From Squalus acanthias (Eukaryota), in the NCBI GenBank assembly GCA_030390025.1, contig CM059432.1, positions 41,480,001 through 41,544,000 on the forward strand: DNA of 64,000 nucleotides, given 5' to 3'. The first letter of the stretch is position 1. The number at the start of each line of letters is the position of its first letter. The translations under genes were made by a program, and so were the position numbers. Under the pieces are notes generated by a model. It had not been told where the DNA came from. It did not search any database and saw only the letters and a program-made list of their open reading frames with translations. Positions 1-64,000 of the stretch are shown piece by piece.

Positions 1-1605
1 GTAATATAATAAATGACTATATAATATTTAATTATTCTCCTACCAGCACTGAAATAAAAGAAGCATTTTAAGTTAAATAACTCAAAGCAATGAAATACCT
101 TCTTTCTACTCTGAGCTAAAGTGAGGATGCCGGTCTCCTGTGGAAATAAAATGGATATTGGGGAGGGGGTTGAGCGGGAGTGCCCAGGCCCAAAGGATTC
201 TTAATCTGGCTCCTTTGGGAGCAGAGTCTTGGCAGTGGAAGCAGCATCCAAATGAAAGACAGAGCAATGTGGTCTGGAGCAGGCAGCTTTAACTTGTAAA
301 TTGAAGTTGTAATTAGGAGGCAGGGAAAACAGACAGCGATGGTGAAGAATGGAGTTGCAGAGGGGTAAAGCTCAGCACCTCAGGTGCCACCTTGTGGAAA
401 AAACACGTATGGTACCAAAGGAGCAAGACTCTTGGTGCAGAGACACCAGGACCACATTATTGGCTCAATCTATAATATATGAAATTTGCGAGGCTTGCTG
501 CGCACTCCTTATTCGGGCATCTCCACTGTGACCCACTGTCAGTCCTGCAGCTACAAACTTCTACCATTAGATGGAGCTTCATATCCTAGTCACACCTATA
601 CCTACAGCAGCATTGTTCAGACAGCTTCACAACTCCAGGACACAGCCAACATTCCGAACCTTACTCCTGGCTAACAGTATGTTTGGGACAAGTAACTACT
701 CACCATTTTCTCCTTCCGTTGCTTCAATTTCCCCCTCTAAATTTTTTAAGTAAATGATTCATGAAAATTTCCTCAGCGTTTTTCCATAGGCTGTTCCTGC
801 ACGATACCCATTTTCTAGGTTCCAAGGTTTTCTGCTCCTTCTTAAAAATGTTTTCCCCACCATGATAACCTATCCTTAAGCTTTCCTGACTGTTGTTGGC
901 AGCCTGTCAGATTTTCCGTTTTTACAGCTGGGTTTTGATGACTTTTTTTGTGTTTGTGGGATGAGGGGTTGTTGGGGTGGTGGGGGAAAGGTTATGGTTT
1001 CATGCACCTTTGCTGAATTTTGTGCCATGTATTAATTGCTAGCAGAAAATTGTACAATGACATCCTTTCACACATGCCCCCTTGTCCCCCTACCCACACA
1101 CCTTAGTTTGATGACAACTTGAACATCGAGCCAAGCATTGTCTGGCCTACACATCCTTACTCGTTTTCCTCGGCCTATTTTTGCCAGCTCATGAAAGAAG
1201 ATAGCACTGATAGTATCACATTAATAATGTGAAATCAAACATTGGTTTAAAAAACCTCTTGCACTGCAGTGATGGCAAATTATTGTTTCGTGACCCAAGA
1301 AAGTCAAGTTAAACAGAAGAGCCTCACATTGTTGCCGGCTTAATATTGTTACCGTATCAAAGTATCTGAGTTTATTTTGAGATTTAATTAAGTTTCAAAT
1401 GTAGTTCATCCAAGATATGGTTAACACCAGGGAGCATGCTGCGATGGGAGCCTAGAGAACACCTCCGTGCAGATCAGGGAGGCCTATACAAAGAAATGCA
1501 TGGTGTATTTTAACCTGCATATGGACTAGGAGAGAAATAGCAGCATAAGCAAAGAATAGAGAGCCGAAATTCTTTGGTCCTCTACCCTACAATCCTGCCA
1601 TAACA

Positions 1606-1697
1606 CGGGTGGGATGGGACTGACTGGATTGCTCTACAGAGAGCCGGCATGGACTCGATGGGCCGAATGGCCTCCTTCTGTGCCGTTATGACTCTAT
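1606..1697 (+). mobile_element. CR1 (HER1-type) LINE 3' tail fragment
   Basis: ATGGGCCGAATGGCCTCCTTCTGTG followed by a (TATGACTC)n tail; same tail type as 41005-41365. The tail resumes after the MITE at 2471. Confidence 0.7.
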
Positions 1698-2470
1698 GGG
1701 GGAAAAATTCAGTTGCTTGCGCCTCCCATTAGCGCCTTAAGAGGGCGCTAATGGGGCGTAAAGCAGCTAACGCCCGGGCGCAGCGCCACCCACGCCTCCC
1801 GAAAAATTCAGCGGGAGGTTAGCGGCGGTGGCAGCCGGTAGCGCCCTGTGGCGCTGCGCCGCCGGCGATGACGTCATCGCCGTGCGCAGCACCCCGCTCG
1901 CGCTCCAGCCGTGATCTTCAGTCGCGCCCCCTGATTTACCACCAGACGCTATGTCCGACGGGTTCAGGGAGGCGTACGTGCGGCCGGGGCGGCGATATTT
2001 AAAGGGGAGGTGGCAGGCGGCCATTTTTGTTGCTGGCCGCCTGCCAGCACCTGCCCCCGTTGCTGTCCCCGGCCCCCGTGAAGCCCCCCCACCGTGAAGT
2101 GCCGGCTGCGCTCCAAGAGCCCGGCACTTCTCTTGAGTGCCGGGCTCTTTTGCCGGCACTCCTGATCCCTGGGGGCCCAGCTGGGCCCCGGTTCGCGCTG
2201 CGCAGGGTCCCTCCCCTTTAAGAAGGGGAGGAAGGCCTGCAATACCGCGGCGCGACGTGCTGCAGCGCCTGGCACTGCGGCACGTAGCGCCAGGATATTC
2301 CCTCGCAGCGCCCCAAGAGGGATGCGGGGTGCTTCCAGTGGCGCCCCGCTTCCCTCTTGGGGCGCAACCACTGAAGTTCCGGCGCGGGGCCGCTAATTTT
2401 TTCGGGGCGCTAAAAGTCGCGCCCCGGCGAGGTTAGCGCCCCAAATGGGGCGCGACTCAATTTTTACCCC
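1698..2470. mobile_element. Non-autonomous PIF/Harbinger element (MITE) sharing ends with 8044-12284
   Basis: Left GGGGGAAAAATTCAGT; right end reverse-complements to GGGGTAAAAATTGAGT. First ~90 bp nearly identical to 8044-8130. Inserted in a CR1 tail with AT/ATG duplicated. Very CpG-rich, no coding homology. Confidence 0.88.
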
Positions 2471-3732
2471 ATGACTCTATAACATGGTTCACATCCACCC
2501 TATACAGCTGTAATAAAGATAGCAATCAGGTGAATTTCCCTTTCCTGGTATCTGTTGCTTTGGTGTAAATGAAGCAAAAAAGACATTTTTAATCAGTCAA
2601 CAATCAGACACAAATTACTTTCCAGCTTTTTGATGAATGGAAAAACAAAGCACTTCACCAACTTGTATTTCCCCACATTAAGCTAAATCTAACTGCATTC
2701 AAAAGATTAACCTAAATTGGTCCGAATCAGAGCACTGAGTTTGGGCTACACTTTGGTGCTCATCCCTACTATTATTACAAAAGTACAAACTGGCTAACAT
2801 TATCAGACTATCACAGAGTTTAAGTACCATATTTATGTACAGCTGTGTGTTCACTTGCCTTGTAGTATTTACCGGCACTGGTGTTGAACTGTGAGCTTCA
2901 AAACATGTGAGCTGCAAGACCAATGTAGAGCCACTTACATTTTATTTCATTATTGCATTATGCCTATAGTGACTATAATGCAATCTTTGGGACCTGAATC
3001 GAGCATTGATACCCTGCACTATGGGGCATTGAGAGCTGTTCAATGCCTGATGTGCCGTGTATGTCATAATGCAATGTGGAAGTGCTCCTAATACTGACAG
3101 TCTGCAGACACATTGTGCACGAGATTCATTAAGGCCCTGAAAATAATGTAAATTAGGAATAGGCCCCACAATGCGGTTGGAGTGCCTGAATAGTACTCCA
3201 GACACTCAGGCCCCTTTCTCCAATGTTGGGTCTGCTCTTAAAATGGCCTGATTCTTTCCACCCCTTCACTCCTGCCCTCTTCCAGCATGTCATGCACTGT
3301 GTGTTGAGAACATTTAAATAAGCTGATCTTGCTTTGCAGTGCGAGGCCAGAAATATGTGTAATGACCTTGCAAAATGCCAAAGCAGTCCCTGTGCCAGAC
3401 AGCATTATCAGCCCCTATATGTTTATTTGTGCTAATGGAGAGTGGAGTTCCGTGGAGGCGTAGTTTATCTCGCCAATGATTTCTTATCTGACAATTTGCT
3501 TTTGTATGGCCTCGCTCTATGACTACACTAACTGTTATCTGTGTAACTCAAAGTACCACTGCACAGTTGGTCATGCTAAAGGGCAGGAACTGGACTACAA
3601 ACAGGATGATTGTTCATGGTGATAGGAACAATGTTTGGCTCTATGAAGGAATAGTACATCTCTGTAGGAGAGTGAGGCTGCGCCAGTTAATAGGCAGTGC
3701 CAGGTTGCATTTGAACCCGATACAGACGCGAG

Positions 3733-4490
3733 GGGCTGGATTTTGTCTTGGGGTCAGGTTGGGGTCGTGTCCTCCACATTTCGTGTTTCCCCCCTGACTC
3801 CAGATTAATGTGGATGAATGATGCAATTTTCACTTAATTGGGCAACTGAGTTCCAGCATGTGGGAACCCATGAACCAATTAGTGGTTTCAGCCTGAAACC
3901 CGCCTCTGATGATGTCATCATTGCTGACTGCGTGCTCTCAGAGATTGTCTGGCTGCTGCTGGGAGAGGACCTGCCTGGCTTTTGATGTGATTGGACCTGG
4001 ATGGAAAATTGATATGAGAGAGAGAGAGAATTTTTTTCCATCCAAGTCCTCTCGCAGCAAAGGCCAGGCAGTCTCTGAAGACATTCACTGGAGCAGCATC
4101 AGAGGCAACTTTCAGGCCTAATACTACTACTACCTTCATCACATCTCCGTTGTAATAGTGGACCTGCAGCTGATAGTCAGCTATCCACTTGTGCTCCCAC
4201 CAGGTTTCACTAGAGTGTTTCACACCAGGCGTACTTCATGTCAGAAAAGGGTTAAACTAGCTAAAACGCTTCAAAATGGCATTACAGACCCAATTTAGGG
4301 CTTGTTAAGGGCTGTAATGGCCTCTCCCACCTTTTGGAGGCGGGACGTAGTCGGGAACCCCGTAACTGATTTTGTCAAAATTGCGTTGAGGCGGGATGGA
4401 GTCGGGATGGGGTCAGAAACCCCGACCCCGCAAATTTAACCCCCCACACGCCTCCAAACCCGACTCCATGGGTCATTCAAAATCCAGCCC
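3733..4490. mobile_element. MITE-like non-autonomous DNA transposon
   Basis: Perfect 13-bp TIR GGGCTGGATTTTG / CAAAATCCAGCCC; no clean TSD. Confidence 0.7.
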
Positions 4491-4616
4491 AAAGACTCAC
4501 TAACAGAACAAGTTTGAGACCTAAACGTGAATGAAGTCAGTGCCTTCCTTCTTTCTTTCTCTCGGGACCACTGACGAGGATCTTAGAGCTGACAGTCGAT
4601 TGGAATTAAGAGTTAT

Positions 4617-6194
4617 GCCCAGGGCCTGATAATCTACATCCTAGGGAACTTAAGGAAGTGGCCCTAGAAATAGTAGATGCATTGCTGGTCATCTTCCAAA
4701 ATTCTATAGACTCTGGAACAGTTCCCATGGATTGGAGGGTAGCTAATGTAACCCCACTATTTAAAAAAGGTGGTAGAGAGAAAACGGGGAATTATAGACC
4801 AGTAAGCCTGACATCGGTAGTGGGGAAAATGCTAGAGTCCATTATAAAAGATGTAATAGCAGAGCACTTGGAAAACAGTGACAGGATCGGACAAAGTCAA
4901 CATGGATTTACAAAAGGTAAATCATGCTTGACTAATCTACTGGAATTTTTTGAGGATGTAACTGGTAGAATAAATAAGGGAGAACCAGTGGATGTGGTGT
5001 ATTTGGACTTTCAGAAGGCTTTCGATAAGGTCCCGCATAAGAGATTAGCGTGCAAAGTTAAAGCACATGGGATTGGGGGTAAGGTACTGACTTGGATAGA
5101 AAACTGGTTGGCAGACAGGAAGCAAAGAGTTGGAATAAACGGGTCTTTTTCCGAGTGGCAGACAGTGACTAGTGGGTTACCGCAGGGATCGGTGCTAGGA
5201 CCCCAGCTATTCACAATATATATTAATGATCTAGACGAGGGAACTAGATGTAATATCTCCAAGTTTGCAGATGACACAAAGCTGGGTGGGCGTGTGTGTT
5301 GTGAGGAGGATGCAGAGAAACTTCAGTATGATTTGGACAGGTTGGGTGATTGGGCAGATGCATGGCAGATGCAGTATAATGTGGATAAATACGAGGTTAT
5401 CCACTTTGGTGGCAAAAACAGGAAGGCAGATCTGAACGGCAATAGATTGGGAAAAGGGGAAGTGCAACGAGACCTGGGAGTCCTTGTGCACCAGTCGTTG
5501 AAGGTAAGCATGCAGGTGCAGCAGGCGGTTAAGGCAGCAAATGGTATGTTGGCCTTCATAGAGAGAGGATTCAAGTACAGGAGCAAGGATGTCTTGCTGC
5601 AGTTGTACAGGGCCTTGGTGAGACCACACCTTGAGTATTGTGTGCAGTTTTGGTCGCCTTATCTAAGGAAGGATGTTCTTGCCATGGAGGGAGTGCAGCG
5701 AAGATTCACCAGACTGATACCTGGGATGGCAGGAATGACATATGAAGAGAGATTGGGACGATTGGGCTTGTATTCACTGGAGTTTAGAAGAATGAGAGGG
5801 GATTGCATTGAAACTTATAAAATTCTAACAGGACTAGACAGACTAGATGCAGGAAGGATGTTCCTGATGGCGGGGGAGTCCAGAACCAGGGGTCACAGTC
5901 TAAAGATAAGGGGTAAGCCATTTAGGACTGAGATGAGGAGGAATTTCTTCACGCAGAGAGTGGTGAACTTGTGGAATTCTCTACCACAGAAGGCAGTTGA
6001 GGCCAATTCATTAAATATATTCAAGAAGGAGTTAGATATATTTCTCAAGGCTAAAGGGATCAAGGGATATGGGGAGAAAGCAGGGATAGGGTACTGAATT
6101 TGGATGATCAGCCATGATCTCATGAAATGGCAGAGCAGGCTCGAGGGGCCGAATGGCCTACTCCTGCTCCTATCTTCTATGTTTCTATATTTCA
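4617..6194 (+). mobile_element. 5'-truncated young CR1 LINE
   Basis: Open RT frame plus complete 3' UTR (GGCCGAATGGCCTACTCCTGCTCC, TTCTATGT-type tail). Confidence 0.96.
4658..6097 (+). CDS. CR1 ORF2 reverse-transcriptase part (no endonuclease; 5'-truncated)
   Basis: Motifs NYRPVSLTS, QHGF, YLDFQKAFDKV, SGLPQGSVLGP, KFADD, LVRPHLEYC, FFTQRVVNLWNSLP. Confidence 0.93.
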   Translation: MALEIVDALLVIFQNSIDSGTVPMDWRVANVTPLFKKGGREKTGNYRPVSLTSVVGKMLESIIKDVIAEHLENSDRIGQSQHGFTKGKSCLTNLLEFFEDVTGRINKGEPVDVVYLDFQKAFDKVPHKRLACKVKAHGIGGKVLTWIENWLADRKQRVGINGSFSEWQTVTSGLPQGSVLGPQLFTIYINDLDEGTRCNISKFADDTKLGGRVCCEEDAEKLQYDLDRLGDWADAWQMQYNVDKYEVIHFGGKNRKADLNGNRLGKGEVQRDLGVLVHQSLKVSMQVQQAVKAANGMLAFIERGFKYRSKDVLLQLYRALVRPHLEYCVQFWSPYLRKDVLAMEGVQRRFTRLIPGMAGMTYEERLGRLGLYSLEFRRMRGDCIETYKILTGLDRLDAGRMFLMAGESRTRGHSLKIRGKPFRTEMRRNFFTQRVVNLWNSLPQKAVEANSLNIFKKELDIFLKAKGIKGYGEKAGIGY

Positions 6195-7809
6195 GAGGCA
6201 TGAGCTGAGAGCCTGATTAATAGTCGGAAAGATGAGCTTGGATTTTAAAGAAGGTGAGGTCAGAAGTGGGAGTGGGGTGAGGGAGGAGATGCTTAAGTAT
6301 AGGATTAGTTTGGGAGGAGATGGAGGTCATAGAGGTTGGCCAGGGTGTTCTGTGAATAGTCCTGATACCTAACTAAGGAATGGAATGAACCACAAACAGG
6401 CTTTGACCTTCTAAAGTTCGCAGTAGAGGTTAAAAATTGTTTAAGGCACAGCTGAGTGCACTGCAATTACTCAGAATGTGCTGTTCAGTTATTAGCTGAG
6501 TCATGGCTGCTGCATGAGGTCAACTTTCTATATATCTGAGGTAATTAGTAGTAGTTGATGAGCACAGCATACCAAGAGTATAACCATTCCAGCTGGTATG
6601 CCAGATTGAATGCTTCATTGGGAAATGCCCAAGTCATTGAAATCTAAGGAACTGGCATCTACATCTAATTGTCAAAAGGGAAAAATGATTGGACAAGGAT
6701 GACCACGGCTTACTTTATTGAATTAAGATATGTATCATTGAATGCTATAAATCATTATTCAAGGGCTATAGTGTGACACGAGGTCAGCCAAATTACGTTG
6801 CTAGCTCCAGTGTTGCTTTCTGCCTAGAGAGGATGGAGCTCAGTGTCTGAGTGCTTGCTTGTAAGTGTGGAACTCTGCTCACAGGGTTTCAGTTGCTGGT
6901 TAAATTTTAATGCTGGGAGAGAGCTACTAGGAATGTCAGTTCTCTGTTAACATTGAAAAGATTCAGAATTAAGTTTAAGAAGTTCCCAGGTCATCCAATG
7001 GTGTTTTTCAACAGGACTTTCCATTGGAATGTTGTTGTCGTGCAGTGGAAGTGAAGCCCAGGCAATTTCATAAGAATACAAGAATTAGGAGCAGGAGATG
7101 GCCATACGGTCCCTCGAGTCTGCTCTGCCATTCAATAAGGTCATGGCTGATCTTCGATCTCAACTCTACTTTCCCGCCCAATCCCCATATCCCTTGATTC
7201 CCCTAGAGTCCAAAAATATATCTATCTCTGCCTTGAATATACTCAACAATTCAGCATTCACAGCCCTTTGGGGTAGAGAATTCCAAAGATTCACAACCAT
7301 CTGAGTGAAGAAATTTCTCCTCATCTCAGTCTTAAATGGCCGACCCCTTATCCTGAAACTATACCCCCTAGTTCTAGACAATCCAGCCAGGAGAAACAAT
7401 CTCTCAGCATTTACCCTGTCAATCCCCTTCAGAATCTTATATGTTTCAATGAGATCACCTCTCATTCTTCTAAACTCCAGAGAGTATAGGCCCAATCTAC
7501 TCAATTTCTCCTCATAGGACAATCCTCTCATCCCACAAATCAATCTAGTGAACCTTTGTTGCACCACCTCTGAGACAAGTATGTCTTTACTCAGATAAGG
7601 AGACCAAAACTGTGCACAGTACTCCAGGTGTGGTCTCATCAAAGTCCTGTACAATTGTAGCAAGACTTCCTTATTCTTGTACTCCAACTTCCTTGCAATA
7701 AAGGCCAACATGCCATTTGCCTTCCTAATTACTTATTGTACCTGCATGCTAACTCTTTGTGTTTCCTGTACGAGGCTACCTAAATCTCTCTGAACACCAA
7801 TATTTAATA

Positions 7810-8005
7810 TAAAACAACAACAGAAAATGCTGGAAACACTCAGCAGGTCAGGCAGCATCAAGGAGAGAGAAACAGAGTTAACGTTTCAGGTTCGACCCGA
7901 AACGTTAACTGTTTTTCTCTCTCCTCGATGCTGTCTGACCTGCTGAGTGTTTCCAGCATTTTCTGTTATTTCAGATTTCCAGCATCCGCAGTATTTTGCT
8001 ATTGT
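7810..8005. mobile_element. Penelope-derived fold-back insertion
   Basis: ~65-bp inverted arms (ACAGAAAATGCTGGAAACACTCAGCAGGTCAG... and complement); 14-bp TSD ACCAATATTTAATA at 7796-7809 and 8006-8019. Confidence 0.78.
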
Positions 8006-8553
8006 ACCAATATTTAATAGTTTCTCACCATTTAAAAAATATTGGGGGAAAAATTCAGTTGGTTGCGCCTCCCGTTAGCGCCTTAAGAGGGCGCTAATGG
8101 GGTGCAAAGCAGCTAGCACCCGGGCGCAGCGATGTTTGCGCCGCTCGGGAACTTAACTAGACATTTAGCGGCGGCGCTAAACTTTATCGCCGTGATCTCT
8201 TGTGCGCGCAGATTGTGACGTCATACGAGAGTGCAACGCTCTTGTGGCGCCCCGGAGCAGAATTTCAGTGGCGCCCCCATCCTTACCGCCTGGCGCATCC
8301 AACGACCGGTAGAGTGGAACGCTATCATTCGCTGTGGGGCTGGGGGGGGCGCTATTTAAAGGGGGCCTCTTCCTGTCTTTCTCTGTGGTGGACATTTTTG
8401 CACCACTCGTTCTGAGAGAGAGAGAGAGATTCGGAGAGAGAGAAAGAGAGACTTCTGCATTGAGTCAACGCTGTGTCAGGTAGTTTTGGCTACTCATCCT
8501 AACTTCGCTGGTACTTTGGTTTCTGGCCTTCATAACTTTGCTTGCTTAGAGAT

Positions 8554-9715
8554 ATGGGGGCTGCACTGATGGGGGGCCTCGTCCTGCGCCAGCTGAATCG
8601 GAGGACACAGAGACGCAGAGAGAGAGTGGCAATGATGGCCAGACGGAGGAGGGCCAACAGGCGTCTGTACAGGAGAGCTTACCCTCCCATGGTATATCGT
8701 GAACAGCTCTCCTACATTCATATGTCTGAGGAGCAGTGTCTGCGAAGGCTGCGCTTCAGCAAGGAGGTGGTCACTGAGCTCTGCCACCTGCTGCAGCCAG
8801 ATCTGCAGCCTCAGCTGAGGTCCAGGACGTCTCTGTCGGTGGCAGTGAAGGTCACAGTGGCTCTGAACTTTTATGCTACTGGCTCATTTCAATCTGCTGT
8901 TGGGGACATCGCCAATATCTCCCAGTTTGCGGTGCACTGCTGCATCAGGAAGGTCACAAATGTCCTCTTTAAAAAGGAGACGAGAGTTCATCTCTTTCCC
9001 CATGACCCCAGACAAGCAGCAAGAACGCGCTCTGGGCTTTGCGAGGATAGCGGGCTTCCCCATGGTGCAGGGCGCCATTGACTGCACGCATGTGGCTTTG
9101 CGTGCTCCGCATGAGAATACCGAGGATTTCCGGAACAGAAAGGGGTTCCATTCCTTGAATGTTCAGTTGGTCTGTGACCACAGACAGCTGATACTCGCTG
9201 TCAATGCCCACTATCCTGGCAGCTGCCACGATGCTTTCATCCTGCGCCAGACTACTGTGGCAGAACTTTTCGTGGCACCGCATCAGCCAGTTGGTTGGCT
9301 TCTCGGGGACAAGGGGTATCCACTGTGCACCTGGCTGATGACACCGCTCCGTACGCCCAACACCCCTGCTGAGCTGCGGTACAACGAGAGCCATCAAGCT
9401 ACCAGGAACATCGTGGAGCACACAATTGGCGTGCTCAAGCAACGGTTCCGCTGTCTCGACCATTCTGGAGGAGCCCTGCAATACTCGCCTGAGCGAGTTT
9501 CCAGCATCGTAGTTGTGTGCTGCATGCTGCATAACATGGCAATCGTCAGGACCCAGCCAATGCCACCAGGCCTTGGAGCACCACCAGAGGAGGAGGAGGA
9601 AGAGGAGGAAGAGGACGAGGAGGATGATCATCAGCAGCACCAAGGCGTGAGGGCGGCCCACAATGGTGAAACTGCAAGGGCCGTCCGTCAGCGGCTGATA
9701 GCAAGCCGCTTCTAG
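8554..9715 (+). pseudogene. Harbinger DDE transposase (HARBI1-like family), one +1 frameshift at A-run 8971-8975
   Basis: N-part LRRLRFSKEVVTELC...[16 protein letters not shown]-part [66 protein letters not shown]. Removing one A gives 386 aa. Confidence 0.94.
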
Positions 9716-10026
9716 GCCCCTGCTGTGGAAATGGCTTCTGCCATTGAGAACAGCATGAATGAACCCAACACGCAACCCCTAAGCCGGCCAAGGCACCACT
9801 GATTCCAAACACCAAACATGTATATTTTGAGTACCAAAACTTATTTATTTTACAAACTCTGTGTGTGTCATTTCTTCATGACAAACTCATACAAATAAAC
9901 ACAAAAAAACAGTCATTACCATAACTGGTTCTCACAACCTGGAGATCATGTGCAAAACACTCAACAAAAGTTTGACCACGAACCTCGGCCTTTAATAAAA
10001 AAATGACCAGCATTTTGTCACACCTC

Positions 10027-11924
10027 CTACATTGAGGGTGAACTCCTTCCCGTGCGCCCTTCCACCCTTCTTACCCTACTGTTACTCCGCAATGGGACCT
10101 CAGTGGCTGCAGCAAGGCTGGTGGAAGGCTGCTGACTGTCAGGCCCTGACAATGCAGATGCCCTTGAGGGACGGCCTCGACCAGCTCTGGGCCTGGAGGG
10201 CCCGGCTGCAGACAGCACCAACTCTGCATGGGCGGCAGCAGTCTGTCCTACAGGCGGTGGCAACTGCAGTGGAGAAGTGACAGTGGTGGCAGCAGGAATG
10301 CTGTCATCTTGAGCGAGGACAGCAACTCCCTGCTCGACCGGCACACTGGCACTCCCACGGGGCAGCACCTCAGCATCCGGAGCAATCTGCTGGAGCACAG
10401 ATTGCTGGCCTGCTGCGGCGCGGTGAGAGCCCCGGGGAAATGTGAACGAACCAGCGAGGATGGCAGCAGACCGTACTCGCGTGGCCTCAATCTGAGTCTG
10501 CATGAGAGCAGTCTGAGATTGAATTGCAGCACTGAGCTTCAGTGTCGCATCCGCCTGCGCTGCAGCGAAGTGCTCCACACTCCTTGCCAGTGCTTCAATG
10601 CATTCGGGCACCCTACCCACTGCAGCCATGAGCTCAGTGTGCATGCCCACCGCCTGGGTGTTCATTTCCGCGATCAGCCGCTCCACCTCTGCGTCCAGTG
10701 CAGCAGGACTCGCTGGCATACTCTCCCTCCGGGGAGAAGGCCCCCAAGCTTCCCTACCTCCATCGCGTTGCTGCAGCCCGCTGGGTCCTGGAGCTTCACC
10801 CTCATCAGACCCTTCCCCCCTGCTCCCCTCCAGGGAAGGCGTGTTCCCAGTGTCGGCATGGGCTTCCTCGGGAGAGGGTGGCACTGATGCTCCGGCTTCC
10901 TCTTCCTCCTCGGCTGCAGCTTCACTCCCACTGGCAGCTTCAGGGCCCGTCTCCTCAGCTGGTGAATCACCATCTGAAAGCAGGGAGGTACAAGAGTGGC
11001 TTTAGCGTGAGGACAGGGTGGCAGTAAGGGAGGAAAAAGTGCAGCGAGTTAGTAAGTTGGATTGAAAGTGTCAAAGGCTGGTGTTGTGAGGGACAAGTGG
11101 AAGGACAGAGGACAAAAAGGTGATGACCTAACCATTGCTGTCCAGAACGGGGTCGGCGTCTCCAGTGGCGACGGGACCGATCACCCGGCTTGCCACAATC
11201 CTGTGGACGCGCTCCTCCAGATCACTGAGGGGTTGCAGCTGAGGCCGCCCTCCACCCGTCCGTTGCTGCTGTCTCCTATTATGCGCCAGCTTGGCCTGCA
11301 AGAAAAAGGACGGCGTCTGAGTAAATATACAGCCATGGTCTTGCCTGATGTGCCTCCCATAGGTGAATAGCCCTTACAATATACAGCCATGGTCTTGCCT
11401 GATGTGCCTCCCATAGGTGAATAGCCCTTACTGTATACAGCCATGGTCTTGCCTGATGTGCCTCCCATAGGTGAATAGCCCTTACTGTATACAGCCATGG
11501 TCTTGCCTGATGTGCCTCCCATAGGTGAATAGCCCTTACTGTATGCAAAGTATGGAATGTGTGTGTGTGCTTCATGAAAGGGCCATAGGTGTTGGATGAG
11601 TGTTGTTAATTGTGGTTTTAAGACCCTCTGGCCATACAGTGAGGTTGAGATGGAGGGATGGAGAGGTATTGCAAAAAAGCCACTCACCCTGACGACCCGA
11701 GTGAGGTTGTTGAACTTTTTCTGGCATTGGACATGGGTCCTGGGCACCATGCTCCTGGAGGAGACGCGCTGAGCCACCTCCCTCCACACTCTTCTGTAGT
11801 CGCGCGGCAAAGGCCTCCTGCCACTCTCTGGGTACAGTATTGCTCTTCGGCGCTCCACCGCGCCAACCAGAGCATCCAAGGCCCGCTCGGTGAAGCGCTG
11901 AGCTCGTTCTCTCACCCTCTCCAT
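10027..11924 (-). CDS. Harbinger ORF2 Myb/SANT-like DNA-binding protein, 3 exons (11924-11688, 11295-11133, 10973-10027), 448 aa
   Basis: Exon 1 MERVRERAQRFTERALDALV...WREVAQRV...RTHVQCQKKFNNL; exon 2 AKLAHNRRQQQRTGGG. Introns are GT-AG. Exons sum to 1347 nt with no internal stop. Confidence 0.88.
11326..11544. repeat. 54-bp tandem repeat, ~4 near-identical copies, in intron 1 of the Myb gene
   Basis: AGCCATGG recurs at 11331, 11385, 11439 and 11493. Confidence 0.97.
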
Positions 11925-12512
11925 CCTTGGCTGGAAAATGGATTCACAGGTCTCTCCAGGCCGAGATTCAAGGCTGCAATGAGCAGGGTGTGGCTGGGGA
12001 GCAAGATCGCACCCCCCCCCTTTAAGAACTGGCCGGCGCCAGTGTGTCTGTGTTCCCTCGCTAACTGGCAGCACCTGCGCTGCGCTCGCGCTCTGAGTTA
12101 GCGCCTCACTCCTCGGCCTTTGCGCCTTAAGACAGGTGTGCAGCGCCTGATTTAGCGCTCCAATCACCTCCAGGGGCGTTAAAAGTGAAGTTTCCAGTCA
12201 GTGGCGATAATTAGCGCCAGGCGCTAATTTTTGCGCCCGGACGATATGTGCGCCCCAAACGGGGCGCGACTGAATTTATAGCCCATTCTGTTTTTCTATT
12301 CTTCCTACCAAAATGAATAACCTCACATTTCCCCACATTATACTCCATCTGCCATGTTATTGTCCACTCACTTAACCTGTCTATATCCCTTTGCAGGCTC
12401 TTTGTGTCCTCCTCACAGCTTACTTTCCCATCTAGCTTTTCATCGTCAGCAAATTTGGATACATTACACTTGGTCCCTTCATCTACGTCATTAATATAGA
12501 TTGTAAATAGCT

Positions 12513-15155
12513 GGCTACTGGGTGACAAGGAATATCCCCTCATGACATGGATTATGGCTCTGGTCAGGAACCCACGCACACATGCACAGCAGGCCTACAA
12601 TGAGAGCCATGCTGCCAACAAGGAACATTATAGAGCACACCACTGGCGTCCTCAAGCAAGACTTCTGCTGCCTGGACTGCTCTGGAGGAGCCCTGCAGTA
12701 CTCAGCTGAGCGGGTATCCAGATTTGTGGGAGTATGCTGCATGCTGCACAACCTGGCTCTTATGAGGTTATAGTCCATGTACCACCTATCAGGCGCGAAG
12801 TTGTGGAGCAGAAGCATGAGAAAGAGGAGGAGCATGAGGAGGAAGTGGAAGAGGAGGAAGTGAAACAGAAAGTGGAAGAAAAGGAAAAGGAATGGAGGCT
12901 GCAACATAGACAGTCCCTTTCTGCACAGGCTCTATGTGATCACATTATTCATGAGCGATACCAGTAACCTCAACCTCAACTGCCCATTCACCAACAGTCC
13001 CACGCTCCTTACCTTTCCTTTATAACTGGCCATCACATCGTTCTCTTTCCGACAACACAAAAACAAAAACCACCAGAAAATGCACATTCAAATCCAAATT
13101 TTATAAATTCACTCATTAAATAAGGCATACAAAATGAAACTAATCATCTTGTGCATTCCCTTAGTGCCTGCCTTCCATGTGCCTTTGCCTATCCTAGCGC
13201 TCCTATGAGGTGCTTCCCCAGTGGCTGCAGCATGGGTGGTGGAAGGCTGCTGATCTTCAATTGAGGAGACTGCAGATGGCCTTGGAGGACAACCTCGAGC
13301 AGCTCTGGGTCTAGAGTGCCCGTCTTCAGACTGCACCGTCTCGGTCTGGGCTGCAGCAGTCTGGGCTAGTTGGCTGACAGGCAACAGCAAGGGCTCTGCA
13401 GAATGGCAGGGGTGGGAGAAGGAATGCTGTCAGCTTGTGAGAGGACAGCGGGTTCGTGTTTCATGGAGCCACTACCAGTCTCCCGGGACGGCGCATCAGC
13501 AATTCTGCTGATCTATTGGAGAACAGTTTGATTGACTGCTGTGATGCCCTGGAAGTCCCTTTGAACAGTGGTATCCAGAGCCACGATGGCAGCAGTCTGA
13601 GCTCCCACTGCAGCACTCAGACCTTTGATGGAAGCTGTTTGTGCTGCAATGGAAGCTGTGACATCTGCCATCAGACACTGCATCATGGTGGGTTCTACAG
13701 GTGTGCTGATGGAGGTGACCACCCATTTCATATTCAAAAGGATGGGCTCCACGCTCTGCGCAAAGCCCGGTGCCAAGTTAGAGCTAGACTCTCCATGCTC
13801 CTTGACATTGTGTGCAGTCTTTCTAGCAGGCTTTCTAATGCACCAAGTATTTAGTTGTGTACACCCATCAGCCTATTCTGTAGCCTTTTTAAAATTCATT
13901 CACGGGATGTGGGCATTGGTGGCAAGGCCAACATTTATTGCCCATCCCTAATTGCTCATGAGAAGGTGGTGGTGAGCCACCTTCTTGAACTGCTGCAGTC
14001 CGTGTGGTGAAGGTACTCCCACAGTGCTGTTAGGGAGGGAGTTCCAGGATTTTGACCCAGCGACGATGAAGGAACGGCGATATATTTTCAAGTCAGGATG
14101 GTGTGTGACTTGAGGGGAACTTGGAGGTGGTGGTGTTCCCATGCACCTGCTTGTCATTCTAGGTGGTAGAGGTCATGGGTTTGGGAGATGCTGTCGAGAT
14201 AGCCTTGGCAAGTTGCTGATGTGCATCTTGCAGATGGCACATACTGCAGCCACGTTGCGCCGGTGGTGGAGGGAATGAATGGTGATGGATAGGGTACCAA
14301 TCAAGTGGCTGCTTTGTCCTGGATGGTGTCAAGCTTCTTGAGTGTTGTTGGAGCTGCACTCATCCAGGCAAGTGGAGAGTATTCCATCAAACTTCTGACT
14401 TCTGCCGTGTAGGTGGTGGAAAGGCTTGGAACAGTGCTAAGTGTGTGAGGGTGAGGTAAAGCATATGAACTGCAGGATTGAGTACTGATTGATTGGGATT
14501 GTTGGTAGGTGTGTGATGGGGATGCAATGAATTGAGCAGTTTATGAGGCTGCTGGTGCAGTTGGTAGGATAGGCCATTTGAAGATTAAACTCACTCACCT
14601 TGACAGCTTGTGTCAGATCGGTAAACTTCTTCCTGCACTGAATCCATGTTCTTGGAACTACATTCCTGGCATTGAACTCTGCCACTACTTTTTCCCACTG
14701 CCTCCTGAGCATATATGTGGAGAGCCTCCTGCCTCCCCTTTGGATACAGGATGTCTCTCCTTCTCTCCACATCTTGCACCAAGACCTCTAGTGCATTGTC
14801 GGAAAACCTTGGTGCTCGCTCTCTCTCTCTCGCATGTTCAGCCATTCCTCCATGTATCACAGCACAGATTTAGTTTTTAAACAACTCCCACCATTTTCTC
14901 CAGCCACAATGCACCTTCCCTTTAAGAGGTGCAGGCTGCCTTTAAGTAGCGCTAGCCACTCGCGATATTGGGCACCCTGCCGAAGCGTGCAGTCAATGAA
15001 CAACGCGGCTAGTGCTGGCTGGACACAGCAGTCATGTGAAGCATGAGGCAGCACCAATTTAATATGCTGCCTGCAACGCAATGAATGGGCGCAGATTAAT
15101 CACGTACCGTGATCCCCACCCCCGTTTTCTTGATATCTGCAAGAATTTTCAGTGC
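12513..15155 (+). mobile_element. Decayed Harbinger copy B (transposase C-terminus on +, Myb gene remnants on -)
   Basis: RNIIEHTTGVLKQ...GGALQYS...CCMLHNL at 12.5-12.8 kb; RERAPRFSD...RTWIQCRKKF at 14845-14599 followed by GTGAGT donor; exon-3 homology at 13140-13880. Confidence 0.88.
13885..14427 (-). mobile_element. 3' fragment of a second CR1-group LINE family (family B) inside Harbinger B
   Basis: SFIVAGSKSWNSLP...FKKVAHHHLL; same tail as 31566-32070 and 52406 onward. Confidence 0.85.
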
Positions 15156-15198
15156 TGTAACAAACAAAGGGCACCATGAGGTGGTGTGTGAGAGTAAG

Positions 15199-15367
15199 GG
15201 GGTGAACATGCTCTTCACCATTCATGCAAAACGGGCTCATAGCGAATATCGGCAGCTTATTTTACACCGTGCCCAATCCTTTTTCTATTGATGCCGTGGA
15301 GTAAAACGGGCTGCCGATTCGCTATGAGCCTGTTTTGCACTACTGGCAAAGACCAATTTCACCTCCC
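15199..15367. mobile_element. Small palindromic MITE
   Basis: TGCAAAACGGGCTCATAGCGAATATCGGCAGC pairs with GCTGCCGATTCGCTATGAGCCTGTTTTGCA; termini GGGGTGAAC / ATTTCACCTCC. Confidence 0.7.
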
Positions 15368-16362
15368 ATGTGTATAAACATACACTCATTTATCTTTTGA
15401 ATAACAGTTGTATTTCTATAGTATTCATCATGCAGGAAGACATCTTAAAGTACTTAAATAAGGCAAAAAAAAAGTCTTATTTTAGGGAATTTTAATTTGA
15501 TCCATGTTTTTCTTTACATTCCCAGAAATAGATTTTGCTACCTTTCAGCAGTAACTTGATTGTCAATAAGGAGGAATAAAATAACCATTACATATTTGCT
15601 TTCATAAGGGATCTCATCAATTGTTTGTCTAATGGATTACCAGAGATTATAATCCACTCAGCTGGCAAAAGAAACAATTGGGTGTAATAATTCGAAATTG
15701 CATCAATATTGTGCTACATTTTGGAGCTAATAGTCCATTTTAAACTCTCATCCCTGTGGAAATTAAAAATGTCTATAAGCTGATAGGTGCATAAAAGGAT
15801 TAGGGCAAAATTCATAATGGAATGAAAGTTAATATCCACTGAACAAATAACATGGCATCCTAATTCCTTAAATGTGGAGTTATTCCAGGCTTTTAAAGCT
15901 GATTGAATTGTATTCTCAAAAATCCTCCAGTTTATAAATCTCCAAAGCTTAACCCTGTCCTAAATATCACTAACACTGTACAGCAAAGTGTATCAACTTG
16001 ACTTCAGTTAGATTTTTGTATATATGTATCTATGAGTTACTGACTATCTTTTCCCTGTTCCTCTCGCTAGCTTTACCCGGGCACACATCGTATCCTAGTA
16101 GATAGGAGTCTCTTTTAAGGCTCTGTTAATGCCACTCTATTAACTTTCATTAGCAGATCTCAGGAATGGCCCAGCTGAGTTCCTCTTACTTTTCACCCCT
16201 TTTTATGGAAATCACCAGATCTTTGCACAGTACCTTTATCATGATGCCACATTGATAGGAAGATTTCAACTCTATCACAGACTCCATAATACATTTACAA
16301 TTTTTTAAATAAATACAAATAGCCTCGGACATTCCAGTACTGAGCCAATCACTCCACCACAA

Positions 16363-17271
16363 AGAAACATAGAAACATAGAAGATAGGAGCAGGAGTAGG
16401 CCATTCGGCCCCTCGAGCCTGCTCCGCCATTCGATGAGATCATGGCTGATCATCCAAACTCAGTACGATGTACCTGCCTTCTCCCCATATCCCTTGATAC
16501 CTTTAGCTTTAAGAAATATATCTAACTCATTCTTGAATATATTTAATGACTTGGCCTCAACTACCTTCTGTGGTAGAGAATTCCACAGGTTCACCACTCT
16601 CTGGGTGAAGAAATTCTTCCTAATTTCTGTCCTAAATGGCTTACCCATTATCCTTAGATTATGACCCCTGGTTCTGGACTCTCCGACCATCAGGAACATT
16701 CTTCCTGCATCTAGTTTGTCCAGACATGTCAGAATTTTATATGTTTCGATGAGATCCCCTCTCATTCTTCTATACTCCAGCGAGTATAAGCCCCATCGAC
16801 CCAATCTCTCCTCATATGTCATTCCTGCCATCCCAGGTATCAGCCTTGTGAATCTTCGCTGAACTCCTTCCATGGCAAGAACATCCTTCCTCAGATAAGG
16901 CGACCAAAACTGCACACAGTACTCAAGGTGTGGTCTCACCAAGGCCCTGTACAACTGCAGCAGGACATCCCTGTTCCTATACACAAACCCTTTCGCTATG
17001 AAGGCCAACATACCATTTGCCTTCTTCACCGCCTGCTGCACCTGCATGCTTACTTTCAGCGACTGGTGCACAAGGACACCCAGGTCTTGTTGCACTTCCC
17101 CTTCTCCCAATCTATTGCCATTCAGATAATAGTCTGCTTTTCTGTTTTTGACACCAAAGTGGATAACCTCGCATTTATCCACATTATATTGCATCTGCCA
17201 CGCTTCTGCCCACTCACCCAACCTGTCCAAATCATCCTGGAGTTTCTCGGTATCCTCCTCGCAGCACACAC
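16363..17271 (-). mobile_element. 5'-truncated CR1 LINE, same young subfamily as 4617-6194
   Basis: ORF 16460-17314 is nearly identical to the C-half of 4658-6097; intact tail. Confidence 0.95.
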
Positions 17272-17295
17272 ATGGTGCAATAAGCACACTGGAAA

Positions 17296-17500
17296 TCATA
17301 GAATCTTGCAGCACAGAAGAAGGCCATTCAACTCATCGTGCTCTTTTAAAGAGCTATCCAATTAGACCCACTCCCCTGGTCTTTCCCTATAGCCCTGCAA
17401 ATTTTTCCTTTTCAAATATTTATCCAATTCTCTTTTGAAAGTTACTATTGAATCTGCTTCCACCACCATTTTAGGCGGTGCAATCCAGATAACAATTCGC
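17296..17500 (-). mobile_element. CR1 3' tail fragment (other subfamily)
   Basis: Matches 61581-61970 and the reverse complement of 41005-41365. Confidence 0.75.
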
Positions 17501-18207
17501 TATGTAAAACAAATGAATCAAATTTTGCAATATAACTGCCATTTTGCTAATATTTAATTTTATTATTGTGAAACCATCTATGCAACTAATGATTAAAAAA
17601 AAAATCTGCCTGCATTGTTCAAAGAGCGTCAACAGTTCCAACGATAGCCTAAAACCTTGGTGCATCATTTTACTATGTTTCTAGATGCTGCACATTTCTG
17701 GTGATTGTGAAGTATTTTGTTAAGAATTGTTTGCTTGTGTCTTTCACCTGCATTATCACTGTCAGTATTGCAGCAGCAGCAGCACCCATGAATACAGCAG
17801 CAATCAGCTGAAAGATGACTGATTGCATCCATTTTTAAGAGTTCAGCTAAAGATTAGGTGCATGACAAAGCTTCAAAATAATTGACCTGTGATGAAAGAA
17901 CAATAAAAGGTGTCCACCCAGGCCTGCAAACTGTCACTCTGTTGGCATGAAACTCGCTAGGCTCCTTTATATTACAGGAGTGCAGCCAGCAGACAATGTG
18001 GTTCACTCTCCATTGGCTGTACTCCATATGTATTAGCACCCCCACACTTGGGGAATTATAGCAATTGGGTCTCAGTATCCATAGTGGAATCCAGTGCTAC
18101 TGGCACCCAACTTTTAAAAAATGGGAGGGCGTTTCAGAAGGCCACTATCCTTGAACAGGAGGGAAAGAACCAGGCTACATATAAGCATCTCATTATTTTG
18201 GTAACAA

Positions 18208-18956
18208 TGGCCTGAATTTTATGGGGCCTATGACCGCGTATACTGTGTGTACGCGGCCGTAAATGTCTCACAAGTTCCGGGTTTCCGCATGCGCTGTGCA
18301 TGCACGAAAACCCGGAACTTGCGATCTGTCAAGTTTCAGCTTGACAGATCATCCGCATGCGCAGGAAATGGACATTCGCTGGCAGAGAGTTGGGCTATTT
18401 GCCCAACTACTGCCCAGCGAATGTCCGTGAAACTCTTACGCCTGGTAAAAGCAGGCATAGGGCCTGCTTTTACCAGCGTAAGGGTTTAAATAAATATTAA
18501 AATAATTTTTCGAAAATCATTTAAACATTCAAAAACCTTTACAATTATTTTAGGTTATTTTTGGTCCCTTGAAAAATGCTTAAATTTATTGTTCAAAAAT
18601 TAAATTTTTGGTTTAAATGTTTAATTAAAGTGTATTTTAATTAATTTTAAACATGTGATGATTTATTTTTATTTAGGTTGTGTGAAAATGTATTTTTTAG
18701 GGGATTCCTAACATGCTCATGGGGATTCCGTATGTAAATGGAATCTCCATAAGCATAATGGGAATCCCCCTTTTTGATTGGTTGGGCCAGCCCACGTGTT
18801 CCCAAGGACACTTGCGAACCGCATGCGCCCCTGGGATACGTGGGCCTTTACGCAGGCATACGCCTACAGGCCCAGGAGGCAGCGGGTAAGTGCGGATTTT
18901 ACTTGCGGTTCTGAGGTATTCACCCGCGGGAAGCCTACGACTGCAATTTCAGGTCC
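18208..18956. mobile_element. MITE-like element with CpG-rich arms and AT-rich core
   Basis: Ends TGGCCTGAATTTT and rc GGACCTGAAATTG; AT core ~18487-18700; same layout as 25404-26160. Confidence 0.65.
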
Positions 18957-19143
18957 ATTTTTTTGTGCGTTCTGTGCTTTGAAAAGGACCCCACAGCTCT
19001 ATGTATCTCAGTTTGTCTCATGCTGGGTCCAGCAATTTTTTCTCCTAATAACACAGTGTGGTTTGTATCTACCCAGGTCTTTACATCAGGAATAACAAAC
19101 ATATTTTTGACTTTTATGAGGGGCACACAATCAACTGTAACAA

Positions 19144-19456
19144 GGGTAACACGGTGGCATAGTGGTTAGCACTGTTGCCTCACAGCGCTAGGGACCCGGG
19201 TTCGAATCCGGCTTCGGGTGACTGTCTGTGTGGAGTTTGCACATTCTCCCCGTGTCTGCATGGGTTTCCTCCGGGTGCTCCGGTTTCCTCCCACAGTCCA
19301 AAGATGTGCGGGTTAGGTTGATTTGGCTATGATAAATTGACCCTTAGTTTTAGGGGGATTAAATACGTGGGGTTACGGGGATAGGGTGGGATATGTGTCG
19401 GTGCAGGCTCTAAATGGGCCGAAATGGCCTCTATCTGCACTGTGGGGATTCTGTGA
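19144..19456 (+). mobile_element. tRNA-derived V-SINE (HE1-like)
   Basis: A box TGGCATAGTGG (19155), B box GGTTCGAATCC (19199), V-domain GTGGAGTTTGCACATTCTCCCCGTG...TCCGGTTTCCTCCCACAGTCCAAAGA, CR1-type tail. Confidence 0.93.
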
Positions 19457-21469
19457 ACTGTGGTGTTCTGCAGAGCATCATACGAGCATGAATCAGTGTG
19501 CATGCTAAAAGTAAGCCAATTCTTTTAGTTCCTCAATCAGGATACCCCATAATCTTATTATGATGTTTTACATACTTATCACATTTTGCATGTGATGTTA
19601 TGAGTTATTTTCAGTTCTTTATTAAGTGGCAGGGAAGGTGAAGGTAGGAGTCATAAAATGCTGAGGTAGACCAGAGAGGAAATTTGTGGTGCAGTGAGAA
19701 CCTGTGAAGACTGTAATGTCAGCTCTGTGAACTATCAATATAATGGCATCAACATTGGAACCCTCCCCCCTCAATCCCACACCCTATTCAGTGTTATCAT
19801 AAGTGCTGTGTTCCATTTAAAACCACCCAGGCTGCTTGTTTTCCACTTTAATTGTTAATGTTCTCCAGGCTTTTTTTTGTTGAAAAATGTATTACTTAAG
19901 AGAAGCTATCTATGAGCCAGCTGGATGTCATGTAGAGTTACATTGCAGGCTCAGTTTTTCCACCCCTGGGATTAGGTTCAGTGGTCAAGTTGTCTGAAAA
20001 GAGGCAGGAAGTGAGAAACTGCTTCATGTCTTGTGATATGAAAACAGTTCTCGATATTTAGAACCAAATGGCTTGTTTTATTTTGGCACAGTTCCACATG
20101 TAGGTTGAAAGCACTGTGCTGCAATAACCTGTTTTGCAGACAAGAGTTTAAAAAAAAAATTGAGCCTTTGTTTCTTCAGAGCATCTTTGAAAAGAGCAGC
20201 AGGCAATCAGTCTGCTTGTGCAGCACTAGGATAATTTCATGATATATCCGGATCACATGTTGCATTTCCAGGCTCTGATTTCAACCTTCCTGACAAATAC
20301 ATCAGTAGTTTGGTAAATTTTCAGCTGAACCACATGGTGGGACATTTCACTTTCAGATAATCATCTATTGGCTGGAATAGGAAAACCTAGCTGGCACATT
20401 TCTGGGCAGTGCACACCTCCTACCGGTCACTCCATGAAGCTACTTTGTTCTTTTAGCTCTGACGTCTCCTTGTCTTACTTTCCTGGATTGAGTCACAGTA
20501 GTTGTGCCAAAGGCCTTTTGTAGAAAATAGAAGGTGAACGTGATGAATTTGGAAATATAAACCATCAAATGACTTCAGTAAGTATAAGTCAGAAACACTA
20601 TTAAACTGGACACAGCAACATGTACTTTCCATTAACTATTGTCAGAAACAACATATATTTATTTTATACTGGCAAAAATGTTGTTAAAGTAGATAAGTTA
20701 TTTTTAAAAGTGCAAGTTTGAAAAATTTGCCAGCCTCTTTGGACTGCACATGGATCCATCATTGTAACATCGAACCACAATGCCCTTCTAGTCATGTGAG
20801 CTCACATTGTGATTGTTTGACAGAACCTCTAGCAATGTATCACAGGAAGCAGAAAACATTGGTCACAAACATGTCAGAATGTACACATATGATATATACA
20901 AGACAAAATCCTAAAATAAAAATGATTATGATGCATGTCACAGACCAGGGGTTCATGGAGAATAGACAACCAAATGAACGGTGCTGTTGCAGAACTCATG
21001 ATTGTCACAGACCTGTGAAAGTTAAGTTGGCCAAGAGACAAGTGGTTTATTTCTCACATGCCACTTGTCTCCAATATGCTATGAAACAGGATTAGTTAAC
21101 CTCACCGCCTCCACTATTAAACTATTCTTCAGTGAATGTTTACGCAATACAGCGCATAGATCCATTGACTCATGTTTTACCTACCTCTGACTCATAAAAA
21201 TCTAATAACTTCTGCTATGCTCTCCTCCTACATTTACTACTGCCAGCACTAACCTTGTTGCAATAAAACAAATTTTCAGCTGACCATATTTAACCAGATC
21301 ATAATGGAAATGCTGAACCAATTAGCGACAAAGTTGACTTATGATGTGTCCTCGGCTACAGTTACACTGCAGCTACCAATCTTGAGACTGGTTCGAGACT
21401 AAAACCCACCAAAAACTAAAAACACCACTTGGTTTCATTATTGGGGATTACATTGAATTAAGACTGCAT

Positions 21470-21680
21470 GAGGTAAAAATTACGATCTAGCACTCAGGCA
21501 GAGTTTTGTGTGACGAGAGCACCTATCGTGATTTCAGGCATGGAGGGCAATGTGTCTTATGGATGGAAGATTGTGCTGAATGCAAATCAGGTAAACTGCC
21601 CTCCAAGCCCAAATTTCCAATAGGTGCTCCTGTCCCGTAAAACTGTGAGCCAAGAGGACTAAATCGTAAAATGTACTCCC
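21470..21680. mobile_element. Old palindromic MITE
   Basis: ~60-bp degenerate inverted arms (TTACGATCTAG...GAGCACCTAT / ATAGGTGCTC...CTAAATCGTAA). Confidence 0.62.
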
Positions 21681-22259
21681 ACATTTTAGTGTTTAAATTT
21701 TTCCAGTGTTACAACTCCAATTTAAACAAGGTATTTTTACAATCAACAGATGTTTATCTAGCCAACTAAGACAATTTTTGGTGGACATGTAATAGGATTA
21801 CTCCAGTGTACAATGATTTAATTGTTTGTAATCTTGGCTTGAGCTACACATTTCAAAACACTAATACATGTTTTGCAGCACTCAGCAATTCTAACAGCTA
21901 CAGAAACCTTGCTGACTTTGCAAAATAATTTGCCCAACCCTTTCAATGCCCCTATGCTGCAGGCACTCCTGGGCTACTCCCATGAAAACCAGATTTAAAT
22001 TTGCTGTATTACATCACAAACAAGCATTTGAGTTTCACTGTGGTCTTCTTTGTGTCTACTCTTTATTTGCCATTTCTGCCCTTTACTGTCCGCCTGTGAG
22101 AATGTATGTTCATTTTCATAGGTCTAAGGACTAATTTCTGCCTGGTATGGGCCTAGACCGCTGCTCTGACCCTGCACTTCAATCTGAGGTTAAATAAATG
22201 TTGTCACTCCCGGTACCCAGCGCATAACATGCTGTGGTCAGGTGGTGGGTTGTCCGCTA

Positions 22260-22480
22260 GCGCCCTTAAAAGGGGATGGGCTACAAATTTTGAAAATGGC
22301 AGATCAGCACCTTTCCAAGAAACTTTTTGGAGGTGCTTCTGGAGGAGGAGCTACAATGAGTGTAAGAGGCACCCTATAGTCAGGAGTACCGCCAGAGCAG
22401 CCTGGGTGGAGGTGACAGAGAGAATTAATGCTGTCTCACCTATGGCCTAAATCTGAGAGCAAGTGAGCAAGAAATTTGCA
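22260..22480 (+). pseudogene. Highly decayed Myb/SANT-like exon, Harbinger relic
   Basis: AAWVEVTERINAVSP..EQVSKKF resembles WxEVAxxV...QCxKKF of copies A-D. Confidence 0.55.
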
Positions 22481-23158
22481 GCGCTACACAATTGCACTAA
22501 TGTTCCTTCTGACCCCATGAAAAACATTTTAAAAACTTGTACTTGAGCATGCTGCAGCAATCCATGTAAGGACCTGCTGGTTAGGCTGCTCTATGCCAAG
22601 TACCAAAGGGTGGAGCTTGCGTGGCGTACACTCTGCCCAATGGTACCTGGAAATTGCATTGCTGTTCTCTGTATGTCATCGGACCTCAATTTGAGTACAT
22701 TAACGAGGCCGCCCATTTTTAGGACTGGATGGATTAGCAGTGGGAGCAGGCTAATAAGTAGTGCCCTGCCATTTTCTCTGTGCTATTGCCCCATTCGCAC
22801 CCAAAAACGGGCACAACAGGGGTCCCCAGTGTTTGTAATCAGAAAGCTGTGGTAAAATCATGAAACAATTTTGGAAGGAACAAATGAAATGCTTTAAATG
22901 ATAGATACCTACAACTGTCTTCATAGAGTATAGTACTAAAAGGAGTTGGCCTGTTGCATCCTTTGTGCCTCCTCCTGTATTTGGCTTTGCTAAGTCACCC
23001 ATTCTATCCTGATGCTGCCTGTTGGTATGGATAGAAGATGAACAGGGAATGGGTTGTGTGCTTCATAGCAGAACTCCAGTGTGCCAACATTACTGTTTCC
23101 AGGTTTATCCTTTTTCATTTGAATTCCGGAATTTACCTTTGGTGGTGGTTGAACACGT

Positions 23159-23478
23159 GGGCAACACGGTGGCATAGTGGTTAGCACTGTTGCCTCACAG
23201 CGCCAGGGACCCGGGTTCGAATCTGGCCTCGGGTGACTGTCTGGGTGGAGTTTGCACATTCTCCCCGTGTTTGCGTGGGTTTCCTCCGGGTGCTCCGGTT
23301 TCCTCCCACAGTCCAAAGATGTGCGGGTTAGGTTGATTTGGCTATGATAAATTGACCCATAGTATTAGGGGGGATTAAATACGTGGGGTTACGGGGATAG
23401 GGTGGGATATGTGTTGGTGCAGGCTCGATGGGCCGAAATGGCCTCTATCTGCACTGTGGGGATTCTGTGATTCTGTGA
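23159..23478 (+). mobile_element. tRNA-derived V-SINE (HE1-like), second copy
   Basis: Near-identical to 19144-19456. Confidence 0.93.
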
Positions 23479-23519
23479 ATCAGGTTTAACCCTAAAATGA
23501 GAATCATTACTCATTGGTT

Positions 23520-23734
23520 GGGCTAAATATTACAATTTAGCACTCCAGGTGCACAACTTTGCACGATTGAATTGTGTAGTGGGAATTTAGGCAAGAGGGC
23601 CCGACTCATGGCCTGTATGATTTTTCTTCCAAAATGGTGTAAGCTGACCTCCACAGTCCACACCTAAATTTCTGCTTTGTGTTTCTGTCAGGTGAAGATC
23701 TGCACTGGGAGCACTAAATCATGAAATTTACCCC
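23520..23734. mobile_element. Old palindromic MITE
   Basis: GGGCTAAATATTACAATTTAGCACTCCAGGTGCA versus rc end GGGGTAAATTTCATGATTTAGTGCTCCCAGTGCA. Confidence 0.62.
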
Positions 23735-24506
23735 ATCATCCTTTCATTCTTCGAAAGTTCTTTTCAATACAAACCACTGAATCAAGCCTTTAATGACAAC
23801 AGTACCCAGAAAGTATCTTATTATAGTCCTGTTGCCTGGAAACGTTAAAGCATGACCTCATTTGGCATGACTATAGACAGTTTGGGGATTTTCCTACACC
23901 TTAATAATGAGCAGAAATACAAATCTGTTTTGTTTTACAGTTCAGTTCAGACTTAGGTTTCGTATTCCCAGCTGAAGGAGTCTAACTCTTCAGATTATGA
24001 TTTTATTACCAGCTTGAAGCAAGATTTTTGTTTCGAACTTTGGTACAACTTTGAAACTATTGTTATCCAAGATTAAGGCCACGAAATTCCCCCTCTTTGC
24101 GCCGGCATTTAAGGCTGGTTTCGGCAAAAAAATGGGGGCTGCCTCGCTTCCGGCCACTTCCGGCAGCTGTTGCCTGCGCTCGCCAGAAGAATGTTAATGA
24201 GACAGATTTTGACGTCAATCAGTGTGCAACGCTGATTTGACACATGTCCTGCTATTTTGGGCCTCACCGCTCAACTGCATGCCCTCTCCAAAGCACGCAC
24301 ATGCGTTCAGCTGCACAAGGGACTCCCCACCAGTGATATTTAAAGGGATCATCAGCAACTTTCAGATAACTTGCTTCTTGATTTCTACTGGCTCTGTGTT
24401 AGTTTATGGAATGGTTTGGAGCTTTCTACAGTTATTTAAAGTTGGTGAGGTGACAGGAAGTAGTGCTGAAAGTGGAGAAGGCCTTGCTTCTGAATTCAAG
24501 GGTTAA

Positions 24507-26468
24507 ACATAAGAACAAAAGAAATAGGAGCAGGAGTAGGTCAATTGGCCCCTCGAGCCTGCTCCGCCATTCAATAAGATCATGGCTGATCTGATCTTAA
24601 TCGCCAATCTACTATCACAGAACCATCTCCTGAACCTAACAGAATTGGACACACGAAATAGGAGCAGGATCAGGCTACACGGCCCCTGGGCCCGCTACGC
24701 TACCCACAGGACCATGACCGATCCGAACCTAGACTCATGTCCAAATTCCTGCCCGCTCCCCGTAACCCTTAATTCCCTTTACTTCTAGGAAACTGTCTAT
24801 TTCTGTTTTAAATTCATGTAATGATGTAGCTTCTACAGCTTTTTGGGGCAGCATATTCCATGGACCTACCACCCTCTGAGTGAAGTAGTTCCTTCTCATC
24901 TCAGTTTTGAAAGAGCAGCCCCTTATTCTAAGACTATGCCCCCTAGTTCTAGTTTCACCCATCATCGGGAACATCCTCCCCGCATCCACCCGATCCAACC
25001 CCTTCACAATCTTATATATTTCAATAAGATCGCCTCTCATTCTTCTGAACTCCAATGAGTAGAGTCCCAATCTACCCAACCTCTCCTCATATGTCCATCC
25101 CCTCATCCCCGGGATTAACCGAGTGAACCTTCTTTGTACTGACTTGAGAGCAAGTATGTCTTTTCTTAAGTATGGACACCAAAACTGTATGCAGTATTCC
25201 AGGTGCGGTCTCACCAATACCCTATACAACTGAAGCAATACCTCCCTATTTTTATATTCTATCCCCCTAGCAATGAAAGCCAACATTCCATTGGCTTCTT
25301 AATCACTTGCTGCACCTGCATACTAACCTTTTGAGTTTCGTGCACCAGGACCCCCAGATCCCTTTGTACTTCAGTACTTTCCAGTTTCTTGCCATTTAGA
25401 TAATGGCCCAGAAATTAAACACGGAGCATTCCTGCGGGGGTAAGGCTTCCCCGCGATATCTCACTGCGCGCCTACCTTTTCCCTCTGGGCTCACACGAAC
25501 TTTAGTTTCAAGGCCAGTCCCACATGCAGCTGTGCAGTGCTTGCGTGACCCACAGACGCAGTTAGTTCGTGCGAGCTGTGGGATCACGTGATTCAGTTAG
25601 AGCCAATGGCAGCACACCATCTTTCATTCATAGTTTTGACAGGAGAACTGTCAAAGCTATGAATACAACTTACCCCCAAAAGAACAGCTAAACCTCAATT
25701 AAATTTAAAAAAGAAGCCATCACATTAATAAAATAACTATAGTTAAATAAATTAACCACTTTAAACAAAAATTTAAATTTTTGAAAAAATTTAAAATCTT
25801 TTTAAAAGTTATAAAAATAAACTTACCTTTCTTTAAAGTCTCTAAAAAGGATAAACCTGTTGAAATTTTTTTTAAATAATACTTAATTAACTGCTTACCT
25901 TGTTTAAAGAGGGTCTTACGCCTCCTTTCTTTATGTGTAAAATCTTCCATGCTTACCTGCGCGTTCAAAGCACTAAGTGCACTGCGTGCGCGCAGCCTGT
26001 AGTGCGCACGCGGTTCACTTAGGAACCGCCCCCTTTTGAGTTCACGAAGTGCCGGTTTCCCGCTCATGCGCAGTGCATGCTGGAAACCGGCAATTGGAGA
26101 CCTAAAACGCGAGAGTACACAGTGCGTACTCTCGCGTATTAGGTCTAATTTTCGGGCCCTTAACTTGCTCTACTATTTTTCCTGCCAAAGTGCATAACCT
26201 CACACTTTCCAGTATTGTATTCCATCTGCCAAATCTCTGCCCACTTACTTAGCCTGTCTATGTCCCCTTGCAGATTTTTTATGTCCTCCTCACTCACTAC
26301 TTTCCCTCCCATCTTAGTATCATCTGCAAACTTTGATAAGTTACACTCGGTCCCCTCCTCCAAATCGTTAATATAGATTGTAAAGAGTTGGGGACCCAGC
26401 ACTGACCCCTGCGGAACACCACTAGTTACTGATTGCCAGTCTGAGAATGAACCATTTATCCCAACTCC
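24507..26468 (-). mobile_element. 5'-truncated CR1 LINE interrupted by a MITE
   Basis: ORF 24735-25286 (C-terminus) and 26160-26468 (SGVPQGSVLGP, KFADD). Confidence 0.92.
25404..26160. mobile_element. MITE-like insertion in CR1
   Basis: Ends TGGCCCAGAAATT and rc GGGCCCGAAAATT, TAA on both flanks; AT-rich core; subterminal hairpin CGCGAGAGTAC...GTACTCTCGCG at 26108-26136. Confidence 0.78.
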
Positions 26469-26668
26469 ATGAACACCCCCGTCCTCAATGATGGCAGAGC
26501 CCAGCATGTGAGTGCAACCACCTTCAGCCATTAGTGCCGAGTGGATGATCCAGCTCGGCCTCCTCCTGAGGTCCCCACCATTTCAGAAGCCAGCCTTCAG
26601 CCAATTTGATTCAGTCCACGTGATATCAAGCAAAGGCTGAGTGCACTGGATATAGCAAAGGCTACAGG
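26469..26668 (+). mobile_element. LINE family B internal fragment
   Basis: Reverse-complement homolog of ~53900-54120. Confidence 0.75.
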
Positions 26669-29600
26669 CCGAGGAGGCAGCAGATAAAAGCAGCGGGAGA
26701 CCAAGGCAGGGTGGACCTGAGCAGCGGCAGTATTGGAGGAGGCGGCACCTCCGACGATTTCAACAACATCAAAAAACAAAGAGTGACATCACAGGACAGC
26801 AGGTAGGTGATTGGTTGGTGAATATTAAACATCTTTTCTCTCTAAGCTAGGACAATGGTTTAAACTAGGAGCGGAAAACTATAACGTACTTTATTAAATT
26901 TATAACTTAACTAGTTAACCTAATTAATATAACTATAAATAGTAATTGAATAAAGATTTTAACTAATTAAATAAATAAAGGAAGGTTAGACTAAGACATG
27001 GCAGAGCAGGTTGTTTGTCGGACTGCAGTATGTGGGAGTTTGTGGACAGTGAGTCTGTCCCGCGCAAACACATCTGCAGTAGTTGTCTCCGTCTCGAATC
27101 TCTCCGGCTCAGAGTCATTGAGCTGGAGTGCGAGTTGGAGATACTCTGACACATAAGGGAGAGGGAAGAGTATCTGAACGGTTTGCTCCAGACTTCGGTC
27201 ACACCTCATAGAGAGGTGCAGGATCAGAACGGGGTTGGTGTGACCGATAGTGTGCAGAGTAAGGGGAACCGAGGTAAGAAAGGGAATGAGGATCCACAGA
27301 AACTGATTCTATCCAATAGGTACAACGTACTTGCTACCTGTGAGGATAAAGACTGTCGGAAGGACAGCCAGAATGCAGACCATGGCACTTTGGAGCAGGA
27401 GGCTGTCCTACGGGGGAAGGAGGAAGAGGAGGAGAGGAAGTGTAATGTGGTAATTGTAGGGAATTCTATAATTAGGGGGACAGATAGCATCCTTTGTAAG
27501 CAAGATCAAGAGTCCCACATGGTATGTTGCCTACCTGGTGCCAGGGTAAGAGACATCTTGAACTGGCTTGAAAGGATATTGGAGAGGGAGGGGGAGGATC
27601 CAATCATTGTCGTCCATCTTGGGACCAACAACATAGGGAAGAGCAGGCAAGAGTTCCTGTTTGGGGAGTACCAGGAGCTAGGAGCTAAATTGAAGAACAG
27701 GACCTCAAGGGCTATAATCTCTGGATTATTACCTGAGCCACGTGCAAATTGGCATAGAGATAAGATGATTAGGGAAGTAAACACGTGGCTAAAGAAGTGG
27801 TGTGGGAAAGAGGGTTCATTTCACGGGGCACTGGCACCTGTATTGGGACAGGAAGGAACTGTACCATTGAGACGGGCTCCACCTGAACCGGTCTGGGACC
27901 AGGGTCCTGATGGAAAGGGCGGTCACAAGGACTTTAAATTAGTAAATGCTGGGGGTGGGGGGGGGGGGGGGGGGGCGTGGGGGGGTGGGGGGGTGGGGCG
28001 GGGGGGTGGGGGGGTGGTGGTGGGAGTGGGCTCAGGGGGAAATTGCAGTACAAATAGTACAAATAGTAGTTCAAAAACAAACGAAAGGGAAGAGAGTAGA
28101 GTAGCAGTCAGAAATTGTGCTTTAGGCACTACAGGTAAAGGGAAAACTAAAAGATGTAAAGCAATTAAACCAGGAGAGAGAAATAAGAAACATGTGAGTA
28201 AAACATCAGAGCTGAAGGATAGGCTAGGGCGTGTGGCCCAAATAAGCGTTCTTTATACAAACGCACAGAGTATAAGGAATAAATTGAATTAACTGCAGGC
28301 ATGAATTCAAATTGGAGGGTGTGACATGGTAGCCATTACTGAGACATGGCTGCAAGACAGTCAGGACTGGGAACTAAATATGCCAGGTTATAAGGTCTAC
28401 AGGACAGATAGGGAAAATGGTGGAAGGGGAGGAGCAGCTTTAGTGATTAAGGATGAAATCACTTCAATGATAAGAGAGAATTTAAAGAGAGGTAAGCAGC
28501 CAGTGGAGACCTTATGGGTTGAATTAAGAAATAGGAAAGGATCTACGACTGTACTGGGAGTTGTGTATAGGCCCCCTGGTAGTAGCTCTGAAGTGCAAGA
28601 TTGTATAAATGCAGAGATTATACAAGCGTATAGTAAAGGCAGCGTGGTTTTAATGGGAGATTTTAACTTTCATACTGATTGCGAAAAGCAGACTAGCACC
28701 TGTCAGAAAGGTAGTGAATTTCTTGAGTGTGTCTGGGATAGTTTTCCACAACAATTTGTCCTAGAGGCAACAAGGGGGAAAGCCACATTAGAGTTAGTAT
28801 TGAGTAATGAGCCAGATTTAGTTAACAGCCTAACTGTGCGTGAACATTTATCCAATAGAGATCATAACACGATCCAATTCAACGTAACTTTTGAAAGGGA
28901 GAAATGCGAAACAGCTACTAAGATTCTTGATTTAGGTACAGTTGACTTCAACGGGACGAGACAGAGACTGTCCACAGTAAACTGGGCAAATCTGTTAATG
29001 GGTAAAATGACAGAAGATCAGTGGGAGATGTTTAAAAAAGAATTTAATGTGATACAGAACCAATTTATACCACTGAGGGGCAAGAGCTCTACTTGCCAAA
29101 AAAACCCAATCATGGACAACTAAAGAGGTAAGAGACAGCATAAAACTAAAGGAAAGGGCATACAAAAAATCTAAAAAATAGCACAGATCCTGGAGAATGG
29201 GAATAATACAAAGAACAGCAAAGGGTCACAAAACAGATAGTAAGATCTACAAAAAGGGAGTATGAAAAGAAACTTGCAAGGGATATCAATACGAAGAATT
29301 TTTATAGTTACATTAGGAAAAAGAGGGTGGTCAGGAGCAATGTTGGTCCCTTAAAAACTGAAAGTGATGATATTGTCAATGACAATGGGGAAATGGCAGA
29401 CATGTTGAATAATTACTATGCGTCATTATTTACAATAGAGGAAGAGGATAGCATGCCGGAAATCCCAAAGAAACTAATATTGAATCGGGGACAGGAACTC
29501 AATAAAATTAATGTAAGTAAAATAACAGTAATGAAGAAAATAATGGCACTAAAGAGTGACAAATCCCCAGGGCCAGATGGTTTCCATCCCAGGGTTTCAA

Positions 29601-30815
29601 AGGAAGTAGGTGAGCACATTACAGATGCCCTAACGATAATCTTCCAAAGTTCTCTAGATTCAGGAACTGTCCCTTGAGGTTGTAAAATTGCACATGTCAT
29701 CCGCTTTTTAAGAATGGCGAGAGAGGGAAACTAAAGAATTATAGACCAGTTAGCCTAACATCTGTTGTCGGGAAATTGCGAGAGTCTAGGATAGGGTGAC
29801 TGAACACCTCGAAAATTCTCAGTTGATCAGAGAGAGCCAGCATGGATTTGTGAAAAGTAGGTCATACCTGACAAACCTGATAGAATTTTTTGAAGAGGTG
29901 ACTAAAGTAGTGGACAGGGGAACGTCTATGGATGTTATTTATATGGACTTCCAGAAGGCATTTGATAAAGTCTCACATAAGAGACTGCTATCTAAGGTAG
30001 AAGCCCACAGAATTGAGGGCAAATTATTGACCTGGTTAGGAAATTGGCTGAGCGGCAGGAGACAGAGTGTAGGGATAATGGGTAGGTACTCAAATTGGCA
30101 GGATGTGACTAGTGGTGTCCCGCACGGATCTGTGTTGGGGCCTCAACTATTCACAATATTTATTAACGACTTAGATGATGGCATAGAAGGTCATATATCC
30201 AAATTTGCCGATGACACAAAAATAGGCAGCATTGTAGGCAGTGTAGATGAAAGCATAAAATTACAAAGGATATTGATAGATTAAGTGAATGGACAAAACT
30301 GTGGCAAATGGATTTCAATGTAGGCAAATGTGAGGTCATCCACTTTGGACCTGAGAAGGATAGAACAGGGTACTTTCTAAATGGTAAAAAGCTAAAAAGA
30401 GTGGATGTCCAAAGAGACTTGGGGGTCCAGGTACATGGATCATTAAAATGTCATGAACAGGTACAGAAAATTATCAAAAAGACTAATGGAATGCTGGCCT
30501 TTATATCTAGAGGATTAGAATACAAAGGGGCAGAAGTTGTGCTGCAGCTGTACAAAATTCTGGTTAGACCACACCTGGAGTATTGTGAGCAGTTCTGGGC
30601 ACCACACCTTAGGAAGGATATATTGGCCTTGGAGGGAGTGCAGCGTAGATTTACCAGAATGATAAATTCAAGGGTTAAGTTATGAGGAGAGATTACACAA
30701 ATTAGGGTTGTATTCCCTGGAATTTAGAAGGTTAAGGGGTGATCTGATTGAAGTTTTCAGGATATTAAGGGGAACAGATAGGGTAGATAGAGAGAAACTA
30801 TTTCCGCTGGTTGGG
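26669..30815 (+). mobile_element. Near full-length decayed CR1 LINE (5' UTR, ORF1, ORF2; 3' end missing)
   Basis: ORF1 Cys/His N-terminus plus SGNH-like blocks VIVGNSIIR, CLPGARVRDI, VHLGTNNIG. ORF2 endonuclease YTNAQSIRNK, AITETWL, GVVYRPP, MGDFN; RT motifs present with stops and frameshifts. Confidence 0.92.
27950..28040 (+). repeat. G-run tract between CR1 ORF1 and ORF2
   Basis: About ten runs of three or more G. Confidence 0.9.
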
Positions 30816-32070
30816 GGGTTCAATGGCATTACCATCGTCAAATCCCTCAACATCAACATCCTGGGGGTTATCAATGACCAGAAATCTAACTGGACTAGCC
30901 ACATAAATACTGTGGCTACAAGAGCAGGTCAGAGGCTGGGTATTCTGTGGCAGGTGACTCACCTCCTGACTCCCCAAAGCCTTTCCACCATCTACAAGGC
31001 ACATGTCAGGATTGTGATCCACTGGCAGGATAGGCGCACCAACGTCAGTGTTCTCGCTCAGGCCAACATCCCCAGCACCGAAGCTCTGACCACGCTCGAT
31101 CAGCTCTGATGGACGGGTCACATCGTCCGCATGCCCGATATGAGACTCCCAAAACAAGCACTCTACTCGGAGCTCCGACACGGCAAGAGAGCCCCAGGTG
31201 GGCAGAGGAAACGCTTCAAGGACACCCTCAAAGCCTCCTTGAAAAAGTGCAACATCCCCTCCGACACCTGGGAATCCTTGGCCCAAAGTGGAGGAGAAGC
31301 ATCTGGGAAGGCGCCGAACACCTCAAGTCTCTTCGCCGGGAGCAAGCGGAAGCCAAGCGCAAACAGCGGAAGGAGCACACGTCAACCCAAGCACCCCACC
31401 CACCCACCCACCCCTCCAACCACTGTCTGCCCCACCTGTGACAGAGACTGTAGATCCTGCATTGGACTCATCAGTCACCTGAGAACTCATTTTTAGTGTG
31501 GAAGCAAGTCATCCTCGGTTCCGAGGGACTGCCTAAGAAGAGAGAAAAAGAAGAAGGATTGTGATGGAATATTCTCCACTTGCCTGGATGAGTGCAGCTC
31601 CAACAACACTCAAGAAGCTCGACACCATCCAGGACAGCCCGCTCGTTTGGCACCCTTTCCACCACCTTAAACATTCACTCCCTCCACCACCGGCGTACCG
31701 TGACTGCTGTGTGTACCATCTGCAAGATGCAATGCAGCAACTCGCCAAGGCTTCTTCGACAGCACCTCCCAAACCCGTGACCTGTTCCACCTAGAAGGAC
31801 AAGAGCAGCAGGCGCATGGGAACACCACCACCTCAAAGTTCCCCTCCAAGTCGCACACCATCCTGACTTGGAAGTATATCGCTGTTCCTTCATCGTCGCT
31901 GGGTCAAAATCCTGGAACTCCCTCCCTAACAGCACTGTGGGAGTACCTTCACCACACGGACTGCAGCAGTTCAAGAAGGTGGCTCACCACCACCTTCTCA
32001 AGGGCAATTAGGGATGAGCAATAAATCCTACCCTTGCCAGCGATGCCCACATTCTGTGAATGAATTTTAA
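30816..32070 (+). mobile_element. LINE family B 3' part, interrupted by an RTE element
   Basis: INILGVINDQKSNWTSHI...STIYKAHVR resumes as MEYSPLAW after the insert; tail at ~32000-32070. Confidence 0.87.
31019..31554 (+). mobile_element. RTE-clade LINE 3' fragment
   Basis: RLPKQALYSEL..GKR..GGQRKRFKDTLK, C-terminal CPTC...HLRTH zinc finger, (AAG)n tail, 11-bp TSD AGGATTGTGAT (31008-31018, 31555-31565). Confidence 0.9.
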
Positions 32071-35000
32071 AAATGGCTTTTTCTTATTCCATTCTTTCTG
32101 CGGTTGCTATGGACAATTTCTAACAGATAAATGTTGCAATTTGCAGAAAAGCAAGTGGTTCAAGTGGCTTAAAATGCCAGCAATCTCACCATCTGGATGT
32201 TATTTTCAGACCCTTTCTTATTCCATTTCATGCAATTGCAGATTGGTAAAAACTTCAACAAAATGTTTGCGAATAGCAGTTTTGTGGTGTTTGATAAATT
32301 TTCAGCTTTTGAAGAAAATTTGCTAAAATATGGATTTTTGAGTTGGTATTCTTCCTTCAACACTATTTTATGAAATCTAATTTTGTGAGAAAAAGCTTTG
32401 GGTATTTAGCGGTTAAAGACCATGACTGTGGTACCAGTCAGACTTCCAACAACTGTAGCATATGTTTGATGCTTTAACAAATTTCAGACATTTTTCTCTG
32501 TGCTTTTATTTATTATTAACTTTGTTTTATTGCTCCACTGTAATCTGGGTATTTCTATAAAAAGGTGAGAGTAAGTTTGTCAGTTATACTGCCAATGTGG
32601 TTAGATTTATTTAATTCCAACTGAAGCCTGGGTCCTATGTTTAGAGAATGTTTACATATTTGTTTATTTTCAAGTCTTGTGTCAAATTAGGAGCCAGTTT
32701 GTTTACTTTGTGGACTTGACCCAAGGCTTGAAAATAGCACCCTAGCATAAGTCGGATTGTGCGCAGTTTGTACATGCCCAACTCAATGTCTACTGAACCC
32801 TGCTGTATTTCCAGGTTCAACTAAATTGTATGAGGTTGGCGAGCAACAGGTGTGATTACTCCCTCCTGTTTGGTGCTTGCCCGTTCGGAGGCAGGAATTC
32901 ATGGGGGTGAAATTGGCCAATGCCAATGAATGAGTCCCCTTATGTCAGCAGCTCTGGAGCTCTAACGTTTGGAACCCCAAACAGTAGGATGACGTCAAGG
33001 AACAATATCCCTGGCTGGATTACAAGGAAAGACAATTTGGCAAGTGCCACACGATATGTCAGGTTGTCAGTAAGGCATAACTATTCTGTTGAATCACCTC
33101 TTCAAGGCTTCATAGTTTTAGTCTGATAGGAAGTTCGTAATTTGTTTTTTGATTTTCAGAATGGTTAGACTGCAGTGTCACAAAGTCACCAGAGCACTTG
33201 AAGGAGTAAGGTGTGTACTTCACAGTGAGTGGTACAGCGATTGGGTAGAAGCCAGCAGAAGTGTGGAGAGAGAGACTGGAGTGCATATTGCTCGCCTGAC
33301 AGGAGACGTAAATTTCGGGAAACCTGACTCACCAGGAGTGGCCCTCTGGTAAGTTCCAGGAAGGGTTTATTGCGGGCTACGGGGGTGGGGGCCGACCGTG
33401 ACTGCTGTGGACTTGGAGAAGCACTCACGCTCCTCCTGATTCTATAGGAAGGTGTTTTCTTTTTAAACTGCAAAAACTTTCCTTTGGCTGGTGGCCGCGG
33501 GAGCCACTGAAGAATCCTCAGTGGCTCATGGGTGACCAACTTGTCAAAGGGGTGCTTCAGCAGATGTTAGGCCCCTAATTTACATATCCAAGTGGCCTAA
33601 CAGACAGGTTAGGCGTCTGTTCGAAATACCTATAAAAACGAGCCCCATGAATTTGGCAGTGGGTCCATCGCTGGTGCAGATTGGCACAGGCGTTAAATTG
33701 GTATGCTTCGTGCCCATTTTACGCTCAAGAAACAGACGCAGCGCATACCAATTTCTATCCCTGTGAATCCAGAGTGCACATGTGAAATTGTGGCACAAAG
33801 GAGAGCAAAGATGATTGAAGGCAGAATGGAACAAATGGAAGGGGCCACAAATGAAGTGTCAAAAATGAACATTTTCTGAAAGAACTTGCTCCCAGACCCC
33901 CATAGATATACAGCATTCCCATTTACAAAATTGCTATTTTGGAATATTATAAATTCTACTGCAAAATGCTATAAAATTCATCAAGTGAAGCCTCAAAAAT
34001 GAAAATTGTCTTGGGCGCACGCTTCAAGACCACCCCGAAATGTACAGTGCAAACATGTTTTAAATTGCCACTGCACTAATGGTAACAGTGGGAAAGAACA
34101 GGGAAGAGAGTGCTCGCCTAACCATACTAAAGAAACAGATAAAATTAATTTACAAGGTTGAGAGGGGTATTAAATGTAAAAATAAATAAAAGTAAAAAGA
34201 TAAGAGAGAAAAAGTCACAGACCAAACAAGTAAGAACATGAAACTTTAGAGTCCTCAGAACTTACAATCCATTTTCAAAATTAAAAAAAACAAAGACCAA
34301 TAAAGTTTATAAAGCATTTTCTTTAATGTGACTTAAAGAAACAAGATGGGATTTAAATATGAAAAGTCTCTTTTGTCTTTGTCACTCTTTATAAATTTTC
34401 TTTGTTTTATTACCTTGGATCTTTAGCAGTTCTTGTCTAAATCATTGTTAAACTCTCTGTGTTGATCCCCAAGTCTGTTATGCTTTACGCTAAATGTCAG
34501 TTGACTTTATTTAGAGGACTGAGGTCAGAGTACAGCAGTATCTAGGATACACGTTCCAAAACAGTGGTCCACACAAACCATCAAACGGATGATAATGCAT
34601 GTAAAAGGGCACAAGCAAGGTTTGCAAGCCTTCATCAGTCATAGTAAGTTTACAGTAGAATACGCGGAGTACACACTTAGGAATGGTGGATAAAGACCAT
34701 GTTTGGACTTTATTTTTTTAGCACCGTCTAGCAAACGTTCACTTTCAGTACTTTAAGGATTCATGGTTAAGAACTTCACGCCAGCATCATTTGTTTAAAA
34801 GAAATAAAACAAATGTAGTAAACAAACACAGTCAACAGAAAAACTAGTTAGACAGAGTTTAAAATTCAACTACTCATATACTGTCACTCCTTTCTCTTCT
34901 TGCCAACACTATGATACGTTACAGTAACAACATTCTGCTGGACAGAATTTGTTAAAACTAAAAAGTGATTTGAATACACAATAAGATGTGCCAGAAATGA

Positions 35001-35099
35001 TGGCTAGAGAAACTTCAACTTGCCTTCAGGCTTTGACAGTAATTCCACAGAGATTGATGGTGTCAAACAAAGATAAAATTATTAAATGACAGTTATTAC

Positions 35100-35425
35100 T
35101 TAGCGCATGCAGACTCGGCGTATAACTCCAGCCATCTTAGAGCGTTGTCATTAGCAACATATAACCAACAACAACTTGCATTTATATAGCGCCTTTAACA
35201 TAGTAAAACGTCCCACGTTTAGTTGGTGGGCACCATTCAATGATGTGGGACATGGTTTGTATTTGCCCGCAAAGACATTTGTCATCGTCACAAAGGCCCC
35301 AAAGATTTGAGGCGCATTGTCCCTGTCCAGTTTGAAAGCAGTTGACAGGCGCCCAACTATAATGTGACCAGTTGAATTAAGTGGCAGTGATTTTTTTTTA
35401 AATCAAAATGACGTGTATTGGCTAA
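35100..35425. promoter_or_regulatory. Candidate host promoter motif cluster
   Basis: GCGCATGC (NRF1-like, 35103), CAGCCATCTT (YY1-like, 35129), GTTGTCATTAGCAAC (RFX X-box-like, 35144), TGACGT and ATTGG near 35409-35422; CpG locally retained in mostly unique DNA. Confidence 0.45.
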
Positions 35426-36219
35426 ATTTGGATTTATTCACATGAATTAGAATTTTGACTTTAATTGGATCATTTGGATCACAACAGGAAAATTATGCAA
35501 TGCAAAGCATGGTTTGTCTGCTTTTGTCTGTTGTATATTTGCAACAGCCTTTGTTTGGTTCTGTGCTACGTTTCTTTGATTTAGGATGCCAGTATCTGGA
35601 AAAAGTAACTATCGGGTAAATGATTTTTTAACACTTTTTATTTAGAATTTTATCTTACAAGGGAATATATAAGCATATATAGCAAAATGGCAGACAGTTA
35701 AAAAGAGTATTATATATTGAATATGTTTACCTGAAACATCTGGATATTCTTTTTGTAAGGTGGGGGCAGAGTGAATAAGCAGTAGATCCTGGCCAAAGCT
35801 TACATTGCAAGGGAGATTGGCAGGCCAGGCCAGTTATTTGTGTCGCACAACAACGACCGTCAAGTTTTTGGAAGAAGAGAGAATAAGGGAAAAGTGGGGA
35901 AAAGGAAAGGGGGAAAAGGAAGAGATATGGGTCCACAAATTTACCTTAGGTAGGTCATAAGATTAACAGTCCTCAGGCTATAGGCCCCTCAAATCCTTGT
36001 GTCAGCTGCCTCCTTACCAGTCTTGCGAAGAAGGTTCAGTTAAGATGACTGGTAGAATCAGGGTGGGGCTACCATTGACAAGGTGCTCATTTAACTCCTG
36101 AAAGAAGGACCTTGAATGGCTGAAGTAAGATAAAAGCAGTACAGTCCCCACTGCTCAGTGCGGACACGTTTGTGTGGATGCGATCTGCCCACTCTACAGG
36201 GTGGCCAGTGTAACCTGAC

Positions 36220-39200
36220 GGCCGAGATCTTGGAGATGGCGGGAACCATGGCGTGGAACCCTGCTATCTTTTGACACTGATCATGAACAGGTCTGTTGAA
36301 ACCTGTTGGTATTTTGCAGATATAGGGGGCTAACTTGGATAAGGCATTAAAACGGGCGCGGGCAGATTGCGCATTGGGAAATTCGTGCTGCCTGCTCATT
36401 AACATGATTGAAACGCTGAGCCCAGCGCTAAACATGTTCAACAGGGGGCTCAATATCGTAGGAAGTCTGCTCTATATTTAAAGGTTGCCTGCAGAGTGAA
36501 AGGCTGTCTGCAGTTCTTAAAGGGGAGGTGCTTTGTGAGAAAAGTACCTCATTCTGACTGGAGCTGGAAGTTAGCAATGTCACAACAGGGCAGACCTTGG
36601 TGCAGGGGGCCTGTAGGAGGGGACAGGTCCTCTACCCGCAGGGGGCCAAGGCCTTCCAGACACACTGTTCAAAGGCAGTGGGAGGAGATGGCTGAAGCGG
36701 TCAGTGCCTCCAGTCTTTTCCCCAAGACATGGATCCAGTGCTGGAAGAAGTTTAATGACCTCACACGAGTGGTCAAGGTGAGTGAATCCATTTCAAATGC
36801 CCTATCCCACCAACTGTATCACTAGCCTCACACACTGCTCAATGCAACACACCCCTATCACTCACCTACCAACAATCTCTATCAATCACGCCTCATACCT
36901 CACAATCATACCTCCACCTCACCCTCACACACAAGCCTCACACCCACATCTCTCACCTTGCACATAATGGCAGCTATTCAACCATGACAGGCACATCACC
37001 CAAACACATTGCACCACACTCACTGACACACTTCCCTTTCTCTTCAAGATGGCTCACAACCGACAGGAGCAGGAACTAACAGGCGGAGGGCAGGCACGGC
37101 TGCAGCACTTGACCCAGCTGGAGGAGTTAGTTCCAGGGATGATTGGAGGGGCCGTCACTGAGGCCATGGTGATCGGCAAGACTGAAAGCATTGATGGTGA
37201 CGGTATGCTCATACCTAATCCTTCTTCACACAGCCCACTTCCACTTCATCCGACAATCGCTTCTCACTTACAAACTGCTGATGGTGTAAGCATGCACATC
37301 TTGCTCCCCCCCACCTTCCTCACCATAACCCAACCCTTGTGCTTTTCTTCTTTCCGATACCCAAGAACTGCCAGCAGCCCAGCCTGTGCAGGAAGAAGTA
37401 GAGGAAGCGAGTGATGGAGAAGAAGAGACACCGTCACTCAATCTGACACTCCAAGGCACCAGCTCAGAAAATGGCACTGTACGAACTTTAGAGGGTAGTA
37501 TAGAGGCGGCATCTGTACATGATGAGTCACCAGGCACGAGTTGGCTGCAACCAGGCCAGGGGGAAAGAGTAGCGTAGGTGCCAGCTCACCGGAGGGCGAG
37601 GTCACACACGAGTTCTGCTGCAGAGCACTCAGATGAGGATTCAATGGGGCGGCCTTCAGAAGAAGGGTGATAGGCATGCACACAGAAATGCTTGGTGCAA
37701 TGACAGGCCTGCCAGAGAACCTCTTGTCTGTGTCAAGGAGCATGGAGGAGTCTGGCTCCAACATTGCATGGGGCTTTGCGTGGAGCTTGGAGACCATGAT
37801 TTCCAGGATGGAAGTGAAGGGCAACACCATTAGTGCACTTGAGGACCCAACCATGATGCTGGGTGTGATGGGCGATGTTGCAGCTTCCATTGCAGCACAA
37901 GCGGAAGTGACCCAACATCTCAGTGCTGCAGTGGAAGCTCAGACTTCTGTCACGCAGGCTCAGTTGCTGCCACGCAAGCTCAGACTGCTGCCATTATGGT
38001 TGGATTTACAAGTGTGGAAAGGGGCTTGCAGGGTGTCACAGCAGTCCAGCAATTTGTCCTCCAATGCTGAGGCGCTGCCCCGGGGGAATGGCAGTGGCTC
38101 CGTGAAGCTCGAACCTGCTGTCCTCTCTCAGGATGACAGCATTCCTACTTCCACCACTGCCACTCTGCTAGTGCCATTGCAGTTGCCTGTCTGCCAGCTA
38201 TCCCAGACTGCTGCCGCCCATGCTGAGGTGGTGCAGTCTGCAGCTGGGCCTTCTAGGCCCAGAGCTGCTCGGGGTCGTTGTGCAAGGCCATCTGCAGTCT
38301 TCCCAATGGAAAGTCAGCAGCCTTCCACCAGCCATGCTGTCGCCACTGGGGTAGCACTGCGTAGGAGAACTAAAATAGGCAAAGGCACACAAAAGACAGA
38401 CACTAAGGGAATGCACAAGGATGATTAGTTGACTGTGTATTGTAATATTTTAATTAAACTTTTATAAATTATGTTTGGAATATTTGTTTTCTGCTGGCTC
38501 TCATTTCAGCATTGTAGCCAAGAGGATGCTGTGATGCTCCATGACAGCCCAGCCGGAATGGGGATTTACAGGCTGCCTCCTCCCTTTCTCCTCCTCCTCT
38601 TCCTCTTCCTCCACTTCCTCCTCCTGAGGTGGTTGCGGAATCTGTGGTGGCAAGGGCTGCTCCCTCATGATGGCCCAGTTGTGGAGGATGCAGCAGACCA
38701 CCATGAATTGGGACGCTCGCTCCGGTGAGTACTGGAGAACTCCTCCCGAGTGGTCAAGGCAGTGGACCCGTTGCTTGAGCACCCCAATGGTCTGCTCAAT
38801 GAGGTTCCTCGTGGCAGCATGACTGTCATTATACGAGTGCTGGCCACGAGTGGTGGGGTGTGAAGGGGAGTCATCAGCCAGGTGTAGAGAAACATAGAAA
38901 CCTAGAAGATAGGAGCCATTCGGCCCCTCGAGCCTGCTCCGCCATTCAATGCGATCATGGCTGATCATCCAAATTCAGTACCCTGTCCCTGCTTTCTCCC
39001 CATATCCCTTGATCCCCTTAGCCTTAAGAAATATATCTAACTCCTTCTTGAATATATTTAATGAATTGGCCTCAACTGCCTTCTGTGGTAGAGAATTCCA
39101 CAGGTTCACCACTCTCTGGGTGAAGAAATTCCTCCTCATCTCTGTCCTAAATGGCCTACCCCTGATCCTTAGACTGTGACCCCTGGTTCTGGACTCCCCC

Positions 39201-40844
39201 ACCATCGGGAACAGCCTTCCTGCATCTAGTCTGTCTAGTTCTGTTAGAATTTTATAAGTTTCAATGAGATCCCCTCTCATTCTTCTAAACTCTAGCGAAT
39301 ATAAGCCTAATCGACCCAATCTCTCTTCATACGTCATTCCTACCATCCCAGGTATCAGTCTGGTGAATCTTTGCTGCACTCCCTCCATGGCAAAATCATC
39401 CTTCCTCAGATAAGGCGACCAAAACTGCACACAATACTCAAGGTGTGGTCTCACCAAGGCCCTGTACAACTGCAGCAAGACATCCTTGCTCCTGTACTCG
39501 AATTCTCTTGCTATGAAGGCCAACATACCATTTGCCTTCTTAACCGCCTGCTGCACCTGCATGCTTACCTTCAGCGACTGGTGCACAAGGACACCCAGGT
39601 CTCGTTGCACTTCCCCTTTTCCCAATCTATTGTGGATAGCCCTTGTCTCTGAGCATCCACCCTCGGCTTCGACGTGGTGGCTGGAAGATTGCTGGCACAG
39701 TGGACTGATGTAGAATGAAGGCATCATGACTGCTGCCAGGATTCCGGGCATTTACCATCATAGTGTGCTGGGCGTGGTCGCACACCAACTACACATTAAG
39801 TGAGTGTTAGCCTTTGCGATTGCGGTACATCTCAGCATTGATATGAAGCGCCCGCAAAGCCACATGTGTGCAGTCGATGACGCCCTGCACCATAGGGAAG
39901 CCTGATATCCTTGCAAAGTATCATGCATGCTCCTCCAGCTTCTCTCTGTTTAAAGAGAAGACAATGAAGTCCCTTCTCCTAGAGTATGGTTCCTCTGTGA
40001 CCTCCCGGATGTAGCAATGGACAGCGACTGCAAGATGTTTGCTATGTTGCCTGTTCCAGCCTGGAAGGATCCGCTGGCAAAAAAATTCAGGGCCACGGCC
40101 ATCTTGAGTGCCACTGGCAGCGCCGTGGTCGCCCTGCTCTCAGGCTGCAGGTCTGGTTGCAAGAGGCGGCAGAGTTCTGTGACTACCTCCTCGGTGAAGT
40201 GGAGCCGCCGAACACACTGCTCCTGGCTTAGGTGCATGTAGGAGCAGTGCTGTCAGAAGACCTTAGGTGGGTAAGGCCTCCTGCTGAGAGCCCTCCTCCT
40301 CCTCCCTCTGCGAGCAGCTTGTCTTTGCTGCCTCATCTCCATCTCCCTGTCATGCTGCAGTGCGACGGGAACTGCAACTAGAGTTCCCATGACTGGGAGC
40401 AAGTGGTGTAGCCAGAGGCCTTCCAGTAGCAGCCAACAGCTTTCCAACATCCAGCAGCACACTCTGCACACTTTAACAATGTTATAAATGTCATCCAGCA
40501 ACCCAGTATTGATATAAACTCTGCAAGAGCCAGTACAAGAGAAATAATCAAATTACCTGCAAGTTAATTACGTTCAGCTGTGTGTGTTTAGGAGAGGGCG
40601 TTGTTTGGAGCGGCGATGTCGAAAAAGGTATGTCGTGCGTCAAATCAGCGTTACACACTGACTGATGTCACGATCTGCCTACTCTGCATACTACCAGCGC
40701 ACGCACGTCTTGCCTGTGCTATCACCCTCACCAACATGACGACCAGCGCGGGCTGTGCCGGAAGTGGGTGGAAGCAAGGCGACCGCCATTTTATTCTCGA
40801 AACTGGCCTTAACTGCTGGCGCTAAGGTGCTGAATTTCACGGCC
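36220..40844 (-). mobile_element. Decayed full-length Harbinger copy C (Myb on +, transposase on -)
   Basis: Ends GGCCGAGATCTT and rc GGCCGTGAAATT; Myb exons from 36578 (KTWIQCWKKFNDLTRVVK|GTGAGT) to 38428; transposase 40390 to ~38500 with stops and frameshifts. Confidence 0.9.
38890..39631 (-). mobile_element. Young 5'-truncated CR1 inserted in the transposase of copy C
   Basis: Near-identical to the 3' part of 4617-6194; splits DKGYP|LYTWL. Confidence 0.94.
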
Positions 40845-41004
40845 ATATTTTGTATACTCCACTTGTTAGGATTTTAACACTGACTACAGCATCAATTGAC
40901 CGTTACTATGCTGTGTGTGATTCTTTACTCTACTCTTCGGCATTTTGGCATGGGTGCGTTTTCTGGTGAAGTTTTTAAAGTAGCTAATTAACGTAACATT
41001 TTAG

Positions 41005-41365
41005 AAGGAAGAATGAGGAGAGGCAATATAAACTAAATAATACAATTTAAAGTGGGTGCAGGAACAGAGAGACTTGGGGGCTTACGTAATGTAATTGGCA
41101 AACAAACCAGAGGTGAGATGAGGAGAATTCTTTTTATACAGCGAGTTGTTAAGATTTGGAATGCACTGCCTGAAAGGGTGGTGGAAGCAGATTCAATAAT
41201 AACTTTCAAAAGGGAATTGGATAAATACTTGAAGGGGAAATATTTGCAGGGCTAATGGGAAAGAGCAGAGGCATGGGACTAATTGGATAGCTTGTTCAAG
41301 GAGCCAGCACAAGCATGATGGGTCGACTGGCCTCCTTCTGTGCTGTATGATTCTATGATTCTGTG
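41005..41365 (+). mobile_element. CR1 3' fragment
   Basis: QRVVKIWNALP...FKRELDKYL; (TATGATTC)n tail. Confidence 0.85.
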
Positions 41366-44244
41366 ATTAATTACTCTTGGTGAGAGTTTACTCTGCATAT
41401 CTACTAATCCAGTCGGGGCACGGTAAGTGTTATGCTAAAGAAGTTCTGAAGTTCGGGGCTGAAGTTTGCAGCGGTCCTAGTCAGTTTCACCTCTGATCAA
41501 TTTCACCTCTACAGCAAGTAAATATTTGTAAGCCGCAATCGCAGGAGTTCTAGAGGCCACGGGGGTGACTGAAGGCGGCGGGGCTGCCTGAAAGGACTTA
41601 ATGACAGGTAGTTGCACTTTACAGAGTTGTGAACAGCTGCTTGAACTGCCCGATATAGCCGGTGTGCTTAATATGGTTTAAGCAATGGATTTGTAATTAG
41701 TGCCTATGGTAATGATAAATATTAGCGCCATTTGCCCAATATAGGCCCAGGATAAATGAGATGGTGTAAATGGTGCCGATTGTAATTTGAACTGAGCCTC
41801 CCTCAAATAGTTGTTGGTTGCTGATTCGTGTGTGCAGATAACTTTCCACTGTTCCTCTAAAATGAAAGTTCCCAAATCTGCCCTCCATTCCTCCTTAACA
41901 TGGCAGTCGAGTGCTCATCAAATTCATAGTATTGTAGATTGAGCTTATTCAAATCAGATTTTCTCCCAGTAGTTGGTTTAATTCATGTTTTCAGTTGATG
42001 TGCGATGATCCATTACTCCTTTACTTAAACTGATGTAAACAATGATGTTCGCAGCATCCAACAGGTGAAAGGTGAATGCTTGCTGGAGCTGTCTACAGCT
42101 GTACAGTGTCCTTATTCCAGCTGATATGCAAAAACAAAAACACAAGTTGTAGCCAAGTGCTAATTGCCCTAAAAGTAACACCACTGCCAAAAATAACAGA
42201 CAACTATCAGTGGTAAATGGGCTGTGTAATATTAACACAGGTCTGAATCTCCTCCCCTGCAATTTATTAGAAGAGAAGGAGGAAAACCATATGAGCTCAT
42301 CAAATTGAAATGATTTACCAGTGTCACTGGTTTATTCTATAAACACGATTTTTTTTTTCAAACCAGAAAGATCCCATGGAAACACAGCATTTGCAAATCT
42401 TGTATAAACAGACAATAAATATCAATGACTTTAATAATTGTAATTTATATCACTAAAAAACATTTTCTGTTGAAAGCAGGCGAATGTTTTCTTTATCCCT
42501 CAGGTTGTGAGGTAGTGACAGTAATTATGAGTAGGCAATGCTGGGAATGGTTAGAGGTGATAAATGCTATTGGTGCGTATTTTGGGTAATTAATCACAGA
42601 ACCCACAAGAGGGTGTTCTGGTGCATGTTTTATGGGTGTTGTGGGTGCGTAATCTTTGTCAGTTTTGACAGCTACTTGGTGATGAAGTGTACCAATGAAA
42701 AGCTGACAAACTTGACTATAAACAGCTGAGGATGAGGACATCTGTTCTGTGTAATGGGTTGCGAGTAGCATTTCAAGCTGGCACTGCAGGCTATACACTG
42801 CTGAAGTGCTGTACCACTCATTGATGGTATTTCTCGTTATTTGTGGGGCTCTTTGGGCACTTTAAATACGATATGGTGCAGTTATTAGAAGCATAATGCT
42901 AATGTTAAGGGTAACGTAGACCAGCTTTCTCTTTTCAAAAGATGACTGGATCTAGAATTTTATCAAGTTTATAGTATTCCATTCTTGTAATTTTATCAAA
43001 CTCTACAGAAAGTGCCCAGCTATCTGAAATGTAAAAGAATCGATGCCATGTTGAAAGTTCTATGATTATTTTATTTTGTTTACTGTAATGACGTTTAGGA
43101 GTCAATAATGTGGTCTCAGCCTAGAGGCACAAGAACTGCTAATGTGCAAAGAGTTATCATTGTGGCATAATGCGATGTTAGCTCCTTACCATATTATTGC
43201 GATTCACCTGTCACACAGCACATGATATGTAAAATTCTGTGCCAGCAGATCTTAAAGGGTTGCTGATCACCTTTAAGGGGGCAATGATATCCATAGTGAA
43301 GAATGATCGCAGCGAAGCCAAGAGACTGAAGAGCACCAGACAAGGTAGAAGCTTTGGTCGTGCTGAAGAAGATCCTGCTGAGAACATTGAGCTTTTTTTG
43401 AGAGATGTGGCATCCTCCATAGAAACCCGTGGCAGCACTACCTGAACTGTGGTAGCTGAAAGATTCAGTACTGGATTAAAATTCCGCTTCTATATTGCTA
43501 AACTGGACAGTTCCAATCCATGATTTTCTGTTCATTCATTTTAATGGAGGGCAAATAATAGGCAAATCATGTGCCCCCCAGTGTGTGCTGGGAATGCAAA
43601 AATAGAATTTTTACCCACTGTCTCATCTGTGCACATATTATGAGAGCAGGTGAAGAAGAAATCTGCTGGTGGTTGCCAAGCACTGCTCACATTTGTCTTA
43701 ATTTTGCAGTGTTACCTTACAATGCATCTTAACAGCACTACCGGTCACCAATCCTATGACAGGTCCCTTATGGACTATGAAAGTGGGAACTCCAAGTGTT
43801 GGGAGTCTCGCCCCAACACCACCACGCCACTCCTCCCCCCCCCCACCCCCCGTGTAAACGACCTTGTAAGGCCGAGCAAGAAATTCCCAAAACTAAGGTC
43901 AGGACACAGCATATCGGTTTGTAGCGGAGATTTTCACATTTTAACCACCTTCTGTGCAATGAAATTTTTAACTTTGTTTTACCTTAAATTTGGGCCCTCT
44001 TGTCTTGTCGGCCAATAGAAATAAGCTATCACAATAACCGTTGATGATTTTGAAGATCTCTATCAAGTCACCCCTTAACCTTCGCAGTCCAGTGAGTCAC
44101 TGCAGGCAGATATAGACAGAATTGGTAAGTGGGCAGACAAATGGTGGGTTTTCTCCTGAGAAGATCAAGTCAATAGTTCGCCAGCAGACTTCTTTTCTCT
44201 AAAGATTGCAACTGCTTTTCAGTCACAAAAATGTATACCTTTGG

Positions 44245-44440
44245 AACAAAAACAGAACCTGCTAGAAACACAAAGCATCCCTGGAGAGACCAGTTAACGT
44301 TTCAGGTATAAACCCAGCGTGAGAGTTCTGACGAAGGATTTACACCTTCATTAACTTATCTGTTCTCTCCACAGATGCCTGACCTGCTGAGTGTTTCCAA
44401 CATTTTCACTTTTTGTTGCAGATTTGCAGCATCAGCAGTT
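44245..44440. mobile_element. Degenerate Penelope-derived fold-back
   Basis: Homologous to 7810-8005; keeps CTGACGAAGG at the centre. Confidence 0.65.
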
Positions 44441-44669
44441 TCCCATTTCCCAGCATTAACATAACTTATTAAGCACAAATGTACAACCCCACAAAAAAAG
44501 AAAAGAAATTGGAACCAGGTATGGTAAAACTTAATCTAATCGTGTCAGACAAGATGTAAGTTGACACTACTTGACTCCAGAAATCAAGTTCCTGCTTCAA
44601 CGATAGCATTCCAAATGTATCTTCTTTCACACTTAAGACAGAAATTCCTTATCTGGCATAACAAATAAA

Positions 44670-47455
44670 AGCCTAGAAATTGGAGAGTACCCGAAAAAGG
44701 ACCATGTCATAGCCCAGCTGCACTGGGTTAAAGTAGTTCAGGCAGCATGCAAAATTCAGGCGGAGTGCTCATTTACATGATTATAGTGATGATCTCAGCG
44801 CTAAACATGCTGCTGATTGGTTTCCCGCTCAACAGGTGGGCCAATATTGGGTGCAGTCTAATTGCTAGTAATATTTGGCCTAGGATTTCTCCACTACTTA
44901 AAGGGGGAGGTGCTTTGATGGAGCAGCACCTCATTGTTGTTGGAGCGTGAATTGAATCACACCTGAAGTTGGAAGATATGGCTAAGCACAAGCAAAGAGA
45001 ATGAGCCTGAAGGTTCTCAGATGTGGCTCTGGTGGTATTGGTGGTGGCCATGGAGAGGTGGCAGCCTGTCCTGTTCCTGCAGACTGGCAGGAAACCATCA
45101 GCCCATACATTGAGAAGGCTCTGGCAAGAGATATCTAGGTACGTGACGGCCAACAGTGTGATCCTCAGAACATGGATCCAGTGCCGCAAGAAGTTTAATG
45201 ACCTCACATGGCAGGTCACGGTGAGTGAAGGCTTCAGCAAATACTATATTCCACCATCTGCACCACAAACCTCACACAATGCTCAATGCACCACACCCCC
45301 ATCGTTCACCTACCAACAATCTCTACCTATCACCACTCAGACCTCACAATCATAGCTTCACTTCACCCTCACAACCTTACCACTGCTGCAACACTCACAC
45401 CCCTATTGAACTATGGCAGGCATATCGCCCAAACACATTGCACCACACTCACTGACACACCTCCCTTTCTCTTGCAGGCCAAGGTTGCTCACAATCACTG
45501 GGAGCAGCGGCAGACGGGAGGCGGCCAAGCCACAATACAGGCCTTGAGCCAACTGGAGGAGAGTGTGCTCGACATCATTGGAGGGGAAGTGACCGAGGCC
45601 GTGGCAACGGGCGAAGTTGAAGCCCTTGGGGACAATAACGGTATCTTCATTCCTAATCCTCCTTCTCACATCCCACTTCCGTCTCATCCCACAATCTCTT
45701 TTGACTTACAAGCTGCTGATGCTGTATGCATGGATATCTTGCCTTCCCTCCCTCACCATAACCCAACTCTTGTGCCTTTCTGCTTTCAGATGACCAAGAC
45801 CTGCCAGCCGTAGAGCCTGTCCCTGAAGCAATGGAGGAGAGTGAAGGAGAAGAAGAAGGCACATTGTCACTGCATCTGACACTCGCAGACACCAGCTCAG
45901 AAACTGGCACTGCGCGGAATTTAGAGAGTAGAATAGATGCGGGATCTGCACATGGTGGGGCACTGGGCACGAGTGGGCTGCAGCAAGGCCGGGGGAATGG
46001 CTAGCTTGGGGGCCAACTCCCCAAAGGGCAAGTTCGCACGTGAGTTCTGCTGCACACGACTCAGATGATGACCTCGATGGGACGGCCTTCAGAAGAAGGG
46101 TGAAGGGCATGCACACCGAATTGCTAGGCGCAAAAGCAAGCCTGCCAGAGAGCCTCATGGCAATGTCAAGGAGCATGGAGGAGTCCAACTCCAACATTGA
46201 ACGGGGCTTTGTGCAGAGCTTGGTGCCCATGATTTCCAGACTGGAAATCACAAGTGTGATTAGTTGATATTGTAATGTGAATTGAATAGTGATAATTTAT
46301 TCATTTTGTTTGGAATGTTTATTTTTTGATGGCTCTCATTTCAGCTTTGTGCCCAGGAGGACGCTGTGATATTCCGTGACACAGGGATGGTATGATGGGG
46401 ATGTGGTTGATGAGGATGTGGTGAGCAACGGGGCTCTGGGGTTTCATTCACTGGAATTTAAGTCTGATGAGGCGTTCACGGACAGCCCGTGCCGAAGTGG
46501 GATTTGGTGCCTGCCTCCTCTCTTTCTCCTCCCCTCCCTCATCCTCTTCCTGAGGTGGTCCCACAATCCCTGCAGACAAGGTCTGCGCCCTCATGATGGC
46601 CAAATTGTGGAGCATGCAGCAGACCACCATGAAATGGGACACCCGCTCTGCCGAGTATTGGAGGGCTCCTCCCAAGCGGTCAAGGCAGCGGAACCGTTGC
46701 TTCAGCAGCCTGTTGGTCTGCTCGATGATGTTCCTGGGGCAGGATGGCTCTCATTATCTGAGTGCTGGGCACAAGTGTTGGGGTTGGGGAGGGAAGTCCT
46801 GAGCCAGGTGCAGAGCCGATGGCCCTTGTCTCTGAGCAGCCACCCTCGGCTTTGACGTGGTGGCTGGAAGATTGCTGGCACAGCGGACTGACATAGAATG
46901 AAGGCATCATGACAGCTGCCAGGATACCGGGCATTCACCATGTGCTGGGCATCGTCACACACTGACTCCACATTAAGTGAGTGTTAGCCTTTGTGATTGC
47001 GATACATCTCAGCATTGATATGAGGCGCCCGCAAAGCCACATGTGTACAGTCGATGGCGCCCTGCACCATGGGGTAGCCTGATATCCTGGCAAAGCCACA
47101 TGCGCGCTCCTCCTGCTTCTCTCTGTTTAGAGAGAAGCAGATGAAGTCCCTTCTCCTGGCATACAGAGCCTCTGTGACCTCCCGGATGCAGCGATGGATG
47201 GTGAGCTGCGAGATGTTTGCTATATTGCCTGTTCCAGCTTGGAAGGAACCACTAGCAAAAAAATTCAGGGCCACGGTCACCTTGAGAGCCACTGGCAGCG
47301 CCATCATCGCCCTGTTCTGAGGTCTGTTTGCAAGAGGTGGCAGAGTTCTGTGACCACCTCCTTGGTGAAGCAGTCGCCTAATACACTGCTCCTGGCTTAG
47401 TTGCAGGTAGGAGAAGTGCTCCCTGAGACCCTAGGTGGGGAAGGCCTCCTCCCTC
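44670..47455 (-). mobile_element. Decayed, internally deleted Harbinger copy D (Myb on +, transposase on -)
   Basis: RTWIQCRKKFNDL..|GTGAGT at 45220; exon 2 AKVAHN..TGGG at 45478; transposase [25 protein letters not shown] within 46445-47450. Confidence 0.88.
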
Positions 47456-47456
47456 T

Positions 47457-47568
47457 GCCACATAAGGAAATTTTAGGACAGGTGACCAAAAGCTTGGCCA
47501 AAGAGGTAGGTCTTAAGGAGTGTCTTTAAGGAGGAGAGAGAGAGGCGGAGAGGTTTAGGGAGGGAATG
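47457..47568 (-). mobile_element. L2 LINE fragment
   Basis: Reverse complement of ~50710-50822. Confidence 0.7.
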
Positions 47569-47577
47569 CATCACAAT

Positions 47578-47720
47578 ACCAGAATATGTACATGCATTGC
47601 ACCCTGAAACTTGCACCCTGAAACATGCACCAGAATATCAGAATATGTATGTACATGCACCCTAAAACATAAACCAGAACAGAATATCGGAATATGTGCA
47701 TGAAGTGCACCAGAATATCG
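47578..47720. repeat. Degenerate minisatellite
   Basis: Recurring CAGAATAT and TGCACCCTGAAAC modules. Confidence 0.7.
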
Positions 47721-48039
47721 TTTAAGGGCTTCTACAAATATGCATTACGAGCACAATCTCCGTTACTGTTCAACACTGCTTTTCACATATATTACAACTC
47801 CGATTGAAGTAATAATTAGCAATCAGTGTTGCTCCAGGGGCAAGCAGGTCAACCAGCTTCCTATCTTTGTACTTGCATAGTGCATGGGATTCAATCACGA
47901 TTATCAAACTACGGCTTTTGTGACAATTTAACTCATTATCCTTCTGGATTCTTGTAGCAATGACAAATTGCAAGCTTGGCAGTTGCTTTTCAAAGATTTT
48001 TCTCCCGTATTTTTGTCTTCTGTCCAGATGGCACTGGTG

Positions 48040-48409
48040 TATGCTGAAGTCTGATTCCACAGATACCAGCAGCTCTCCAGGACCTTGCTGAAGTGGCCAT
48101 TATTCATCTGTGAGCCTATAAAGTGACTATTGGTGGACTATTCCATTATGGGAGAAAGCACTGTTTTAAGTCTGTTCCTGTCCTCACCCAGTGTCCCACA
48201 CAAACACACTTTTTGGGCAGAAGTGGGCACCCTGGTTGATTGTTCCCTTCCCTGCCTTGGAAATGCTAAGGCCAATCATCGTGCCTTGGCCATTGCCCCA
48301 GCTGAGATTAGTGAAGTAAGCATGGACCAAAGATTGAATCTAAGGTTCTTCCTGATTGGTATGGCATAGTACCACACTGAGCAGTGATTTCTCCATTGAG
48401 CTATCAAGG
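48040..48409 (-). mobile_element. Ancient tRNA-headed SINE, AmnSINE2-like
   Basis: rc begins GATAGCTCAATGG...CACTGCTCAGTGTGGTACT...CAGGAAG and ends GGCTCACAGATGAATAATGGCCACTT; family name from recalled consensus. Confidence 0.55.
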
Positions 48410-48658
48410 TGTCAAATATTACCTGTATTTTGCTTATTATAATTTACTATAGTTCCACATCAGTCATGCACACACAAGAGCTGGTTTATGAGCAGGATGC
48501 CCATTGCAGCACCATTTTAGTGACTTGATCAAGCAGCAAGAAGAGCAATTTGTCCCGGTTGAAAACTTCCCTGAAAACTTCCCAGGAAACTATCTCCCAG
48601 TTTTGCCAAGCTGAAGAATAAAGGAACTTGTCAGTTTTCAAGTAACAACAAAGGCTTT

Positions 48659-49299
48659 GCCCGCAATATTTATGGGGAGGCGGGCAGGAAAAACAGCGGC
48701 AGGAGGCCGCAGCCGAGGACCCTTGGGTACGGTCCCTGGAAATTGGGAGGAGGGAGGGAATGAGAGATCAGGGGGTTGCGGGGGGTGGAGTCGGCTGGCC
48801 GTGATCGTGACCTGCAGAGACACTTAGCGGGGGTGGTGGGGAGGTCTGCTATCCCGGAAGGGGGGAGAGAGAGAGCGAGAGAGAGAGAGACCATGATCAG
48901 CAGGGGGAGGCCGCAGGCTTCCTTGAGGGGCTAGGGGGAGCAATTATGCTCCTCCTGGCCCACACGGAGTGCTATAAAAGGCACTTACCTTCTTGAGCTG
49001 GCAGCTCCCGCCTCCCTTTTACTGCCGGGTTCCTGAACCCTGAGAAACCCACGTGGCAATTTAAATAAGGCTCCCAACTGCACTATGGGAGCCTGATTTA
49101 AATATGTTAATTAAGTGTCCCGCCTTCACACGTCACGAAACCCATCACCGTAAAAACACAACAGGTGCTTATGCGGCCGGTTGGGAACGCGTTCCCCAGT
49201 TTTTAATTTTTAGCACCACCCCACCCCCCCCCCCCCTCACCAACCCCCTCCCGTCCGTTGTGGGGGGGGGTGGGCGGAAGGGGGATTAATATTGAGCCT
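48659..49299. mobile_element. MITE-like GC-rich element
   Basis: Ends GCCCGCAATATTTAT and rc AGGCTCAATATTAAT; internal hairpin TTTAAATAAGGCTCCCA...TGGGAGCCTGATTTAAA. Confidence 0.6.
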
Positions 49300-49304
49300 T
49301 TGTC

Positions 49305-49485
49305 TCAGAAAAAGTTGGAAATACTCAGCAGGTCAGGTGACATCTCTGGAGAAACAGAACGACCTTTAGACCTGAAACGTCGACTGACTGGCTTCTGTTC
49401 CTCCAGAGATAGCATCTGACTTGCTGACTATTTCCAGCTTTTTCTATTTTTCTTTTCAGATTTCCAGCATCTGCAGTATTTTGCG
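49305..49485. mobile_element. Degenerate Penelope-derived fold-back
   Basis: Homologous to 7810-8005, including the CAGATTTCCAGCATCTGCAGTATTTTGC extension. Confidence 0.68.
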
Positions 49486-50480
49486 TGTTCGTTTATAAAG
49501 GATTTATCTCGCTCTCTCCAATCTTCCTTCTTTCTTTCTCTCATGCTGTCTCCACTCATTTGTGATCTATTGTAATCGTACTTAAAACATTTTTCTACCA
49601 TGATGATTCTTTCTATCTTCTGAAGATGGGAAAGAGAGCGAATATTGAAGAACAATGGGAAAAAGAAAAAAAATGACCTACTAGGATAAAGTTAAAATAA
49701 ATAAACAAACCATGATGCAACACTAAAATCTTGGGAAGCTCGTGACAAGTGTTAAAACATATAGAGAAAAATAAAATTCTTTGTTTATTCTTATATAATT
49801 TATTGACTACAGATGGGCGCAATATAATTAGATCAGCATAAACTAGAGAACAAAACTTTTGTTAGTGAGTAATCTGGCAAAAACAAACCATTAGTCTACA
49901 AGTACCCCAGCAGCTAAATTCTGTCAGAATTCGCTTCTGGCTTGTTCCCAGGGTCAGGTCACCAGTTTCCACTTAGCCTGCCATGTTGTGGGCTGTTGAC
50001 TGCTGTGATGGTCCCACTGGGTCAGATGTTAGAATGCAGAAAGATGCCTTGATCTCAACAGTCACAGCGGCCCTCAAGTAGCTATGTTTCCGCCTATTAA
50101 TTGTGGGCTGAGCAGCTTTGAATGAGAACTGACACCTTTTAATATGCTACTTTATGAACGTAAAGTAATTTATATTATCAAAATGATGGAGGGGACAGAA
50201 TGTAAGCTCTAAGTCATCTTATTGTGTTCTCAGTACATTCCCTGAGGGAGAATAAACATATAGGTTTGCCAGGAATAACAGTATTTCGAAGCTGCAACTT
50301 CTCCTTTCCTATAAAGCCAATTATATAGAACTCATTCAAAATCATCCAACCAGTGAATTATATATGCTCCAAACAATTTAGAAGGTGAAATATTCGTGAT
50401 CAAATGGATGTCTTGAACACAGTTTGTAAACAAATTTAAAAGATGATTGGTTTGAATAAAATAATTACAGCAATTGAAAT

Positions 50481-50913
50481 TCACCCATCACCCCTGTGCT
50501 CGCTCATCTTCATTGGTTCCCAGTCCGGTCGCGCCTCAATTTTCAAATTCTCATCTTTGTTTTCAAATCCCTCTTCGCCCTTCCCTATCTCTGTAACCTC
50601 CTCCAGACCTACAACCCTCTGAAATCTCTGCGCTCCACCAATTCATGTCTCTTGTGCATCCCAAATTGGCGGCCATGCTTTCAGCTGCCTAGGCTCTACA
50701 CTCTGGACTTCGCCCCTAAACCTCGCCGCCTCTCTCCATCTCTCACCTCCTTTAAGACGCTCCTTAAATCCTCTCTCTTTGACTAAGCTTTTGGTCATCT
50801 GTCCTAATATCTCCTTATGTGGCTCAATGTCGAATTTTGTTTGATAATGCTACTGTGAAGCACTGTGGGATGTTTTAATACGTTAGGCGCTATATAAATA
50901 CTTGTTGTTGTTG
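50481..50913 (+). mobile_element. L2 LINE 3' end
   Basis: ITPVLAHLHWFPV..R..FQIL..VFKSL, FKTLLKS; tail GGCGCTATATAAAT..(TTG)n. Confidence 0.88.
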
Positions 50914-51082
50914 TAAGGATTTATAGTCTTGAATAGAGCATTAATAGCCAGGTTGAAGGTGCTCTAACAAAGAAACAAATGAATCCCTCAACCATTCTTC
51001 AAGCCTAACTTTCACCACATAAGACAATACACTGGCAGTTCAACAGTTTTGAAAGTTATCACATAGATGTAGAAAAGATTAA

Positions 51083-51964
51083 GGGGGAGAAATTCGGTAT
51101 CGCCCCATTTGGGGAGCAATTATCGGCCGGGCACAAAGTTTAGTGCCTGGTGCTAATTATCGCCTCCGACTGCAAACTTGGCTTCTATCGCCCCTGGAGG
51201 TGATTGGAGTGCTAAATCAGGCGCTACACACCTCTCTTAAGGCGCTAATGCCGAGGAGTGAGGCGCTACCTCAGAGCACTGGCGAAGCTCAAGTGATGTC
51301 AGTCAGCAATGGAACACAGCCACACTGGCGCCAGCCAGTTCTTAAAGGGGAGGGTCGATCTTGCTCTCCATCCACACCCTGCTCATTGCAGCCTTGAATC
51401 TCGGCCTGGAGAGACCTGTATATCAATTCTGCTGGAAAGAACAATGGAGAGACCCAGGAAAAGAGCTCAGAGTGCAGCCCCCCAGTCTCTTCTAAATCAA
51501 TGCAAGGAAGGTCAAATCAAAATGAACCTGCAAAGTGCTGCTCAGTACCCAAAATTCCTTCACACAGCATTGAATCTCTCCAGAAGTCTTTTCTCTCTCT
51601 CTCTCTCTCTCAGAATGCGTGGTGCAAAAATGTTGCCGACAAAAAAAGGCAGGAAGCGGCCGCCTTTAAATAGCGCTCCCCCAGTCCCTTCCCGACTGCA
51701 AAACGTTCCCCTCTACCTGTTGTTGCTAGCGGTAAAGCAGGGGGCGCCACTCAATATCCGGTCCGGGGCGCTACCGGGGCGTTGCACGCTCGACTGACGT
51801 CACAATCTGCGGGCGCAGGAGATCATGGCGGTAGTGTTTAGCGCCGCCACAAAATATCTGGTCAATTTCGCGAGCGGCGCAAACATCGCCGCGCCTGGGT
51901 GCTAGTTGCTTTGCGCCCTCTTAGGGCGCTAACGGGAGGCGCAAAGCAAACCAATTTTTCCCCC
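51083..51964 (-). mobile_element. Internal-deletion derivative of Harbinger family A
   Basis: TAA TSD (51080-51082, 51965-51967); 51083-51470 matches rc of ~12284-11900 and 51471-51964 matches rc of ~8568-8044. Confidence 0.92.
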
Positions 51965-52018
51965 TAAATATTGCAATTTATACAGCTCCCCCATGTTGAC
52001 TGTGCTTAAATCCAGTAT

Positions 52019-52235
52019 CCATGATGCGGAGATGCCGGTGTTGGACTGGGGTGGACAAAAGTGAGAAGTCGCACAACACCAGGTTATAGTCCAACAGCTT
52101 TATTTGAAATCACAAGCTTTTGGAGCGCTGCTCCTTCGTCAGTTGAAGTCTGACCTGACGAAGGAGCAGCGCTCCGAAAGCTTGTGATTTCAAATAAAGC
52201 TGTTGGACTATAACCTGGTGTTGTGCGACTTCTCA
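52019..52235. mobile_element. Penelope-type fold-back insertion with hammerhead-like core
   Basis: 84-bp arms 52059-52142 and 52155-52238 with one mismatch; 14-bp TSD CTTAAATCCAGTAT (52005-52018, 52236-52249). Confidence 0.85.
52151..52187 (+). ncRNA. Minimal hammerhead ribozyme motif
   Basis: CTGACGA-A-GGAGC(AGC)GCTCC-GAAA-GCTT-GTGA: CUGANGA and GAAA boxes, 5-bp stem II, palindromic AAGCTT in place of stem III. Confidence 0.65.
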
Positions 52236-52405
52236 CTTAAATCCAGTATGACACCTTCAACTCCTGGACAGTAAACTGGCAGTGCAGATTGCCCACGCAT
52301 TATAGAATCCATCCAATTTTTATCCCATTGATTTCTTGGAATGAAAAGCGGGATAATTATGTTCCTCTGAAAACAATAAATATATTTAACAAAGGTTCCA
52401 TGATA

Positions 52406-55400
52406 TTTTTTATTAATTCATGGGATGTGGGCATCGCTGGCAAGGCCAGTATTTATTGCCCATCCCCAATTGCCCTTGAGAAGGTGGTGATGAGCCGCCT
52501 TCTTGAACCGTTGCAGTCCGTGAGGTAAAGGTACTCCCACAGCGCTGTTAAGGAGGAAGTTCCAGGATTTTGACCAAACAACGATAAAGGAACGGTGATA
52601 TATTTCCAAGTCAGGATGGTGTGTGTCTTGGAGCGGAATTTGCAGGTAGTGCTGTTCCCATGCGCCTGCTGTCTTTGTCCTTCTAGGTGGCAGAGGTCAT
52701 GGGTTTGGGAAGTGCTGTCGAAGTAGCCTTGGCAATGGTGCACACTGCAGCCACGGTGCGCTGGTGGTGGAGGAGTGAATGTTTAAGGTGGTGGATGGGG
52801 TGCCAATCAAGCGGGCTGCTTTGTCCTGGATGGTGTCGAGCTTCTTGAGTGTTGTTGGACCTGCGCTCATCCAGGCAAGTGGAGAGTATTCCATCACACC
52901 CCTGACTTGTGCCTTGTAGATGATTCAAAGGCTTTGGGGAGTCAGGAGATGAGTCACTTGCCACAGAATACCCAGCCTCTGACCTGCTCTTGTAGCCACA
53001 GTATTCATATGGCTGGTCCAGTTAAGTATCTGGTCAATGGTAACCACCAGGATGCTGATGGTGGGGAACTTGGAGATGGCAATCCCATATCAAGGGGAGG
53101 TGGCTAGACTCTCTCTGGTTGGAGATGGTCATTGCCTGGCACTTATGTGGCATGAATGTTACTTGACGCTCATCAGCCCAAGCCTGAATGTTGTCCAGGT
53201 CTTGCTGCATGCGGGCACAGACTGTTCCATAATATGAGGAATTGTGAATATAATTGAACACTGTGCAATCATCAGTGAACATCCCCACTTCTGACCTTAT
53301 GATGGAGGGAAGGTCATTGATGAAGTAGCTGAAGATGGTTTGGCCTTGACACTACCATGATGAACACCTGCAGCGATGTCCTGGGGCTGAGATGATTGGC
53401 CTCCAACAACCACAACCATCTTCCTTTGTGCTAGTTATGACTCCAGCCAATGGAAAGTTTTCCCCTTGATTCCCATTGACTCCTATTTTACTAGGGCTCC
53501 TTGACGCCACACTTGATCAAATGCTGCCTTGATGTCAAGGGCAGTCACTCTCACCTCACCTCTAGAATTCAGCACTTTTGTCCATGTTTGATCCAAGGTT
53601 GTAATGAGGTCTGGAGCCGAGTGGTCCTGGCAGAACCCAAACTGAGCACTGGTGAACAGGTTATTGGTGAGTATGTGCCACTTAATAGCACTATCGACGA
53701 CAACTTCCATCACTTTGCTGATGGGGCGGTAATTGGCCGGATTGGATTTGTCCTGCTTTTTGTGGACAGGACATACCTGGGCAGTTTTCCACTTTGTCGG
53801 GTAGATGTCCGTGTTGTAGCTGTGCTGGAGCAGCTTGGCTAGAGGTGCAGCTAGTTCTGGAGCACAAGTCTTCAGCACTACAGCCAGGATGTTGTTGGGG
53901 CCCATAGCCTTTGCTGTATCCAGTGCGCTCAGCTGTTTCTTGATATCACGTGGAGTGAATCAAATTGGCTAAAGACTGGCTTCTGTGATGGTGGTGACCT
54001 CAGGAGGAGGCCAAAAGGGATCATCCACTCGGCACTTCTGGCTGAAGATGGTTGCAAATGCTTCAGACTTATCTTTTGCACTCACGTGCCGAGCTCCGCC
54101 ATCATTGAGGGTGGGGATATTCATGGAGCCTCCTCCTCCCGTTAGTTGTTTCGTTGTCCAGCACCATTCACGACTGGATGTTGTAGGACTGCAGAGCTTT
54201 GATCGTTGTGGGATTGCTTAGCTCTGTCTATAGCATGCTGCTTCCGCTGTTTACCATGCATGTAGTTCTGTGTTGTAGCTTCACCAGGTTGGCACCTTAT
54301 TTTTAGGTATGCCTGGTGCTGCTCTTCTACACTCCTCATTGAACCAGGGTTGGTCCCCTGGCTTGATGGTAATGGTAGGGTGAGGGATATGCCAGGCCAT
54401 GAGGTTACAAATTATGGTGGAATACAATTCTGCTGCTGCTGATGACCCACAGTGCCTTATGGATGTCCAGTTTTTAGCTGCTAGATCTGTTCTGGATCTA
54501 TCCCATTTAGCATGTTGGTAGTGCCACACAACACATTGGAGGGTGTCTTGTTAAAATGGGACTTCGTCTCCACAAGGACTGTGTGGTGGTCACTCCTACC
54601 AATACTGTCATGGACAGATGCATCTGCGACAGGTAGATTAATGAATATGAGGTCAAGTAGGTTATTCCCTCCTGTTGGTTCTCACCATCTGTCACAGGCC
54701 CAGACTGGCAGCTGTGTCATTCAGGACCCGGCCAGCTCGGTCAGTAGTGGTGCTTCCGAGCCACTCTTGGTGATGGACATTGAAGCCTCCCACCAAGAAT
54801 ACATTCTGTGCCCTTGCTACCCTCAGTGATTCTTCGAAGTTGTGTTCAACATAGCGGAGTACTGACGGAGGACGGTAAGTGTAATCAGTTGGAGGTTTCC
54901 TTGCCCATGTTTAACCTGATGCCATAGACTTCATGGGGTCCGGAGTCAATATTGAGGACTCCCAGGTCCACGCCTTCTCAACATATACCACTGTGTCACA
55001 TCGTCTGGTGGGTCTGTCCTGCCGCTGGGACAGGACAAACCCAGGGATAGTGATGGAGCAGTCTGGGATGTTGGCTGAAAGTGCTGTACTGTCGGAGGTG
55101 CCGTCTTTCAGATGAGGCCCCATCTGCTCTCTCAGGTAGATGTAAAAGATCCCATGGCACTATTTTGAAGAATAGCAGGGGAGTTATCCCCGGTGTCCTG
55201 GCCAATAATTATCCCTCAACCAACATAACAAAAAAAAAAAAGATTATCTGGTCATTATCACATTGCTGTTTGTGGGAGCTTGCTGTGCGCAAATTGGCTG
55301 CCGTGTTTCCCACATTACAACAGTGACTCCACTTCAAAAGTACTTCATTGGCTGTAAAGCGTTTTGAGACGTCCGGTGGTCGTGAAAGGCGCTATATAAA

Positions 55401-55514
55401 TGTAAGTCTTTCTTTCTTTTCTTTGTGATTCCGTGAGTGTGACTATGCTTATGAGTATGATTATGTCAGGCTGTTGCTTGACTAGTCTGTGGGACAGTTC
55501 TCCCAATTGTTGGC
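52406..55514 (-). mobile_element. Long decayed LINE family B (CR1/L2 group) ORF2
   Basis: VLKTCAPELAAPL, NPANYRPIS, QFGF, ALDIKAAFD, MFTDD; endonuclease remnants near 55.0-55.5 kb. Confidence 0.9.
55076..55424 (+). mobile_element. Deu-domain SINE (SacSINE1/AmnSINE1-like), 5'-truncated
   Basis: GTAAAAGATCCCATGGCACTATT, GGTGTCCTGGCCAA, GCTGTTTGTGGGAGCTTGCTGTGCGCAAATTGGCTGC, L2-like tail plus (TTTC)n. Confidence 0.85.
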
Positions 55515-56424
55515 TAATGAAGTATATATAATAATTGCAGAAATTTCACATATCTGATCAGTCTTTGGGTCTTTTCAGTTTTCAAAGCTGTGTATGATGA
55601 GCTGAGAATCTGGACTGTGGTAATTTATTAATCTGTTAGTTTGAAATGAATTTTTATTTTCACTTTGAGATTTCCAGTGAGTTATCTTATAACCAGCCGT
55701 TTACATTTGGTATCATTTTCTGTAATTAAGATCAATGTCCTCAAGACAACACTGCGTTTGCTTTCAGTGTTCTGAAAATGATGGCAAATTTCCAGCCAGC
55801 TGCTGAATTGTCAAATGGAGTTCCTTTGGTCATGGTTTAGTAATTTGAATTCATCCAGAGTTAGCTAAATCTGTCTGGAAAATAAGGCACTGCTTGACAT
55901 AAAATTTAGTGGAAAAAGTATTTTGGCTATTTTAATTAACACGAAATTCTTCGATTCGGCTTTGCTGATGAGCCACAAGTATAACAAGGAGAGCATGAGA
56001 CAGGGAACTGCACTAGTCGTAAGAGTCTTGTGAAGTGTTGGAACAGTTAACAAGTATCTGTAGCTCTGATAATGGCCCTTGTGGTGTTTATATTACTTAT
56101 TTCCTTCGGCTGATTCGTTGCCTAAGTTACCTTTACTTTGTTGTTCCTCAGAGGTAAAAGGAAATGACTTTGCACTCCAAGTGGATTATTTCACCACAGT
56201 AAATCAGTGTCTGGATATTCAAGGTATTCTAGAAATTTGTTACTAATTTGATTAGCATGTCTCTCATTGACATGTTTATACTAGACAATTTGCAGTAGTG
56301 CAAAATGGTTTGAGCTTTTCACCAACTTCACGTTTAATCTTGTTTTTGTTTTACTTTCTTGTGTGTGTGGTTTTGTGCTAATCAAGGTGAGGAATGTTAA
56401 TACTGCATATTACAAAATTTTAGA

Positions 56425-56610
56425 TTTCAGGTACCCAGTATCGGTATCAAGCATTCTCGAGAGGTTTTAAATGCTTAGATGCAGAGTAAAGCTCCCTCTA
56501 CTCTGCCCAACATATACCTCAGTCACAATCTCAGCAGAGCAGCTCCGAATGCACTGGTGAGCCACTTTTCCATTTCCCACACCAGCCATTCTCAGTGAGA
56601 TTGTCAAACT
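56425..56610 (-). mobile_element. LF-SINE-like 3' fragment
   Basis: rc GGGCAGAGTAGAGGGAGCTTTACTCTGCATCT...TGCTTGATACCGATACTGGGTACCTGAAA; family name from recalled consensus. Confidence 0.5.
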
Positions 56611-57104
56611 TTGCCTGAGATATAGGAATCCTCTTGACGTCCATTGTCTTTCATTTGACAACTACGTTAAGCTTCGGTTTCCATTCTGCCACATTTACAT
56701 CATCCATTCAATTACAAATTGTTTTTGAAGTTACTTCTATACAGTCAGCTAATCTGGCCATAGATGTGATAAGATTATGCATGCTTGTTATCACTCATTA
56801 GAGGCATATCTAGAATGTTACTAAGCCTATTGCCACTGTGTCCAGAACTGAGGATGGCCTGGAGCCAGGTTTGGGGCTGTGGGCTGCAGTGGGAGTGCAG
56901 ATCTGACCTAAGTTTCAGGGAATTGATAATCACTTAAAGGAATTCCTGACACCGAATCCAAGCAGCACTCTTCTTGTAATGTTAAAGTGCAGTAAGTGAG
57001 TCTCCCTCGGCTCAGTTTATCACTTCATAAAGTCTTGATGCTGCGTTGATAATCCCTTTGAGTGCATCACAAATATTACAAGCTTAGTTTCTGTGAGTGA
57101 AAGG

Positions 57105-57550
57105 CTTTGGAAGGAGTACACCACAGACTAACCAGAATGATACCAGGGCTTAAGGGGTTAAATTATGAAGATAGGTTGCATAAACTTGGCTTGTATTCCC
57201 TTGAGTATAGAAGGGTGATCTAATTAAGGTCTTTAAAATGGTAAAGGGATTTGATAGGGTTGTTACAGAGAAACTACTTCCTCGAGTGGGGGAATCCAGA
57301 ACAAGAAGGCATAATCTTAAAATTTCGCACAGAGTAGAGGAAATCTGGAACTCGCTCGCCATAAAGGCTGTGGATGCTGGAAGAATTCAAATTTTCAAGA
57401 CTGAAATCGATAGATTTATGTTGGGTAAGGGCATTAGGGGTATGGAACAAAGGCAAGTGAATAGAGTGGAGCTACAGATCAGTCATGATCTCATTGAATG
57501 GCAGAACATGCTCGAGGGGCTGAATGGCCTACTCCTGTTCCTATTGTCCT
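57105..57550 (+). mobile_element. Decayed CR1 3' fragment
   Basis: GESRTR, IWNSL, FKTEIDRF; tail GAATGGCCTACTCCTGTTCC. Confidence 0.85.
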
Positions 57551-57624
57551 AGTTCCCACCAGTTCAGCTTTGTTTCTTGTAGGAATATCGTTGCACCCAA
57601 TTTTTGAGCATTAAATCAATGTTT

Positions 57625-58209
57625 GGGGAGGAATTTTGGGACGCGATCTCCTGCGCCCGATCTTCCCCCGATCTTGCCAATTTGGAAGCCGACGGCTTCT
57701 AGGTGTGCCCTGCTGAAACAGGAGTTAGGGGCCTTGCAAACGCAAATCGCCATTGTAGAAACCTGATTGAAATTGGTCAGCAAATGAGCAGAGCAAGTGC
57801 CACACATGGTCCAGTTATTCCGGGTCTTCAGCGGCCTAATGAGCGTCCTTAAAGGGACCGCTGGAAACATTCCAAAAAGGTAAGAAAAGTTTCTTAAAGT
57901 CACATTTCTGTGGATCCAGGAGGAGCAGTAGCTCCAGGCTCCACAAAAATACTGTGGGACACTGCTAGCCTGGACCTACCCCCTCCATTTTGCCTCACCC
58001 CCATCCAGGACCTACCTGTGGGCCGGCTCAGTGTCCGAGCCAGTTGGAATTGGTCATGTTCCAATCGGCGAACTGCTTCAGAACGCCCGATTGGCGTCCG
58101 CAGCTCACTGGTGTTATGCAAATAAAGCCCATGGATTGGACCTCAGGCTTCAGGTGTATGTTTGGCTCGCGCCTCCTATCACAAACCGACGCACGACAAA
58201 TTTCTCTTT
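57625..58209. mobile_element. Old MITE-like element
   Basis: Starts GGGGAGGAATTTTG, ends CAAATTTCTC; CpG-rich; CCAGGAGGAGCA block shared with 48.9 kb and 33.4 kb. Confidence 0.45.
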
Positions 58210-58261
58210 AAACATCTCTTATTAAAGAAGAACCATTAAAAACGGAATTTTAAAGGCTGTT

Positions 58262-58434
58262 AGGAAAGTATAATACTCAGAGTTAATAGCACTTCAGACT
58301 TTACAATATAGAAAAGCGTAGAACATTAATAGTTTTTCAGAAGAAAACTATTAACTGAGTATTATACTTTCCTTTCTTCTGAAAAACTATTAAGGTTCTA
58401 CGCTTTTCTATATTGTAAAGTCTGAAGTGCTATT
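58262..58434. repeat. Interleaved inverted duplication A-B-A'-B'
   Basis: A 58262-58289 / A' 58348-58373; B 58285-58346 / B' 58373-58434 (62 bp, one mismatch). Confidence 0.92.
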
Positions 58435-59099
58435 CTACTTTGTTCCAGACAGTATAAAGCTAAATAAACACTTCTAATGTTAGTTACTTCAGTTTTATTT
58501 TATAGCCTGAGCATTCCAGAAGTTGCTGAGATGGAAAAGGATATACATCATAAATAGAGTTACGTAATATACACAAGCCAGAGCACATGTGCCAAGGGAA
58601 AGATGGCAGCAAATGGATTTTCAAAATGAAAACACCTGTTAAATCTGCTTATAACAGTCCTCAATTTTATAATCGGTTCTTCCAACATTTTTTATTACCA
58701 TGGAATTTTTATGACTGATGAAAACTGCCAATAAAATATATTTCAAGATGTTTGTTCACATGCAATAAAAAAAATCTATGAAAGAAAGGATAAACTCTGC
58801 ATCTGACCTTACTGCTGATGATTGTCAATATTTACCTTCTTGTTTCTTGCCGAGAGAGTTCAGAATGGAAACAACTTTAGTGACAGCTAAACCTGACAGC
58901 ATAAAATTTTGTTTTGCAAATTTGATGGCATTTGCGCTAACTCAGAAATATCAAATATTGCTTTGCCTTCTATCACTGTTGCATATATGACCCAGTAGCA
59001 CAAAGATTTGGAATGCACTTGAAATCCAGAGCTTGGTCAATTGAGGTGTCCTGCATTGTGAATTTCTGTTAAAGTATTCTTTGATCAGATAAAGGTACC

Positions 59100-60745
59100 T
59101 TACATAGAATTACATTACATAGAATATACAGCACAGAAACAGGCCATTTGGCCCAAATGGTCTATTCTGGTGTTTATATACCACATGAGCCTCCTCCCAC
59201 TCTAATTATCTTATCCCACTTTGTCCCCATACCCCTCTATTCCCTCCTCCTCATGGATGCATCAAACTTCGCCTTAAAAGCATCGATGCTTTCTGCTTCA
59301 ATCACTCTCTCTGTAAAGAAGTTTTTCCTAAATTCTTTATTTGATCTGTAAGTGGCTATTTAATGCTTATGCCCCCTTGTTCTGGATTCATCCACAAGTG
59401 GGGGGAATTTTCACATGAAAAAATGAGTGGGTTGGAGGCGGTGGGGGGAATGTTAAAGTTTTAAAAACCTAAATCCCGACCCCCAACCCGCCCACTTTCA
59501 ACTTTTACTCTGGCAGGATGGGGGCGCGGGCAACCAACCCGCTGCCAGGAGGTGAGTTGGCATCTTAAATATGATAATGAGGCCTGAGGCCACTGCTTTA
59601 ACCTGGTGTGCAGGTTTAACTGCAGCCGGCCGGGAATCCCGAGCCTCGGGAATCCAGGTAGCTGCAGCAAGGCAGACACAGCCTCGGGAGCAATCCTTGT
59701 GGGCTGGGAGGAGCAGCAAGCTCACCCACCAGCAGCCCGCCCCTTCCCGGGGTCGGGGATCGGACCCTCCGCTCCGGGGTCGTGTCTCAGACATCCCCCC
59801 CCCCCCCCCCCCGCCCCCGGGGATCGAACTCAGCCCTGGGGTCGGGGATTAGACCCCCCCGGGATCGCAACTCCCCCTTAGGATCAGGGCTCGGACACCC
59901 CCCCACCTGGGCTTGGAACCCCCCGCCCCCCTGGACCCAGCACCTAACCTGTTGCTGCGGCGTTCTGTCCAGCCAGCATTCCACGCCTGACTGGAAGCCA
60001 GCCTGTCATCAGTTAAAGTTTTAAAAATCTAAGTCCCGACCCCAACCTGCCCACTTTCAACCTTTACTCAGGCGGGAAGGGGGACGGGCAGCGAACCCGC
60101 TGCCAGGAGGCAAGTTGGCATTTAAAATATGATAATGAGGCTTTACGCCTCTGCCTGAAGTCACATGCACGCTATGGAGTTAAAACAGCGGGCCGGGAAC
60201 CCCCAACTTCCGGGCGGGTCGGAAACAGGAAAATCCAGGCCGTTTTTTTCACATTCACCCAATAGAACCCCTTCGTAATTTAAAAAAGTTCTATCAGGTC
60301 TCCTCTTAGACCTCACTTTTCCAGAGAAAAGAGCCCCAGCCTGCTCAATCTTTCCTGAGAGTTGCATTCTCTCAATTTTTGTAATGTTCTTGTAAACCTT
60401 TTCTGCAATTGCTCCAGTGCTTCAATATCCTTTTTTGTTGTACGGAGACCAGAACTGCGCACAATACTTTAAGTGTGGTCTAACCAAAGTTCTATATAAA
60501 TTTAACATACCTTCATGCTTTTGCATTCTATTCCTCTTGAGATGAACTCCAATACTTTGTTTGCACTCTTTATGGCATTATCAATTTATGTTGCTGCTTT
60601 TAGTGTTGTATGTATCTGCATTCCCAGATCTCTCTTACCCGCTACCTCACACATTGGTATATTGAATTTTATTTGCCATTTATCCACCCACTCTGCAAGC
60701 TTGTTTATGTCTTCCTGTATTTTTGGACAGTCCTCTACATTATTA
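59100..60745 (-). mobile_element. Old CR1 fragment interrupted by a MITE
   Basis: CATAGAAT tail at 59.1 kb; rc LVRPHL, and IQEDINKLAEWVDKWQIKFN at 60.4-60.7 kb. Confidence 0.78.
59400..60241. mobile_element. MITE-like insert with internal ~130-bp direct repeats
   Basis: Ends GGGGGGAATTTTC and rc GGCCTGGATTTTC; repeats at 59452-59583 and 60012-60141. Confidence 0.7.
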
Positions 60746-61580
60746 GTTATTATAAATAAAGATGCTTGAAGTTCAGTTGGCACTCATTTCTCTCGTACTT
60801 TGTATACTTCTCAATATAGGAGAATTGTTACAGTAACATTAACGGGGCATGTAAGACATTCTGATTTAGAATACTCACACAGAAATAATACAAGTAAAAT
60901 ATTCCAACAGGTATGTGATCCAATGAACAAAGCAACATCACAAACAACTTCAACACACCTCATGGCCGACAAAACTACAGAAACATTAAGATGCATTTTT
61001 CTTTAGCTGAAAACATATTGCAAGAACTGCCAATCGAACATGTCATGGCTAAACTTACAATACGATAAACATCTCCACATGACACATTAAGCTAATTATA
61101 GCCAACTGTTATACTTTGGAAGATTTTAACGATTTTTCCACAGAAAGAATTTGGAAAAAAATAACTTTTAATGTTGGGCTTTCAGACGTCAAAACAATGG
61201 GACAATCAGTCCTACTCCAGAGACTTGAGACAAATGCTACTGAGTTAGTTTTGATGTTGTTTTCCCATAGATTGGAAATAAGCAATTCTTTAGCCTGTCT
61301 CAGCAATCAAAAAACATCTCAGATCGATTGCAAAGTCTTTGATTTTTTTTTTGGCTGCGAGTGAACAGATTAAGGTGCAGGATAAGGGAAAGGCTTTTAA
61401 ATAGGAAGGCTGCAGGGGCAGTCAAGTTTTTAAAGAGAAAGCTGCAAAAGTTTCTGCCTCGATAGGTCAGGAAATATTGTAAGAACAATTAGAAATCATT
61501 TTGCTTAAGTCAAGTAAGATGACCTACATAATGTGAAGGAGCATGGTATTTTCTTTATTTTGTATCATTATGCAAAGATA

Positions 61581-61970
61581 ATCATAGACTCATACAGCAC
61601 AAGAAGAGACCATTTGTCCCATCGTGCATGTGCTGGCTCTTTGAAGAGCTACCCAATTAGTCCCATTCCCCTGCTCTTTCCTGTAGTCTTGCAAATTTTT
61701 CCGTTTATAATTTCCTTTTGAAAGTTACTTTTGAATCTGCCACTTTTTCAGGCAGTGCATTCCAGATCATAACAACTCGCTACTTAAAAAAAATTCTCCT
61801 CATCTCCCCGCTGGTTCTTTTTCTAATTATTTTAAATCTGTGTCATCTGGTTCCTGACCTTCCTGCCAGTGGAAACAGTTTCTCCTTATTCGCTCTATCT
61901 AAATCCCTTGTAATTTCGAACAACTCTAGTAAATCTTCGCTTAACCTTCTCTTCCCAAAGGAGAACAATG
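61581..61970 (-). mobile_element. CR1 3' fragment
   Basis: Same subfamily tail as 17296-17500. Confidence 0.8.
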
Positions 61971-62234
61971 CCAGTACTGTCTGAATTTAGTGAGTTCATT
62001 TAGAACTACCATTCTGTATGTTCAGATTACTGTGAAATAAGACAGCTTATCAGTTCAAAACAAGCCTAGTCTGACCAAGTGTCTGCTCAATCTGTCTTGA
62101 GAGTGATTGAAGAAGTACACATGCAAAAAACACAAATATCTGGTACAGGGGGGTTCTATTGATACACCCTCAGGTTACGCTATTGTACAAGTAGATATAG
62201 GGCAGTGTGTCAATTTGCACAAAGGGAAAGCATT

Positions 62235-63652
62235 CAGAAAGGAAATTAGGAACACAACAAGAGGGCATGAAAAATATTGGCAAGTAAAATCAAGGATGTT
62301 TTATAAATACATAAAGAAAGAAAGACTTGCATTTATATAGCGCCTTTCACGACCACCGGATGTCTCAAAGCGCTTTACGGCCAATGAAGTACTTTTAAAG
62401 AGCAAGAGAATAACTAAAGAGAGAGTAGGACCTATTAGAGACCAAAAAGGTAACCTGTGTAATGAGGTGGAAGACGTGGGTATGGTTCTTAATGAATACT
62501 TCATGTCTGTCTTCACAAAAGAGAGGGACGATGCATTGTAATTAAGGAGGAGGAGTGTGAAATATTAGATGAGATAAACATAGTGAGTGAGGAAATATTA
62601 AGGGGTTTAGCATCTTTGACAGTAGATAAATCGCAAGGCCCAGACGAAATGTATCCCAGGCTGTTAAGAGAAGCAAGAGAGGAAGTAGTGGAGGCTCTGA
62701 CCATCATTTTCCAATCCTCTCTGGCTACAGGTGTGGTGCCGGAGGACTGGAAGACTGCTAATGTTGTACCGTTGTTTAAAAAGAGAGAAAGGGATAGACC
62801 GAGTAATTACACCTCGGTGGTGGGCAAATTATTGGAAAAAATTCTGAGGGACAGTATTAATCATAATTTAGAAAGGCACGGATTAATCAAGGACAGTCAG
62901 TGTGGATTTGTTAAGGGAAGTCATGTCTGACTAACTTGATTGAACTTTTTGAGGAGGTAATGAGGAGGGCCAATGAGAGTAGCGCATTAAATGTAGTCTA
63001 CAAAGATTTTAGCAAAGCTTTTGACATGGCAGACTGGTCTGAAAAATAAGCAAGCAAAAGTGGCAAGTTGGATCCAAAATTGGCTCAGTGGCAGGAAACA
63101 AAGGGTATGGGTTGAAGGGTGTTTATGTGATTGGAAGGCTGTTTCCAGTGGGGTTCCACAGGGCTCAGTACTAGGTCCCTTGCTTTTTGTGGTATATATC
63201 AATGATTTAGACTTCAATGTAAGTGGCATGATTAAGAAGTTTGCAGATGATACAAAAATTGGCCGTGTGGTTGATAGTGAGGAAGAAAGCTGTAGACTGC
63301 AGGAAGATATCAAGGTGGGCAGAAAAGTGGCAAATGGAATTCAATCTGGAGTGTGAGGTAATGCATTTGTGGAGGGCTAACAAGGCAAGGGAATAAACAA
63401 TAAATGGTAGGATACTGAGAAGTGTAGAAGAACAGAGGGGCCATGGAGTGCGTGTCCACAGATCCCTGAAGGTAGCAGGACAGGTAGATAAGGTGATTAA
63501 GAAGGCATACAGGATACTTTCCTTTATTAGCTGAGGCATAGAATATAAGAGCAGGGAGGTTATGCTTGAACTGTATAAAACACTAGTTAGGCCACAGCTA
63601 GAGTACGGTGTACAGTTCTGGTCACCACATTACAGGAAAGATGAGATTGCAC
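62235..63652 (+). mobile_element. Decayed CR1 ORF2 (RT region)
   Basis: KSQGPDEMYPRLL, SGVPQGSVLGP, KFADD; many frameshifts. Confidence 0.9.
62318..62395 (-). mobile_element. Deu-SINE 3' stub inserted in CR1
   Basis: Reverse complement of ~55336-55416; TAAAGA duplicated at 62312 and 62396. Confidence 0.8.
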
Positions 63653-63654
63653 GA

Positions 63655-64000
63655 GAGAAAGAAAGAAAGAAGAAAGAAAGACTTGCATTTATATAGCGCT
63701 TTTCATGACCACCGGATGTCTCAAAGTGCTTTACAGCCAATGAAGTACTTTTTGAAGTGGAGTCACTGTTGTAATGTAGGAAACGCAGCAGCCAATTTGT
63801 GCACAGCAAGGTCCCACAAACAGCAATGTGATAATGACCAGATAATCTGATTTTGTTATGTTGGTTGAGGGATAACTATTGGCCAGGACACCGGGGATAA
63901 CTCCCCTGCTCTTCTTCGAAATAGTGCCGTGGGATCTTTTACGTCCACCTGAGAGAGCAGACAGGGCCTCGGTTTAACGTCTCATCCAAAAGACGGCACC
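63655..64000 (-). mobile_element. Deu-domain SINE, runs off the window end
   Basis: Reverse complement of 55095-55424. Confidence 0.87.

Follow-up and report, generated by a model that had tools for sequence, protein, structure and literature searches.

The window analysed here, a 64,000-nt stretch of Squalus acanthias DNA, carried a full-length two-gene PIF/Harbinger element of 4,241 bp (8044..12284) with one frameshift, inserted into a CR1-type LINE fragment. The features of the element, its host and its short relatives are given in Table 1.

Table 1. Features of the Harbinger element, its CR1 host and related elements in the window
Feature	Position	Strand	Remarks
MITE-like element, common ends only	1698..2470	+	93% identity over 88 nt, 78% over 65 nt
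Host CR1-type LINE fragment, 3' part	7076..8043	-	interrupted by 210-bp hairpin insertion, 7810-8019
Left TSD, ATT	8041..8043	+	empty site restores CR1 frame
Left TIR	8044..8059	+	13/16 bases complementary to right end; end recurs on two short window elements
Left subterminal region, GC-rich, repeated GGCGCTAA/TTAGCGCC motifs	8060..8343	.	candidate Myb-binding array
TATA-like TATTTAAAGGG box upstream of transposase	8353..8363	+	putative promoter
DDE transposase gene, 386 aa with X at break	8554..9715 (ATG 8554 to TAG 9715)	+	Pfam DDE_Tnp_4, E 7e-40
Five-A run, one base in excess (frameshift)	8971..8975	+	homologues align over it gap-free
Shared AT-rich region between convergent stops	9716..10026	.	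AATAAA 9894 and 9994 (+), 9844 (-); ATTAAA 9991 (-)
Myb-like exon 3 with stop	10027..10973	-	C-terminus 9 nt shorter than other copies
Myb-like intron 2, 159 nt, GT-AG	10974..11132	-	predicted; skipped in run X17
Myb-like exon 2	11133..11295	-	
Myb-like intron 1, 392 nt, GT-AG	11296..11687	-	contains 54-bp tandem array 11326-11544, 4.1 copies, 98% matches
Myb-like exon 1, Myb/SANT domain	11688..11924	-	Pfam Myb_DNA-bind_5, PF13873, E 4e-10
Right subterminal region	11985..12268	.	same motif array as left, plus TTAAAGGG box at 12018 facing Myb gene
Right TIR	12269..12284	-	13/16 bases complementary to left end
Right TSD, ATT	12285..12287	+	
Host CR1-type LINE fragment, continuing part	12288..12513	-	frame continuity; Pfam RVT_1, E 0.002, below curated cut-off
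Non-autonomous internal-deletion relative, both ends, without coding core	51083..51964	-	TTA duplication; identity to the ends of the element 75% and 83%

The ATT on the two flanks matched exactly, and the chance of such a 3-base match alone was about 2%. With the element and one ATT removed, the empty site formed a single continuous CR1 ORF2 frame and aligned without gaps over the junction to the CR1 copy at 16876-17265; the other two CR1 copies listed had gaps near the junction. An exact ATT duplication within a CR1, as claimed by a sequence-only reading of this DNA, was thereby confirmed by both the flanks and the restored frame. The same reading had noted both TIRs, which were indeed present in imperfect form, the right one being degenerate relative to the left. 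The GGCGCTAA-type 8-mer occurred six times in the two terminal 300-mers and not once in the 3,641-nt interior, and AGCGCC was observed seven times, a count reached in 0 of 1000 shuffles. The TTAAAGG core of the TATTTAAAGGG box lay at the corresponding place in both short elements, and the target duplication of the MITE-like element was ambiguous. Polyadenylation signals (AATAAA) for both convergent genes were located as had been proposed, except that the second plus-strand signal is at 9994 and not 9993. An Rfam search returned hairpin matches only, all of them below threshold. Four older Harbinger relics bearing stops and breaks were also contained in the window.

All DDE blocks had been reported as retained, and D176, D226, D252 and E288 were all present within the DDE_Tnp_4 match. 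The predicted structure of the catalytic part reached a pLDDT of 88.8. A fold search with the transposase model gave no match at E values up to 0.001; its weak matches (best E 3.5e-3) were mostly integrases and transposases, and a sequence search among solved structures gave 0 matches. Because the extra A stops the first frame at 9081, ahead of every catalytic residue, this copy is most likely disabled and, as read from its sequence, would yield no transposase. The four-A state at 8971-8975 was implied by one loose-end row (8 contigs, run X7 only), and the indel table had no deletion entered there. A programmed frameshift was considered and rejected, since other copies seem to have four A. The description of the element as a nearly intact, autonomous two-gene Harbinger therefore held for its full length and its two genes, but not for the pair of open frames: the transposase was frameshifted, and the damage exceeded what had been noticed.

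The Myb-like gene, convergent to the transposase, consisted of three exons with GT-AG introns and encoded 448 aa. Its spliced frame had no internal stop, bearing out the open Myb partner gene. An exhaustive search with exon 1 found 51 relatives, 32 of which aligned over the exon 1/2 junction; an in-frame word-index search with the same exon matched none of 337 candidates. The family's Myb gene was spliced in one run, X17, which is presumed to be an RNA run: intron 2 was skipped (joint 10973-11133) in three X17 contigs and in none of the three DNA runs.

The family is a very high-copy PIF/Harbinger family of elasmobranchs, its abundance being observed in three organisms. Contigs matching the element numbered 29,542, 9,887 and 8,988 in DNA runs of these organisms and 1,241 in a fourth run; abundance is given as contig numbers, the contigs being short with variants collapsed, and summed depth was not taken as copy number. 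The contigs of all four runs covered 30/30 bins of the queried stretch. No contig bridging the left junction was among the 32 listed of about 49,900 pieces. Shark or ray proteins accounted for 113 of the 120 listed transposase relatives, including the top 76, and all ten Myb relatives looked up (of the 51 found) were elasmobranch. A DDE transposase, a separate Myb/SANT gene, TIRs and a 3-bp TSD placed the element in PIF/Harbinger (PHIS superfamily). The target triplet was ATT in this copy and TTA in the relative at 51083-51964, and the consensus flank of 80 X1 contigs ended in TAA with an agreement of 0.73. Assignment to the Pangu group was rejected; its ANT target fits this copy alone, whereas TWA is seen both in the relative and in the pooled flank. 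A domesticated host gene pair of the HARBI1/NAIF1 type was likewise rejected on the TIRs, the TSD, the thousands of contigs and the neutral missense ratio described below.

Differences between this copy and the family were analysed at the 40 places listed of 210 rows. Sixteen of the 40 seemed specific to the copy, as they disagreed with 85% or more of the depth in each of the three DNA runs; such private changes could be subfamily differences if the source species lies outside the compared organisms. Eleven copy-specific changes were missense and two silent (site ratio 3.02), which agreed with neutrality (p=0.54) and argued against a dN/dS of 0.2 (p=0.0007). One of the apparently copy-specific changes hit a conserved arginine: codon 46 was methionine here and arginine in 50 of the 67 relatives covering the position (R46). 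The divergence of the copy from the family was about 0.5-1.5% (bounds 0.5-3.8%). A single frame break over 2,502 coding bases is consistent with a divergence of 0.5-1%, whereas 3.8% predicts 6-9. The notion of only one obvious lesion was thus correct for frame breaks, but it overlooked the apparent private missense changes and the shortened Myb C-terminus. At 0.5-1% divergence, 9-45% of copies would be expected to have both frames open under assumed indel rates; copies of this kind probably exist, as had been suggested.

At the epaulette-shark mutation rate, a published rate with a tenfold interval from one carpet-shark pedigree, a divergence of 0.5% takes about 3-34 million generations to build up. 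The insertion is young beside the other repeats of the window, yet probably millions of generations old. Recent movement had been proposed, and the family is young on the substitution scale; 'recent' in absolute time was unsupported, because five organisms share at least half of the element's words and the shark rate is slow. The CpG observed/expected ratio was 0.57 in the element, 0.20-0.30 in the flanking CR1, 0.27 in a neighbouring relic and 0.40-0.45 in the rest of the window. The CpGs were therefore retained relative to the flanks, as claimed, but this is a weak clock, and CpG retention as proof of recency was rejected in view of the window background.

With a probability of about 0.7, we interpret the locus as a copy, complete in length but most likely disabled, of a very high-copy elasmobranch PIF/Harbinger family. 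By analogy with Harbinger3_DR and Ping/Pong, the Myb/SANT protein would bind at the ends of the element, in this case probably to the GGCGCTAA arrays, and carry the DDE transposase to the nucleus; together the two would excise the element and reinsert it at an AT-rich triplet. This copy inserted into the CR1, where a 3-bp target was duplicated; it would then have diverged from the family by about 0.5-1.5% through neutral drift and acquired its frameshift. It could still act as a source of Myb protein, or be mobilised in trans.

It is also conceivable, though we think it unlikely, that the family is still mobile, with both-open copies expressed in the germ line and inserting anew, perhaps including this copy if the extra A is an assembly error in the homopolymer where the break sits. 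Splicing of Myb intron 2 in X17 is consistent with such activity, although family transcription is no proof of transposition. Between 15 and 26% of contigs were at least 99% alike, and one X17 contig was identical in 159/159 bases (9845-10003), which places either this copy itself or a near-identical sibling in organism A. However, short contigs easily reach 99%, and the longest contigs differed by 5-10% on average per run. The majority base of organism A differed from that of organisms B and C at 7 of the 40 listed places, suggesting amplification after the lineages split, whereas the sharing of the family by five or more organisms points to the family having amplified before the species separated, or while they did so. 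The neutral appearance of the private changes and the degenerate right TIR also argue against present mobility.

The opposite explanation is that the family is long extinct: a burst preceded the species split, the low divergence reflects the slow shark clock, and the spliced RNA arose from read-through or host-driven transcription. Element words were found in ten organisms at 8-73%, five of them at half or more, the largest identity class of contigs was 90-95%, and the older relics of the window carry stops and breaks, all of which agree with this account along with the slow mutation rate. Nevertheless, the single break per 2,502 coding bases implies that siblings of the same age would often be fully open, and base shares vary between organisms; we regard long extinction as highly improbable. 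Finally, a young element passed horizontally between marine vertebrates might explain the near-identity across organisms, and the high word sharing in several organisms would suit such a course, as would the sea krait precedent in the available text on Harbinger-Snek (PMC8437027). In a quick version of the transposase tree, however, the window transposase nested among sawshark (Pristiophorus) Harbinger sequences within the elasmobranch radiation, which needs no transfer, and word sharing does not give the evolutionary distance among the sharing organisms. We judge such a transfer to be extremely unlikely.

A single copy of an elasmobranch family is by itself of little weight, but the family adds detail on cartilaginous-fish Harbingers, and further work can start from a full-length model in which the ends and the exon structure are defined and one splice is confirmed. 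The accessible part of a 2022 survey recorded no Harbingers in elephant shark and asked that other cartilaginous fishes be checked (PMC9179366); shark genome papers, in the portions available, name Harbingers merely as a repeat class (PMC12498223, PMC8455134). What is probably new is a further elasmobranch family within the known Harbinger kind, Harbingers in sharks having already been noted. The anticipated payoff of a natural vertebrate two-component transposon is not new, given the intact two-gene Harbingers described for sea kraits in the available text of PMC8437027. A large, still expressed elasmobranch radiation with naturally intact two-gene copies mobile today is a doubtful prospect. 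If true, it would be the first demonstrated active DNA transposon family in cartilaginous fish, none earlier having turned up in the literature searched, and a native two-component vertebrate Harbinger functional without reconstruction, for which sea-krait Harbinger-Snek already provides intact candidates by the same partial source (PMC8437027). Intact copies that still move would supply a slowly evolving group with an insertional marker system.

According to the available text of Han et al. 2015 (PMC4482050), PIF/Harbinger elements of the PHIS superfamily have a mean length of about 4.1 kb and prefer TWA, and Pangu uses ANT. The shark family resembles the PIF/Harbinger group in its two ORFs (DDE and Myb/SANT), near-mean length and, probably, TWA at the family level; this copy's ATT differs, matching the ANT pattern of Pangu (PMC4482050). 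The nearest among the relatives listed were elasmobranch 'putative nuclease HARBI1' proteins (Pristiophorus japonicus, Heptranchias perlo and others; up to 68% identity), which come from automatic gene prediction and belong to other Harbinger families; D, D and E were kept in 52 of the 107 that cover all three sites. Harbinger3_DR of zebrafish was reportedly reconstructed, by Sinzelle et al. in 2008. The shark family shares with it a DDE transposase plus Myb-like gene, TIRs, a 3-bp duplication and short non-autonomous derivatives, as far as the available parts of the sources describe them (PMC2836001, PMC9392472, PMC3016246). In contrast, Harbinger3_DR targets a CWG-centred palindrome and is a reconstructed element, whereas the shark family uses AT-rich triplets, is far more abundant, and has no reconstruction or assay in the literature found, as available in part. 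The Myb-bearing Harbingers of Pleurodeles waltl have likewise expanded greatly in a vertebrate, and their Myb and transposase domains are expressed, but they are amphibian and, in the text available, linked to regeneration expression, to which nothing in the shark data is comparable (PMC5741667). Harbinger-Snek of sea kraits (Laticauda) is similar: it too is a vertebrate Harbinger with two genes and a high copy number, for which deletion derivatives and RNA evidence are described. The accessible portion of its report gives a horizontal origin and, for L. colubrina, 269 fully intact copies, whereas in the shark family intact copies are predicted and descent within elasmobranchs suffices (PMC8437027).

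Removing the element and one ATT in silico and re-reading the CR1 ORF2 frame (the empty-site test) yielded an uninterrupted frame, gap-free at the junction against the CR1 copy at 16876-17265; the two other CR1 copies shown had gaps near the junction. Since the empty site restored the frame and aligned gap-free, the insertion and its boundaries are real. The terminal inverted repeats (TIRs) are imperfect, 13 of 16 bases being complementary; two shorter elements of the window (1698-2470 and 51083-51964) begin and finish with the same sequence as this element. ATT flanks the element on both sides as a 3-bp target-site duplication (chance of a 3-base flank match alone, ~2%). End comparison and the empty-site test thus confirmed the TIRs and ATT duplication within a CR1 that the sequence-only reading had described.

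A 210-bp hairpin insertion (7810-8019; arms of 76 nt, 92% complementary; 14-nt duplication) lies in the host CR1, 24 bases from the element, and Rfam returned only sub-threshold hairpin matches to it. Nine contigs of DNA run X1 fuse the hairpin tail directly with a Harbinger end, therefore other copies may sit beside the same repeat. Older Harbinger relics at 12512 to ~14900 (+), 36600-40310 (-), and 45000-47450 (-), ~70% identical to the element at the DNA level, contain stops and are broken by CR1-type insertions; the host CR1 abuts the first at 12512, forming a nest of Harbinger in CR1 beside older Harbinger. The MITE at 1698-2470 is bordered by a 10-nt direct repeat (1688-1697, 2471-2480) rather than a clean 3-bp duplication, and since it appears to lie in a short tandem tail its true duplication is ambiguous. 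Two young repeat pairs were also seen, one CR1-type (5440-6193 and 38889-39632, 93% identity) and one unidentified (19144-19456 and 23159-23470, 95.5%).

Features of the two-gene Harbinger copy (window positions)
Feature	Position	Strand	Remark
Harbinger element	8044-12284		4,241 bp
DDE transposase gene	ATG 8554 to TAG 9715	+	386 aa read with X at break
Frameshift	8971-8975	+	one extra A in A-run
Myb gene exon 1	11924-11688	-	Myb_DNA-bind_5 match, E 4e-10
Myb gene exon 2	11295-11133	-	spliced prediction
Myb gene exon 3	10973-10027	-	spliced prediction
Myb introns 1 and 2		-	392 and 159 nt, GT-AG

The 386-aa reading matched Pfam DDE_Tnp_4 (E 7e-40) and contains D176, D226, D252, and E288, as expected from the earlier claim of all DDE blocks. 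The alignment was gap-free across the frameshift in 18 relatives. The catalytic part was modelled with a pLDDT of 88.8, and its fold matches were weak (best E 3.5e-3), mostly to integrases and transposases. The spliced Myb frame of 448 aa has no internal stop, bearing out the proposed open partner gene, and alignments in 32 of 51 relatives span the exon 1/2 junction. Three contigs of X17, a run taken as RNA by guess, skip exactly the 159 bases of intron 2, and no contig of the three DNA runs (X1, X6, X7) does; this confirms the splice and shows that the family is transcribed in one run of one study, the source copy of which may be another. The AATAAA signals reported for both convergent genes were located at 9894 and 9994 (+) and 9844 (-), so the 3' ends may overlap. 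Myb intron 1, in a part outside the stretch compared with contigs, holds 4.1 copies of a 54-bp unit at 98% (11326-11544), which probably expanded locally and recently; an older relic contains one weaker match (45403-45524).

The first transposase frame ends at 9081, upstream of every catalytic residue; unless the frameshift is an assembly error, no transposase can come from this copy. Eight X7 contigs (one loose-end row) imply four A at this position, but the indel table shows no deletion there. The following counts rest on the 40 differences shown of 210. At 16 of these places, another base made up 85% or more of the depth in each of the three DNA runs, and 13 of these apparently copy-specific differences were coding: 11 missense (5 transposase, 6 Myb) and 2 silent. 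Against 3.02 missense sites per silent site, these changes fit neutral drift (p=0.54) and not a dN/dS of 0.2 (p=0.0007). Codon 46 is Met here and Arg in 50 of the 67 relatives covering it; among the five transposase changes, those at 317 and 318 are borderline, Ile 318 being common among relatives. In all four runs the Myb C-terminus extends 9 nt further than in this copy and bears a basic tail. However, the host species may be none of the organisms compared, and one X17 contig is identical at 159/159 bases (9845-10003), both of which weigh against a copy-specific reading. The copy could still serve as a source of Myb protein or be mobilized in trans.

Parts of the element were found in 20 of 24 listed runs (12 studies, ten coded organisms), and half of its words or more in nine runs from organisms A-E. 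Contigs of four of the 24 runs were compared with 7975-11320, covering 3,277 of 4,241 element bases and stopping short of Myb exon 1 and the right end. Matches numbered 29,542 in X1 (from ~55% of the run), 9,887 in X6, 8,988 in X7, and 1,241 in X17, contig depth not being equal to copy number, and 30 of 30 bins were covered in all four. The family is plainly very abundant. By identity, 15-26% of matches were at ≥99%, 26-33% at 95-99%, 34-46% at 90-95%, and 7-13% below (floor 88); the eight longest pieces per run, a set biased to diverged copies, differed by 5.4-9.8% on average. At 7 of the 40 places the majority base of organism A is mostly absent from B and C, which suggests that amplification went on after A split from their lineages.

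Divergence of this copy is bounded by 0.48% (16/3,346) and 3.8% (126 places in X6). Across the 2,502 coding bases, assumed indel rates predict 0.8-2.4 frame breaks at 0.5-1% and 6-9 at 3.8%; the single break seen favors the low end, and divergence was taken as 0.5-1.5%. At the shark rate of 7e-10 per generation (interval 1.4-14.1e-10; PMC10587355), borrowed from one species' pedigree, 0.48% equals 6.8 million generations (3.4-34 million). CpG observed/expected is 0.57 in the element versus 0.40-0.45 elsewhere in the window; CpG retention is a weak clock here. Because the same model, with its assumed indel rates, predicts both frames open in 9-45% of copies of this age, intact copies are likely to exist, as the sequence-only reading had supposed. 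Its observations stood, and its interpretation stood in part; that the family is still mobile as a native two-gene Harbinger is unlikely, at roughly one in five.

Among 120 listed transposase matches (best identity 68%), 113 are named as shark or ray proteins, the 76 best among them; Myb relatives were elasmobranch in all 10 looked up of 51 found. A quick tree was built from 62 rows, namely the window protein and 61 matches hand-picked from the 120, and in it the transposase fell among Pristiophorus sequences within a 25-row set (support 95). An elasmobranch is accordingly the most likely host. Five clades of HARBI1-named shark and ray proteins (P0010/P0014; P0042/P0046; P0068/P0025/P0023; P0007/P0016/P0024/P0012/P0015/P0017; P0005/P0006) unite distant genera on short branches with 74-92% core identity; in 13 of the 15 proteins one or more of the three catalytic residues is missing, and D226 is absent from the remaining two. 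These proteins look like Harbinger transposases domesticated specifically in elasmobranchs, a literature search found no paper on them, and they may surpass the Harbinger copy itself in interest. A Myb-like protein of ~409 aa (P0129), conserved in Hypanus, Mobula, and Hemitrygon within a single 90% cluster, is a candidate for domestication as a Myb partner in rays.

GGCGCTAA occurs six times in the terminal 300-mers and is absent from the 3,641-nt interior; each of the three related elements carries it at both ends. AGCGCC was observed 7 times versus a shuffle mean of 1.06 (≥7 in 0/1000 shuffles). By analogy with known systems, these terminal motifs are likely Myb-binding sites. A TTAAAGG-type box lies upstream of each gene and in both short elements. 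In known two-gene systems both proteins are reported to be required, the Myb-like protein binding the ends and importing the transposase (PMC2836001, PMC9392472); in Caenorhabditis inopinata the two functions are described as supplied separately (PMC13668399). Two genes, ends, a 3-bp duplication, deletion derivatives, and splicing were observed here; by analogy with those systems, both proteins would be needed here also, the Myb-like protein binding the ends and carrying the transposase in.

Intact natural vertebrate Harbingers are already in print: 269 intact copies are reported in Laticauda colubrina, RNA covering both genes is reported for L. laticaudata (PMC8437027), and Pleurodeles has an expansion that is expressed (PMC5741667). 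Harbingers are noted in the genomes of the grey reef shark and the whale shark (PMC12498223, PMC8455134), while a 2022 survey reported none for elephant shark (PMC9179366). Our literature search found no description of this family, though subscription papers, Dfam, Repbase, or supplements may list it. All PHIS/Harbinger features tested were present. The strict PIF/Harbinger group within PHIS is described as following a TWA duplication rule (PMC4482050), from which this copy departs with ATT. The ATT is read as an off-consensus target, because the duplication is TTA in the relative at 51083-51964 and the flank pooled from 80 contigs finishes with TAA.
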